Shown here: positions 1-64,000 of the stretch, piece after piece
Layout: the number at the start of each line of letters is the position of its first letter
Position numbering within the stretch: the stretch's first letter is position 1
Position numbers and translations under genes: made by a program
Assembly (NCBI GenBank): GCA_965637545.1
Contig: OZ281495.1
Location: 24,490,001-24,554,000 of the forward strand
DNA: 64,000 nucleotides
Source: Phallusia mammillata
Lineage: Eukaryota
Reading direction: 5' to 3'
Notes under the pieces: model-generated
Databases searched by the model: none
The model's input: only the letters and a program-made list of their open reading frames with translations
Told to the model about the DNA's origin: nothing

Positions 1-1143
1 GGTTGCACACCCCTGATTTAAGTCATTACCATTCGAAATTGCCAAGTGTATATCAAAGGTTACTGGTATCAGTAGTCATAGAAGTGAATAACATAACTGG
101 TATTTCCAATGCAATAAAAACTTATTATTTAACACCAGTGTTTCTCAACCCAAATGCAGTGTATTCAAATATGTTTGTAAAAAGTTTTGCAAGACTACAG
201 GTACTTTGTATCTTTCAAACAATACACATCAGCTGTGTATTGACTTTAGTAAAAACATATCAGGACCTCAATCATTTTACCCAGGCAAAAATAGTCTGAA
301 ACCTAAAATGGTTTAGAAACGTTAATTCAACAACATCAAGTTTTAGTTTAAATGCCACATGTTTCATTTGTTCGACTTTTTTGTCTGGTACCAAGCAAGC
401 ACTTATGTTTTTTACCTGTTTTGTTATTAAATGATGCAAAAAATGTAAGTTTTTAGACCTAAACCTTAATACCTATGCGAACCAAACGAAGCTGAACAAA
501 AAAATTTAAACGCAATACTTTTGTAAGCATTCACAAACTATCGATGGCATTCGTTTAAAAAAATATAAAAACCACAAATATTAATATGCTTATGAATATG
601 ACTGCTTAATGCTCTTAAACGCGTTTCACGGAATAAAAGCCACTGACATATTCTGTTTCTGCAGAGCTTGCCGTTTTCAAAAAGCCCTAACTCGTTATTG
701 TAATTTCGGGGGCTCTGCTCCGAATATTAACTTGAAGTTCATAACTCGCACAAAATGCCGTCGTCCCCGCTCGCCAGCAATCAATGACGCGTTAACCTAT
801 GTTGTGCATTCAAACATGAATAATTTAGTAATCAAACAATATGTAAATAATAGTTACAAGAAACAACCACACCAGAAAAAAGCATGTTTTATTAAAAAAT
901 ATATGTACAAAAACTGTAATGGCTATAATATAGCCCAGAGCAAAGACATGCATTCCAATATTACACTAGATTAAGTAAAATAGGTTTCTACAAAGGAACT
1001 TGAGTTAAAAATCATTTCCAAAAACAAATGCAAATTGAGTTTATGTCAAAAGATCACACATCAGTTCAAATATGAGACCAAGGTGCAAAAGACATATTTA
1101 CAGTAAAAAAACATTTTTGAGTCAATTTTTATTACAAGGCTGC

Positions 1144-1884
1144 CAGATTGGAAAGAATGGCCTGCGCGGAGGATTTATCCTCCGCGCAATATTTTGGATT
1201 TCCCCTAGTAATCCGCGCAAATTTAGGCTTTTTACGTTTAATCCGCGCAAAAAAATGTTATCCGCGCAACTTAGCACAGCTTTCGTAGGTAACTATAATA
1301 AACTTTCTTTAAAATTTTATATTCTATGTCGTCACAAGCCTTATTTCGCTAACAATCCACGTAAATCAGTCAAGCACATCAAAACTTACCGATCGTCACG
1401 CTTGAAATAACATTTCTATTTCGCTAACGGAGTCGTTAAAAGTACATTTATCTGTTTTTAAGACATAGTTTGGCTACTAAAGTGACTGTCGGCTGGCCAA
1501 ATTGCATCAAATAATGTTTTCTGCATGACAAATATTTGAAAACAGTTAAGAGCAGTTTGGCAATCATAAACTATCCCGATGAAACAAATCAGCAGAATGT
1601 TTGAATCGTTATGAAAATGAAAAATTGTTGAATCTAGCAGAACAGCTGCGTGCGCAATAGAGCAAAACTGAAGATTCGTCGTGTTTATTACTTTATTTAG
1701 TTGTTCTTTTTGTCGACTGGATAGTCTTGTAGGCGTTACATACAAATTGCGTTAATCGTTAAATCCACCTGTCAATCAAAAGTCCATCAATCCGCGCAGA
1801 AAATTGTAATTCCGCGCAAAAATCCGCGCAATTATTTTGACGAAAAAAATATCCTCCGCGCAAAAATAAAACTTTCCAACCTTG
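1144..1884. mobile_element. hAT-type non-autonomous element (MITE) with subterminal TCCGCGCA repeats
   Basis: Imperfect TIRs (cagattggaaag ... ctttccaaccttg) flanked by a perfect 8-bp TSD aaggctgc (1136-1143 and 1885-1892). TCCGCGCA motifs cluster at both ends. Confidence 0.8.
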
Positions 1885-3393
1885 AAGGCTGCACTAAAAA
1901 TTACCGTAATTTGCTTTCTACAATAATTTCAATTCATCATGTAAATAATTAGACCATAAATTTAATTATCGATCAGATAACAGAAGGTTTCCTGCTCAAG
2001 ATCAAGACTAAATAAAAAAAATAATTTTCCACATCTATTTCTAGTTCTTCTCTACTGTCTGTTACCAACTTCTTTCAATCAACAGAAAAGAATAAGCTCA
2101 TTATCCTAATGCAACTGTCTGATTAGACACATTACCTCTATATACGTTTTTGGAATGACTCGTGTTCCAAACATTAACCAGAAAAGTTTGTTTTGTTGTT
2201 TTTTAGTCGCCAGAGAATTTCCTTAAAAATCAATTAGACATGTGGTGGCGGTAAAGAATTACAACGATGTAAAACTACAAACATCACAAAAATCTTGAAA
2301 ACAAACTTAACATGGCTGTTACCTTTTAATAACTTCAAGAAATCAGCTATTCGTCGGAAAATAAACAAATCCTATTTTGAGGCGAGAACAATCAATTGTC
2401 ATGTGAAAATGGAGGTCAGTGTAGGCCTCGTAAATTGAAACTCCCCTAGTAAACCAACACAATAACCCCCTTCGTCGGTCCACATGTGTAATTCTTTGTG
2501 CTTTATTTACAAGTAATAAAATTGGGCATTGTATTGTAGCCTAACGTAAATCAATTTCGGTTGTGCTAAAATTTCGGTTTCTGCTTTCAAACAAATTTCC
2601 GTTCTGCTTATCAAAAGCAATTATTCAAAATAATGTAGTTGAAAACAATACGATACTTGGAAGCGCTTCACTAAACTCAAATTTGGTAGGCCTACTTGTA
2701 TTGCGCTACTCCGAAATTAGTTGTGGAGCTTGTCAAAATGAAAATGCTGGGTTCAAACAATTTTTATTTTAAATTGTGTTTTCTCTTGAAACCAACGGAT
2801 CAACGGATAGGCTAACAACAAATGCAATCTCATTTTTCCACGAAAGTTGTATTAGGCTAGCGTTTTTTCAAACGATTCCCAGCAGTAGATTGTATACGTT
2901 GACGCTTCATACTTACTTGCATAACCAGAAATTAATTACAACCAAATAAAAGAAATCTTTCTACATTACAAGGGGAAAAAATGAAGTTTAACAAGATAAC
3001 GGCATTATGTGCAAACAACCCTTACAAAAAAATTCCTACAGAATGACAAACTTTTTCCGCAAAGTTTTCTTCACTAATAAGTGCAGAAAACAAGAAAATT
3101 AAAGCAGTAAAACTTCAACGACACTTAAGTATGCCTGAGTTAGGCAAAAACATTTTTTTTCTGCGAATACGCACAATAATGTTCAACATAAATAACAACT
3201 AATATAAATATAAGTGAAGTAGCTTACGACAATTCACGATTGTGTCCTTGAAAATAGCAACATACAAAACCAGGTGTAGCGATTCGGTTACAGAATATAA
3301 CGGCGACGAATCTTTGTTAAGTTAGACAACTGTGTATTTTAGTGTTCATGCATATAAAGTTAATTTCTTTGCCCTTGTAGGCGGTGGCATTTT

Positions 3394-6300
3394 TTATTGA
3401 ACAGGAAAACTGACTGCTTGACCATATTTTACTGATTGACCTTCTCTGAGTTTCAAATTAAACTTCTTTGGTGCCTGAAATGAGAAAAGTACACACATAT
3501 AAACATAAATTTCGTATTATCCAATGCTTAATTGTTTCAGTTGTAAAACTTACCTCGAAGACAAGCACAACAGTTGAACCAAGCCTAAATTCGCCAACTG
3601 AGTCGCCTCTGGAGAACAGCACACCCCCGTTTTCGTATTTATGGTCGAAGTAAGTTCCCCTTTCCACGTTTGCCTTGTTAGTTTGCAGCGCCTATAACAA
3701 ACAATCATTACTTTTTGTCTTTATACTGAGAGCCTTGATACTTTTTGTAACAGACAGTTTATTTCAAAAGTCTGAAGTTATACAGTTTATGAAAGACATG
3801 CATTTATTTGAGTATTCTTCGGCAAGATGCGAAGAAGTATGCCAATTACTTGGGTGAAATAAACATAGGTCATATTTCATACAAACGTTGGGTAGCTTTA
3901 GACCAGAGGTCTCAAACACGCGGCCCGCGGGCCGCATGCGGCCCTCCAAGGGTTTTTGTGCGGCCCGCGAAGGAACTTTTAGAAGTTATGTTTTACTCTG
4001 AATACCCTGTAAAACCAATGAGTTTACATGATATAATCATTCTCTGATGTCGTTATTGCAACGTTTAAATGGCATAATCGAACTAGTACATCTTTAGAAT
4101 CAGCAATTGTAATTGTTGCGTCATATTTTAATAAAACAGAGTTGGCTCTTTTGACTTTACATTGTACTTTGTTTGTTTATCTATTACAATATAGTTTTTT
4201 AATAAAGATAATGGGATTAATGAACATTTCCCTTTTTAATCACACAATATGTTTGTTGTCATGTAACACTGTAACAAATGTTTCGATAGTGCGGCCCTTG
4301 ACTTACTTAAAAGTTTGTTTTTGGCCCTCATAGCAGTTTGAGTTTGAGACCCCTGCCTTAGACTATTCACAGTATGTTATTACGCGACTGCTGACCCCAT
4401 CGCTCATACCAATCTCTACTGAACAATAAGTTAAAGGTAAAAAAACAGAAGTACTAAATCTCGGTTGGGTTACCAAAAGTAGGAATTACGTCGACATGGA
4501 ATGCTTTTATAAGATGTAACATAATTTATTTTATTTAATCAGAAAAAAAATCAACATATTTGATCAGCCCACAGGATTCCACTTGGTTAGAAAAATGTCT
4601 ACAAAACAAACGCAATTGGCCGCGTAATAAACAAAAGAAAATAAACACCTTGTCATCGTAAATCACTATAGAACCGACGCTAGTAGCTCCGACCGCAGTC
4701 ATGGAGAAAAATCCGTATTTCCATTTTCCAGTCAACACCACTCGTTCGTTGATAACAAGCAATCCAGGCATAATGCACGCTATTCGCGGGTTTACACTCA
4801 GCAAATCGCCTGCAATTTAACAAAAAACTGTTATATGATATCAATCCTGCTTCCAAGAAACTGGTGTTGGAATACACCTATATGCAGACAGTGCACACTG
4901 TTTCGAATTTCGACCTATATGACTTTAAATTGGGGACATGGTGTAGCCAGCTTACGGCACTCCAATTTGTTGAAAAAATGGGCAGGACATTTGGCCGAAT
5001 GGTCCGTCGCGCCTGACCCATATGCGGAAAAAAACTGACCGGGATTCGTCCCTGGGACCACGTTGGGTTTGAACCCGGTGATAAGAGAAAATGGCTCGAA
5101 TGATGGTCTTGCTAAATCTTTACGATCCCAAAACTGGACATAAATCACAGAGGAACGGCCACAATGACCAAGCAACAGCTTGAAAACCTCAATGGTGCCG
5201 GCTCATGAAGTGTCACTTTTTATTTTAGGGTAAATTACTTCAAATAAAATTCAGATAATAGGACGTAAAATGGATAGAAGTGGTTACAATTTTATAGCCG
5301 GGAAGGTAAACCGAAAGTATATCTGGACAGCTCGAGTGATAAAACTGCTGGAAAATTTGTTTTATTTGCACAACCACAAGAAAGTCTTTTAACAGATTGA
5401 TATTGCCCATATTACGTGTTGGTTTTAGTCATTATTGGTTTGTAAAATCGAATTTAAACCCGTTTCCAATTTTTGCAATAAACTATAATGTGTTTTAATA
5501 AATAACTAATAACGTAATAAAATTCGTCCCTTGTGTGGTGAACTGTGGCTAAGAAGAAACGAACAAAACAGCAACCGAAATAAGGCCATCTTTTTCCCAC
5601 AATGGATTCGGGCACAATCCGGTCACTCCGCAAACATTGGTGGGGGGGGCGTAACAAAGAAGCAAGGTGGCATAATGCGGCGGAGGAAACACACAAGTCA
5701 TATGACCAACAGAAGGTGTGTTTATAAAGGAAGACGTGAGAAACGCTCGATTTTACGGATAAGAAATTTCAACAGAAACATTGTGGTAAAACAGAAATGT
5801 TTGACAAAACCTTGGAAAGGGAGAAAAATGCCACGTTAGTGACTGATATTATAGGTACAGCTGAATTTATAGGTACTGACTGAACAGTAGGGTCATTAGA
5901 AGACAAAGTTAGTTAAAATACAAAAATGAAAACAGCAACTTAGGTAATAACAATGCAGTTTGTTTAAATTCTGTTTGAAATGGCATAAATACGTAAGCTT
6001 AAACACACGGGGATGGTTATTTGGGCTACAAGCACCACAAAAATGTATATACCTCAAGGATAGGCTAGACACACTGGTGAGAAAAAATGTCATAAAATAT
6101 TTGGACGCTTGGCCGTCGGAGCAACCAACACCAACAATAACAAATATACGACAGAGCTGAGGCAGCTGAGAGTTAAGTTTATCTCTTCTCGTCGCTGGTT
6201 CTGGTTGACGTACAAAGTAAGACGCGTCAATTTAGCGAGAAGCACGGCGCTCAAGCGAAGACAAAGCCTTGTGTAAGCGTCTGTCACCCACCAAGCTCGC

Positions 6301-9300
6301 TTGAAAAAGGACAGTGAAGTAAGATGTTGACAGAGGAGAGGTGGGCTCAATGTGAAAACGCGATTCCAGGACATAATGTTGGTTGAACGAAAGATGTGGA
6401 TTGGTTTTGAGTTTAGCGAGAGTGGCGGACATTCGTTTGTTTGTCAAGTTGAATAATTTAACGATAGATATTGAAATGTCCAATGTGAGATGAGTTAAGT
6501 ATAGAACGGACGTAAAAAGTGTTACTAAGTTTTTTTTTTTTAAACATCCAGTCACAGCTTTCTACATCGCAAAAATAGAATGAGGCGTTAAGTTTACAGT
6601 CTTGTAGGGCAAGTTTACAACGGACCGTTGAACGCAAAAAAGCGGATTTTGAAAAATGTACGTGCGTCAATTGACGGTTTTACTTCAAAGCAAAATAAAC
6701 ACGGACTTTCGGAGCATAAAGGCGCTGCGGTTTAGTGTCCATGGATATCTGTCTCAACACTACAAATAACAGCCCCCAATCCCGCGCCAATACTTCACGC
6801 TACATTGTGCATACGATCAGTCACCCCATTTCTTCCGGATCACGACATGTTCTACTTTATACCTGGGTTTTCAGTATATAGTGTCGGACCGATCTGAGAA
6901 CTGTTAGGTCCGAAGGCATAAAGCAACATGGTCAGAGTCAACAGAAGCAGTATTTTTTTTTGTTTAAACACAGTTTGGTATTTATAAATTTGGGAACAGG
7001 TAGGCATAGGTAAAAGCGAAAACTTTGTTCATCATTTCTGTGTTGTAGCACATGGGAAAAATCTTGCTTCAGTAAGATTTTTCTTTTGGGATCTTTGTTT
7101 AAGGTGCTTTTGGGATCTTTGTTTAAGCATAGTCAGTAAAGAGGATATTAAAACTCAGATTTGAGGATATTAAAACTCAGATCTGTTTTAGGGGTGCTTT
7201 TGGGATCTTTGTTTAAGCATAGTCAGTAAAGAGGATATTAAAACTCAGATCTGTTTTAGGGGTGCTTTTGGGATCTTTGTTGAAGCATAGTCAGTAAAGA
7301 GGATATTAAAACTCGGATTCAAGCTCACCTCTACAAAGGTTTACTAGGTTTCTCATTTCTAAACTTTTTCAGTTAAAGATTTGGTTCATAAGAGGGTGAT
7401 TTTTCGTGTACAATAATCATTAACGTAGATTAAATTTTTTTTCAGGAGTGCATAACTATGTTCGATTAGGATGTGGCATATATTAGAAAAACGTGCAAGA
7501 GGATTATATGCATTTGTTTTAGTAGCTACAATTTGTTGTTCGCTGCCAAACGTCGGGAATGGACAGGTCGCATTCCTGCAAATACATGCAAATGGCAGTT
7601 TGACAAACTGCACATGTGGCAGCAGCACGGTGTGGGATCAAGCAACGGGTTCGACCGTTTCCTATACCTGTAGAAACCTGGTTTTCTTTACGCCACTCTT
7701 CAGGGCATTTCCAGGATGTACATGTACAACAAACACTACGGAGGAAGTAACAACGCTTGCACAAACTTCACCTGAAAAACCATGGTGGCAAGCACAAAGG
7801 GCGTACGTATGTTGCGATCACCACACGAATGTATCAGGGATTTTCCACACACTACTGGACTATGCATATGTGAATAATCTTCATATTGAGGACTGTGACA
7901 ACGTTAAGGCGCTCGACGTACGTCCGTTTATAACCATATACTCGTTAACCAACTTTACTGTGGCCGCTAGCTCGACTGTACAGCGCAACTTTGCACTCAG
8001 GGAACACTACTTTAGCGATGAGTTCGACAAGTATGAGGAGCGCCAACATGCGGCATTTCTGTCAACGCACGTCATCGTAAACTCTACTGGCAACGTAAAA
8101 GCATTTAGCTTCGAAGCGTCGGAAACAGCTTTAAATGGTGCGTTGGAATTTGAGCTAGACGAGGCTCTCAGGCGCGCACCTGTGACCAATGGCCCCTATA
8201 TGTTTACTCCAATATACTTGTGAAGTCCGATTCTGTATTTACGTTTGTTTTCCCGTAGAGTGTTGTTTGTTTATCGCAAATTGCGCAGGAAATACATTTG
8301 GTTCGACTATTAGCATAATCCCACATTACAGTTTCACGCGCAGAAGGTTTTGGTTAAGGTCTTATAGTTCCAGGCAGTCTCTTGCTAAATGTTATACTAC
8401 TTATTAGAGTAAACCTGGTTGCTTAGCTACAGCCGAACTTGTATTAATGAAGAAACTACCCTGTCACCCTGACGGATTTAATAAACTAAAACTAAGCTTT
8501 TAGACGTTAATGGTAAAACTGCGTTATTTTAAATTGCCTCTGTCGGAAAATGTTCTTCTTTTTTATGTTTATCGATTTCATGAACATTGAACATTTTTTT
8601 ACTCAAATAAAAGGTATTTTTTGTAGTAGCTAGGTATTATGCAACTATCTTTTGATAAAGTGTAAAACAGTTACGTCCACGAAAAACGGGTCCATCATTC
8701 AAAGCAACTATTGAAAAGTATGATTAGAAGTAAGAGAAACAGCTATAGCAGGGTTATTCAACAGGGGCGATATCGCCCCCCAGGGGGCGATTTCGTCTAC
8801 CGAGGGGACGATGGTGACAATTTTGGAAGTCGGGGGGCGATTTGACTTCAAAAGGGGGCGATTTCAACATTACTAATCGTATAAATATGTACAAGCAGGT
8901 TTTTTTTAAGGTTTGGTTTGGGTGACCGCTAAGTAGTTTTAAGAGACCGCAAGTGTTTCATTTAAATACCAAAAAATAGCCATATTTGCTTAAACGAATT
9001 ATTTATTAGGCTACTGGCAAATTTTGAGAAACCGCTGGAGAAATTTGGGGGACCGTTTCGGTCCCCCAAAACACCTTAAAAAAACACTGTGTACAAGAAC
9101 TGTGAGTCTCAGTGGACTTTAACTTACAAGCAGATATAATTCGTGTGGCAAACAAACACCAGGGACAAGAGACGCATCAGCATAAACATGCTGCCAACTG
9201 AATACATTGTGTTTACTGGGGATTGTTTGTACTTTTATGATTTTGAAAGCAAAGTTGGGCATTTATATAGCCACAAGGGACACTTTATCGAGGCTATGTA

Positions 9301-12180
9301 TGGTGACAGGCCATACTTTTTAATACAACGGTAACAAGCTTCACCTCACACTTGTTTCGCTTTCACGCCTATAGGCAGGGATGCCATACCGTCCTTATTT
9401 CTAAGATTTGTCCTTATTTTGAAGGGCTATGTCTTAGAAAAGTTCATTGTCCTTATTTCTAAGAAATGCCCTTATTTTTGACTGTAGTCCTTCTTTTGTC
9501 TTATTTTCAACAATTACAAGTCAAATGCTTGCTACAAGTAACAGTGAGTCTAGACCTGAGCTGTCGTGAGATGCACAAAATATTTTCTACGAACAAGTTA
9601 CTGAAACAGATTGTTTCTGGCAAAAATATTGCAAATATTATGTCATGACTCGTATAAATGCAAAGATTTGTTTAAAAACGTTTGTTTCGTTTCGCCTAAA
9701 AATTTGATTTTTCGGTTGTCCTTATTTTTGGTTTCAAGTCGATGGCAACCCTGCCTATAGGTCTACACAAGCGCTTGCCAAACTGCAAAGTATTTGTATC
9801 ATTTAGGATTTTCCTCTACTGAGTAATGCCCCATTGTTTTCAACAAAAAAGGCAATTGTTTGCGCATAATCGTAATATTGTTTTGTCTATGATTGAACAT
9901 ATAGATGTGTTTAAAGAAGTGCATGAAATGGAGTTGGCGTGTTGTAGTAGCAATTAAATTATTTGTTAACTAAATCTTTGACTGAAGCTTTCGTGTTGCT
10001 AGGTGAATATAACCGCCCACATCTGCTTAAAAACTTTTATACAAATAACAATCTCATAGGGGGGCGATTCAGAGACAGAGCCTAAGAAAGGGGACGATTG
10101 CGCCAAAAAGGTTGAAGACCCCTGAGCTATAGTATTAAAAACCGACCGCAAGAAGTAGTAGCATTCGGCCTGTTGCTATATTAACCAAGAAGGTGACTTT
10201 CTGAATACTTGCAACCTATATCTGCCATAAGACACAGATTCCATAAACAGCCCTCTTTTAACGCAAGCATATGCAGGGTATAACATGTTATATAATCTCG
10301 TCACGTATTACAGTACGTGTCATGATTTGCGTGGTAAAAAGATAGGAGTGTACACGTAGGTCGATACACAAGCCATATGTTACCAAGGGTTACGCTTCTG
10401 GAAGGTTAATCCTTTTGAGCGCCTGATTACAAAACTTGGAAATTGCAAGAAATGTTAACTTTACACTTACCGACAAAATGGCGACGGTGCTCCATGCGCC
10501 ACTCAGCGGGCGAATGGAAGCGGTGGTAATTTCCCGGGGCGAGGTAAATGACGCAGCAGAACAGTGAATTTTTTCGTGGGTTGTGCATAAGAGAACGGGC
10601 ATACTTGTGCAAAGGTAGATTGTCAGTACCATCTGCAACACAGGGCTTATAAAGAATGATATAAACATTTCCGCATGTAACGCCAGATGAAGAAATCGTT
10701 CAAAAAGTTATGAATACCTAAAAATTTTCATTGTTCCAACTTTAGCACTGACCAATGGACACACAATCCTTATTTGGACATAATTGCGTTTATGTTCTTC
10801 TGGTAAGTCTTTTACTATTTCTATTACTCTTATTATTTGTTCGTCATTGATTTTGGTGAATAAAACCTCTTTAATCAAACTCTTTCAAATTTTCATCAAA
10901 TATTTTCACAAGCAATAATGCATTACACACCAATGGCTGGAAACCACCTATACAAATGAGTTTTAATACAAGATCACCAAAGTATATGCCTTTTTAGTGG
11001 TTTAGTTCACGCAGTTCACAATTGTCGTTATTTCACAATTTTTGGGCCACAATGTGGAATACCTTGTTCTTTGAGAGGACCAAGGAAATTTTTTAACGAG
11101 TATGTCATTCCTTTGACTTGTTCGACAACCCCTTGACTTGCTTCACCGCTTTGCATAACTTTCCCGTCGACTGGACTGACAACCTTTTTACATACAGCAC
11201 TGGCATCATTAAACCTTACTAATATGTTGTATTTTCAATTGAAAATTTTACATGAGATATCACTTTAAAATTAGTTTAACCAAACGTTTTATCATGCGTT
11301 TATTTTTTAACACAGCTTTCGAAACCTAACACAACCGAAATTTTCCAACCCCAGAATGAACTGGTTATGACAAAAGCGCCAGACTACTGTACGTTAAATA
11401 AGTCACCACGCTGCACAGATAGACTATAAGCATACTTACATCAGCAGTAGAATGTATGGGACGGAGTTGGGGCTTTATTGGACGCCGAAAAAGATCGTTG
11501 ACTGTTTCATAGTTTTCCAAATCTTCGTCGACTGCTTCCTAAAAGACGTGCTATTATTTTAATTTACAGTTACTTTCAACTTGTGGACTTAAACTTTTTA
11601 TATGAATGTACTTAATTTGATAATTATAGAATTATGATTACAAAGTGAACTTGCCTTCATATCGATTTTCCAAATACATACGAAAAATTTGTAAAGATGT
11701 GGACGAAAAAAAGGCCAAATATTTATATCACCGAGCTGACCAAAACCGCGAGAAATAATTCGATACGGCATCGATTGTAAAAACTTGATCTGAAACATAA
11801 AAAACAGTTTTTTAGGACTAAGCTGTACTGTAAGGAAATTAGTCTGCTTTCTTTAAATATTATGATAATTACAATGCCCAACCAAGGAAGCCAGACTAAT
11901 GCATGTGCTGACAGCTTTAGTTAATTATCTTGAACAGACAAACTACACAACAAAGCCGTCATCACAAAACGTTAAAAATATGAAAATAGATGTTGATCGG
12001 CAGGCTACTTACTTGAAAATTGTCCATTATACAAATTAGAGTGTTCTGGGTGCATTTTTTCAGTCGGATCCACATAAAAAACGAGGCCACGACTAAGAGA
12101 CAGTACCAAGTGTACGAATCAGAGGCTGTAAACGATCTTGAAGTTAAACTAAAGGCGGCAGCACCGGAAATCGAAGTCAT
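3394..12180 (-). CDS. PISD: Phosphatidylserine decarboxylase proenzyme (5' end uncertain)
   Basis: Exons reconstructed with frame-consistent splice sites: 12180-12013, 11789-11655, 11538-11440, 11183-11063, 10632-10471, 4809-4649, 3691-3554, 3474-3394 (1065 nt, 354 aa). Motifs seen: [81 protein letters not shown], and the [14 protein letters not shown] autocleavage (LGST) motif. A further upstream exon near 13397-13550 is possible. Confidence 0.95.
3904..4355. mobile_element. hAT (Charlie-like) MITE in PISD intron
   Basis: TIRs cagaggtctcaaac ... gtttgagacccctg; TSD ctttagac/ccttagac (7/8). Related copy at 12755-13183. Confidence 0.85.
4883..5177. mobile_element. Decayed relative of the hammerhead foldback element at 60889-61170, carrying a tRNA-like insert
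   Basis: Shares tgcagacagtgcacactgtttcga, gtgtagcca..acggcactcca.tttgttg and aactggacata...cacaatg.ccaagcaac with the 60.9-kb element. Central 4985-5062 has an A-box-like TGGCCGAATGG and a degenerate B-box-like GGGATTCGTCCC. Confidence 0.55.
7088..7320. repeat. 68-bp minisatellite, about 3 copies plus a partial internal duplication
   Basis: Unit gggatctttgtttaagcatagtcagtaaagaggatattaaaactcagatctgttttaggggtgctttt recurs at 7202 and 7270 (period 68), with an earlier copy near 7112 that has an extra gaggatattaaaactcagat. Confidence 0.9.
7471..8223 (+). CDS. Nested single-exon secreted cysteine-containing glycoprotein, C21orf62/EPCIP-like (250 aa)
   Basis: Uninterrupted 250-aa ORF, more GC-rich than the flanking intron, with an N-terminal signal-peptide-like segment ([20 protein letters not shown]), NCTC and CTC cysteine motifs, several N-X-S/T sequons and C-terminal VKAFSFE...YMFTPIYL. 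This recalls C21orf62 (NCSC...CNC...LKSYSIE...YVVTFIY) from memory. Confidence in coding is higher than in the family call. Confidence 0.75.
   Translation: MWHILEKRARGLYAFVLVATICCSLPNVGNGQVAFLQIHANGSLTNCTCGSSTVWDQATGSTVSYTCRNLVFFTPLFRAFPGCTCTTNTTEEVTTLAQTSPEKPWWQAQRAYVCCDHHTNVSGIFHTLLDYAYVNNLHIEDCDNVKALDVRPFITIYSLTNFTVAASSTVQRNFALREHYFSDEFDKYEERQHAAFLSTHVIVNSTGNVKAFSFEASETALNGALEFELDEALRRAPVTNGPYMFTPIYL
8896..9089. mobile_element. MITE nested in the 8749-10124 element
   Basis: TIRs caggtttttttaagg ... ccttaaaaaaacactg; perfect TSD tgtacaag. Same family in opposite orientation at 19794-19930. Confidence 0.9.
9376..9753. mobile_element. MITE nested in the 8749-10124 element
   Basis: TIRs cagggatgcca ... 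tggcaaccctg with internal gtccttattt repeats; perfect TSD cctatagg. Second copy at 33430-33762. Confidence 0.9.
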
Positions 12181-12754
12181 GATTGCACCGCGAGGCCACA
12201 AAGCAGGCCAACACTTTTTAGTCAACTTTATTTCCGTGGCTAGAGCGTTAGAGTTCGGGTTGGTGTCCCACAAATGCAGAATGCTTCGTAAATGCTTCTT
12301 CTTTATGCACTGGGTGAACTCACTACAGCACAAAACGAAAATTTTGCTGAAGGTTTTATAGTTGCAGTCAGTCTTGCTTACTCAAGGTTTTATAGTTGCA
12401 AGAACAAAACTGCAATGTATATAACATAAAACGTATAGAGATTGTATTACTCAAGAGTTTTGAAAAAAATACCACATGTTGTTCTAGTCTGCTATTTTCA
12501 TGTACAGCATGTGTAAGATCCCTTATTTACACTACGAACCGCAAAGTTAGTGTACGGATTTGAGGTATAGGACTGGTGTGCCGCAAGACGATGCGGGGTG
12601 TGCCGCGGCAAAACGTACAACTTTTTGTGTTAAATTTGTTTTTATTTTATTCATAGCAAATGATACAGTTCACAACACCACCAAACTAAAGCTACACTAC
12701 TCACTACGCATTCACGTTTTATTACGTCATAATATACTTTATACCGGCTTAATG

Positions 12755-13183
12755 CAGGGGTCTCAAAACACGCGGCCCGGTGTGGCCCTAAGAGGGTTTT
12801 TGCGCGGCCCGCGAACTAACTTTTAAATTTTAGGTGTTTAGCTCAGGTGGAATACCCTGTCAGGCCACCGATTTTAAGAAACAATCATTCTTTATAAGTA
12901 TTGGTTGAAAATAAATGCAACGTTTTAATCGTATTGTTTCGTCATTGTATGCCATTGTTTTCACACATAGTAGTTTATTGCACTTGCTTTTTTTAGTTTG
13001 CTATACTGTATATTCGTTTCTTGTTGATTGCATTACAAATGTGTACATGAAATGGCAAAAACGCACAACATTTTAAGCACATAATATTTTTGTTCATGTT
13101 ACTTTTACAAAAAAGTTTAAATATTACGGCGCTTTACTAACGTAAAAAATGTTTTTGGCCCTCAAAGAAGCTTAAGACCCCTG
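12755..13183. mobile_element. hAT MITE (same family as 3904-4355) inserted in an older ggtgtgccgc-type element (about 12583-13323)
   Basis: TIRs caggggtctcaa ... ttaagacccctg; TSD gcttaatg/acttaatg. The flanks carry ggtgtgccgc motifs and end in aaaaggttgcggagcactg. Confidence 0.75.
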
Positions 13184-14807
13184 ACTTAATGCTTTTTTAG
13201 GCTTTCAAATATTTATATATTTTTTAGGCAAATATATAATCGCATTTTTTGGGTTCGGGTGTGCCGCCGAACATTTAAAGCTTGTATGGTGTGACGTGCG
13301 TGAAAAAAGGTTGCGGAGCACTGGGCTACACCAATTCTACAACACTTACATTTACGTTATTAGTTCAGGAGATATATTTCCCTGACATGCATTTACCTTT
13401 TCTGGCTTCTTTGCTTTTCCTTTCTAGATTTTGTGTTTTCCGCATGTGATGGTGCAGATAAATCGTGAAGCCATTTTGCAGGTCTGATATCCACAGGCAA
13501 GAAATAAGTAAACAACGCAAAAAAAACTCGCATGACTAAACTGAGAAGAGACCTGCAAGGAAATCATGAGTAAGATCGAAGAAAAAGCGTTCCGCATGTG
13601 CTGACTCAAAACTGCAAAAAGACCAAGCATTTTTCGCATCTGCATTGCATGTAAATCGATGCCTAAAACGATTGTCTTGGGAGCAAAGGGCGAAACACAT
13701 AAGGATGAATCTTAACTTGTTTTGGGTATCCCCGAGCAAAAACAAAACATAACCTATTTACCACCGGCTGGAACACAAACGCTTGTAGTTTCGAAAATGT
13801 TTGTGTTTGTGACCTTTACAAAAGTGTAGCCTAATTGTCTCTATTATTTCCACACACTAACGGCTGTAACAACATAATAATGCCCACACAAATTACGTAA
13901 CAATCATGCGAAAAGAAGAGGCACGTTAGTTAATCCAACAACAGTTCATATGCTTTGACGTGGAGCATATTTCCGACATTTACAAACCACCAAGCAAATC
14001 GTCTGTACAAGTGTCAGCCTGTAGTCTGTATCATGTAGTAATTTAAAACGAATTGCCCTTCTGTTTCACGACGTCGCTTTGGGACTTAATTCAACAGGCT
14101 TTGTGAAATGTGTGAAAAAAGATTGGATCGATAAACGTAAAGCCACAATGCACACCCAACCTTCGATCGTTTCATCTGTGGCTGGTGTTTAACGAGTCTA
14201 ATAAAAAACAGCGCTTTTTCTTTAATGTCACGCACCACCAACTTCACCGGCATCACGCCACACCTGAACTGAATACGATTTGAAAACGCTTTACAATCCT
14301 GGTTAAAACAAGTTTTAGATCTACATACGTCGGTCAACTTACTGCCTAAGTTGCTAACACATAAACTTCCTCACATACAACTTCCTGGCAACAGTGTTTC
14401 ATATGCCCTAGCCTAGTACAATACCAGCACTGGGCAAGCTAATACGTCCGTGTTACAATAAACGGAAACAAGCAGTTCAGTCAGTTCGCAAATTTCACAC
14501 GAACTCTTCCGCATGCAACATGCCAATTGATGGATTTATGTTTACAAACTACCATTCGTGCTGTTTTCTACTCAAGTGTTTTGATTTACTCAACAAGTCA
14601 CACAGGTCTTTTCTTGGCTACAAAATGGTGTAGTTCTACACTGCGAAAGCTGCCAATAGTGAAAGTGGCCAATACTGCTAACGGCCTTGTTGACTTACAC
14701 TAACACGTATATACGCTGGTCTTCTCTGCACATTAAAGACATACAAAAAACAGCAAACCAGCCAGACGCACATAAATAATGGATTGCTATGCCTACCGCA
14801 GTGCGCA

Positions 14808-14849
14808 GGGACATTTCCCTTTCACGCGTGACTCGGTTAGTCACGTGAC
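14808..14849. promoter_or_regulatory. Candidate motif cluster between divergent PISD and MLKL-like genes (kB-like, ISRE-like, GTCACGTGAC E-box/CLEAR)
   Basis: gggacatttccc at 14808-14819; GAAAGGGAAA on the minus strand at 14814-14823; perfect palindrome GTCACGTGAC at 14840-14849. These are motif matches only. Confidence 0.35.
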
Positions 14850-15324
14850 CTTAAAGAAAAAGCAACAAGTAGGGTTTTTAAAGAAGTCCATTTGCAACAC
14901 TTATTAAGACTAATACTTTGTAACGGTATATGATTACTAAAACAAGATTTAATGACAATGCAAAACAATGTACTCTCCAACATGCGAATTTGTAACGTTC
15001 CATGTTTCAAGTCAAGTTATAACTCAGAAGCCGTGTTTATCTGGAAAATTGGAACAATAAACAAATTGTTAAGTCAACGACACTGTTCGCTTTATTGTTG
15101 TTGTCAGTTATAACTGGGTTTTGTGATCTACATTACAAACCCTTGTATTACGTAACATGTAAACAGTATTGCTGGTCACAACTTCCCAATTTTAAAATCC
15201 CCGGCTTATCGCACCCATGTGTCAAATGCTAGCTACGGATATACAACTTTCATCACACACAAGACAGTTGGCAATCGCCTCTATCCGGTTATGCTTAGTT
15301 GTAAGTGGCTTGTAAGACTGGATT

Positions 15325-17683
15325 ATGGTATTGGAAATAATTGAGTGTGTGTTAAAAGTCTCCAAAAAGATTTACGAAACCGTGGATAACGTACAAGCCA
15401 ACAAGAAACGATGCCACAGATTATCTGACAGAATCCGTTGCCTGGTTACGCCGCTCAACGAGTTAGTAAAGCAGGTGATAGAACATTAAAATTGGCGTAT
15501 AGTGTTTTGTATGCATCAGGTTTAGCCAATCGTGGGATTCAAATTCAGCTGGTTCTATCACAAAAGTCATATTTTTTAGCCAGTTCTGTTACAAAAGTCA
15601 TTGACAGTAACCAGTAACGCTAACCGGTTCGTTGATCTCATAAAATTTCGTGAGACGGTTCTATAGAACTGGCGCAAACCGGCTGAATGCCACCACTGGG
15701 TTTAGCATTTTTTAAGTGTGCTTTAATGCGAAGGTTCGCACACTTCTTTAATAACTTCAAAATTATATTTTATTAGCAGATGTAAAACAAAATTCGTAGA
15801 TGCAATCAAACTTGGGTAACAATAATGAGTGTCAAATTGGTTTGTTTTTGTAGGGTGATAACAGTGCAGTTTACAAAGAGGCGTTGATCGACCTTGTACG
15901 AACGTTGGAAGAAGCTCGACAGTTTTTGAAAACTTTTACCAAAGGAAAGTCGGTCTTACGCCGTTTGCAGGATGCCTACCATGCCAGCAGAGAAAAGGTT
16001 TTTGTGTTCAACAATTTTACTATTTCAACCACTCCACAGCAACGAGGGTGTGGTTTAAAAACACTTGTTGTGACAGCAACAAGTTTGTCCTAAGCCCTTG
16101 CAGTTTTAAACAATGTTAATTCTGTTTGAACAATTTTGTACATAGTTTAATCGAAGAATTATAAGAACGCTTTGAACCATGTAATGTAGTGGAAATTAAA
16201 AACTTGTGTGGTGGTTTCAACAAATAGCCTTTTGAAAATACCCTATTCCACGGAAATCTTTAGTAAAAGGCGAAAGATTTGCTCATGTTGAAGTTGCGAT
16301 TGTAGGAAACATTTGAAAGCTTGAACGAACGTCTCAACAACTTGGTTCCAACGCTAACGTTTGGTTTGCAAGTGGAATGTCGCAAGTCGGTGCAAAAAAC
16401 TTTCTCAGTCACCACGAGGGTAACCGAGGACACTAAAGACGAATCGAGCGACCTTAAAGAAATACAGCAAATGGTCAATGCGCTCGGTAAAAATCAACCA
16501 TGTTGAATTATCATTCAGTGTCTTGAGTTGTTTTTTAATTCTAGGTCTCCCTTCGTTTCATTGCATTCGATTTGCCGATTTAAAGGAAAAGAAACTTCAC
16601 AGCGAATCTGACTTGTACATACACTATTCGGCGAAATACAGGTTCAACCAAGTTGTATTGAAAAAGCCGAAATACGCCCTGACTTCAGCACGGTTCGTTA
16701 CAATGATGTATTTTTTACACACAATGGTTTCTTTATTATCATTCATAAACAGAAAAGAGCAGTTTTTGACCGATGCAAGGAATATGCTTCAGTTTAATTC
16801 GGAAAGTGTTGTACGGGTTTATGGGCTCTGCGTGGACGTGCGCGATACGTTTATGATTATTTTGGAACACATGAAATTCGGAAGTCTTAATGAGGTTTGC
16901 TTTGACTTTTGGATAATCCAACATAAAAGCTTTAAGCTTATCCTTACCTTCAGCTTCTGGCATCAGAACAGCCAGAACTAAATCGTACAACGCTGATTCG
17001 TATGATGATTGAGACTGCACGTGGTCTCTACTTTGTCCATTGCTGCGACGTGGTGCATGGCAGTTTGTCGTTAAGCAACTATTTGGTTAACGAAGACCTT
17101 CACGTCAAGGTAAACCGCAAGTATGACATCACCACTATGACGCAACGTATGAAGGAGCTTTTAAAAATGCAACTTTTAATGTTACCTTGCAGATATCTGG
17201 ATTCGAATTTTCTAGATCCGAGCGTGATATTGCGCAATCTGAGTCATCAAACTGCAGTTTGCCATCTGAATGCTGTGAAGGAACTCGAATAGTTTGTCCG
17301 AAAACCGACGTTTATTGGTAAAAGCTTTACTGCGTTTTGCGTTTTGTAATATGATTTTCGGCAAACCTTTTATCAAACTCTTTTGCAGTTACGGACTCGT
17401 GTTGCTGGCACTTTTGACTCGTTTGTCCGGGAAACACCAGCACATCGATCCCTCCGAATGCCAACACTTAATGGCCAACCTGGTTGTGGATAAACAGCCG
17501 TTAGACGTCGCTAAATCTTGTTTGGCAAATGATTCGATGATGCGTCCTTCAATGGAAGGTATATAGGCACGAATATTACCTATGTAACGATGTAAATAAA
17601 TACTTTGCATATACACGTGTTTTATTTCAGAGGTGGTCGTCGACTTAACATCGTACTTTGAGAAGGCCACAGATTCAATGTAA
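15325..17683 (+). CDS. MLKL: Mixed lineage kinase domain-like pseudokinase (four-helix bundle plus pseudokinase), 422 aa
   Basis: Nine frame-consistent exons: 15325-15474, 15854-15997, 16306-16486, 16545-16692, 16753-16894, 16954-17109, 17193-17317, 17389-17558, 17631-17683 (1269 nt). N-terminus MVLEIIECVLKVSKKIYETVDNVQANKKRCHRLSDRIRCLVTPLNELVKQ..LEEARQFLKTF..FESLNERLNNLVPTLTFGLQV follows the MLKL NTD pattern. The kinase-like domain has VLKK, HGS in place of HRD, GFE in place of DFG, and no Gly-rich loop. Confidence 0.88.
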
Positions 17684-19793
17684 TGACACTTGTGTTTCTT
17701 CAACAATCTTAAGTTTTGTGCCGTTTTCTGCTCGGTTTGACCTGTGCCTATTGTAACAGTTTGGTCTTGTCTATTGTTCACTGTGTCATACGCTAATCAG
17801 CAAGATTACGTATTTCCTTTTTTGTATGAAGTCCTTCATAAAACAGTCAATCCCCCATGAGCTCGTTGCTTCACTTTTGCATTATCTCCGACTCCTTTGC
17901 TCCATATAGTCACAATAGTATGGTACATTGCTTTTTAAACACTGTTGAAATATTTTGGTGTCAAAGTCGTCTTTTTCTATATTCACCACATGTTTAAATT
18001 AGGATTACCTAAATTTAAATGTACATTCTCGATGTTTGAACTTTTCTGTGAGTTTTATGCTAAAAACATTTGTCAACATTTCTGCACAGTGTGCATACTA
18101 TTTAACTCTGATAATGAGAACATGCACATTTTTCCGTTGGTTCAACTAAGGACAGTATGAAAGTCATGGTCTGCATTGCGTTGTGTTTACTGTAGAAAAA
18201 GTGCAATTACTTTTGCCATGAAACTGGAATAAACGAGTTGTGATTATGATACTGTGATATAAAGCGCAACTATTAATCTATGTGCATTTTTAAGTCAATA
18301 CATTGGGCATGACAGAGATAAACGTATGTCGCAATAGGTATTCCTCACCTTGTGCTATAGGCGTTTGATTAAAAAATGTCTATAGGTTGTGTTTTACTCG
18401 GTCTTCCTTCCGTCGCTGTAACAGCGACCCGAGCAATCGGCAGAGCAGACTCGTTTTTACCGCTCCTAACCCTGGCTGCTAACGCCAGGTTACACAGAAA
18501 TTAGGAGGGAGACTCATAATCCATGATGTGGTTGTCTATAATGGTTTTGCTACAGGAAAAATCCGGACGACTGCTCGGTGGCATCGCGCCTGTAGAAACT
18601 GAATCAATCACAAAACGTTTCCGGAAATATACCACGGAGCGGCTTGAAAGGCAGTTTGTCATATCTCTAGCCTCTACCAATAATATACAACAATGAATAA
18701 CATATTGGATTGTGAGCTTCCAACACGCCTGAATATTTAATTGGAATAGCAACATTTTTAACATTATTTGCACACAGCAAGTGACCCTTGTGTCATATAT
18801 TGGCGCTGAAACGTTGATTAGCCTACCTAGTCGATTTGATGGTAATTACCGGCGGAGTTTTACGTTTCTATAGTAAAGCTATTAATCGGTAGAACGCTTG
18901 GTCTATTTGTTTGATAACATTGTGAATGGCACAAACTGTGGTGTGTTGATAGCGCGTTGTAGCTGTTTTAAACGCATGCCAAGTTTTCGTAAAATAACTT
19001 GTATGCTTTCAAGGCAAAACGAAAACTAACTTATAACAGAGGTTAGATGTGAATATATTGGACGACTCAGTTTTTTGAAGAAGCAACAGGCATGAACAAC
19101 CAGATACATATTGCAGTGTTACCAAATTGCTGTGACGCGGCCGAACGGTGTGATTCCGGAGAAAATTGGCTACATGATATGGAATCGTCATTTCCGACAA
19201 AACGCGAATTTATGCACATAGGCAGTCCCAGCCTTTTTTGATTAGGTTACATGAAGCAGATAAAATGAAGAGAGGACTGATCATAATTGGCACTTAATGG
19301 CAAACTGTTGGACGTGTCGACTCGGGTAAATATCCTTTGTGGATCCAGAAGATGTTCAACACCTGAAGAATGGCTCAAGCAAGTTCAAGCAAGATAATAT
19401 GCCACAGCATAATCGTTTGTGCAACACAGACCTTGCTATTCTCATTTGCTAGGTCTGTCTTCACAATACGACTTTGTTGGTGACCCTTTCATCAATGTAC
19501 TGATGAAAACCCTATACTCGTCGGATCGATCGCATTTTCAAGAAACTTAAGTTTATTGGCGTCTTTTGATCGTATAACTGGCATCTTTAATTTGGAGTTT
19601 GTATGTAGTTTTATGCGCTTAATTGCTCTTATCGTATCGTTGCATTGAATTTGATTGACACAATAAACGAACAGTTAAGAACATCTGCTGGATTTTTTTT
19701 AAATGAGGGAAGTCAAACACAATTGAGTGTTACAAACAAACCATTGTTTGTTGCCGAAAACTAGCTGCATTTATTGAAAACGATAGGCATGTC

Positions 19794-19930
19794 CAGTGTT
19801 TTTTTAAGGTGTTTTGAGGGACCGAAACGGCCGTTTCCCAAAATTTACAGTTTTTTGGTATTTAAATGAAACACTTGCGGTCTCTTAAAACTACTTAGCG
19901 GTCACCCAAACCAACCTTAAAAAAAACCTG
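19794..19930. mobile_element. MITE (family of 8896-9089, shorter, opposite orientation)
   Basis: TIRs cagtgttttttttaagg ... ccttaaaaaaaacctg; perfect TSD ggcatgtc. Confidence 0.9.
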
Positions 19931-20026
19931 GGCATGTCTAATGTTGAACAGCCCTTAAATTATTCTTTTAATTTATCCTGAAAAGTGATTTATAGCGATT
20001 CTCTCATAGGATTTTAGTGGGTGCCA

Positions 20027-20037
20027 TTTGGCGGGAA
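20027..20037 (+). promoter_or_regulatory. E2F-like site upstream of FANCD2
   Basis: TTTGGCGGGAA in a small CpG-containing patch about 800 bp upstream of the FANCD2 ATG. FANCD2 is an established E2F target in mammals. Motif match only. Confidence 0.4.
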
Positions 20038-20843
20038 CCGCGAATGGAACTGAGACTGTAAACAAATGTTTGTTTGTGTCTTCGTAAAGCCGAATATAAT
20101 TCTAAATAACACACTTAAAATGAATTAACATTTACTCTAATCGTGCATTGTATGGTGACAGTAACTGCAAACCGGATTGTCAAAAAACAAACTATTATAT
20201 TGCAGTCTATATCTATACTTTTACATGCAAAAACATTTTGCTCAAAAAGAATGTAGAAATGTCTTTAAATAAAGAACATGACACTGTAAAAGCTTGTGAT
20301 TATCAAGTTCTTTTGAATAAATGAGACTTATAGCGTTTTGCTATGTTATTTGTGTGCACACACAAAATATAAACATATCTGAATTCTGAATGCTATATTT
20401 TTTGCACCTATTATTTTCCCAACACAACATTTAGTTTAAAAAAGAATATAACTTGAAAGGTAATAGATGTCATAACTCTTTGTTTACCTACTCAGCAATA
20501 CACATGCGTTACTCTAAAATACATGAACCAACAATGTACTACAGTATTCAAATCATGCAGTCCATTCTAATAAAAGGCATCAATGCAATGATGGCCAGGG
20601 TGGAAGCCAATGTGATCTTTTTCAGTTGTTAAATCTGTTATTTAGACTTTAGAAAAAAAAATACACCAGCTTCTTGAAAATATGCAGTCTACTGTGAAAT
20701 ATGCATTTTAAACTAGAGATTAGTGAAGTTAATTGCAAATTTTTAATTAAATTGCGTATTCTGGAGTATATCGAGGTTTATACTAATGTATGTTTTAAAT
20801 CATTTTGTGACATTTTGCTGTGTTTTCAAGGCAAACTTACATA

Positions 20844-23800
20844 ATGGCATCAGCCAATAAGAGACGTAGACCCTTAACTGTTACACAAGATAAAACAAAG
20901 GAACCACATAATAAGCGCAGGTCAAAAAATCAGAAAAACGTGACACAACCAAGTAAAACTGTTCCATCTAACTTCTTCACAACATCTTTAAGTGATGTGG
21001 GATTTCAGTTTGGATACACTGGCAACAAAATTGGATGTGAAAGTCATTCTTTCAGGCAAAAACTGATCAAGTTTCTCATGCAAAGAGATGTATTGTCAGA
21101 ATCATTGCAGGAATTCTTTTCTGCAATGGAAGATACCCTTAGTGATGAAGATATGTTTGTTGCTGGTCTGTTTCCATCTGAACTTGATTCAAATGACAAC
21201 TTTGATATGTCATCCCAGAATTCAGAAATTTTGCAAGTAGGTGATTGTTTGGTGTCAACTGTTTTTGAACTTTCTTACAAAAATTTGGCCTCTTTTTAGG
21301 ATTCTCTAATCAAACTGCTTCTTAGCTGTGATGAATTGCAAGGAGATGTGCTTGAGTATTTGATTAAAAAATTGCCACTTTATACTGAAAATGAGAATGT
21401 TAAAGTGAACTTGTTACCAACCCTGTCAGGTGGAACAGAAGTGGCCAACATACCTCGCTTGATATTAAATCATTTAAGATGGCTTGACTTTATAAATGAA
21501 TCCAGTGCTCTTGCTTCCAAACTTCTTGAGATGGCTTCAGTCATGCAGTCCATGGTAAGTGGTTCTGTTGGTATATACTTGTTAAATTTATGAGAAATTG
21601 GTGTGCAAGTTAGATTCTGTCATTATAATGTTATATCGTTTTGCAAATCAGTCACTTGTATGCTAAAATCTGTAAAGGTATATATATTATAGGCCTTTCT
21701 GTAGGCTTATCTGTATGCGAACCATGCATAACAATAAGGTTTGTAATGAATCTGTATTTGTAATTTTGTGTTATGTATGTTCCATTACATGTATAGTATG
21801 AAACAATTTCTAACTGTAATGTACTAACAAAACTCATGGGCAAACTGCCGGTCAGTAGTAAATAAAATCTCTGATGCAGCCATCAATTGTAAAAAGGTTG
21901 TGTATCCCTGGGATATACGATTCTTTCACAGTTAACCTGAATATGTTATCAACTGATAATACCTGTACGACCAAGCATACTCTTAAACTTTCAAGAAAGT
22001 AAAAAAAAACTTTCAAGAAAGTAACATAAAAAACTTTCAAGAAAGTAACGTGTACCTAAACAAACTTTATTTTTGCCAAAAGACAAAGCAAAATCCTTTT
22101 CTGATATGTTTTTTCTAGGTTGCCTGTGATATTATTTCATTTGTCCCTGACCTTCTCACAGATGAATGTGATCATTCGACTGTTGCTGCCACACTTTGTG
22201 ATCTGCTCAACAATGGGCCCGAGAAAATTACTTCAGCAGTGTTTGATGCATTATCAAATCTTATGCTGCCCAACTCTATGTTAAAGGAAATGCAGGATCT
22301 TGCAATATCCAACTTGGCTTGTGGCTCAGTGGAGGACATGCCAGTTGTAGTCAAATATTTGCTAAAATCATGCAAAACGGTTGATGTTGGCAAGGAGGTA
22401 ATTGCTGATATGTAAAGTGTTTTATTTATTGATTTATAAATCAAGATGTGTATTCTGCTAAAAACACTGCATTGCTTTGGTAAAAAAAATATGCAGCATT
22501 ACTGTAGTAACAAAAACAAATTATACAGTGTGGTGTAGCATAATTTCTTTTTGTAATGATTTACAAACTAATAAAAGATGTTAGTCACTACCATGGTAGC
22601 CATGGCCTTATATAGGGGCGTGATACTGAATTTAACCAGTCCCTCGAGCATTCAAATATGGCAAGCCATTGCTAGAAGAATTTAGCCTGCTGTGGGATTC
22701 CAATTCACAACAGCAGACTATTTGGGTTTTTACTCCCCCGAAAAAGAAATTGGGATGTAAGCTGACATGAATTATTATGTTGTTAGGTGATAGCGGAGTT
22801 GAGACCTCATTTAGATTTTTCAGTATTGTTGTCATCAGATGGAAGTAGTGCTTTAATTAGATCCAGTACAACTTTGATTGCAGACGCTATCTTCTCATCA
22901 ATTCAATTTCACAGTGTCATTGCTTCTGCCTGGATATCTGTTCTGGACAGAGTTGGTGTTAGATGTATGTTTGAAATATCATTTTCATTGTGACACATTT
23001 TTTTGTGGTTTAGGTGAATGATGACAATGTGCATGTTGGAGATGTCGTTTGCCTATTTCTTCTGTGTATCATACACAATCCACAACACTCAAAACAAGCC
23101 ACAGTTTTGCTTTACTCTAAGATACGCAATAACCAGTTACCATTTGCCATTGTACAAAAATCATTTGAGCTTTGTTCATATCTGTTCCACAGCCATTTTA
23201 AAGGTGTATGCAAACTGGCTAAGAACATGGTAAGTGTAAACTATTTATCACTGGTTTAACCTACTTATTGTTTAAAAGATTAATTAAGTCTACTTATAAA
23301 TTTTAGCAGTCTGACCGATTGAATTGGCTTTTTTCCCTCTCATTTTCCCAACAGGACCTCAAAAGATTTTAGGACTGGACTTGTACTAATATTTTGGGGA
23401 AAAAATCAAATCGTCCTAATCTAATCCTAAAAAACTTAAAGCATTTGTGTTTTAGGTTTGGAGTTCATCACAGCAAATAAGGAAAATGGGGGCATTGCTA
23501 TACGAAATGTTTCTTTTGCACATGGACAATTTCTGCAAACAAGAGGCCATTGGTTACCTGGTGGAGCACATTAGCAGCGTGTCAAACAGTGGGACACATG
23601 AGGCAGACACTGCATTGGATGTGTTATGTATAATAGCCAGCAACAAGCCAGAGGTTTTGACGTCCTATGCAAACTATATTCGCGATGCACTGGATCGCAT
23701 GGATATTATGTCTCTGAAACAGGTAGGAATAATTGAAAGTAGTGATGCACCATAGTTTCGGTTTACTGTAATATTTCAGCCGCATATGCTGTTTGGTCAT

Positions 23801-26800
23801 TGCTTCGGTTTCGGCCCAAAACTTTTATGCGAGTTTGATATATTACCCATTGAAAGCTCAAAAACCATTTTGAAGCAATGTGCTGATGTAAGGAGCATGT
23901 TCTATAATATTATATACAGACCAACCAGTGAATCACATGTCAGTAAACCAGGTTGGTTTGGTGAATCCCATTGTTATTGATTTGTATCAACAAGAAATTA
24001 TTCGCTTAAATTAAAAATTAAAAAAATATTTGTATCAACTGGATTGTTGATGATTTGTATAGGAAAGTCACATTTTTTCATTACAACTTGACTTGTAAGC
24101 CATATTGAGCTTGTTATTATGGGCTTGTTATTATGGGCCCCCTTCCCTGAAGGGGACAAATCTTGATTTCACTCAGTTTTTTTTTTCTTTTTTCTCCGGT
24201 GAAGTTTGTCCATGCACTTTTTTCATGAAATCTTTGGTGAATTTGGATGAAACTTTCACAGATGGTAGATATAGTTATGCAGATGTGCCATTTGCTTTGT
24301 TTGACTTGATAACCCCAGTATTTACCCCGCTAGACCCCAAAGTGTAAAACATTATTGTATGCTGCTGCGCACCACAAACGAAAGATTTCTGTGGTGTAAT
24401 GGTATAATAAAGGCACCAGTACATATGGTACTTGTGTTTGTGCATTACTTGGTGGACGTTTTCGCACATGCCAGTCAGAGGGGTGTTAACAGCCTTATGA
24501 CGTCAGAAGCGTTGACGAATGTTGCTGACAACACCCCTAGTGGTCAGAATTTTAAACATTGTTCGATTTGGATAAAAAATTTCGTGACTGTTAATTGGGT
24601 CATCGTGGTTTCATATTCTATACTTTTGTGTGTTAAACCCCATCAGTTACCTCACTGACCCCCGAAAATGGGTTAGTTTTTTAAACAGTGTCAGAATTTA
24701 GTAAAATTTGAAATACTTGCAGAATTTGTAATACTTGCATTGCTGTGTTGTCCTTTGCAGACCTACGCCAGTAAATATGAAGAAACTGATACTTTTCAAA
24801 CATTGTCCAGTGACCAAATGACAAGTGTGCTTGACACTTTATTTGCCACTGTAAACTGGTTTCGAGAACTAATTTCTGTATTTGCATGTGAATCTGATGA
24901 TGACTTTAAATCTAATGTCCTTGATCGTCTTAAACAAGCTTGTGAGCTACAAGCAACTTTGCAACGACTGATTCCTTTGACTCCATTTATAGGTGTCAAT
25001 TGTTTTGTTTAACCCTGTAACCCTAATATTTACCCCTCTAGCCCCCTAAAAACGGTAATTTTTTTAAACATTGTCCGAATTTGATGAAATTTGGACAGCT
25101 TATAGAGTGTGCTATTTATAGTTGTTGTTTGTTATGTTCAACCCCGTCGCCCCAACATTAACCCCACTAGCCCCCCAAAATGGGTCCATTTTATAAACAA
25201 TGTCAGAATTGAATGAAATTTACATAGCTTGTAGAGTGTGCCATTTATAGGTGTAGAATGTTGTGTTCAACCCTGTTGCCCCAACATTTACCCCACTAGC
25301 CCCCCAAAATGGTTCATTTTTTTTTAAAATGTCTGAATTGAATGAAATTTGGACAGTTTGTAGTGTGGATCATTTGTAGGTGTTGTTAAACTCTGTAGTA
25401 CCTATCATTTACTGCACTAGACTCCTACAGTCATGTACAATTCACCATTAATAGGAGCTGATTGTTGTGTTTTGGCCTATTTTCTCGCTATTTAACACTT
25501 TTTTCTCAAATAGTCATAAAATAGAAAAACCTTAATAAATGTATAAATGGAATGAATATTTATTTATGCACAGTACTGATCACTGTGTTTGACAATACAA
25601 TGCCAAACTTTCTCATTGTTATGCCTTGAAATGCATTATTTACAACTTTGCACAACTAAGCTTATAAAAGACAATGGATGATATGGGACCCAAAATAAAA
25701 TAGGTGTCGGATGTAAACATATATATGTTAAGAAATAGGTCACAGTGTATGTGCAATGGCAATATGTGCTAAGCCACCCTTCTAGTTTTTGTGTTAAACT
25801 TTGTTATAATACTTTTAAAGGTGCGTGCATCTTATGCAGTACTTAGTTCTCTTGCTTACAATGAGTGCACGGATGCTGCAACACTGGGTATGAGGGATGA
25901 AATGCACATGGTACTTCAGAAACAACTTACACATGTATCTGACAAGTAGGAAACATTGCTAACACTTTTTGTAGGCAATTTTACCTTTGCCTTAATGTAT
26001 AGTACAATTTCTTACCATGTTTACATTTTCAGTTCTAATCACAATTTAAGTATTAAAGCTGTAGATTGACTTTTTGCCAATGTTTTATGTGCAATAGACA
26101 GGACTGCAACACCCCAACACAGTCAAGAAATAAATATAAATATTGTGGTGTCTTTTGATTTTCAGGTATCATCATATTGGAATCATTGGATGTGTTTCCA
26201 CCATGGTTGCAATTTCTCGCATGGATCAAAATGCAAACTTTAACAAAAGCAAGGAACTCAGCTCTCTAATGCAAACAATGAACTATGTTTTGCGTAATGA
26301 CATACTGGGATGGGCAATTTTCTATGACGAAATTTATCTGGTTACTCTGGGCAACAGTAAAATTTGCAAGAGCCTTGCCAAAAAGGTCAGTACAGATGCT
26401 AGAGTAAAGCTGGAAAAATATTTTCTCAGTGACAAGGAGGAAAGTTCTTCTTCTGCTACCAAATGTAAGTTGGACAGTGCACTTCGCTACTTTTTGCTAC
26501 CTGAAGACCAGCACTCGGAAAGTGATGTTTCGATTAAAATTGTGAACAACAACAACAAATTAAATGCCAAGCAGATGTCACCTTTGTTGTGCTCACTATT
26601 TTGTGCCATAGCAGCACTCGAAAAAACACAAAGCTCAGATCTTGGTGAAATAGATGCATTGCTGTGTTGTCCTTTGCAGACCTACGCCAGTAAATATGAA
26701 GAAACTGATACTTTTCAAACATTGTCCAGTGACCAAATGACAAGTGTGCTTGACACTTTATTTGCCACTGTAAACTGGTTTCGAGAACTAATTTCTGTAT

Positions 26801-29800
26801 TTGCATGTGAATCTGATGATGACTTTAAATCTAATGTCCTTGATCGTCTTAAACAAGCTTGTGAGCTACAAGCAACTTTGCAACGACTGATTCCTTTGAC
26901 TCCAAATGGTTATGTACCACCATTTATGGGCAGCGGAAAAAGAGAAGCAACTGTTGTATCCTGGAGGACTGTTGCCGCAAGTTCAGAAACCAAAAAAATG
27001 TCAAAAACTTTGGACTGTTCAACAATGGAACCCAAGAAGCTACAAAAAGAAAAGAAGGCAGCTGTTGCTCCTGTTGCAATAACAACTTCATTGCTACGAC
27101 CACATTTGAGAGAGCTTAATATAGATGTTTTTTCATTGTTCCAATACCCAGTGCAGTTTTGTAAAGAAAACCATGTGAACTCAACCTCTGAAGGTAAATT
27201 TACCTTTTTTATGTTCATTCAGTATCAAATATTTTAAAGCCTTTCCACATAAAAACTATACTGTACATATTTTTTCCTGATACGGCCAATAAAAAGTTTT
27301 TATTACATATCTTTTAGTTTTCAAATGTAGTTCTAGTAATTTTCCACAAAATAATGACAAGGGTGTAGTTTGACAGATTTATTATTGCAACTATTTTTCC
27401 CAGGTCTTTTTATCCTTCCTTCCCATCTTCTTTACTTACTGAACGATTTAAAGCAAAAAGTGAAACATCGACTTGTACTGAACAAACTTCCTCCTGGATT
27501 TGGTCACAAGAGTGGAGGCAACAGCGACATTGGATTTGAAAAACTCGATCAGCTTTCTATGGATGAGGTGGTGACGAAAGTTGTGAAATTAACCACACAC
27601 CTGCAGACACACTTAACTGCTTTGGCAGAGAAACTGAAAGTAGGCAATGTTTAATTGTATTTCTGCTACAATTTGTGGTGGTGTTGCTTCTTAATGTTCA
27701 TGTTTTTAACTTGAATATTTTTTTAGTTGATCGTTTATTGTGTCCTGCAACTTAAAACTTTTTATTGGGTGTTGAAAGTGATTTTTTGGGGGTGTTGAAA
27801 GTGACTAACAAGTGTAAATTGCAGAGCAAAACTGTTTCTGGCCCCGAAGATGCTGATTCTGATGACAGCATGTCATCTGTTGACTCTGGGATCTTTCTTA
27901 AGGAACACGAAACTATCGCTGATTGCTTTGAAAGCATCCTTGAAATTCTTTTGCATGTCTTGACATGGAACTGTTCCCATCAAAACACAAGGTGAGGATT
28001 TTAGCCACTAAACTTGCATTTGTTCTTGTAAGCAACTTTGCGTGTTTGAACCAAGGTAGCAAGTCTTTGTGTTCAAAGTAATGTTTATATATCACAACCA
28101 AACAAAGCAACAATTTTAAATTAATAAAAATAAATTACTAAAACTAATTTAATAAATATAAGTTTTGACATTTTTTGATCATTGCTGAATCCCTGCATAT
28201 TAAAGCACAAATACCATGACAAAAGGGGGCGTTACAACAAAACAAAAAGCATTCACTACAAATACCTGTGCCCAACAAACTATGAATACGGTGGATGGAT
28301 TATTTTACCCTAATTTAGGCAACAAAAACGTGATCCCAATATGCTGTACATAAGTGACTCAAAACTAGGTTTTAGATGTGTTTTATCTTGTATAAATATT
28401 TGTAGTCCTCAATCTCTGCTGCATCAGTTCCTTGGACAACTTTGTTCAAAAGGATCGGACTCAGCTGCTCCAGTTGACAACACTGCCATGTTATCAGGAA
28501 GTTTTCGATGTTTTGTAAATTTTTCATCGATTCTTCCCTCCTCAACATGTGGCTGCATTGTTCTGAAACTTCTCACATCGCTTCATGGTTTGGTCACAGA
28601 CAACAAATCCCAGCAAACTTGGATGGCGAAGAAAATCTCCAAAGCTGCTGATGATTTCTTGAAAGTGGATTGGAATGACTGTGCAGGTATAGACTCTTGC
28701 TGTACTAATTGTAAGCAAGTTTCACAGTCAGTTTTACCATTTGAATAGCAGTGTTTTTAAGAAGGATCACACTAGACTAGACTTAAAAAGGGCGTAATCG
28801 AAATCAAAGCATCTGCTAAGATTGCATTTATTAAATATATACAAGCCTCTTTGCAATTTTTTTTATTGACTCAAAGAATGCACAGTTTCCAACTTTTTTT
28901 AATAACCCAAGGCAGCGTTTTTTTAACTGAATACATTGTGTGTTTAAATTTATACTGTGGTTTTGTTTTGAAAAATAGCTATCTTGGTAGAACCTGGGTT
29001 TTACTCCTTGACCTAAAATATTGGTGAGTTTGTCATCTGTACTTTTTTGGAGTGCAAAAATAGGGCAACATGTGCTGAGCGTTACTTAAAGGGGGCATGA
29101 ATAGTTGGGAGTCAATGACCTAAGACAGTGGTTCCCAACCTTTTTTTGTCGCGACCCAAATACTTACCAAAATTTTGTTTTGTGGCTTCTCGCGACCCAT
29201 GGATATGCATTCTTACTATTGGGGATGTATTTTTGTTTGTAAATCAGGAATTTTTTTTCGAATACGCTAGTTTGAAAAATAAAAAACATCAAACAAAAAT
29301 TATTCGTTTTTTCGCCAAATTTAGACATTATGACGTCACAAACAGAATAATTCACTATCACGCCAAATAGCCATGAAATTGTTTTTGGGAAGCAATTCAT
29401 AGCCCTGGGAAATAAAAAATAAATTGTCACAAAAACTGGCGACCCAACAGAATTTACAAGCGACCCAACTTTGGGTCGCGACCCATAGGTTGGGAAACAC
29501 TGACCTAAGGCATATGCTGGGTACACTTAACATAAGCAAAAATTTAATACAATTTTGTTTTAGGCAACCCATCCAAAGTGAGCCCAGCTCTTCAAGCTTT
29601 TTTCGCTGCCTTTCTCAAATACAGTGAGGATCCACTATTAAGCATTGAAACATTCATTAAACATGCCCTGCCCGATATTTTGGGAGACAATTCTGAACCT
29701 AACCAAGAAGATGATGAATCACACATCACTTATCCATTGTTAACTAAAGCAAACTTTCACATACTCTACAAAGGTATTGTTTTGTAATAAAAAAATGGCT

Positions 29801-32800
29801 TTATATGTTACAGAAGTATGATTTCTTCTGCATCTTTGGTTGTTAAACTTTTGGATATTTAGCATATATGTTGCATGTAATTTCATATATTTATGGCCCA
29901 AACTGACTCGTTTTATCAAACAAGCGTGTTCCTTAAAAAACATCTGAAACATAATAACTTTGGCCGCAAGTGTTGGCTCATTTTTAATTCGTAATACATT
30001 ATCTAGGCATGTTCGAGGTTTTAGGCACAACTGCGGCCGCTATCCCAACCCCTTCCACTGCCAAGTCAAATGCATCGCGGGTTGATAACGTCGACTTGCT
30101 GCTTCGCTGGAGTGAAGCTGTAAAGGTAAATAGCAATAAACATGAAAAAAAATCTTATTACTCAATTTGCAGCACTTCCCGTTAATTCGATCTCAAACCA
30201 AAATTTTGTTTTTTACAGCGGAAATAATTTAAATCTTTGGAACACTATATACGGATCTGTTCATAAGTTTAATGGTGAAAATAACGGCCCAAATAGACGT
30301 AAAAAGCGACATGCTTTGTTCAAACGTGATATCTCACTGATGATGGCATGAGCATTTGCCGAAACGTTTGAACAATAAAGCATGTCGCTTTTTACGTCTA
30401 TTTGGGCCGTTATTTTCACCATTAAATTTACATCTTGTTTTTAGGTATTGGAAATGTTAATTCATATATTGAAATCATTTTCTTCGAGATCTACCATCGG
30501 ACCTGCTCTGAAGCACGCTAAGTCGGTTGTTGAGGTATTTCCAATTTCTTGAATATTGTTGTAACATGACAACTTGAGTGCGTTGCGCATTGTCGAGCAT
30601 ATGATTTGTTGTTTCGTGCTTTAGAGCTTCGTCCGCACAGGAATCCCTGCATGTGAAGTGACGTTTCGAGAACACCAAGATGACGTCATTAACTTGCTCA
30701 AAAAGATTCAGAGCAGCACGAGACAGCTTCAGCATCTCGCCTGTCATTCAAAGGTCCGATTCACACCATTTTAAGCTTTCCACACAGGACACAGCTATTA
30801 TAAAAATCTAACATATGTTTCATGAACACTAATAAAGGCACGGGTCATTGCCGAAACATTTAACATACTGGACTGCATGGGCGCCGGCAGAACATTTTGC
30901 AAAAGGGGGCAAATTTTGGCTGATACTTTACCGCATCAAGAATTTGTTACATTTGAAGCCATAAATCGTGTACTTCACAATTGAGTTGCCTAAAAGTTAA
31001 AGCATCGAACGATGTCACAAATCCCCACGCTGCCAATTTAATTAGGTTTGCTGCTAAATATGTTAAATTGAGGTACACTGAAATTCCAAGGGGGGGCAAG
31101 TGCCCCCTCTTGCCCCTACGTGGCGTCGCCCATGCTGGACTGGCCCGGTTTCTTTCTAAGTTTATGTTTAGTTTCGTGATTTGTGTTTTATTTGGTCCCG
31201 TCACAAGATTGTGTTTCCTATTGGAACTGTGAAGTTCGTAGACATATTGCTAGAGCTACTAATATCATACCTTACGAAGCCAAAATTTTTAAATACATTT
31301 CGATAGGTGGCGAAAAGGGTTGAAATATTAATTTAGCAGCTAAAAAGGGATAGAGTTGCGAAGTAAGTGTTGAAAAGTTGGTTTTAAAGTTAGTTTTATT
31401 GAATGTTTAGTGATAACACCTTACCATAACCTAAACAGCCCAAACCGTCAGTAATTTTAGAGATAAGCCGTTTTAATTAGGTGTTCGTGCTCTTTATGCC
31501 ACTTTGTGAAATTTAGCTAAATGTGCGGCTGTCGTGAGATATGGTGTTAGTGGATTTTTCACACACCACCTGTCTGAGGTATTCGCTTGGCCTAGGCCAG
31601 GGGTTCCCAAACTTTTTTGGTCTGTGGCCCAAATGTCTATTTAATAGCGATTCGTGGCTCACCATGCGCTGTAAATTTGGGCACAAAAAAACCTCAAAAA
31701 CAGGCGAAATGGTTTCTAGCAATTTATTTTTAATGAGATACATGCTCTTGAAATTTGGCTACAACATTAGGAATTCTTTGCAAATATTATGTTTTTCAAA
31801 ACAAAGCGCATAATATCTACAGTAAACAAAACAGTAGAATCTGTTCAAATGGCTCTGTGGCCCATTGAAAATGTCTTGGTGGCCTAGTACTGGGCCATGG
31901 CCCACGGCCCACAGTTTAGGAACCACTGGCCTGGGCCATACGTGTACAGCAGGGGTGGTCAACCTGCGGCCCTTTATTGAAGGTTATGCGGCCTGCAAAG
32001 ACGCTTGGATTTCAAATGCACTGGCAAACGAGTCCAATTATTACATATTTTTGAGCAGATCAATCCGCCCGTCTGCGACCAGGCAATATGTGGCTAGAAT
32101 CAAATGCGAATTTTACTTGTAGTTATGTATATTGAGTAAGCAAAAAAGTAAAATCACCTTGTGTTATACACAGGTGCGCCCCGCGTACTAATTTTAGCTA
32201 TTGTATTTGGCCCCACAGTAACAAAGGTGGCACATCCCTGGTGTACAGGCTGCATGTATGGTTCACAGGAAATACCGTTTTAAGTTCCACATGCAAACAT
32301 GTACTATCAACACAAATGTGATGATTCAGGTTTCCAAGGATTCTTCGCTGACGAATCACGTTCCTGCTCTCAAGCGCAGTCTTGAGACTTTTGTGTTCCG
32401 TGTGAAGGCGCTGATGGTTCTTCACAACTGCCACGAGGCTTTCTGGCTAGGAAATCTCAAGAACCGTAATCTACAAGGTATGCACATCCAGCAGGCTATT
32501 AACATTTTTCATATTGTTGATGAAGCAAAGCTTCTACCTCAAAACTACTCAACACAATTCTAAAAAAAGATAAATATTTACCGCGTATGGGTATTGTCAA
32601 TCTTTTATTAACTAGAACCTTATTTAGTTATTATTTAGACGAGAGAAATTAAAAAAAATGTAAAATATTTTATGAATGGAATCTGCAATATTTTTAGGGG
32701 AGGAAATTCTCTCTCAAATGCCAACCGCGGGCTCATCCGACGATGACAGTGATGACGTCACTCCGCAGCAGGGTGATAAAACCACAGAGCAGTCGTACAG

Positions 32801-32813
32801 CGAAAGCTACTGA
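20844..32813 (+). CDS. FANCD2: Fanconi anemia group D2 protein
   Basis: Multi-exon gene: RLILNHLRWLDF, DMPVVVKYLL, KQEAIGYLVEHI, DEMHMVLQKQL (conserved monoubiquitination Lys at 25920-25922), YHHIGIIGCVS, FATVNWFRELISVF, HVPALKRSLETFVFRVKALMVLHNCHEAFWLGNLKNRNLQG, and an acidic tail ending SYSESY-stop at 32811-32813. Confidence 0.95.
21986..22049. repeat. Short tandem repeat (aactttcaagaaagtaa, 3 copies)
   Basis: Three near-identical units separated by short A-rich spacers in a FANCD2 intron. Confidence 0.8.
24128..25785 (+). mobile_element. Helentron-associated (HINE/DINE-1-like) non-autonomous element, copy 1, in a FANCD2 intron
   Basis: Starts ttattatgggcccc..gggg (hairpin), followed by a T-rich tract, internal tandem units (ccccactagccccccaaaa...), a subterminal gggaccca inverted motif, and an end at ccacccttCTAG followed by a T-run. 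Colinear with 53590-54982. The Helentron class is an inference. Confidence 0.7.
24736..24985 (+). pseudogene. 250-bp perfect duplicate of FANCD2 coding segment 26655-26904 embedded in the intronic element
   Basis: The sequence from tgcattgctgtg to ttcctttgactcca reads identically at both positions. The translation ALLCCPLQTYASKYEETD...LQRLIPLTP appears twice in the ORF track. Confidence 0.95.
29126..29502. mobile_element. hAT MITE with gggtcgcg subterminal motifs
   Basis: TIRs cagtggttcccaacc ... ggttgggaaacactg; TSD acctaaga/acctaagg. Confidence 0.85.
30264..30430. repeat. Foldback (about 64-bp arms) centred on a minimal hammerhead motif, in a FANCD2 intron
   Basis: Arms 30264-30327 and 30364-30430 are reverse complements apart from one mismatch and a 3-nt indel. 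Confidence 0.9.
30334..30371 (+). ncRNA. Minimal type I hammerhead ribozyme motif (Penelope-like type)
   Basis: tca CTGATGA t GGCA-tgagcatt-TGCC GAAA CG TT tga: intact core boxes, 4-bp stem II, palindromic AACGTT minimal stem III, and only a 3-bp stem I. Confidence 0.55.
30876..31134. mobile_element. MITE with CATGGGCG termini (hAT- or P-like)
   Basis: catgggcgcc ... gtcgcccatg; perfect 8-bp TSD ctggactg. Confidence 0.85.
31598..31928. mobile_element. hAT MITE
   Basis: caggggttcccaaac ... gtttaggaaccactg; TSD gcctaggc/gcctgggc. Confidence 0.8.
31950..32240. mobile_element. hAT MITE adjacent to the previous element
   Basis: caggggtggtcaacc ... ggtggcacatccctg; perfect TSD gtgtacag. Confidence 0.8.
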
Positions 32814-33429
32814 AAGCTAATTTTAACCAGCTAGCTAGCCTTGTAGCAAACTGGTATTTTTGGTAAGCATTTCCACAAGGGTTCCTAATGGGATGGTGCA
32901 TTGTCCAACTTATAACTGCCCTTTTGTACATTTTGTTCCATTTGACTTTATTTGCGTGAATTTATTTCCACGTTCTAATAAACGTTCTTTCGACATAGCC
33001 CACTAACCCGAAAAAAGAACTTTCACAAGGTGTTTTGCCAAAAAATGTATTTGGCACAAACGGAGATCCACACGAAAACAGTGTCTGACAGTTTATCCAC
33101 AAAACATAGACTAACGGAGCAGATCTGCTGTTCAAGGCTGTGGTCTAACATCTTCACTGGGGCGTTTGGGTGTAAAGTCCCGGTGGTTAACCTGTATCTA
33201 ATATATGAGACGCAACTGTTACAAACCATTTATTTTTTATGCCAAAGATCGGTGCCCTGCTGTCTTGCTTCTCATGTTTTAGAGCAGCAACATTGTGGTG
33301 GGTATTAAACTATCATGGAAATGTTATACCATAGTCGTATGCCGACACAAACTCAGTTGTTATCTTCTTTAATGTGTCTCAGATAAAAAAAAAACAGAAA
33401 TTCGAAGCTACTGTTTTCTCACAAATACT

Positions 33430-33762
33430 CAGGGTTGCCAAAACCGTCCTTATTTCTAAGATTTGACCTTATTTTGGAGGCTATGTCTTTAAAAAAATGT
33501 CCTCATTTCTAAGAAGTAGCCTTGTTTTTGACTTAAATCCTTAGTTTGTTTTATTTTTATAATTACAAGTCAAATCCCTGCTACAAAGTAAAAATAAACC
33601 TGGACCTGTCGTAAGATGCACGAAGGATTTCTACTGGTAAAACTGTGGCATGTGATATGTCATGGCTCGTAAAATGCAGATTTGTTGAAAATCGTTCGTT
33701 TCGTATGAAAATTTAATTTTTCGATAGTCCTTGTTTTGGGGTCCATGTCGATGGCAACCCTG
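33430..33762. mobile_element. MITE (family of 9376-9753)
   Basis: cagggttgcca ... tggcaaccctg with gtccttatttctaagatttg internal identity; degraded TSD. Confidence 0.85.
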
Positions 33763-33832
33763 TGAATACTGCTGCTGGTTCCAAATGGGAGATGTGGATA
33801 TTTTGTTTGGTCCTGAACGTTGGAACCCTTGG

Positions 33833-35243
33833 CTAAACCAAAGTAGACGCACTGTCGCTGTCCTTTGCCTTCTCAGGGTTTGCAGTTTTCATGCGTGATT
33901 TTGCTGTGGGTTTTTCTTTGACCACATTTCGCGCAGCCGCTCGCGTTGATGAAGTGTCCGATCGGCTCGTTGTCTTAGAAATCGTAGACTCTTGCAACGA
34001 ACTCAAGTTAAGATGCAACTTTTCTGTATGCGTTGAATCAGTTTTGCGCAGGCCACCATTGCTTTTGGCCTTTTGTTTTTCAAAATACGCATGCAAGGCC
34101 CGTTGGTTTACTTTTAGATTGTTGATTTCCTCATCGCGATTAATCACTTTACCGACGTTGCAAGTGTGTGCATTTTGATAGATAGTACTCTGCATACGAT
34201 TCCATACGCTAAGTAACGTAGCCCCGGCAAATAAGATGAAGAGGATGGTCACTCCCAAAATGGCGATTCCTATGATTGCGGCCATATGATGAAATTCCAT
34301 GTACATGTAACAACCGAAACCTGTGAAAGTAACATGATTGTTGCAGTAACTTGCCTCTTAAGGTAGAACAAAGTGACAAGCACTCTTACTGATCATGAAT
34401 ACTGGAACACTTGCGACGCCGCAAAAAGTAGCCACAAATCGAATTGTCGAAACTTGCTTTAGGTATTCGATTTGTCTTAGATAAACAGAAAAGTTTTACA
34501 AACAAGTAAACTTTCAAGATTGCACATCATAAAGTAATTTAATTTTTTCTCGACTGATAATATATTTTTTCATGGTTTTAAAGCAAAATCTTGCACAGGC
34601 AAAAGCAACTGCAACAAACCTGCTAATATCCATTTGGTAATCACTGCATACTAAATAAATCTGTATGACATAAGTCCACATCGCACAGAGGCTCATTGAC
34701 GCCGAAGCAGTTGCCATGGCGATGGTGGAGTAAACAAATTCCTGAATAAAAATATAAATACTATAAAAATTCGTTGTAATGTGGTTCTAACCCTATGGAT
34801 TCACCTCATTTAGTTTCAAATTTTTACTTGGATCAAGCCATATTGACGACAAAGCATGGAGAAGCAGCACCGACAGCAAAGCAATTATTCCGCTGACAAA
34901 GCATATTATGAAGTACCCTCGCAGAAAGTCGCCGTTTCCATTCCAGTGTTTGCTAAATGCAACAAGAACGTTAAGTTTATAACTGTTGGTTTAACGATAG
35001 TAGCTCTGATTAAAAACTTTAAAGGTTAAACAATATGCGACTCTGCAGTTACGACAATAGACTACCTGTTGTTAAATGTTGCTTTCTGTGGCGTAGGTGC
35101 TCCACAATTAGGACGCATAAAACATGCATGATTTACGCAAGTTGTTGAATTAGAGATTCCCGAAAAGCTTGCTGCGTTACTAACTCCTTTACTGTCAACG
35201 AAATCCATCTACTTTTTGTGCTTCTCCACACCATCAATTGCAT
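33833..35243 (-). CDS. Four-TM membrane protein, Jiraiya/TMEM221-like (about 316 aa; start uncertain)
   Basis: Frame-consistent exons 35243(35257)-35137, 34952-34805, 34741-34620, 34475-34390, 34320-33833. Four hydrophobic segments (YFIICFVSGIIALLSVLLLHAL; YSTIAMATASASMSLCAMWTYVI; IRFVATFCGVASVPVFMISFGCYMYM; AAIIGIAILGVTILFILFAG) precede a long Ser/Thr/Lys-rich tail. TM3-TM4 resemble TMEM221 ([37 protein letters not shown]) from memory. Confidence 0.7.
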
Positions 35244-36074
35244 TAAATGTCCTTGGTCTGTGGCAATAACAAAGATGTAGTATATTCTTTTAATAAAAAA
35301 GGCTGCCATGCCCAATAGCTAATCCACTTTAATTTGTTAAATGCTCTGAAGTACTGATTGGCTGAAAAGATAATCTGCAATTTCAAAGACTGGCGTAAAG
35401 CTTCTTTGAATTGGCTACTTATAAAGTTGCTTATATTTTCACATGAAACAAAAACTGGACAAAAAACACGTATGGTTGGAAACACGGTTTTAGTTGAACC
35501 TGTTAATGGGCTTATGTTTTCAACGAGTCGCCAAAGTGTCATACAAAAGGCTCTTCAATCCCACGAATGGGAAAAACAATGGCAATTCACTCCCCAATCG
35601 TTTCCAAAACCGTAGTGTATGCTGCTGGGTGATTAAAGAATCTGGACATTGTCAAGTGAATGTTTTGTGTTTTGGATGTAGGCCTATAGGCTACTCGGTG
35701 TGAACAGCTCGGCAATAACAATTGGTACTTGAAATCCCGAGAGGCTATGTGTCAGATTTTCGCTGTTTCGTGCCCTACTTCTTTTTTGCTTATTTTTTTT
35801 ATATATTAGTAGGTTACCTGTGTCAATACAACTTAAACATTCCATGTACAAATGACCGTAAATGTAGTATTATTAGAGCCACGGGATATTAGTATTACCT
35901 GCACGTTAAAATGGTAAATGAATATCAAAGTTTGCACCCCATTTCCTACAAAATGTGGTTGGGTTAATCTTTGGCGCTCGAAGCGGTAAGTAGAAAACGG
36001 GGGGTTTGCAAATTGCAAAGATTTCTCAAAAAGTTAGCAATTTTTGTTTTCAAGTAATTTGTTTTTAGTCAGTT

Positions 36075-38689
36075 ATGGAACCGGGTAGCGACTTTGAAGA
36101 AATTACCGTTCTTCATCCTAATGTACTCTGGGCGCAAAGAAAGGAAATAATAAGTTTGAAAGTGTCTGTTGGAGACGTACAAGTAAGGCTAAAATCTTTG
36201 CTTCATCTGTCTAAATTTTATTGCCTTGAGTAATCTATTCAAACAATGAGCAGATAAATTTTTAACCAGGTCATTTCTAATAAATGCAAATTATTTTGCA
36301 GAAACCCAAAATATCCCTAACAGAGAAATCACTGACTTTTGAAGGTAAAAGTTCTTATAAAATTAAATTTGCTTCATTTTAACACACCATCTTTGCTATT
36401 TGGGTAATTGTTGTTCACAAACTACATGCAAATCTAACATTTAATGTTTTTTAAGCTGAGGGACTTGGTGCAAAGGGGTGGAACATTTACAAGTTTACTC
36501 TAGACTTTTATGATGAGATTGACAAAGAGGTCTTTGTTGCTTTTGTTTGTTGTACCATTTTGCAGTTGTACTACAGAAAACTGAGTAAAAATTTGTCAAC
36601 AAAGTAACCCAACTGCATTTAAACTTATGATAGCTAACATAACCCCACTGCATCTAGGGTTGTGTTTACAAAGTGACACCAACATGTGTGGATTTACAAC
36701 TGACCAAGCAAGGAGAAGGCAATTACTGGCCCCGTCTTATTCCTGAAAATACAAAGAAGCCACATTTCCTGAAACTTGATTTTGAAAGATGGCGATCAGA
36801 ATCAGATGACGAGCTGGAGGTGAAACAGGTAGACGTGAACATTCCATTACCAATATTGCATACACAGCCTTTTAAGTGTAAAAAGTACCTCTTTTTAAAT
36901 TTATTGATCCCTTCAGGGTTGTTTCTCCTCAAGAGCATTACATTGTTGGAATTATACAATGATCGTCCTAAATAATGGGTTGCAAAAAACCTATGTGACA
37001 TAGCTTATATATGTAATGCTTGGTGTGCTTTTTATTTTTATTTCTGGCATTAATAGTGCCACTTGATATTATGCATTGCATTGTAGGTTGATAATCCCTG
37101 TATTAACTCAACTACTTTTTCAGTTAAAACTAAAAATTGGACATTTGCAGATTGGCACAGGTTATAAAACTCATGCTAATTGAAATAATGTTACAGAAGC
37201 AGGCAGAGAGTGGATTGGAAATAAATCAACCAACCAAGGAGGAGGAAATAGCAGATTATGTTCAAAATTTTTATTTAACGATGTACAATTTTGCTCAATT
37301 TGTTCTTTACTCAATTGTATTCATTGGCTGTCTTTACTATCGCTTAAAACTTGGACCGGGTAAAGTTAGCTTTTTTTAATTTTAAAGAAGTATGATAAAA
37401 ATAAACCTTAACTCAACTGTGTTTTTTAGATTTCTATGCAGATACATATGCAACATATGGTTCAACAGTTATCTTTGCTGTGTTACTTGCATATTTAGAA
37501 GCACTCCATGGAGTTTTAGGAATTGTAAAATCGCCATGGTATCTTACATTTATGCAGGTAAAAAAATATGTGATTTTGCAAATCCAGCTGCCGAGTATTC
37601 ATAACTGTTTCCATACTTCTATTTTGTAAGTTATATCTGTCAGTTGTTTGATGTTTTCTTTACCTAATCAAATCAGAACTCATACAGGTTTCTGGAAGAA
37701 CATTTGCTTTCTTTTGTATGTGGCTTGTTGGGCCAGAGCATCTCCCAAGATGTGCAGTATGGGATTTGTTTGTGGTTTGGAGCTGTATTGAAGTAATTAG
37801 GTAAATGCAAGAAGAGTCCATTTTACCAGCTGTTATCTTCAGCCGAAACAACTTATTTTTCAACTTAATTTTTATGCGTTACATAGGTATCCCTACTATA
37901 TGCTGCAAACATACAACATGGATCTCAAACCTTTAACTTGGCTCCGTTACCACGCATGGATATTACTTTATCCAATCGGCGGTTTTAGCGAATGTAAGAT
38001 GATCCTAGTTGTTGCAGTAACCTGAGCTTGCAGTTAACCAAGTGTGTTTTATTCCAGATTCAGTTATAACTAGTGCAGCCAGGCGTTTTAGCGAGGAATC
38101 CATGTACGCCCTAACGCTTCCAAACCCTTTAAACTTCTCTCTCAGTTTGTCCGCGTTTTTGCACGTATACGTCGTATTCCTGTTTGTTGGTAAGTGCAGT
38201 TAAATATTATGTACTGTACGATATAACATTCATCCAAGAAGCTGTGGGATTCAGTGGTTTTTAACCGGTGATTCTCAACCTTATACTGATCACATACCCC
38301 TGACGACTTTGTATGTCACTGCGTACTGAAACAGAGCACAGATCGGTTATACGATCCCTGCAATTAAAGTTTAACGATGAAAATAACAGATTTGTATATA
38401 GTGCTGCAATGCAATTGACGTATTATGCGATTAACCGGATTTCCTTAATATTAATTCGGTCATGTGAACAGCGGGTCAGTATGGCACGCTTTATTTAATA
38501 GAACCTTAAGTGCAAAATTAGTGTTACAATAATAATAACCACTTGTGACTACTGCATTGCAAAGGTTAGTGCTATTCTTATGTACGATTGCATTGTTTTT
38601 TTGTCTCAGGTATAATGGGTCTTATGCGACATTTGTGGAAGATGAGACAAAGGAAATATGGGAACAGGCGAAAGTTTAAACCTGCATAA
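36075..38689 (+). CDS. HACD3: Very-long-chain 3-hydroxyacyl-CoA dehydratase 3 (PTPLAD1)
   Basis: N-terminal CS/p23 domain (LHPNVLWAQRKEIISLKV; YWPRL..KPHFLKLDFERWRSESD) followed by a PTPLA domain (YLTMYNFAQF; RYPYYML..LTWLRYHAWIILYPIGGFSE). The last exon 38610-38689 ends RQRKYGNRRKFKPA-stop. Confidence 0.93.
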
Positions 38690-38920
38690 ATGACAATAAC
38701 CCCAGGCAAACAAGAACAACGAAAGTCTTCAGCTGCTACCTTTGATTTAGTTAATTGCAGTACCGCGATTCTATACACTGCTATAGCAAATATGTTCAAA
38801 ATATCTTGTGTACTTGTTTGTTAGTTAATAAATTTTAATCGTTTAAAGAAGAGGTTTATTTGTTCTGATAAATTTCTTCTGAATGCTCAACATTTACTCC
38901 TTGTGCAATGCAGGTTAAAC

Positions 38921-39307
38921 CAGTGCTCTTCAACCTTTTTTGGTTTGGTGAACCCTTAAAGTTGTTGTGACGAACTCATGCACCCTATTTACTTAAAAGG
39001 TAAACTGAGGTAAAAAGCGACATGAAAAATGGCTTGGGCTGTTTGATCTCGACGTATATTAACAGGCAGCCGCATTTTTGATCAAAAACTTTTGACTTCA
39101 ATTAACCTCAATCCGCACTCTGCGCAAAACGTCTTTTGACGTACATATAGGCTACCTACATTTAAAAAAAATCAGTTGAAACTTACATCTTTTTTTATTT
39201 TCCTGAAAGTCAAATATTAATGGTTCATTAAAAGTTTGTTATGCACCTTTGTATACCTTTTCGTACATACCAATGCACATTTTGTGCACACCGGTTGAAG
39301 AGCACTG
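38921..39307. mobile_element. hAT MITE
   Basis: Perfect 15-bp TIR cagtgctcttcaacc / ggttgaagagcactg; the TSD is imperfect. Confidence 0.8.
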
Positions 39308-41929
39308 GGGTTAATCAACTAAATATTTCATCATGTATATCTTGTTGTCGGAAGTGTTTTGCTCAGCAGCGAAAAATTCAATGGTTAATGGTCACTGTCC
39401 CTCTCGTTTTCGTATTGTCCGCAGACCTAAACTCCATTTGGGATGGCATTTAGCGAATATTTCCGGCTTGAGTTAATCGTACACCAGTTGTGCAAGGGTT
39501 TTAAAACATGCCGATTACATATTTACAACCTAGTCCGAAAATTAAATTAAAGCTTATAGTTTATAGGCATAAAGTTTTAACTTACCGAATAAACTAAGAA
39601 CAAGGTGGCAGACTTGCCAACATAAATACAACGTAGAATGTACGACTGTGGACTATCACATTGGCATGTACGGAAGCTTACGTTATGGGTCTCCAACACG
39701 CGGCGTTATTAGCAATTTAAAAAAATACTAACATCTTGTCAAATAAGTTTTTTTTATTAACCCATTAAACTATAAATTTAATGAAACAATAAACTACACC
39801 CTTATATCACTAAGTTAAAAATATCAAATTCAACCTTTGTGATACATTATTATTATCATGAAATAATGCGAACGTAGTCTGATCATCAAAGCGAAAAGTT
39901 CAGAATCCGTTTGTTTTTTTGTGCATATAAGCGTAGGACTAAGCAACTTTAAATTTCATGAACGCCAACCAACATTTTATTGACACTTATGTAGGCCGCA
40001 TTGACTTTTTTAGATGCCTAGCCCAGTGGATTCCAAACCATGGTTAGCTTGCATTATGGGACAAGGGTTAATTAGATGGGTCTGCCTTCTGCAATGAGCC
40101 CACAGCTGGTAAATATTCTGCTTGTTGACGTTGCCAAAATCGCTGTTACGCACTTTGTAGTGATACATCACTCCCCTGACATCATTAGCTTTATGGATAT
40201 GTGGTGCCAACGTCATCTTAATCCCGTTCTTTGACAAACGAAAACGGGTATTTGTTAAGAGATAATTGATCTTCGGAAATAATCTACGCTTCATGCGCTG
40301 GCTACATTCAAAGGAAAGCAATCAAGGCGCGTATTACTTCACAGGGCCTCATCGGTTTTGGAACAGAACTTCAGATGCGACACACATTCAGCACCCCCCT
40401 CCCCAAACAAAAAAACAGTACTTTCTCTGCCTATTTTACTAAATGCCATTATTAAACTTTATTCTTTTCTCGCCTACGCAGCCATCACATCATAAATACA
40501 TTGTTCCGTGACAACTCCAAATTTTTAAAATTGTTACACAAACCTATCATGCTGGGTGCTGTTGAATGACGAAAGATTTAACACAACCTTCTTAAATCAT
40601 CCATGTAAAACGCTTCTTGGCTAGAATCCAAGTACAAAAAAAACATTTGCAATTCTTTTTGAAACATTTATATATTTTTGAAATGCATTGGCAAACAGAT
40701 CTCTGTATATTAAAGTTGAGTATAATTCGCTTAGTGAAAGAAAACATAGCGACACAATAGCACTAAAACATTTTTTAGCTGCGCATCTTCAAACCGTTAT
40801 GAAGTCGAAAACAGTGAAGGGCACAATTGGTGCTATATTCACCAATGAACGCGCTGCAGCTACACCGTATTATAAGGCGTTATGTAACGGGGCCCACAAG
40901 AAATTGAGGTTGTCTTCCAGTGTACACCAACTTCCTTTAAAGACTTTGATAAGACCGCGAAAAGTTAATGAGATACAAACGCACTTTCAACTACATACTG
41001 TTTGCATTATTTTATATTCAACTAATGGTAATTGCTAAGTCAAAAATAGACCGGGGCTCAAGAAAAGTTGATTGCCTAGCCGCGGACACATTCAAACGCC
41101 GGTATATATTTTTAATCTAATGTTTGGATGTCAGATCGATTCGATTTGCAATGTACAAAGTGATCAATATAACTTTAATTAAAGCTGGTTGTTCCCTTAT
41201 TGCGACATGTTGAACGTGATACGTAAGCCAGGTACGAGATGCAGCTGTCCAAGGAAAAGACAATTAGCTTATACAAGCTATTGCTGCCAGGCATAATATC
41301 AAGTTTAGTGAGCTTTTCTGTCAATGGTATTTTTATTTCGACGTCCCATACAGATCGCCTTCATCAAGGTAAATAACTTGTTTTGATATCTAGTCTGTGA
41401 TTAGGCAAAGTGCAATTCTTAATAAGCTTGTAGTTTAGGTCAGGGATTTTAGGTAAAATGCGTACGGTTAGTTGAGATAAGTTTGACAGGACAAAAAAGT
41501 TTCTTGTTTAATCATATTCAATTCTTTATTACATAGGCCAAATATAGTTAACATGATTGGACGGTGTGTCGTGCCGTTTATATAACACCAGTTTAATTTG
41601 CTAGCTTGCACAACGTTGGAGCAGTTTAATGTGATTGGTTGGGCATAACTTTCTCAAAGTTTAAACCGAAAACTCAAAAAGGGGGATACGAAAACAATAA
41701 GATTGTTTGCATTTGTGGGTTCAAACCGAAGAAAACAAGCAACACACGTTTCGTTACGATTTTTTACTGCGGTAAAATCCACTTTTGGGCACTCAAACAT
41801 CAGTACTTATACATACTCAATGTTGGCCATGTCTGTGTTGAACCGACTTTTTCCAATGAGTTACAATTATGAAAAGCGAAACAAAGGTGAAGTGCGTATT
41901 GTGTTTGGACCTGTCTGTACGTTTGTACG

Positions 41930-42440
41930 CAGTGTTTCATACCGGAACGGAACGGAACGTTATACCGGAACGAAATAAATATTTTTTGACTGAAATACCG
42001 GAACGAAATACCGAAATAAAAAATATTCAAAATACCGGAACGGAACGAAATACCGTTATATTTTATTCCGGTATTTCGTTCTGGACATTTGACATGAAAC
42101 AATTGCTGAAAATTTCGCGCCGTTAAGATATAATAAAAATTGAGGCTCCTACAATTAACATCCGTTTGACCATTATTGACAAATGTTTATGTGACGTAAC
42201 ATCTACCGACAATAATTTTTGTGTGTTGCAACTTTCTTTCTTTTTTCGCTTAATAGTTGTAAAGGCCACAAATAAATGTTCTTTTTTAAGACCGAAATAC
42301 CGAAAAATACCGTCATAATTTTATTTCGGTCAGACCGGAACGAAATGAAAATATCGGTCCAGAACGAAATAACGAAATAAATAATTTGCTCAGAACGAAT
42401 AACGTTATTTGGTTTCGTTCCGTTCCGGTATGAAACACTG
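41930..42440. mobile_element. hAT MITE with ccggaacg subterminal repeats
   Basis: Long TIR cagtgtttcataccggaacggaacg / cgttccgttccggtatgaaacactg; perfect TSD tttgtacg. Confidence 0.92.
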
Positions 42441-43787
42441 TTTGTACGTGCTGGTCGTCTCAGGTAACCCTTGTGTTGTCATTAAAACTTGACACTTTTC
42501 ATTATCAAACGACGTGATTTCAGACTGTGGGAAACGTATTCAACAGTGTAAAAAAGGTTGAACTAACGGGCCCCTAAAGTTGTATAAATTTGCTGTTTGT
42601 AGTATTGTTTTTCAGTATCGCGAATATTAAGTTTTATTATCTGAATGTTCCAACAAAAAAACGGTGTGGGTTATTAAAAGAATAGTCTTGAAGTTAATGC
42701 CTTGGTTATAAAATACTTAATTTGTGCAACACGGATTGTAAAGGATTGTAAATGTGGCGTTTTTGGCAAACAATGCGAAAAACAGGCATAATTATAGCGT
42801 CACAATATATTTCGTGACGTTATAAACAGTTAAGACTGATCGATTGTTCAGTTCAATCTGCGGAACACGCTAGAAATTGACCTGGGCTATCAGGCGCCAT
42901 TAGAAAGGATTTACAATGCAGCCGTCACAGCGAAAAGGTTGCATACAAAAGTGGGTAAATAAGTTGTTGTATGTTTAAAATCATGTTGGTGGAATTATTC
43001 AGGTCTGTAATTATTTGGCTTTATCCCGGTGGCGTTTGTTGTACGCAAGTGGATGCATAGTACGGTGATAAAAAGACAACTCCAATTTATTCGCGATTAT
43101 CTCTTGTATCGTCGTTGTGTCAAAAAATCGATGAGGTATATTAACGAACCCGCACAGCTCAACAATCAACCATGAACAAACGGTTTTTCAACAGGTGGTT
43201 TTAAAACGTATGAAAAGATTGAACACAATAGGTAGAATCGAAATTTGTATGTGTCAGGTTTAAGATTTTTTTGTCAACTGACTTAGGCGAAAAAAGAAGA
43301 TGACGCTTTCCCAGAGAATAAAACTGAGCAAGCCTGGAGCAAAGTTTAGAAATTTTTTTAGCTATCTTTTGTAACGTTAGGCGAAAATTGCTGGTACCGT
43401 CTGTTGATTTCGCCACGTGGTTGAGGGAACCGTGTTCGAAGGTCAGATTACATGTGGGATGGGCGTTGGAATGGTTTTTCTTCTGCTCAGCGGCGTTTTC
43501 AAAATATACCGTTTCCAAGGGCAAATGTTGCCTTATCTGTAGGTCAAATTTATTAAATGGCACTTGAACCCCTAATTGCTGTTTGTGGACTTCGAATTGG
43601 TTCACAGAAAGTCGTTATTAGTAGAAAGGTATTTGTGTGTAGTGTTTTGCCATTTGCATTCTTACTGAATTTTGCAGCAAATTTTGTGGTTTTGGTGGAT
43701 GGTTGCACGTGTTTACTAAGCATGAAGACAAGCGTACAGAATGTAGGGTAAATTCATGTGATGCGTTGAGGGTATTTTTGTTGTGAC

Positions 43788-44180
43788 TAGTGATGCACCG
43801 AACCCGCCTAAAAAGGTTCGGGCCGAAACCGAATATTCGGCCATAAAATCCCCGTTTTTTGGATGGTTTCGACTGAACCTTGTGTTGTTGATGCGAGTGA
43901 ACTCAATTTTGACAAACTAAAATCACTTTCACAATGGGTAAACTTTGCTAAACATCTAATATTTTGCAGACAACGTGGCTGGTATTTCATAGATACAACA
44001 AAAAGTTAATTAATGATGTTTCGTATGGGCGTAAATGAAATTTTAAGGCCTCAATTCCATGCAATAAAAAAGTTCGGTTTCGGCCGAATTTTCAAAAAAG
44101 TTCGGGCCGAAACCGAAACATTGGAAAACAGCGGTTTCGGCCGAAATGTTTCGGCCAACCGAAACTTCGGTGCATCACTA
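43788..44180. mobile_element. hAT MITE with TAG...CTA termini
   Basis: tagtgatgcaccgaa ... ttcggtgcatcacta; perfect TSD gttgtgac. Degenerate relatives lie at about 44700-45108 and about 23740-23820. Confidence 0.92.
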
Positions 44181-46335
44181 GTTGTGACCTTCATGCTTAC
44201 GGATGAACAACGCCAACAGTTTCTTGGCTTGGGCACTAATTTGGCCCCACGGCTTCCGTACGAACGGCGAAAAAAAGCAAAACCCGCGACGCGTAAATGT
44301 TTTGCAAGTATAGGGGTATTTTTGCAGGTGAAACTAGTTGCTTGTTTGTTTCAAAGGCAGACAAGGATACATTCCTAAAGTGAGGGTAGATTTACAAAAG
44401 GAATTCATGGAACTCCTTGACAGTTGATTAGTAATTAATATTTGATTCAAGTCACAATGCAACAGTCGCACACTAACTACATGTAGTAAACGAGGTCAAG
44501 AAGAGCTGTAGCTTGAACTTTCGTAGACAACGGTTTGCCTGGATTACTTAAGCTGAACATTGGGGCAAGTTCTGTGCTGGGTTTATACTTCAAAGCGTAC
44601 GAAATGAATTTCATCTCGTACTAAGTTTTCTGTAGTTAAAGAGCGCACTTGTATCAATGCAGAACTTTAGGATAGTTACAAGTAAAACACAAAAGTTTCA
44701 GTTGGCGGAAACATTTCGGCCGAATACGCCGTTTTGTCGATGTTTCGGTTTCGGCCCGAACTTTTATAAAACTTCGGTCCAATCCGAACTTATTGAGTGT
44801 ATGAAATGAACGCCAAAACTTTCAATGTCGCCAATTTAAAACATCATAAATTAACTGATAATCGTTCCTGAACAAACGAGTTATATACGCCATCTGCAAA
44901 ATGTTGGGTTTAGTCCTGGTTTGTACTGTACTTTGGAGTGATATATAAATGAGTTCACCTGCATCAATAATTATAGGGTTTAATTGAGAATGATTAACCA
45001 CCAGAAAGAGGATTTTAGGCTCGGCCTGATTCGGTGGAAATTATTTAGCCTTATGATCAAATATTCGGTTTCGGCCCGAATCATTTGAGGTCGGTTCGGT
45101 GCATTACTAATAGTTACCAACTTATAATAAGCTTAGAAATCACTAATAGAAATTTTAATCGTTCTAATTTTTTTCATAAAAGAGGAATCGGTTAAATATT
45201 TTTGCATCTTGAAATTTCTAGAGTTATACGTATTAAAATTTACAATGACCGAAATTTTCTGTTGCTAAACAACGGCAAAAACCATGGTACACCGCGGATC
45301 ACGTAACGTTAGGTTGCTATTTGTACTTCTGTAACTACAATGCGTCGCATAATGAGGCAGTCGCAACGCAGCTGCTGTTATCCAACATGCAGTTATGTAA
45401 CTGCTTATTATAGCAGATGGCTTCGTACATGTAAAATCTCAATTTTAAATGTCAAATATTTTTTTAGGTTTTTGTTTAAATGAGCTCTGTCCTGTACAAA
45501 TTACCAAAACACGTTCGTATCTGTACAAAAAAATGTTTAATTGGGGGAAAACGCTTGGCTGTTTATATAGCTGCGTTATATCCTTATTTTCATGTATTTT
45601 TCATTGTGGTATTTATTTTTCTCAGCTTTCAGGTTTTAACACATTAGGACTGCCGCGTTTGCCGAATTGATCAAGCAAAATCGATGGTTGTCAGTTGCAT
45701 TAGCGCTGTTAGAATAGCGCGTGTATGTGCACAAATCGTTCAATAAATCACAAGGTTTTGTTGAAATTTGTCGTTGCCTAATTAGATAACACCTAAGTAT
45801 TGGCATTGGATTTAAATGCCAATTTTTCTATTTGGTTGCTGAAAAAATCAGGCGCCCAAATTTTGGCATCTAAAACCACAAGACTTCAACATGTATTATT
45901 GCTTTATTTATTGAAAATAGTTTAAAGAATATTGAAAACTTATTCAGTCAAACAAGTCGGAATTACAACAAAAATGTGCGTGTTTTCTTCTTTCTGTTTT
46001 GATCCATTGTGGGTAAACTTTACAACGCGATATATTGAGCAGTGTACGAACCGGGTATACAACTTTAAATGGCCTCATGCTTTCTAAACCACTAAATAAA
46101 ACCCCAATGGATATTGCAACTTTTGTATTTTATTAAGTATCGGATACAAAGCCAATTGTTTCCAGGCCTATTTGCATTGCAACAAACAGAAGTTTATCAC
46201 TTTAAAACAGAGACTTACGCGATGGCGTCCACTTTTGGAAGCTGGTCTTACGGAAAGCGCTATCATGTTTAATCTAATTATTTTCTAATCGATTTTTCGT
46301 TGGTAATGTTACAGGTTACTATACCTAAGTTAAAC

Positions 46336-49300
46336 ATGACTGATATTACCCTAATTGACAACGTAACTTTTCAATTGAATCACACTGATGACAATGCTTT
46401 TATGGAACAATGTGAGTAAATATGTAGGCAAATGCCAAATACAGGCTGTGCGTGCGAATCTTATATAGCATTATGCTTTATGGTGTGGGCCTAACATGTT
46501 TTCCAGTACAATTATGAACGTTATCTGCTGTGACCTAGCTTCCTTATGTTTGATAACGATTTTAAGTTTGTAACATTATACGAAATGATTTTTTCGCCAA
46601 TTGCTTTTTTATCGCCGTCATTGCAATAAATACTAGTTTTACGTGTGTAATAATTTATGAATCACCTCGCCATTGAACTTAATTAAGCATTGAGGATTTT
46701 ATATAGAATTAAGACCGAAAAAAGTAGTATCTCAAGCAGCGCACTAAAACCTTTTTGTTTACCCCCAAAATGTCGGTTAACAAAAATTCTTATAGCAACG
46801 AATAGTTAAGGCTTGGTGTAACTCTTTTTTTGCGGCGGGTTAGGTTAAGGTTTTATTTTAGGTTCCATTTACGCAACCTGACGTGTGAAGTTATTTGCTT
46901 ATTATGACATTGGTGTTGAAACAAATAATTAAATATTTGCTCGCCAACAAACTTGCGTAACCAATCTGCCATCAAACAAAACGTAGTTATTTTTGTCTTA
47001 TTAAACATTTTGATGTTTGCAATATAAATCCATATGACCCGCGATGATAAAAAAAATGAATAACAACATCTGGTTCGTAAAGAATATTTAACAAAATCAA
47101 ACGAATCACATTTAGGCCAGCGACTGGCAAATAACAGTCCACGGCCTATGTGGATTCGTATGGATTAAACCGTATAACATAGTACCCCATGTCTCACATT
47201 GATAATAATTTAAACCGGTTTGTAAAGCGAATTCCCATTTAAAGACATCGATTCTTTGTTACGGTAACAATTAAAAGTCTGTTTGTTGTCGATAAAGAAG
47301 ACATCAAATCGAACAATTAGCGGTCTCCTGATTGGTAAGAATTAAATTAGGACTGCCTCTTTGCTGTATTTTAAGACTTGGCTAAATTTTGAGCATTTTA
47401 AGGCTGTATATATACCTACATAGGATCATGGTTGTTAGACACAGAATCAGGGTTCTTTAAAACCGTACGGAGATTTTGGGTTTATTTGTAGTTGCATGAT
47501 TTCGTTTTTGTAGTTGCACGTTTTTTAACATTTTTTAAAGATTTTAAACGAAACTTTATCATGACGGATTAAAAACCTAATTGGCTGGAAACCTTTAAAT
47601 AGTGTTTCCTAGTTTTTCTGTAAAGAAAACGCCCACGGGTGGGGCATGATTGATTGTAGATCTGATTGCTGAAAATCGCATTTGTTTTCGTACATTCCAT
47701 TAGCAACGCTCTAATCTCATCTAAACGATAAGATGCCATCGCTTTGCGGATGGAGCAAAGTTCTTCGTTGTTTCCAAAATGGATATTTAATTGCATCTTG
47801 CTGTAATTGCAAATTTTCCACACTGTACAGGTGATGGTATTTACCGTTTCTGATAAGTGGCCTTGACCTTAAGGGAATTTAATCTTATTTAAACTAAACG
47901 CACCATTTTACATCCGTTATACAAAAAATGTGTATTCGCCTTTAAACTGTTTTCGACCTTTTCGGCTAGCTTTCTTTTGGCCAACAATGTGAAACAGCGA
48001 CAAATAAAAGTGGCGAAGTTTCTTCTCGTTGTTTGACTATGCATGGTTACACACGAAAAAAAATCGAATTTTAAATGCAGGGTTCTGTAAACAACCCGTT
48101 CAAAAAATAAACTCCACGCTGCACTAAGTAAATTGGAAAAACAAAATGTGTTTTGAAATCCGCGTGCACGCTTCAGGAAATTTTGTTGTAACACAACAGT
48201 TAGCCTACTGTTGTCATTTTGTCATTGTTATTTTTTTTAACAAAATGGTTGTAAGCTGGTTCGAGCTGGTATTTTGGATCGGCTAAGGGCTAAATATGTA
48301 TTATATAACGTGCTTAATTCGGGCCTGACTTTAACTCTGCTACATTTACGTCGCAATAACAGTTGGTAAATCTAAATTTTGAGCCCAGTTCTGGCTTCAA
48401 AAAAATGGGATATTTTTTTAAAAAATCTGTCCGGTTTTAAGATTGCAGCTACTTTCGAATCTTAATTTCGGGCCCGTTTAGAATTCTCAAACCAACCATT
48501 AAATTTAATTGGAATTTATTTACAAAGCGAAAACACCTATTATAGGTTCAGGTTAAATATATTTCGTAATTTCTGCAAAAGCTGTGTGACGTTGAAACGT
48601 TATAGGGCGCAATTGGTAGGTAATGGGTAGTCTCGCTTCAGCTATACACTCTCAAATTACAAAGTCAACCAATAGACCACGAAATAGGTCCGGGTTCTTA
48701 GAAGTTAGGAATCACATTGCTAAACGTTTCGGGCCAAAGTTTTGTCATAATTGTGACCATGGAGATCCATGGATCTACATGCATGCGTTGGAAAACAGAG
48801 GCGGAATTTTCTGCCAATTCACGCACTTTTTCACTTCTACAAAATCCGTAAACAAAAAATACGTGACAGAATACATGTTAATGCTGTAGCATTTCACCGA
48901 CTTTATGGTCCGATTCCGGCTGTTGTTTTTTTCATGTCAGGTTCCGGCCTGGGTTCAGGCTTGTTTTGCGGGGTTTGGGCCCAATTTTAGGTCACCTTTA
49001 CAACTCTGATTCTCGTTACTTTTTATTTGAGATATGGTTTGCATCAGATAAGCATATTTTTGTAACGGGCTTAAACTATTATCAAGCAAACCATCATAAT
49101 TTTTCTGGTAGCATTCAAGCAAGTTTTCCTGCATTGCAAAAAATTTCTCACACATTACAACCTTTGCAGACATCTTAATGATGCAAGTGAAGGATGCCAT
49201 GACCAAAGCGTCACGAGTTTTTGAAATCGCGGTTCCAGTTATCATCGGAATTATCCTGGTAATAGGTCTCCTTGGCAACGTAACAGTGATCCTCACTACA

Positions 49301-52300
49301 GTGATGACACAACGAATCATTAAACATCCAGTTCACAGCATGCTGGTGCTTAACCTGGCCGTCGCAGATATCACCTATCTCGTTGTGAACGCTCCGTACT
49401 ATGTAAGTATCTTGTAATGGTAAAATTAACCTTTTCCACCAGCACATTTTGAGGCTCGGCCGACCACAAGGGAACCATAACGACCAAATTTTTTTTACGT
49501 CCCAAGGTTAATATGCTTTTACTAAAGGTCAAGTACGTGTTGCAAGGTTCGGTTTCACGAAATGTATTTTTGAATTTGTGGTAACCAAATCAGGCCTTTG
49601 TGTCACCGGTATCTAAAAGTCATCCTGCTTTGCATATGTAACCAAGTAAACTACATAAAAACTGTGCTTATATATAAATCGTCATAAACTAACGCGCGGT
49701 CATTACAGACATCGATTTTTATATATTACATTGCATAACGAAAAACACAGACTGATTTAAGTGTATTGAAAGATTTAGTTTAGTATGCAAGTAACGTTTA
49801 ATGTCAATGAACGTTCCATTGTAGGGGTTCTCAACCAGGCGTACCAGGCACCAAAACACTGGGTAAAAGATAGGGTTTTAAAATAATGGCAGTTTAAGAT
49901 TATTTGTGAAAAACTAATGTTTTGGTATGATTTGAGTCATTCATAAAATTATTTTCATTAAACACCAATTAATACGTAAAAAATATGTCAATTTTAGTTC
50001 AGAATTTCATTTACTTTATCAGATATTGCAAATAATACTATTTTCAAAGCGGATCAGCCACTATTGTTTCCGTTGCTGTGTACGTTTTGTTAGGTAAAAA
50101 AACTTTTTGGTTGTAATGAAATGTAAGTTATTTCTACACTTCGTTTATTTGAAACGGTATGGGTTCTCTTTACACAGTTAAGTCGCATAAACGTTTTTGA
50201 AAAATGGTGCGAGCAAGCGTTGTGTAAAAACAGGTGCGTTATGTTCGTCATTAAACTTATGAAAACATTCGTGTATAGTGTCCCAAAAAATAAATTAGTC
50301 ATTGAATCGTGATTCTTCGTCTTCCAAGGTCTTGTTTTTTAGGCCTACATAACCACTTATGAAACGAATATCTAAAATAATGAAACAGCATGTGGTTTCA
50401 ATTAAGTCCTCAAACTCGGTGTTAATCTTTTACCTGTTAAAAAGTTGAGGAACTATTCCAGGAAAAAGTATTTAATAGATGTTTACTAATGGTTTGTAAC
50501 TTTTGCATCACAGATAGTCAACAACATTACATATGAGTGGGTGTTCACGGCAGCGTACTGTCCCTTTTTCCACTTCGCCAGCAACTTAGCAATGGCGGCG
50601 GGGATTTTTACCATATGTTCCCTTGCATGGATGCGCTTCTTGGCTCTGATGCATCCCTTCAAGTTTCAAAAAAGCGTTTTACCAACCCGGACTGGCGGCT
50701 TCGTGGTGATAGCACTTAATTGGATTTCAGCCCTTATCATTGCTCTACCAAATGTGGTCTACTATCGACGCGTTAATGTTCCACCATGTAAGTTCAAGTT
50801 CTAAGTTACTATCCAAAATGATACGAAAAGGCGTATTTTTAATATTTGATAATTAAAACAAATACTTTTCTTTTTTTAAATGAAATATTTAGTCGTAAAT
50901 CAACACGAGGTATTTTCCGAAAAGGCGTTTAGAAGAATTTAATTGGCTAAAATAAGACTTAACATTAACGTACAGTATATTCACTGTCATTATTCAATTT
51001 AGGCAAAAAACACGTTATGCAAGCCGTAGTGAGTAATCTCTTTACTAGAGTCATTACGACATTACAACACGGATTTAAACATATGTGTTTTTAAACCCTC
51101 GTAGACAACAGAGTACAATGCGTGTGGTCGGAAAAGAAAGCTGAAGCCATTTACGCGATGGTGGTGATGGTTTTCACGTACTTCATACCCTTCCTCCTCG
51201 TGACCATCTTCTACATTTTCATTGGTCGCGAAGTTTTTTGTTTTATTTCACGCAAAACCGACGGAAACCGGTAAATGGTGTAACGCAATTGTTCTTATGG
51301 TTGTGAATTTCGTTTGAATCCAACTTAATTTTACTTAATTTGCTAAGCTGACTAAACGCTATAGAATGTGCAAACGTGAAAGGTAATTTTTACCACATTT
51401 ATAAAATAGTTTTGACGGTGACCATGTTTTTAGAACCTTTACCTCAGTCTTGCTTTAAATAAAAATCATTAAAACTTAGCTGCAAAAGTGGAAACGTGTT
51501 CTCGGAAAATCTTATTCCTTTATCCAATCGATAGCATAACGTCCTTTTAGGCTTTGATCGATTACTTGATGACCCAAGCATAAAATTAATGTAAGATTCG
51601 ACAAAGCAAAATCCCATGTAACTCGATGTAGGTTTAACGCTACTTTTTGATCGAATTTCGTTCTTTGTTCAAATAAGGTTTGGTCTGTAATTAAAACAAA
51701 ATAGATCCGGATTTTGCTTAAGTTTTTGGCACCGAAGTTACACTATTTAAAATATGTTAACTCTGACGGCAAAATGTATTTGCACTTTACTTAGGTTTTC
51801 TGCTGTTTCTTTTTAGGCGGACGCCACAACAAAAGCAAGCATCGTCTGAGTACAGAAAAACAACCATCATGGTTTTATGTTTAATCGTGGCTTTCCTTGT
51901 CTGTTGGTTTCCACACAACCTGTATGTGCTGATTTGGGTAAGTACAACCAACGACTAGTTTTTTTTAGCACTTGCAAGAGGCTTTAATGTGGAATTACGG
52001 TTTATGCAATTAATCCCGTTTTACGTGATGTACGTAAAGGCTGATGTAGAATAAGGTAAAACCTCATAAAGCAGCGTCAAAGTCCGCCTAGTTTTATGGA
52101 TCAAATGTAAGCCGATTTGGGCTGAGTGGACACATTCGCACACTTTTGCGTTGTATCACCAGCTTTGTTTTCACGTATATGTGCATGCGTACAGGAACTA
52201 TATATTTGGGTTGCGTAGTGCGTACAGCCAATTATTTTCTCTGGTAGGTTCACTTTTCAGCCTGGTTCGGTCTTTCATAATACTTTTTTTGCCTTTAACC

Positions 52301-52665
52301 TGTTTGGGCCCTAAATACTGACTCACTCACAAATCTGCCATCCACTGAACATCGTGAATAGACTTGTGTATAACATAGTTGCCTTTTAGATCTCCCAAAA
52401 CTACACATCTTTCCGTTACGGCACTCTTCGCTTCATACTGAAGATGGTGGCCCGTTGCATGTCGTATGCCCATGCGTGCGTTAACCCGATCATCTACACT
52501 TTTGCGGCCCCAGACTTCAGAAACAAATCTTTTTCAAAAGACATATGTCCGCTTGGAAAACGACTTGTTTTCGCACAAGGGACCCAGCAGTCCAGGCGAT
52601 TACTGAAGACCAGTAGTCTCGTTGAGCGCACTCTTGTTACGAGATTCGGTTCTACTCCGACCTGA
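46336..52665 (+). CDS. Rhodopsin-family peptide GPCR, galanin/allatostatin-A receptor-like, paralog A (381 aa)
   Basis: Exons 46336-46411, 49170-49402, 50514-50787, 51105-51270, 51817-51937, 52390-52665 (1146 nt). The N-terminus has NVT and NHT sequons. Motifs: GLLGN, LNLAVAD, YCPFF, WMRFLA (in the DRY position), YFIP, CWFPH, CMSYAHACVNPIIY. Confidence 0.9.
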
Positions 52666-53589
52666 TCTAACAGTACCAGGTTCGATCTTTGCTTCGGCCG
52701 CTGGTGGCGCAATGGAGTCAAAATTTTTGCAAATCCACCGCTATTCTTATTCACGTTGAGTTATAGTGGAGAAAGGGCACCAACGGTTTTTTGTCAGTTC
52801 ATATTTGTTTCTTTTAAGTATTTTTGCCACTTATACCTTAAGATTGGATTTGTGAAGCCGATATAATTGTTTAACAGTGTGCACTAAAAAAGTTCCCCAA
52901 AATATGTCTTTGTTGTGTTTATACAACTTTTTAATTGCTTTCTTTGTTGTGTATTTTTATTGCTTCTAGTCCTGCAGAAGTTATTGCATTGTTGTGTATG
53001 ATATAGGCTTCGTTTCACGTCAAAGTGCTTTTGGGTTGCACACAAAGTTATCAAAACGGCAAAGTTATTTAATACTCCGTAGCCAAGAAGTTTAGGTCAA
53101 AAATACAATTTCATATCCGCACTACGTACTATCAATATATGTTATTCAACTTATAAATAAGAAGCGTGTTTACAAGCTGGAATAACTTTTTTGTTTTACC
53201 CAATGTGTTGACGACACATCTAGATTATGCGCTGAAATGATCGAGTTATAATCGATTTGTAAGATATTGTGCTCAATCGATTTGAAACGGATTTACGACT
53301 TAGAAAAACCGTTGACCCTGCACATATCATGTGTAATCACGCAGATCATTTCTCCTGCGTACACTTGTATGACTTTTTGCATGTTGAGCTATAAAGGTTA
53401 AGTAATTACATGAGAAAACTTTGTGGGTGAGGGTGTTTTGATTCACGAATCTCTCACGGGTTTATCCAGCATACTTGACTAAACGTAGGCTACTTAAAAG
53501 TAGGGTCCACTTGAAAAACGTTGACGAAAAAAATGTAATTATATTGTTCGTCAAAATCGCATGTTTGTGAAAACATCGAACCACTGTGC

Positions 53590-54982
53590 TTATTATGGGT
53601 CCCCTTCCTTGAAGGGGACACATCTTGATTTTACTCAATTTCTTTTTTTCTTTTTTCTTTTTTTTTCTTTTTTTTTTTTTTCTTCCCTGAAGTTTGTCCA
53701 CCCCTTTTTGCCCTGAAATGTTTGATGGATTTCGATGAAACTTTCACAGATGGTAGATATAGTTATGTAGATGTGCCATCTGCTTCGTTTGTCATGATAA
53801 CCCCAGTATTTACCCCGCTAGCCCCAAAAATGTAAAATGTGGTTTGTGCGCACCACAAACGTTAGTTTTGTGTAATGTTATAAAGGCAACCATATATTCA
53901 TTCCTAGTGTTTGTGAGTTGCTTGGTGGATGTTTTTGCAGTTTACATTCAGGGGGTGTTAACAGCCTTATGACGTCAGAGGCATCAACGATTGTTGCTCA
54001 AAAGCCCCTCCAGTGGCCAAATGTTTAAACATTTGCCGATTTTGACAAAAATTTACAGGACTGTGGATTGGGTTATTGTGATTAGATATTTTTTTAGTTT
54101 TGGAGTAGAGACCAATTATTTACCCCACTAGCCCCCCAAAAAGGGTGAATTGTTTAAGTATTGTTCAAATGGGATGAAATTTGGACAGTTTGTCCATTGT
54201 GCCATTGTTAGGTGTTGATTGTTGTTTTCCAACCTGTAGCCCCAACATTTACCCGCTAGCCCCCTAAAATAGGGGAATTTTTTAAACAATGTCTGAATTG
54301 GATAAAATTTGGAAAGCTTGTAGAGTATGCCATTTTTGGTGTTGATTCTTGTGTTCTGCCCTGTAGCCCAAACCATTACACCTGGCCCCCCAAAATAGGA
54401 CAATTTTTTAAACAATGTCTGAATTGAATAAAACTTGGGCAGCTTGTAGTGGGTGCTATCTATGGTTGTTGATTGTTGTTTTCCAACCTGTAGCCCCAAC
54501 ATTTACCCCACTAGCCCCCAATGGGTGAATTTTTTTAACAAAGTCTGAATTGAATGAAATTAGGACAGCTTGTGCCATTTTCCAATAATAGCAGCTGATT
54601 GTTGTGTTTTAGTCTAATTTTTCGCTATTTACCCCTTCATTTTTCAGATAGAACATACAATAGAAAAACCTTTAAAAATACCCAAATGGAAGAAAATTTA
54701 GATAGTTTGTACTCCACATAGCATGTTTGTTTATGCTCAGTACCAATCATTGTGTTTGACCTTACAATACCAAACTTTCACATGGTTATTTCTTGAAATG
54801 CATTATTTACAACTTTGCATGTGTGGGGACCCATGAGTTTCTGCCTGCAGAAACAACTAATGTTATAAAAGACAGTGTGTGATATGGGACCCAATATAAA
54901 ATAAGTGTAGGGAATATATTATTTTTTTCAAATAGGTTATAGTGTATATGCAAGGGCAATATGTGCTAAGCCACCCTTCTAG
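53590..54982 (+). mobile_element. Helentron-associated (HINE-like) element, copy 2, without the FANCD2 insert
   Basis: Colinear with 24128-25785: the same 5' ttattatgggtcccc hairpin, a long T/C tract at 53641-53683, internal ccccactagccccc units and the 3' ccacccttCTAG-T-run. Confidence 0.7.
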
Positions 54983-56188
54983 TTTTAAATAGATTCCGTT
55001 CTCCCACTGACAAAAGTATATACAACCGCAACCGCAAGTCATCGGCGTTGCATAAAAATTCTCTTGGATAGGCTTATTTGTGATGAGTGACACAACTTGC
55101 TCCATTAAGCAACATGATAAGGGTCATTATTTACTCTGCCTGATCTGGTGTCTTCATCGAAAGTCTTAACAAACCGACTTCACTGCAGTGAAACTGATAT
55201 TGTCAAGCTTGCAGTATCCAGCTTTTTATTTTAGGCACAAACAGTTTAGACGAACTGTATATGCAACTCAATCTATAAGCATATACGTGCTAAATTGCCA
55301 TAAGCCGGGTTACAAAGAAGTGCTGTATCCGGATTTAAACCTTGTTGTCGTGGCAACGACGCTAAATCAGACACGACGATCTTTGATGTAGCGGATAAAC
55401 CTTAAAACCATTTTTACAGCAAAAGTGCAAATCAAATGGAATGTGTACGACAACCGATGAAATGGCATGTGCGCAATACATGTTACAAACACATTTAAGC
55501 ACAATTTTTGACAAAATATCAAACAATAAATAATCTGCGTGAGACATTAGCTTGTGGAATAGTGCAAAGCAAAAAAAAACTATACTATTAAATATTTTTC
55601 GGTTTTGTGTCGGGGCCTTATAAAGTTATTAATGTGCTGTAAATTAAACAAGGCGTCTAATATATACATAACATTAGTTAAATGATCACAATTGTGGAAC
55701 TCACTTTCTGGCAGGTGTTAACGTGCACAGTGATAGACAAAAAATTAAACAACAAAAAAGCAACGAAAGGACCAAGCTTATTCATTTCAAAAACTAGTGT
55801 TTTGTAATTATTGAACTGTGATGGAAACAGATAACGATGTCAAGTATAGCATACCCATTTAACAATACCATCTTACGATATACAATGTAAAAATGTCTTA
55901 ACACAGGAGTTCTTAATCGGGGGTGAAATTATCCCGCCCCAAAATCGTTGTTCAGTTAAAAAGGGCGTGTGGAATAGTGTGTTAAACTAATTTAGGGGTA
56001 CATTTTTTTCTTCTATATCTACCAAGGGGTTTATTGGAGAAAGACATTGAGAACCATTCTCTTAAAACATAAGAACATTTGTTCAGGTTCATGTATAATT
56101 GTTTTTTTTTCTTTTCGTGTAAGAAAAGCATTTGTGTGTATTTGCAGTGCTAAGCGCCTGGCAGTTTTTCGGCATGTGCAGTTTAAGT

Positions 56189-59100
56189 TTACACCGATTC
56201 GGCTGTGTACACGTCAAGGGGTGCTGCCCTTGGCACAACTGGCGAACTTAGCTTTGACACCAGTGTACGATCACATGCGTGACTGTTATTGGGCAACATC
56301 AACTCCCCCGCTGCCATACCGCGCTGTCTCTTGGCGCTCCCAGTCTGTGTGTGTTTCACCGTGGACATGTTGATCGGAATGAAGGCGTCGCCTCGCTTGC
56401 ACGGGGCGGTCACCGCAACACTGAGGCTTCTTCGGAACTCGGGAGCCGCGAAAGTGTAGATGATGGGGTTAACGCACGCGTGAGCATACGACATGCAGCG
56501 GGCAATCATCTTCAGGGTGTAACGAAGCGCACCGTAGCGATACGAAGCAAAGTTTTTGGACATCTGAAATGAAATACAGTTGCTGATTAATAGACAATTA
56601 GGATTTTGTAGTTTTACCAACTAAATATGTGGATTTAGTTTTAGCTTGATAAAGGCAAACCTGCAGCAAATAAAACACACAGCATATGTAGTCATTGCGC
56701 ATTTTGAACCAATTCGCCATTGTTGGTAATACTAAAAAATAATAATTGTTGTTTTGGTAGAGAATTCCTTTATAAACGCAGTTCTAGCTCGATTGACAAC
56801 CTGCTTCACTGATGATAACAACATTGTTTGAACGTCTAGAATCTAGATGATGTATTCTATACACAAGTACTCTGCTGGCAGTTTTTTGTTTAAGTTCCTT
56901 TAGTATGTGGAAAAGTAAAACGTAAAAAACGCTTTGGTAAGAGGGGCTGGAATTTGTACAAGTTGATTTGAGATCTTTGCATGTCAAAATTCGAGAAGGA
57001 AGCGGACATTTATCATCGTTTACCGCCCGGTACTGCCCGGAACCGTGTCGCATTGCGTCTTTGTACCTGTTTGTTTCCACCGCTGTGGGCGGGCAAAATT
57101 TTCCGGGCTCGATGCACAAACAAACTGGACATTGATTAAGCTTGATTTATATTTATATGTGTTCTTAGGTGTTTTGTTATTTAACTAAGGCAAATTCTTC
57201 CCACTCGAGAAAACGAGAGTATTTAAAATATATATTTGTCCGCTTTTTTAAGGTCTGAACTGTTTGACCTAAGATATCATCTTCACGAACTTTACGGATT
57301 TTAAGACATGAAAATACAGTACATGCGTATCCCAGCTTAAACTGATGCGTTTATGAATAAATGCACACATGTTTCGTTATAGGACTATCTAAAAGTCAGC
57401 TCATAATTGTCATTTCCGGCTTGGTGATTGTTATCTTTCCCCAAGTGAAGAAAACTCAATTCAACTTTACTCAACTCAACATTGCCAACTTAATAAGACT
57501 TTGTTGTTATTGAATCCTATAACGGACGTAAACAAAAAACAAATCTCTTATGCTCTTACCACCATCAAAAGAAAAAGATGATGCGGGAACCAGCAGATGA
57601 GGAAGGCGACGATGAGAAGTAGAACCATTATGGTTGTTTTTCTGTACTCGGCTTTTGCTTGTCTTTCGTTTTGCGAACTGAAAAATGCAACAGTTTTAAT
57701 CCGTAGCAGTGGGGCATATGGGTATTGTAGAATTTGGCGTCGACATTGAAGAACTGGTAATAACGAAACATCATGAAAAACCTCTTAATCTTGAATTCTG
57801 AAATTGTCAAATTTAATTTTTGAATATTACACTTTCCTAAAGGATACAACAGGGACTGCACATCACTTAATGTAAAAGTATGTTTGTTTTAAATAAATCA
57901 TAACGCTCAAATCCTCTCCCTGTACTCAAGCATTACATCACGTGGCTTAACTCTCCTCTTCCGGATGATTCTCCCATGACCGAAAAAAAGAAACATTAAC
58001 TTTGAAACATTGGCGTCGTCTCCAAGATTTGTCCTTGTTTTGATCCGCGGCAAGACAACGATTTGCACTTAGTGTCGAAATAAGTACAGCATGAAGCTTT
58101 ATTAAGGAGCCTTTGAAGAGCTCGTTACAACAAAAAGTATTAGTTTTTTTTTGGACGAGGTAAAGTCTTACAGGCGGGGCGGTTTCGCTTTTGAAAGGCG
58201 CGAGTTTGTGCAAGGCGAGCAAATGGGTAAACAAATTCATTCCGTGAACCTTTAAGACTTTCGCACGCGACGTGACACTAAGAGGCTTTGTCATGGAACT
58301 GAAACTTCGCGTTGACAGACACACCGACACAGACTGGTAATCAATGCCCTGTTTGAGGTATTTTTTTAAGTCTATCAGCAGTGACGCAGTTTGAGGAAAA
58401 TCGTAATTGAAACGTTACCTGCTATAAAGGCCACATTTTAATTACACTGACAAAAATAATCGATTTTTTTATCTCTATGATAAACAACTTTCAGTTTCTT
58501 CTTACCGGGCTCGCTGGGTCTTGCGCATCATCAAACACAGAACTTCTCGTCCGATGATAATGTAGAAGACAGTGACGAGCCCAAATGGAACCACGTAGGT
58601 GAAGACCAACAGAATTATCACGTAGGCGTTTTCGGAGTCTTTGTCAGCCCAGATGCACTGCGTACGGTTGCCTTGAAACCAACCATGTAAAGACTTTTAA
58701 ATACTGTTATACGTGTATGATGATGCGTTTATAGTTTTTTACCTTGAAGATCCTAACTTTTTAGCAACGATTCGTATGTTTACATAATATCACTTTATGC
58801 CAAGTGGACTTAATTTTTAGAAGTTTGTTTTTGAACTAAGTATGCCAAAAAACAACTTTTCTAATTTCTGAAAAGTTAACACATACCAAGTTTATAGAGC
58901 TCTTCTGACAATTATATTTTTGTTTATCGTACACTGCACTATACGTACATTCAGTGTTATTTGCCCTGATAAAAGCGACCTGCATAGGACGTCGAAACGT
59001 TGGTATAAAAATACGATTGCCAGACAAGCGTTATAAAGTTGATATTATGCCTGACCAGCAACATATTGTATAAGTTAACACATAGTTTGGAAGGTAGTAG

Positions 59101-61679
59101 AAAAATGAATTAGTTATGGCTTTGAAACCACAACAAAATGAATTGAACTACTTACTCGGTGGCACTTCGTGCAGTCGGAAATGAATAACATTGGGCAGTG
59201 CAACGATAAAAGCTGCAATCCAGTTGAGTGAAATTACCACAAGCCCGCCAGTGCGAGTAGGTAATACGCTTTTCTGAAACTTGAAGGGATGCATCAGGGC
59301 CATGAATCGCATCCATGCCAACGAACACATGGTAAAGATCCCGGCTGCCATCGACATATTACTGGCGAAGTAGAAGAATGGACAATACGCCTCTGAAAAC
59401 GTCCACTTGTGTGATATGTTTGAGACGATCTGTAAACACGAATTCTTGAAATTAGGTTTTCTTCAAATTGTGGATACTTGAAAGTAAGTCTAAAAGAAAT
59501 TCTTGGAAATAAGTATATGTTACAGTTACAGCGTGAAAGTTGTGTGGTTTTTCACAGTAAGTGCGTAAATTGTCCGCCATAAGCAAAAAATTCGTTTTTC
59601 CGCATTAATTTAACTTATTCAAATAGAATGTGGAAAGATAAACATGATGATGAAAGTCAATATGTTGTTTTGTGGAGGCAACTGTTGACGGGATGTGTAA
59701 TTTCATTAGAAAACGATCATTTTTGTTACTGTAATTAATTTTTTTGAAAAAAGATTATTTAAACCTAAAAATGAGTACAAGACTACTCAGAAAAATTTGT
59801 GTTGGCAAAATTTACAATGGCAAAATATGTTTACCAAATTTTGCTGTTTTGGAGGACAGTAGATGAAATGCATTTACAAAGTAACAGTTTTGACACAGGC
59901 ATGTCTTGTTTTTACTGCGGATGTTTAAACTACAACGGAGGTGAAACCGCAACATGACAAGACATGAAACCCGGTGACGATAAGAAGATCAGGCAGCTAA
60001 TAAGACTAAAGAGTGTTGTTTTTGTTCAAGATATTAGTTTTCATGTATTCCACCGGGAGATTCTTGCTCCCAGAAACCTTACCCGTCGGAAGTTGTTATC
60101 AAAGTCGTCTGAACCCGGGCATTTTGCTTATGGTTTCAGCAAACCCGGACCAAATTCGGCCTCCTATGGGATATAAGTTTTTGATGCCCTCGTCCACGCA
60201 AATTTACGAGATCAATTATTAATTTCAAACATAACTTGAAAACCGACCGAGAATCGATTTATTTTGGGCTGAACCGTAGCGAGGTATGCACGGCATCATT
60301 TCCATTTCGAATGATCAGAAACCTTCCTCATTTTTTAGACAGGCTACATCAGAATTGCCTCATAAATTGTGTATCGTTAAGATAAAATTATGCTTGGAGC
60401 TAACTACAAGCCGATCGGAAATTAAAAACCACCCTATAACATGCATGAAATCGGATATATTGTTTTTCTTCTTGTTATCCTATCTTATTACACGAGCGGT
60501 TTTTTTGTGCTGAAACATTCCATAAATTTTGCTGGTTTCATTTTAGGTAATTTAGGTTAAAGAACTTGACATCAAATCAGTTACCAAAAACGGCATTAGT
60601 GATCAAACACGTATCTTTAGCAACCAACCATATACATGTAATTATGAAACCCATTAAAAGTTAGTTAAAATTGCAACGCACGATTATGCCGCCAGCAAAG
60701 GTGGGCTGTATTTTTTAGCAACCGTGACACCTACTACGATGTGACACTTTAGGACGATTTATTGTTTGTGGGGTCAAACTGAGACTTTGCCTGTACAAAA
60801 GAGTTATTTTAACTCGAATTATTCGTAACACGATATTGTTTTCAAGACAAAAATGTTTGAAACGTAATTTGAGAAGCAATATTGTGATTAAGCTGCAGAC
60901 AGTGCACACTGTTTCGACCTATAAGGTCTTATCAGTGCAGCTGGTGACGAGAGATCGGCCGCATTGGCTAGTGTAGCCATTCAACGGCACTCCAGTTTGT
61001 TGGGAGCACAGGGTACAACCCCATGCATCACCTAGTCTGTGCGATGCCACAACTGGACATACAGCACAGATGAAACTGGCTCACAATGGCCAAGCAACTG
61101 CCGATCTCTCGTCACCAGCTGCACTGATGAGACCTTATAGGTCGAAACAGTGTGCACTGTCTGCAGCTTATCATTTATTGGCTCTATATGCTTTTACTTT
61201 TAATATTGTGATTGTAGTTGTAATTTGATATGATGCGAAGGACTAGAGAGTAGCATCAACATGTGGTGAAGTAAACGCTAATGTCATTTTATATCTCATT
61301 GCCGTTTTCGCATTTATCAAAAACTTCCATGTAAGCGATACAATTGATTTTTTTCTCAAATAGTTTGTGAAAAACGAAACTAAAATCTATTTCCTTTATT
61401 AACACGTCGTTTAGCACAGGTGTGTAAAACAACATACTAAACTTACATAATACGGTGCGTTGACGGCCAGATACATTATGTCGGCTACGGCCAGATTGAG
61501 AACAAGCATGCTGTGAACAGGGTGCTTGATGATACGCTGCGTGACCAGTGTCACGAAAATCACCATGATGTTGCCGATGAGACCTATCACCAGAATGGTT
61601 GCTATGGTTACCGGGATCGCGATCTCAAACACTTTCGACGCCTGCGTCATGGCGTCCCGCATTTGCAGCATGATGACAA
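56189..61679 (-). CDS. Rhodopsin-family peptide GPCR, galanin/allatostatin-A receptor-like, paralog B (N-terminal exon not located)
   Basis: Exons 61679-61447, 59429-59156, 58671-58506, 57677-57560, 56563-56189. The first three have the same lengths (233, 274, 166 nt) as in paralog A. Same motifs: LNLAVAD, WMRFMA, CWFPHH, CMSYAHACVNPIIY. Confidence 0.9.
58962..59005 (+). ncRNA. Degenerate minimal hammerhead motif (core CUGAUAA), probably an inactive Penelope-like relic
   Basis: tgcc CTGATAA a agcgacct-gcat-aggacgtc GAAA CG TT ggta: stem I tgcc/ggta, imperfect stem II, AACGTT palindrome. Confidence 0.4.
60891..60942 (-). ncRNA. Type I hammerhead ribozyme copy with G8-to-A core change (CUGAUAA)
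   Basis: Reverse complement of the left arm; identical to the 61117 ribozyme except at core position 8. Confidence 0.8.
61117..61168 (+). ncRNA. Type I hammerhead ribozyme with intact core
   Basis: AGCUGCA-CUGAUGA-GACC(uuaua)GGUC-GAAA-CAGU(gugc)ACUG-UC-UGCAGCU: 7-bp stem I, 4-bp stem II, closed stem III, canonical GUC cleavage triplet (cut after 61161). Confidence 0.9.
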
Positions 61680-62701
61680 CTGAAATATGATTTATTCGAT
61701 TTATTGTCAAATAAAATAATAACTATACATATGGCAAAAATATTATTAATTTATGCGGGTATATTTAACACACGACATAACAAATTAAACAACACAACAA
61801 AAATTGTGGCATTGCGTAGATTGGCACTTGCCAATTGCGCCAAATATCGATCAACGAAACAGTAAATTTGACACCTGGTCATGCATTTGCTTGCGGTCGA
61901 ATTTTCAAAAATCCGCTGTAATTTCTAACGATGACTTGGTCACAAGGGCACTCTTTTTACGAAAAAAGTGGGCAACAAAAGTTCACATAGCAAAATAAAA
62001 AAGCATAATAACAGGAAAACAAACTTGACTTTATTGGTATACAACTTGATAAACACCGATGGACATGGGCGTAGCAACTTGGCTTTGCAAAATTTTTCCG
62101 TTTGGCAGAAGTTTTTTTTTTCTGTACAGTCACAATATAACTTTCGATTTTTTTTTAATTATTTTATGATAAACTGTAATAATCAAAAAACTTGCATTAT
62201 AAATCGCGGTATATATGCATTTATACCATAAGCCCATCCAGATATTATCAAAAAAACGTTTCAAACAACACTTGTATCTCTAAAAGTAAATCAGAATTTT
62301 GTTTTTGTCACTGTAATTGCTTTGTCGCTTGGTTTGCATTTTAATTTTGTTTGATCTAACAAGCATTTGGAACCGTTTACTCTACCGGTAAAGATTGTGG
62401 TGGAATAACGCTTGTAAATCAAACCACCAAAGCCATAATTTCCTTTATACAGTAGAGTATAGTATAGCCAAACAGTTTGAAAATTGTTATAAAGGTACTT
62501 TTTGATTTATTTAACCAGTGCACAATAAAAAAAATACACAGAAATGTCTCCGTATAGCTTTGAGGGTTTTTAGATTGTTTTACTTTTTTGAAGTGTTATT
62601 TGCTTTTCAATTTGCGATTATCATATACCGGAGCTTGCTTTACATGTTAGAAATGGGCGTGTGATTTTATATTAAATTAATCCAGCTGCAGTAGATTACG
62701 T

Positions 62702-63202
62702 CAGGGGTCCGCAAATAGTGGGTCCCAAATTTGGGTCGCGAGACCTTCCAGTCCGGGTCGCGAAATATTTTAAATTTCCCATGAATACAAGCATCGCATC
62801 TACAGTATTAATGAATTTAGGTTTTTTCAACCTTTTAATCATTATTGCATTGTTACGTATGACTACGTAACTGTGACGTACAGTCTATGTAACAATGCAA
62901 AAAGTTAATCGCACCTATGCAAGAATGCGTTTTCTGATTAGTTGTGTTCTCAACACAGAGCCCACAGTTCTCATTTGTTAGAATAAATACGTTAGTTTAT
63001 CTACTGTTTTAAATGAAAATAGAAACTGACAATAACATAATAGCATAATAGCAGTCTTAATATTGATATTTAGTTGATTAGTATTTTCCACAGACTTGAT
63101 GCTTGGGTCGCGAGTATTTAGAGCAATTTTGCAAAATGCTTGGGTCGCGAGAATTTAGAGCAATTTTTTTGGGTCGCGCCAAAAAGTATTTGCGGACCCC
63201 TG
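62702..63202. mobile_element. hAT MITE with gggtcgcg motifs
   Basis: TIR caggggtccgcaaata / tatttgcggacccctg; perfect TSD gattacgt. Confidence 0.92.
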
Positions 63203-63796
63203 GATTACGTAAACGGTTAACCAACATTAAATGCAGGCGTTTTACCGCAACGGTAAGCTTATTGCCCCGTTAAAGCATGACCGGCCATATTTTGCACTCA
63301 CAAACTGAATAGCGATGGCTAATATGTCCTGAACAACTCTACAAAACCCATCCAAAATTATGCAAGCAAATTTGAAATATTGATGTATTTTTCGCGCTGT
63401 GATTCTAGTCCCGGGGTTAAACACAGAAACAATATTACATGCTAGTAGTGTGTCTACAATCAGCGTTATTGTAATGCTGTGTGTCACAGACGATGGTAGA
63501 TCGTCCGCTATGATCACATTAGAGCACTGAAATATTACGTTTTAAATTTGAGTGGTGACAGGTGAGTTGTTGCAGTTTGTCATGACGATTGGACGTTTGA
63601 TCAATAACCTGCCTCGCATATTGCTTTTCTTACGAACAAAAACGTGTAATCGATATGAGGTGCATGTATTCGCAGTTAGTCGGGTTCGTTAGTCCAATAT
63701 ATATCCGGTGTAATTGCCCGCGCCAAATGCGCATTGTTTTGTTTTTTTCGCGATCGTCCTATGGTAACTATGGGCATTAACAATTTTCTTCATGTA

Positions 63797-63975
63797 TTTT
63801 ACTAAACCTGTAAAGTTTGTTAAAATACAAGGCTGTATGGTAAATACCCCCGAAATTCCTGCAAATACTACATGCAATTACAGGCATTAAATTTTTTTTA
63901 GTGTTTTTACTAAACCTATACAGTTTGTTAAAACGCAAGGCTGCATGACAAGGAGCTCGCAATATCCTGCAAATA
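63797..63975. repeat. Diverged tandem duplication, period about 108 bp
   Basis: ttttactaaacct..a.agtttgttaaaa..caaggctg.atg ... tcctgcaaata occurs twice. Confidence 0.7.
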
Positions 63976-64000
63976 GGTCGGCGGCTAAATCGTCATGTGG

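What the first reader, a model, noticed from the sequence alone, without database searches (positions are those of the whole stretch)
15325..17683. Intact MLKL-like necroptosis effector in an apparently invertebrate chordate genome
Seen: a complete 9-exon, 422-aa ORF that joins an MLKL-type four-helix bundle to a pseudokinase with HGS for HRD and GFE for DFG. The ORF track shows only fragments, and the 4HB exons are easy to miss. Established: human MLKL has HGK and GFE at these positions and executes necroptosis downstream of RIPK3, which is generally described as vertebrate-restricted. Inference: this may be a membrane-permeabilising cell-death effector working in a pre-RIPK3 pathway.
Basis: partly seen in the sequence, partly recalled or inferred. 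Interest (0 to 1): 0.8.

Follow-up and report, generated by a model that had tools for sequence, protein, structure and literature searches.

The report
Ordinary sea-squirt MLKL orthologue
This is a real, intact sea-squirt gene for MLKL, the membrane-breaking cell-death protein. MLKL genes in sea squirts, which lack the vertebrate activator RIPK3, have already been described and partly tested, so this is a sound annotation and not a discovery.

Summary
Nine GT-AG exons on the + strand (15325-17683) splice into a 422-aa ORF. Exons 1-3 match Pfam MLKL_N in order. Exons 4-9 form a kinase fold that lacks both catalytic aspartates (HGS for HRD, GFE for DFG).

The protein is 47-66% identical over its length to MLKLs of other ascidians (Ciona intestinalis, C. 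savignyi, Clavelina, Styela). It shares their nine-exon structure and, with Clavelina, the gene order PISD-MLKL-FANCD2. It is single-copy. A profile of the ascidian proteins hits only MLKL at the top of the PDB.

No RHIM motif reaches the Pfam cut-off in the genome, which fits published reports that tunicates lack RIPK1 and RIPK3. Twelve transcriptome-sized runs hold about the exonic share of the gene but were not listed as holders of intron 1.

The biology is already published. MLKL without RIPK3 in Urochordata is known, and the C. intestinalis N-terminal domain kills human cells (PMC11476962).

One small addition: a DxxD motif in the brace (DTKD, 140-143) is present in all five ascidian sequences. 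It aligns exactly with the human caspase site 137-DQQD-140, which suggests caspase release of the killer domain. This is untested.

The scan had already noted this same stretch (s1-358917).

The parts
15325..15474 (+). Exon 1 (aa 1-50): start codon, helix 1 and part of helix 2 of the four-helix bundle
   Evidence: Pfam MLKL_N 39.3 bits, positions 2-44. 75-76% identical to C. intestinalis MLKL. The top six PDB hits of this exon alone are all MLKL.
15854..15997 (+). Exon 2 (aa 51-98): middle helices of the bundle
   Evidence: MLKL_N positions 51-86, 14 bits. 77% identical to C. intestinalis. Clavelina and Styela have the same exon boundaries at 50/51 and 98/99.
16306..16486 (+). Exon 3 (aa 99-158 plus one base): last bundle helix and the two brace helices
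   Evidence: MLKL_N positions 92-140, 30.9 bits. 68% identical to C. intestinalis.
16429..16440 (+). DTKD (aa 140-143), a DxxD motif in the first brace helix and a candidate caspase site
   Evidence: D-x-x-D is present in all five ascidian sequences. It aligns column for column with human EDQQD and mouse EDRQD. Human 137-DQQD-140 and teleost 133-DAVD-136 are published caspase sites (PMC11932488, PMC13602534).
16545..16692 (+). Exon 4 (aa 159-207): start of the pseudokinase N-lobe, with no glycine-rich loop and the beta3 Lys198 at 16661-16663
   Evidence: Translation. 50% identical to C. intestinalis. Matched by P0009 in the genome search.
16753..16894 (+). Exon 5 (aa 208-255): helix C to beta5 of the N-lobe
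   Evidence: PK_Tyr_Ser-Thr 29.5 bits, positions 46-89. 57% identical to C. intestinalis.
16954..17109 (+). Exon 6 (aa 256-307): helix E and the catalytic loop, with HGS (17056-17064) in place of HRD
   Evidence: PK_Tyr_Ser-Thr 25.5 bits, positions 92-142. Motif read from the sequence.
17193..17317 (+). Exon 7 (aa 308-348): GFE (17199-17207) in place of DFG, and a divergent activation loop
   Evidence: Translation. The alignment with ascidian MLKLs shows GFE or GFG at this column.
17389..17558 (+). Exon 8 (aa 349-405): C-lobe helices F to H
   Evidence: Aligns with the ascidian MLKL C-lobes at 33% identity. The D-x-Y-x-Y/F-G and RP-x-ME motifs are kept.
17631..17683 (+). Exon 9 (aa 406-422 and TAA stop)
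   Evidence: Splice model. Clavelina and Styela also have a short ninth coding exon.

Best explanation
The locus is the single-copy MLKL orthologue of an ascidian. Earlier scan notes name the species as Phallusia mammillata, which I did not check. I put the probability of this identity at about 0.97. By homology, the protein is a latent executioner. Its N-terminal four-helix bundle (aa 1 to about 125) can insert into and permeabilise membranes. The two-helix brace and a catalytically dead kinase domain (HGS and GFE, no glycine loop) hold the bundle in check until a signal releases it. I put the probability of this mode of action at about 0.7. The canonical trigger, RIPK3 docked through RHIM signalling, is absent from this genome and from tunicates in general, so activation must be RIPK3-independent. 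The most concrete candidate is caspase cleavage after Asp143 of the conserved brace motif DTKD, which would free aa 1-143. I put that at about 0.25. Shown here: gene structure, domain identity, pseudokinase motifs, orthology, synteny, single copy, and no RHIM hit. Inferred: membrane killing, auto-inhibition and the trigger.
For: The splice model gives 422 aa. MLKL_N matches exons 1-3 in order, two of them above the Pfam cut-off on their own, and this is the only such locus in 240 Mb. The model is 56-57% identical to C. intestinalis MLKL, 55.5% to Clavelina, 47-48% to Styela and 66% to the C. savignyi fragment. All of those carry MLKL_N plus a kinase domain at 80-85 and 95-121 bits. They share the nine-exon structure, and Clavelina shares the PISD-MLKL-FancD2 order (window Pfam). 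The full-length ascidian profile's eleven best PDB hits are MLKL (116-166 bits), followed by EGFR at 93 and RIPK1 at 85. The N-terminal profile, which includes the window's exons 1-3, hits only MLKL (81-90 bits, E 1e-24 to 9e-22). An AlphaFold model of the C. intestinalis N-terminal domain, which is 73-76% identical to ours, has as its nine best PDB matches MLKL executioner domains, with query TM-scores of 0.64-0.71. No RHIM reaches the cut-off. Runs X1-X8 and X11-X14, from three studies, hold 0.33-0.40 of the gene's words but were not listed as holders of intron 1, which appeared only in the DNA-like runs X9 and X10. Published work: the C. intestinalis MLKL N-terminal domain kills HEK293T cells (PMC11476962), RIPK3 is absent from Urochordata (PMC11932488, citing Dondelinger 2016), and no RIPK1 homologue was found in tunicates (PMC12119088).
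Against: No experiment exists for this species. In PMC11476962 the Styela clava N-terminal domain is not among those listed as giving robust death, so killing is not uniform in ascidians. Splice junctions were not read directly. The structure was predicted for the Ciona orthologue, not for the window's own protein. The six-frame RHIM search uses a 22-position model and has limited power. The DxxD motif also occurs at the same column in an MLKL_N protein labelled as bacterial (P0018), so it may be structural and not a cleavage site.
Confidence: 0.85

Rival explanations
1. Sub-hypothesis on the trigger: an executioner-type caspase cuts after Asp143 (DTKD) in the brace and frees the four-helix bundle. 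This would make caspase-driven MLKL killing the ancestral, RIPK3-independent route in tunicates and vertebrates.
For: DxxD is present in 5 of 5 ascidian sequences. It aligns exactly with human EDQQD and mouse EDRQD. Cleavage at human 137-DQQD-140 and teleost 133-DAVD-136 activates MLKL (PMC11932488, PMC13602534). The genome has many caspase genes and gave no Pfam gasdermin match, as in the sea cucumber, where caspase-1 cleaves MLKL (PMC11932488).
Against: The brace is conserved overall (73% identity), so conservation of the motif is weakly informative. The motif also occurs in P0018, labelled as from a bacterial MAG. The sea-cucumber cleavage site (LVAD17) is elsewhere in the protein. No cleavage data exist for any tunicate.
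Confidence: 0.25
2. Sub-hypothesis on the trigger: a kinase other than RIPK3 phosphorylates the activation loop, or a bound partner shifts the pseudokinase and releases the bundle, as phosphorylation does in mouse MLKL.
For: The pseudokinase fold, beta3 Lys198 and Asn297 are retained. The activation loop is rich in Ser and Glu. The orthologues keep the whole domain.
Against: The activation loop and C-lobe are the least conserved parts (35-40% identity). Counting without gaps, position +7 after GFE, which holds human S358, is Asp here, Phe in C. intestinalis and Ser in Clavelina. The Styela loop carries an insertion, so the position cannot be placed there. No conserved phospho-acceptor is therefore evident. 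Sea-cucumber MLKL is not regulated by phosphorylation (PMC11932488).
Confidence: 0.25
3. The protein has a mainly non-lethal role, such as endosomal or vesicle membrane remodelling, and is not a dedicated death effector.
For: The four-helix bundle is unusually conserved among ascidian orders (60-78% identity against 33-42% for the C-lobe). That suits a conserved housekeeping partner better than an arms race. The gene is single-copy. From general knowledge, vertebrate MLKL also has trafficking roles.
Against: The C. intestinalis N-terminal domain kills cells (PMC11476962). Nothing here bears on trafficking.
Confidence: 0.12
4. It is an unexpressed relic or a mis-modelled gene.
Against: The ORF is intact across eight canonical introns. 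The exon structure matches two annotated orthologues. Transcriptome-sized runs hold exon-sized shares of the gene without intron 1.
Confidence: 0.03
5. It is an active TKL or tyrosine kinase with a coiled-coil head, or it is vertebrate contamination.
For: Single exons of the kinase part hit generic kinases.
Against: Neither the HRD Asp nor the DFG Asp is present. MLKL_N is matched. The best relatives are ascidian MLKLs at 47-66% identity, whereas the C. intestinalis orthologue's model shares only about 19-27% identity with mammalian MLKL chains. Synteny with Clavelina is conserved.
Confidence: 0.02

Closest known systems
Ciona intestinalis MLKL (UniProt F7ACH1, P0009) and the other ascidian MLKLs: Clavelina lepadiformis P0010, Styela clava XP_039261240 (P0004) and the C. 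savignyi fragment H2YIU6 (P0001)
   Same: The length is the same or nearly so (422, 424 and 431 aa). All have MLKL_N plus a pseudokinase, nine coding exons and GFE or GFG in place of DFG. None has a catalytic Asp (HRN, HKN, HGN, and HGS here). The brace DxxD is conserved. The PISD-MLKL-FancD2 gene order is shared with Clavelina.
   Different: Overall identity is 47-66%. The catalytic-loop triplet HGS is unique among the ascidian sequences I found. The activation loop is divergent, with Asp at +7 after GFE. This species' protein is not in the protein collections searched.
Vertebrate MLKL (mouse 4BTF; human 2MSV, 4MWI)
   Same: The architecture is a four-helix bundle, a brace and a pseudokinase. 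Human MLKL has HGK and GFE and mouse has HRN and GFE. The EDxxD brace motif sits at the same column. MLKL chains are the best PDB matches by sequence profile, and for the N-terminal domain by fold as well.
   Different: Identity of the ascidian orthologue to mammalian MLKL is only about 20-25%. No RIPK3, RIPK1 or RHIM partner is available in tunicates. There is no conserved equivalent of the T357/S358 phospho-acceptors.
Sea-cucumber AjMLKL (PMC11932488)
   Same: It is an invertebrate deuterostome MLKL that acts without RIPK3 phosphorylation, in a genome without gasdermin. Its killer function lies in the four-helix bundle.
   Different: AjMLKL is cut by caspase-1 at LVAD17 in helix 1. Here the corresponding stretch reads ETVD21, which is not an LxxD motif and is not conserved in Styela. 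The candidate site here is in the brace.
Plant MLKLs and fungal HeLo/HELL domain proteins
   Same: They have a helical-bundle membrane-disrupting head joined to a regulatory domain. AtMLKL2 (6LBA) appears as a weak fold match.
   Different: They are much more distant. They are activated by NLR or amyloid signalling and are not orthologous.

Membership tests
MLKL (mixed lineage kinase domain-like) | N-terminal four-helix-bundle executioner domain (Pfam MLKL_N, PF22215) | tested here: met
   Exons 1, 2 and 3 match positions 2-44, 51-86 and 92-140 at 39.3, 14 and 30.9 bits, against a cut-off of 27. The N-terminal profile that includes the window's exons hits only MLKL in the PDB.
MLKL (mixed lineage kinase domain-like) | The N-terminal domain folds as the MLKL four-helix bundle plus two brace helices | tested here: inconclusive
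   This was tested only by proxy. A model of the C. intestinalis N-terminal domain (73-76% identical; MSA includes the window's exons) has pLDDT 76 and pTM 0.71. Its nine best PDB matches are all MLKL executioner domains, with query TM-scores of 0.64-0.71. The window's own spliced protein has no reference and could not be folded.
MLKL (mixed lineage kinase domain-like) | C-terminal protein-kinase fold | tested here: met
   PK_Tyr_Ser-Thr matches exons 5 and 6 above the cut-off. Full-length alignment to orthologues that score 95-121 bits.
MLKL (mixed lineage kinase domain-like) | Pseudokinase: the catalytic Asp of HRD and the metal-binding Asp of DFG are replaced | tested here: met
   HGS at aa 290-292 and GFE at aa 310-312. 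There is no GxGxxG loop. Read directly from the sequence.
MLKL (mixed lineage kinase domain-like) | Closer to MLKL than to active TKL or tyrosine kinases | tested here: met
   The ascidian profile's top eleven PDB hits are MLKL at 116-166 bits, against 93 for EGFR and 85 for RIPK1. I could not build a tree of my own with vertebrate sequences. The published tree places Urochordata MLKL in the deuterostome MLKL clade (PMC11476962).
MLKL (mixed lineage kinase domain-like) | Orthology with annotated MLKL genes (gene structure, synteny, copy number) | tested here: met
   Nine coding exons with boundaries at the same positions in Clavelina and Styela. PISD-MLKL-FancD2 order shared with Clavelina. 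Only one N-terminal-domain locus in the genome.
MLKL (mixed lineage kinase domain-like) | The released N-terminal domain permeabilises membranes and kills cells | not testable with these tools
   Published for the C. intestinalis N-terminal domain in HEK293T cells (PMC11476962). Not tested for this species.
Canonical RIPK1/RIPK3-MLKL necroptosis pathway | An upstream RHIM-bearing RIPK3 (and RIPK1) kinase in the same genome | tested here: not met
   The Pfam RHIM search of the whole genome gives a best hit of 16.5 bits against a cut-off of 20, E 2.9. The literature reports no RIPK1 homologue in tunicates (PMC12119088) and RIPK3 only in Craniata (PMC11932488). The gene is therefore an MLKL, but the pathway is not canonical necroptosis.
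Canonical RIPK1/RIPK3-MLKL necroptosis pathway | Conserved activation-loop phospho-acceptors equivalent to human T357/S358 | tested here: not met
   Counting without gaps, positions +6 and +7 after GFE are Arg and Asp here, Ser and Phe in C. intestinalis, and Ser and Ser in Clavelina. The Styela loop carries an insertion and cannot be placed.

The most novel reading that the evidence does not exclude
The brace DxxD motif (DTKD 140-143) is conserved in every ascidian MLKL found and is in register with the human and teleost caspase-activation site. On this reading it marks an ancestral caspase-to-MLKL lytic pathway that predates RIPK3. In gasdermin-poor, RIPK3-less tunicates, this would be the main route to lytic cell death.
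Probability: 0.2. Interest if true: 0.5.

Novelty: new member of a known kind. Interest (0 to 1): 0.2.

Why it matters
[quoted passage not shown] It also confirms that the gene sits in a genome with no detectable RHIM signalling. That MLKL predates RIPK3 is already in the literature, so the finding does not change the picture. The open question is how MLKL is switched on without RIPK3. The conserved brace DxxD gives one cheap, testable answer: caspase cleavage. The unusually high conservation of the killer domain among ascidians is a second small lead.

Tried and rejected
The tool says this filter also trips by chance. The substitute was a comparison of two run searches, which shows exon-sized shares without intron 1 but no exact junctions.

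2. The window's own spliced 422-aa protein has no reference, and typing long sequences is barred. It was therefore never sent whole to Pfam, the PDB, structure prediction or the protein searches. Exon pieces and orthologues were used instead.

3. Single-exon PDB searches are underpowered. Exon 1 gives MLKL as its top six hits but only at E 0.013. Exon 3 gives nothing. Exon 6 gives generic kinases.

4. A phylogeny of my own with vertebrate, amphioxus and echinoderm MLKLs was not possible. The word-based searches returned only ascidian MLKLs plus distant kinases. The exhaustive search with the 116-aa N-lobe piece found 8 proteins.

5. The helix-1 motif ETVD21 was considered as a counterpart of the sea-cucumber site LVAD17. 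I rejected it as weak: P4 is not Leu and Styela has TVEE.

6. The position is confirmed by ungapped counting, but it is not conserved in any other ascidian, so I give it little weight.

7. The full-length proxy model (pLDDT 69) puts mouse MLKL 4BTF first, but RIPK1 kinase domains follow closely. The fold of the kinase part alone does not discriminate.

Full report
**Observation.** The region was read and spliced by script. Nine exons on the + strand all have AG/GT borders: 15325-15474, 15854-15997, 16306-16486, 16545-16692, 16753-16894, 16954-17109, 17193-17317, 17389-17558 and 17631-17683. They join into 1269 nt, encoding 422 aa plus a TAA stop. The introns are 379, 308, 58, 60, 59, 83, 71 and 72 nt long. 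An in-frame TAA lies four codons upstream of the ATG. Exons have a GC content of 0.44 and introns 0.34. The beta3 lysine (VVLK198) and the catalytic-loop Asn297 are kept. There is no glycine-rich loop.

**Domain identity from the window itself.** A six-frame scan of the whole 240-Mb assembly with Pfam MLKL_N (PF22215) found only this locus above the cut-off. Taken exon by exon, exon 1 scores 39.3 bits (profile positions 2-44), exon 2 scores 14 bits (51-86) and exon 3 scores 30.9 bits (92-140). The three matches are collinear and sum to roughly 84 bits, which equals the 80-85 bits of full ascidian orthologues. Exons 5 and 6 pass the PK_Tyr_Ser-Thr cut-off.

**Relatives.** The spliced protein has no reference, so I searched the exhaustive protein library with the stop-free 116-aa stretch that spans exon 4, the in-frame intron 4 and exon 5. 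The search found eight proteins. Names came:
- Ciona intestinalis MLKL, F7ACH1 (P0009, 422 aa)
- a Clavelina lepadiformis protein (P0010, 424 aa)
- a C. savignyi fragment (P0001, 253 aa)

The model is 56-57%, 55.5%, 47-48% and 66% identical to C. intestinalis, Clavelina, Styela and C. savignyi respectively. There is no closer hit, so this species' protein is not in the collections searched.

The window's exon pieces tile the orthologue alignment end to end. The Clavelina and Styela genes have nine coding exons with boundaries at the same protein positions: 50/51, 98/99, then about 159, 208, 256, 307, 350 and 410. In Clavelina the neighbours are a PISD gene on the minus strand with a nested plus-strand gene, then MLKL, then FancD2. 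The window has the same order, with FancD2 Pfam hits at 20.8-28.7 kb and the PISD and nested gene from note s1-358965. Styela has different neighbours. A genome search with the Ciona protein found no second locus for the N-terminal domain. This is a single-copy orthologue in an ascidian. Earlier scan notes call the genome Phallusia mammillata. I did not verify the species.

**Is the ascidian family really MLKL?** Three tests say yes.
- A profile of the four ascidian proteins has MLKL as its eleven best PDB hits (mouse 4BTF at 165.6 bits with both domains matched, others at 116-159). There is then a gap to EGFR at 93 bits and RIPK1 at 85 bits.
- A profile of the N-terminal domain alone, which includes the window's exons 1-3 as rows, hits only MLKL chains (81-90 bits, E 1e-24 to 9e-22). 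The next hit is noise at E 0.007.
- An AlphaFold model of the C. intestinalis N-terminal domain served as a proxy. It is 73-76% identical to ours, with pLDDT 76 and pTM 0.71. Its nine best Foldseek matches are MLKL executioner domains, with query TM-scores of 0.64-0.71. Other helical bundles fall to about 0.2-0.5.

The full-length proxy model (pLDDT 69) puts 4BTF first, but RIPK1 kinase domains follow closely. None of them is met.

**Expression.** The indirect evidence is as follows. Twelve small, transcriptome-sized runs from three studies hold 0.33-0.40 of the sampled words of 15200-17800. A spliced mRNA would be expected to hold about 0.4-0.5. Intron 1 on its own was listed as held by the two DNA-like 2024 runs (0.61 and 0.29), with shares of 0.10 or less in seven other runs, and not by any of those twelve. 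The tool warns that a run not listed may still hold the stretch. The pattern is consistent with a spliced transcript but does not prove the junctions.

**Pathway context.** Pfam RHIM finds nothing above its cut-off in the genome. The best hit is 16.5 bits against a cut-off of 20, with E 2.9. This agrees with reports that RIPK1 homologues are not found in tunicates (PMC12119088) and that RIPK3 appears only in Craniata and not in Urochordata (PMC11932488, citing Dondelinger 2016; also PMC11507063). Caspase genes are numerous. No Pfam Gasdermin match was found. That search works exon by exon in six frames, so absence is not proven.

**Comparison with what is known.** The central claim is already published. 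Wang et al. 2024 (PMC11476962) catalogued MLKL in Echinodermata, Hemichordata, Cephalochordata and Urochordata, including C. intestinalis and S. clava. They placed these proteins in one invertebrate deuterostome clade and showed that the C. intestinalis N-terminal domain causes robust lytic death of HEK293T cells. Chen et al. 2025 (PMC11932488) showed RIPK3-independent activation of sea-cucumber MLKL by caspase-1 cleavage. No paper in the library links MLKL to Phallusia. I therefore file the gene as a new member of a known kind.

**What may be worth keeping.**
- Domain conservation among ascidians is uneven. The four-helix bundle and brace are 57-74% identical (the bundle core reaches 78%), the N-lobe 40-60% and the C-lobe 33-42%. 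The killer head is the most constrained part.
- The brace carries DTKD at aa 140-143 (window 16429-16440). D-x-x-D is present in all five ascidian sequences. It aligns column for column with human EDQQD and mouse EDRQD. Human 137-DQQD-140 and teleost 133-DAVD-136 are reported caspase sites whose cleavage activates MLKL (PMC11932488, PMC13602534). The latter paper surveyed vertebrates only. Caspase release of aa 1-143 is therefore a concrete, testable trigger for a RIPK3-less animal.
- There is one caution. The same motif occurs in an MLKL_N protein labelled as from a bacterial MAG (P0018), so it may be structural.
- The Asp at +7 after GFE, the position of human S358 noted in s1-358956, is real by ungapped counting. 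It is not conserved in other ascidians.

**Verdict.** It is a single-copy ascidian MLKL orthologue whose existence, RIPK3-less context and likely killing activity are already documented for close relatives. Interest is 0.2.

Noticed in passing
window about 1-29000, and L011:1-22962: The gene order PISD (minus strand, with a nested plus-strand gene in its intron), then MLKL, then FANCD2 is the same in this window and in Clavelina lepadiformis. Styela clava MLKL has different neighbours (Staufen-like, a WD40 protein, an ankyrin protein).
   Followed up: partly
window 16693-16752: Intron 4 is 60 nt long, in frame and free of stop codons. Retaining it would insert 20 hydrophobic residues into the pseudokinase N-lobe without breaking the ORF. 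Prokaryote-style gene calls on other ascidian assemblies (P0005, P0006) read through the equivalent border.
   Followed up: no
G000:C2:24624282-24625309 (about 70 kb beyond the window end): A Peptidase_C14 (caspase) gene with a long open frame lies about 117 kb downstream of MLKL on the same strand. A functional link is pure speculation.
   Followed up: no
G000:C2:2.66-3.85 Mb, also C3:8.8-9.2 Mb, C4:0.5-2.3 Mb and C6:9.85-9.87 Mb: The Ciona MLKL kinase half gives weak hits (25-35% identity) to dozens of apparently intronless kinase-domain ORFs of about 300-340 aa, arranged in clusters. Three of them have identical scores and lie about 115-128 kb apart. This looks like a lineage-specific expansion of single-exon kinase or pseudokinase genes.
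   Followed up: no
whole genome G000: The six-frame scan found no Pfam Gasdermin (PF04598) match, while caspases are numerous. If this is real, the genome resembles the sea cucumber in having MLKL but no gasdermin.
   Followed up: partly
P0018 (612 aa, NCBI, labelled Thiotrichales bacterium MAG): This protein has MLKL_N plus a kinase domain (HRN, DFG kept), is attributed to a bacterial metagenome bin, and has a DKKD motif at the brace column. It is either contamination from a eukaryote or a bacterial MLKL-like protein.
   Followed up: no
window 15325-16486 compared with 16954-17683: Among ascidian orders the four-helix bundle is far more conserved (60-78% identity) than the pseudokinase C-lobe (33-42%).
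   Followed up: partly
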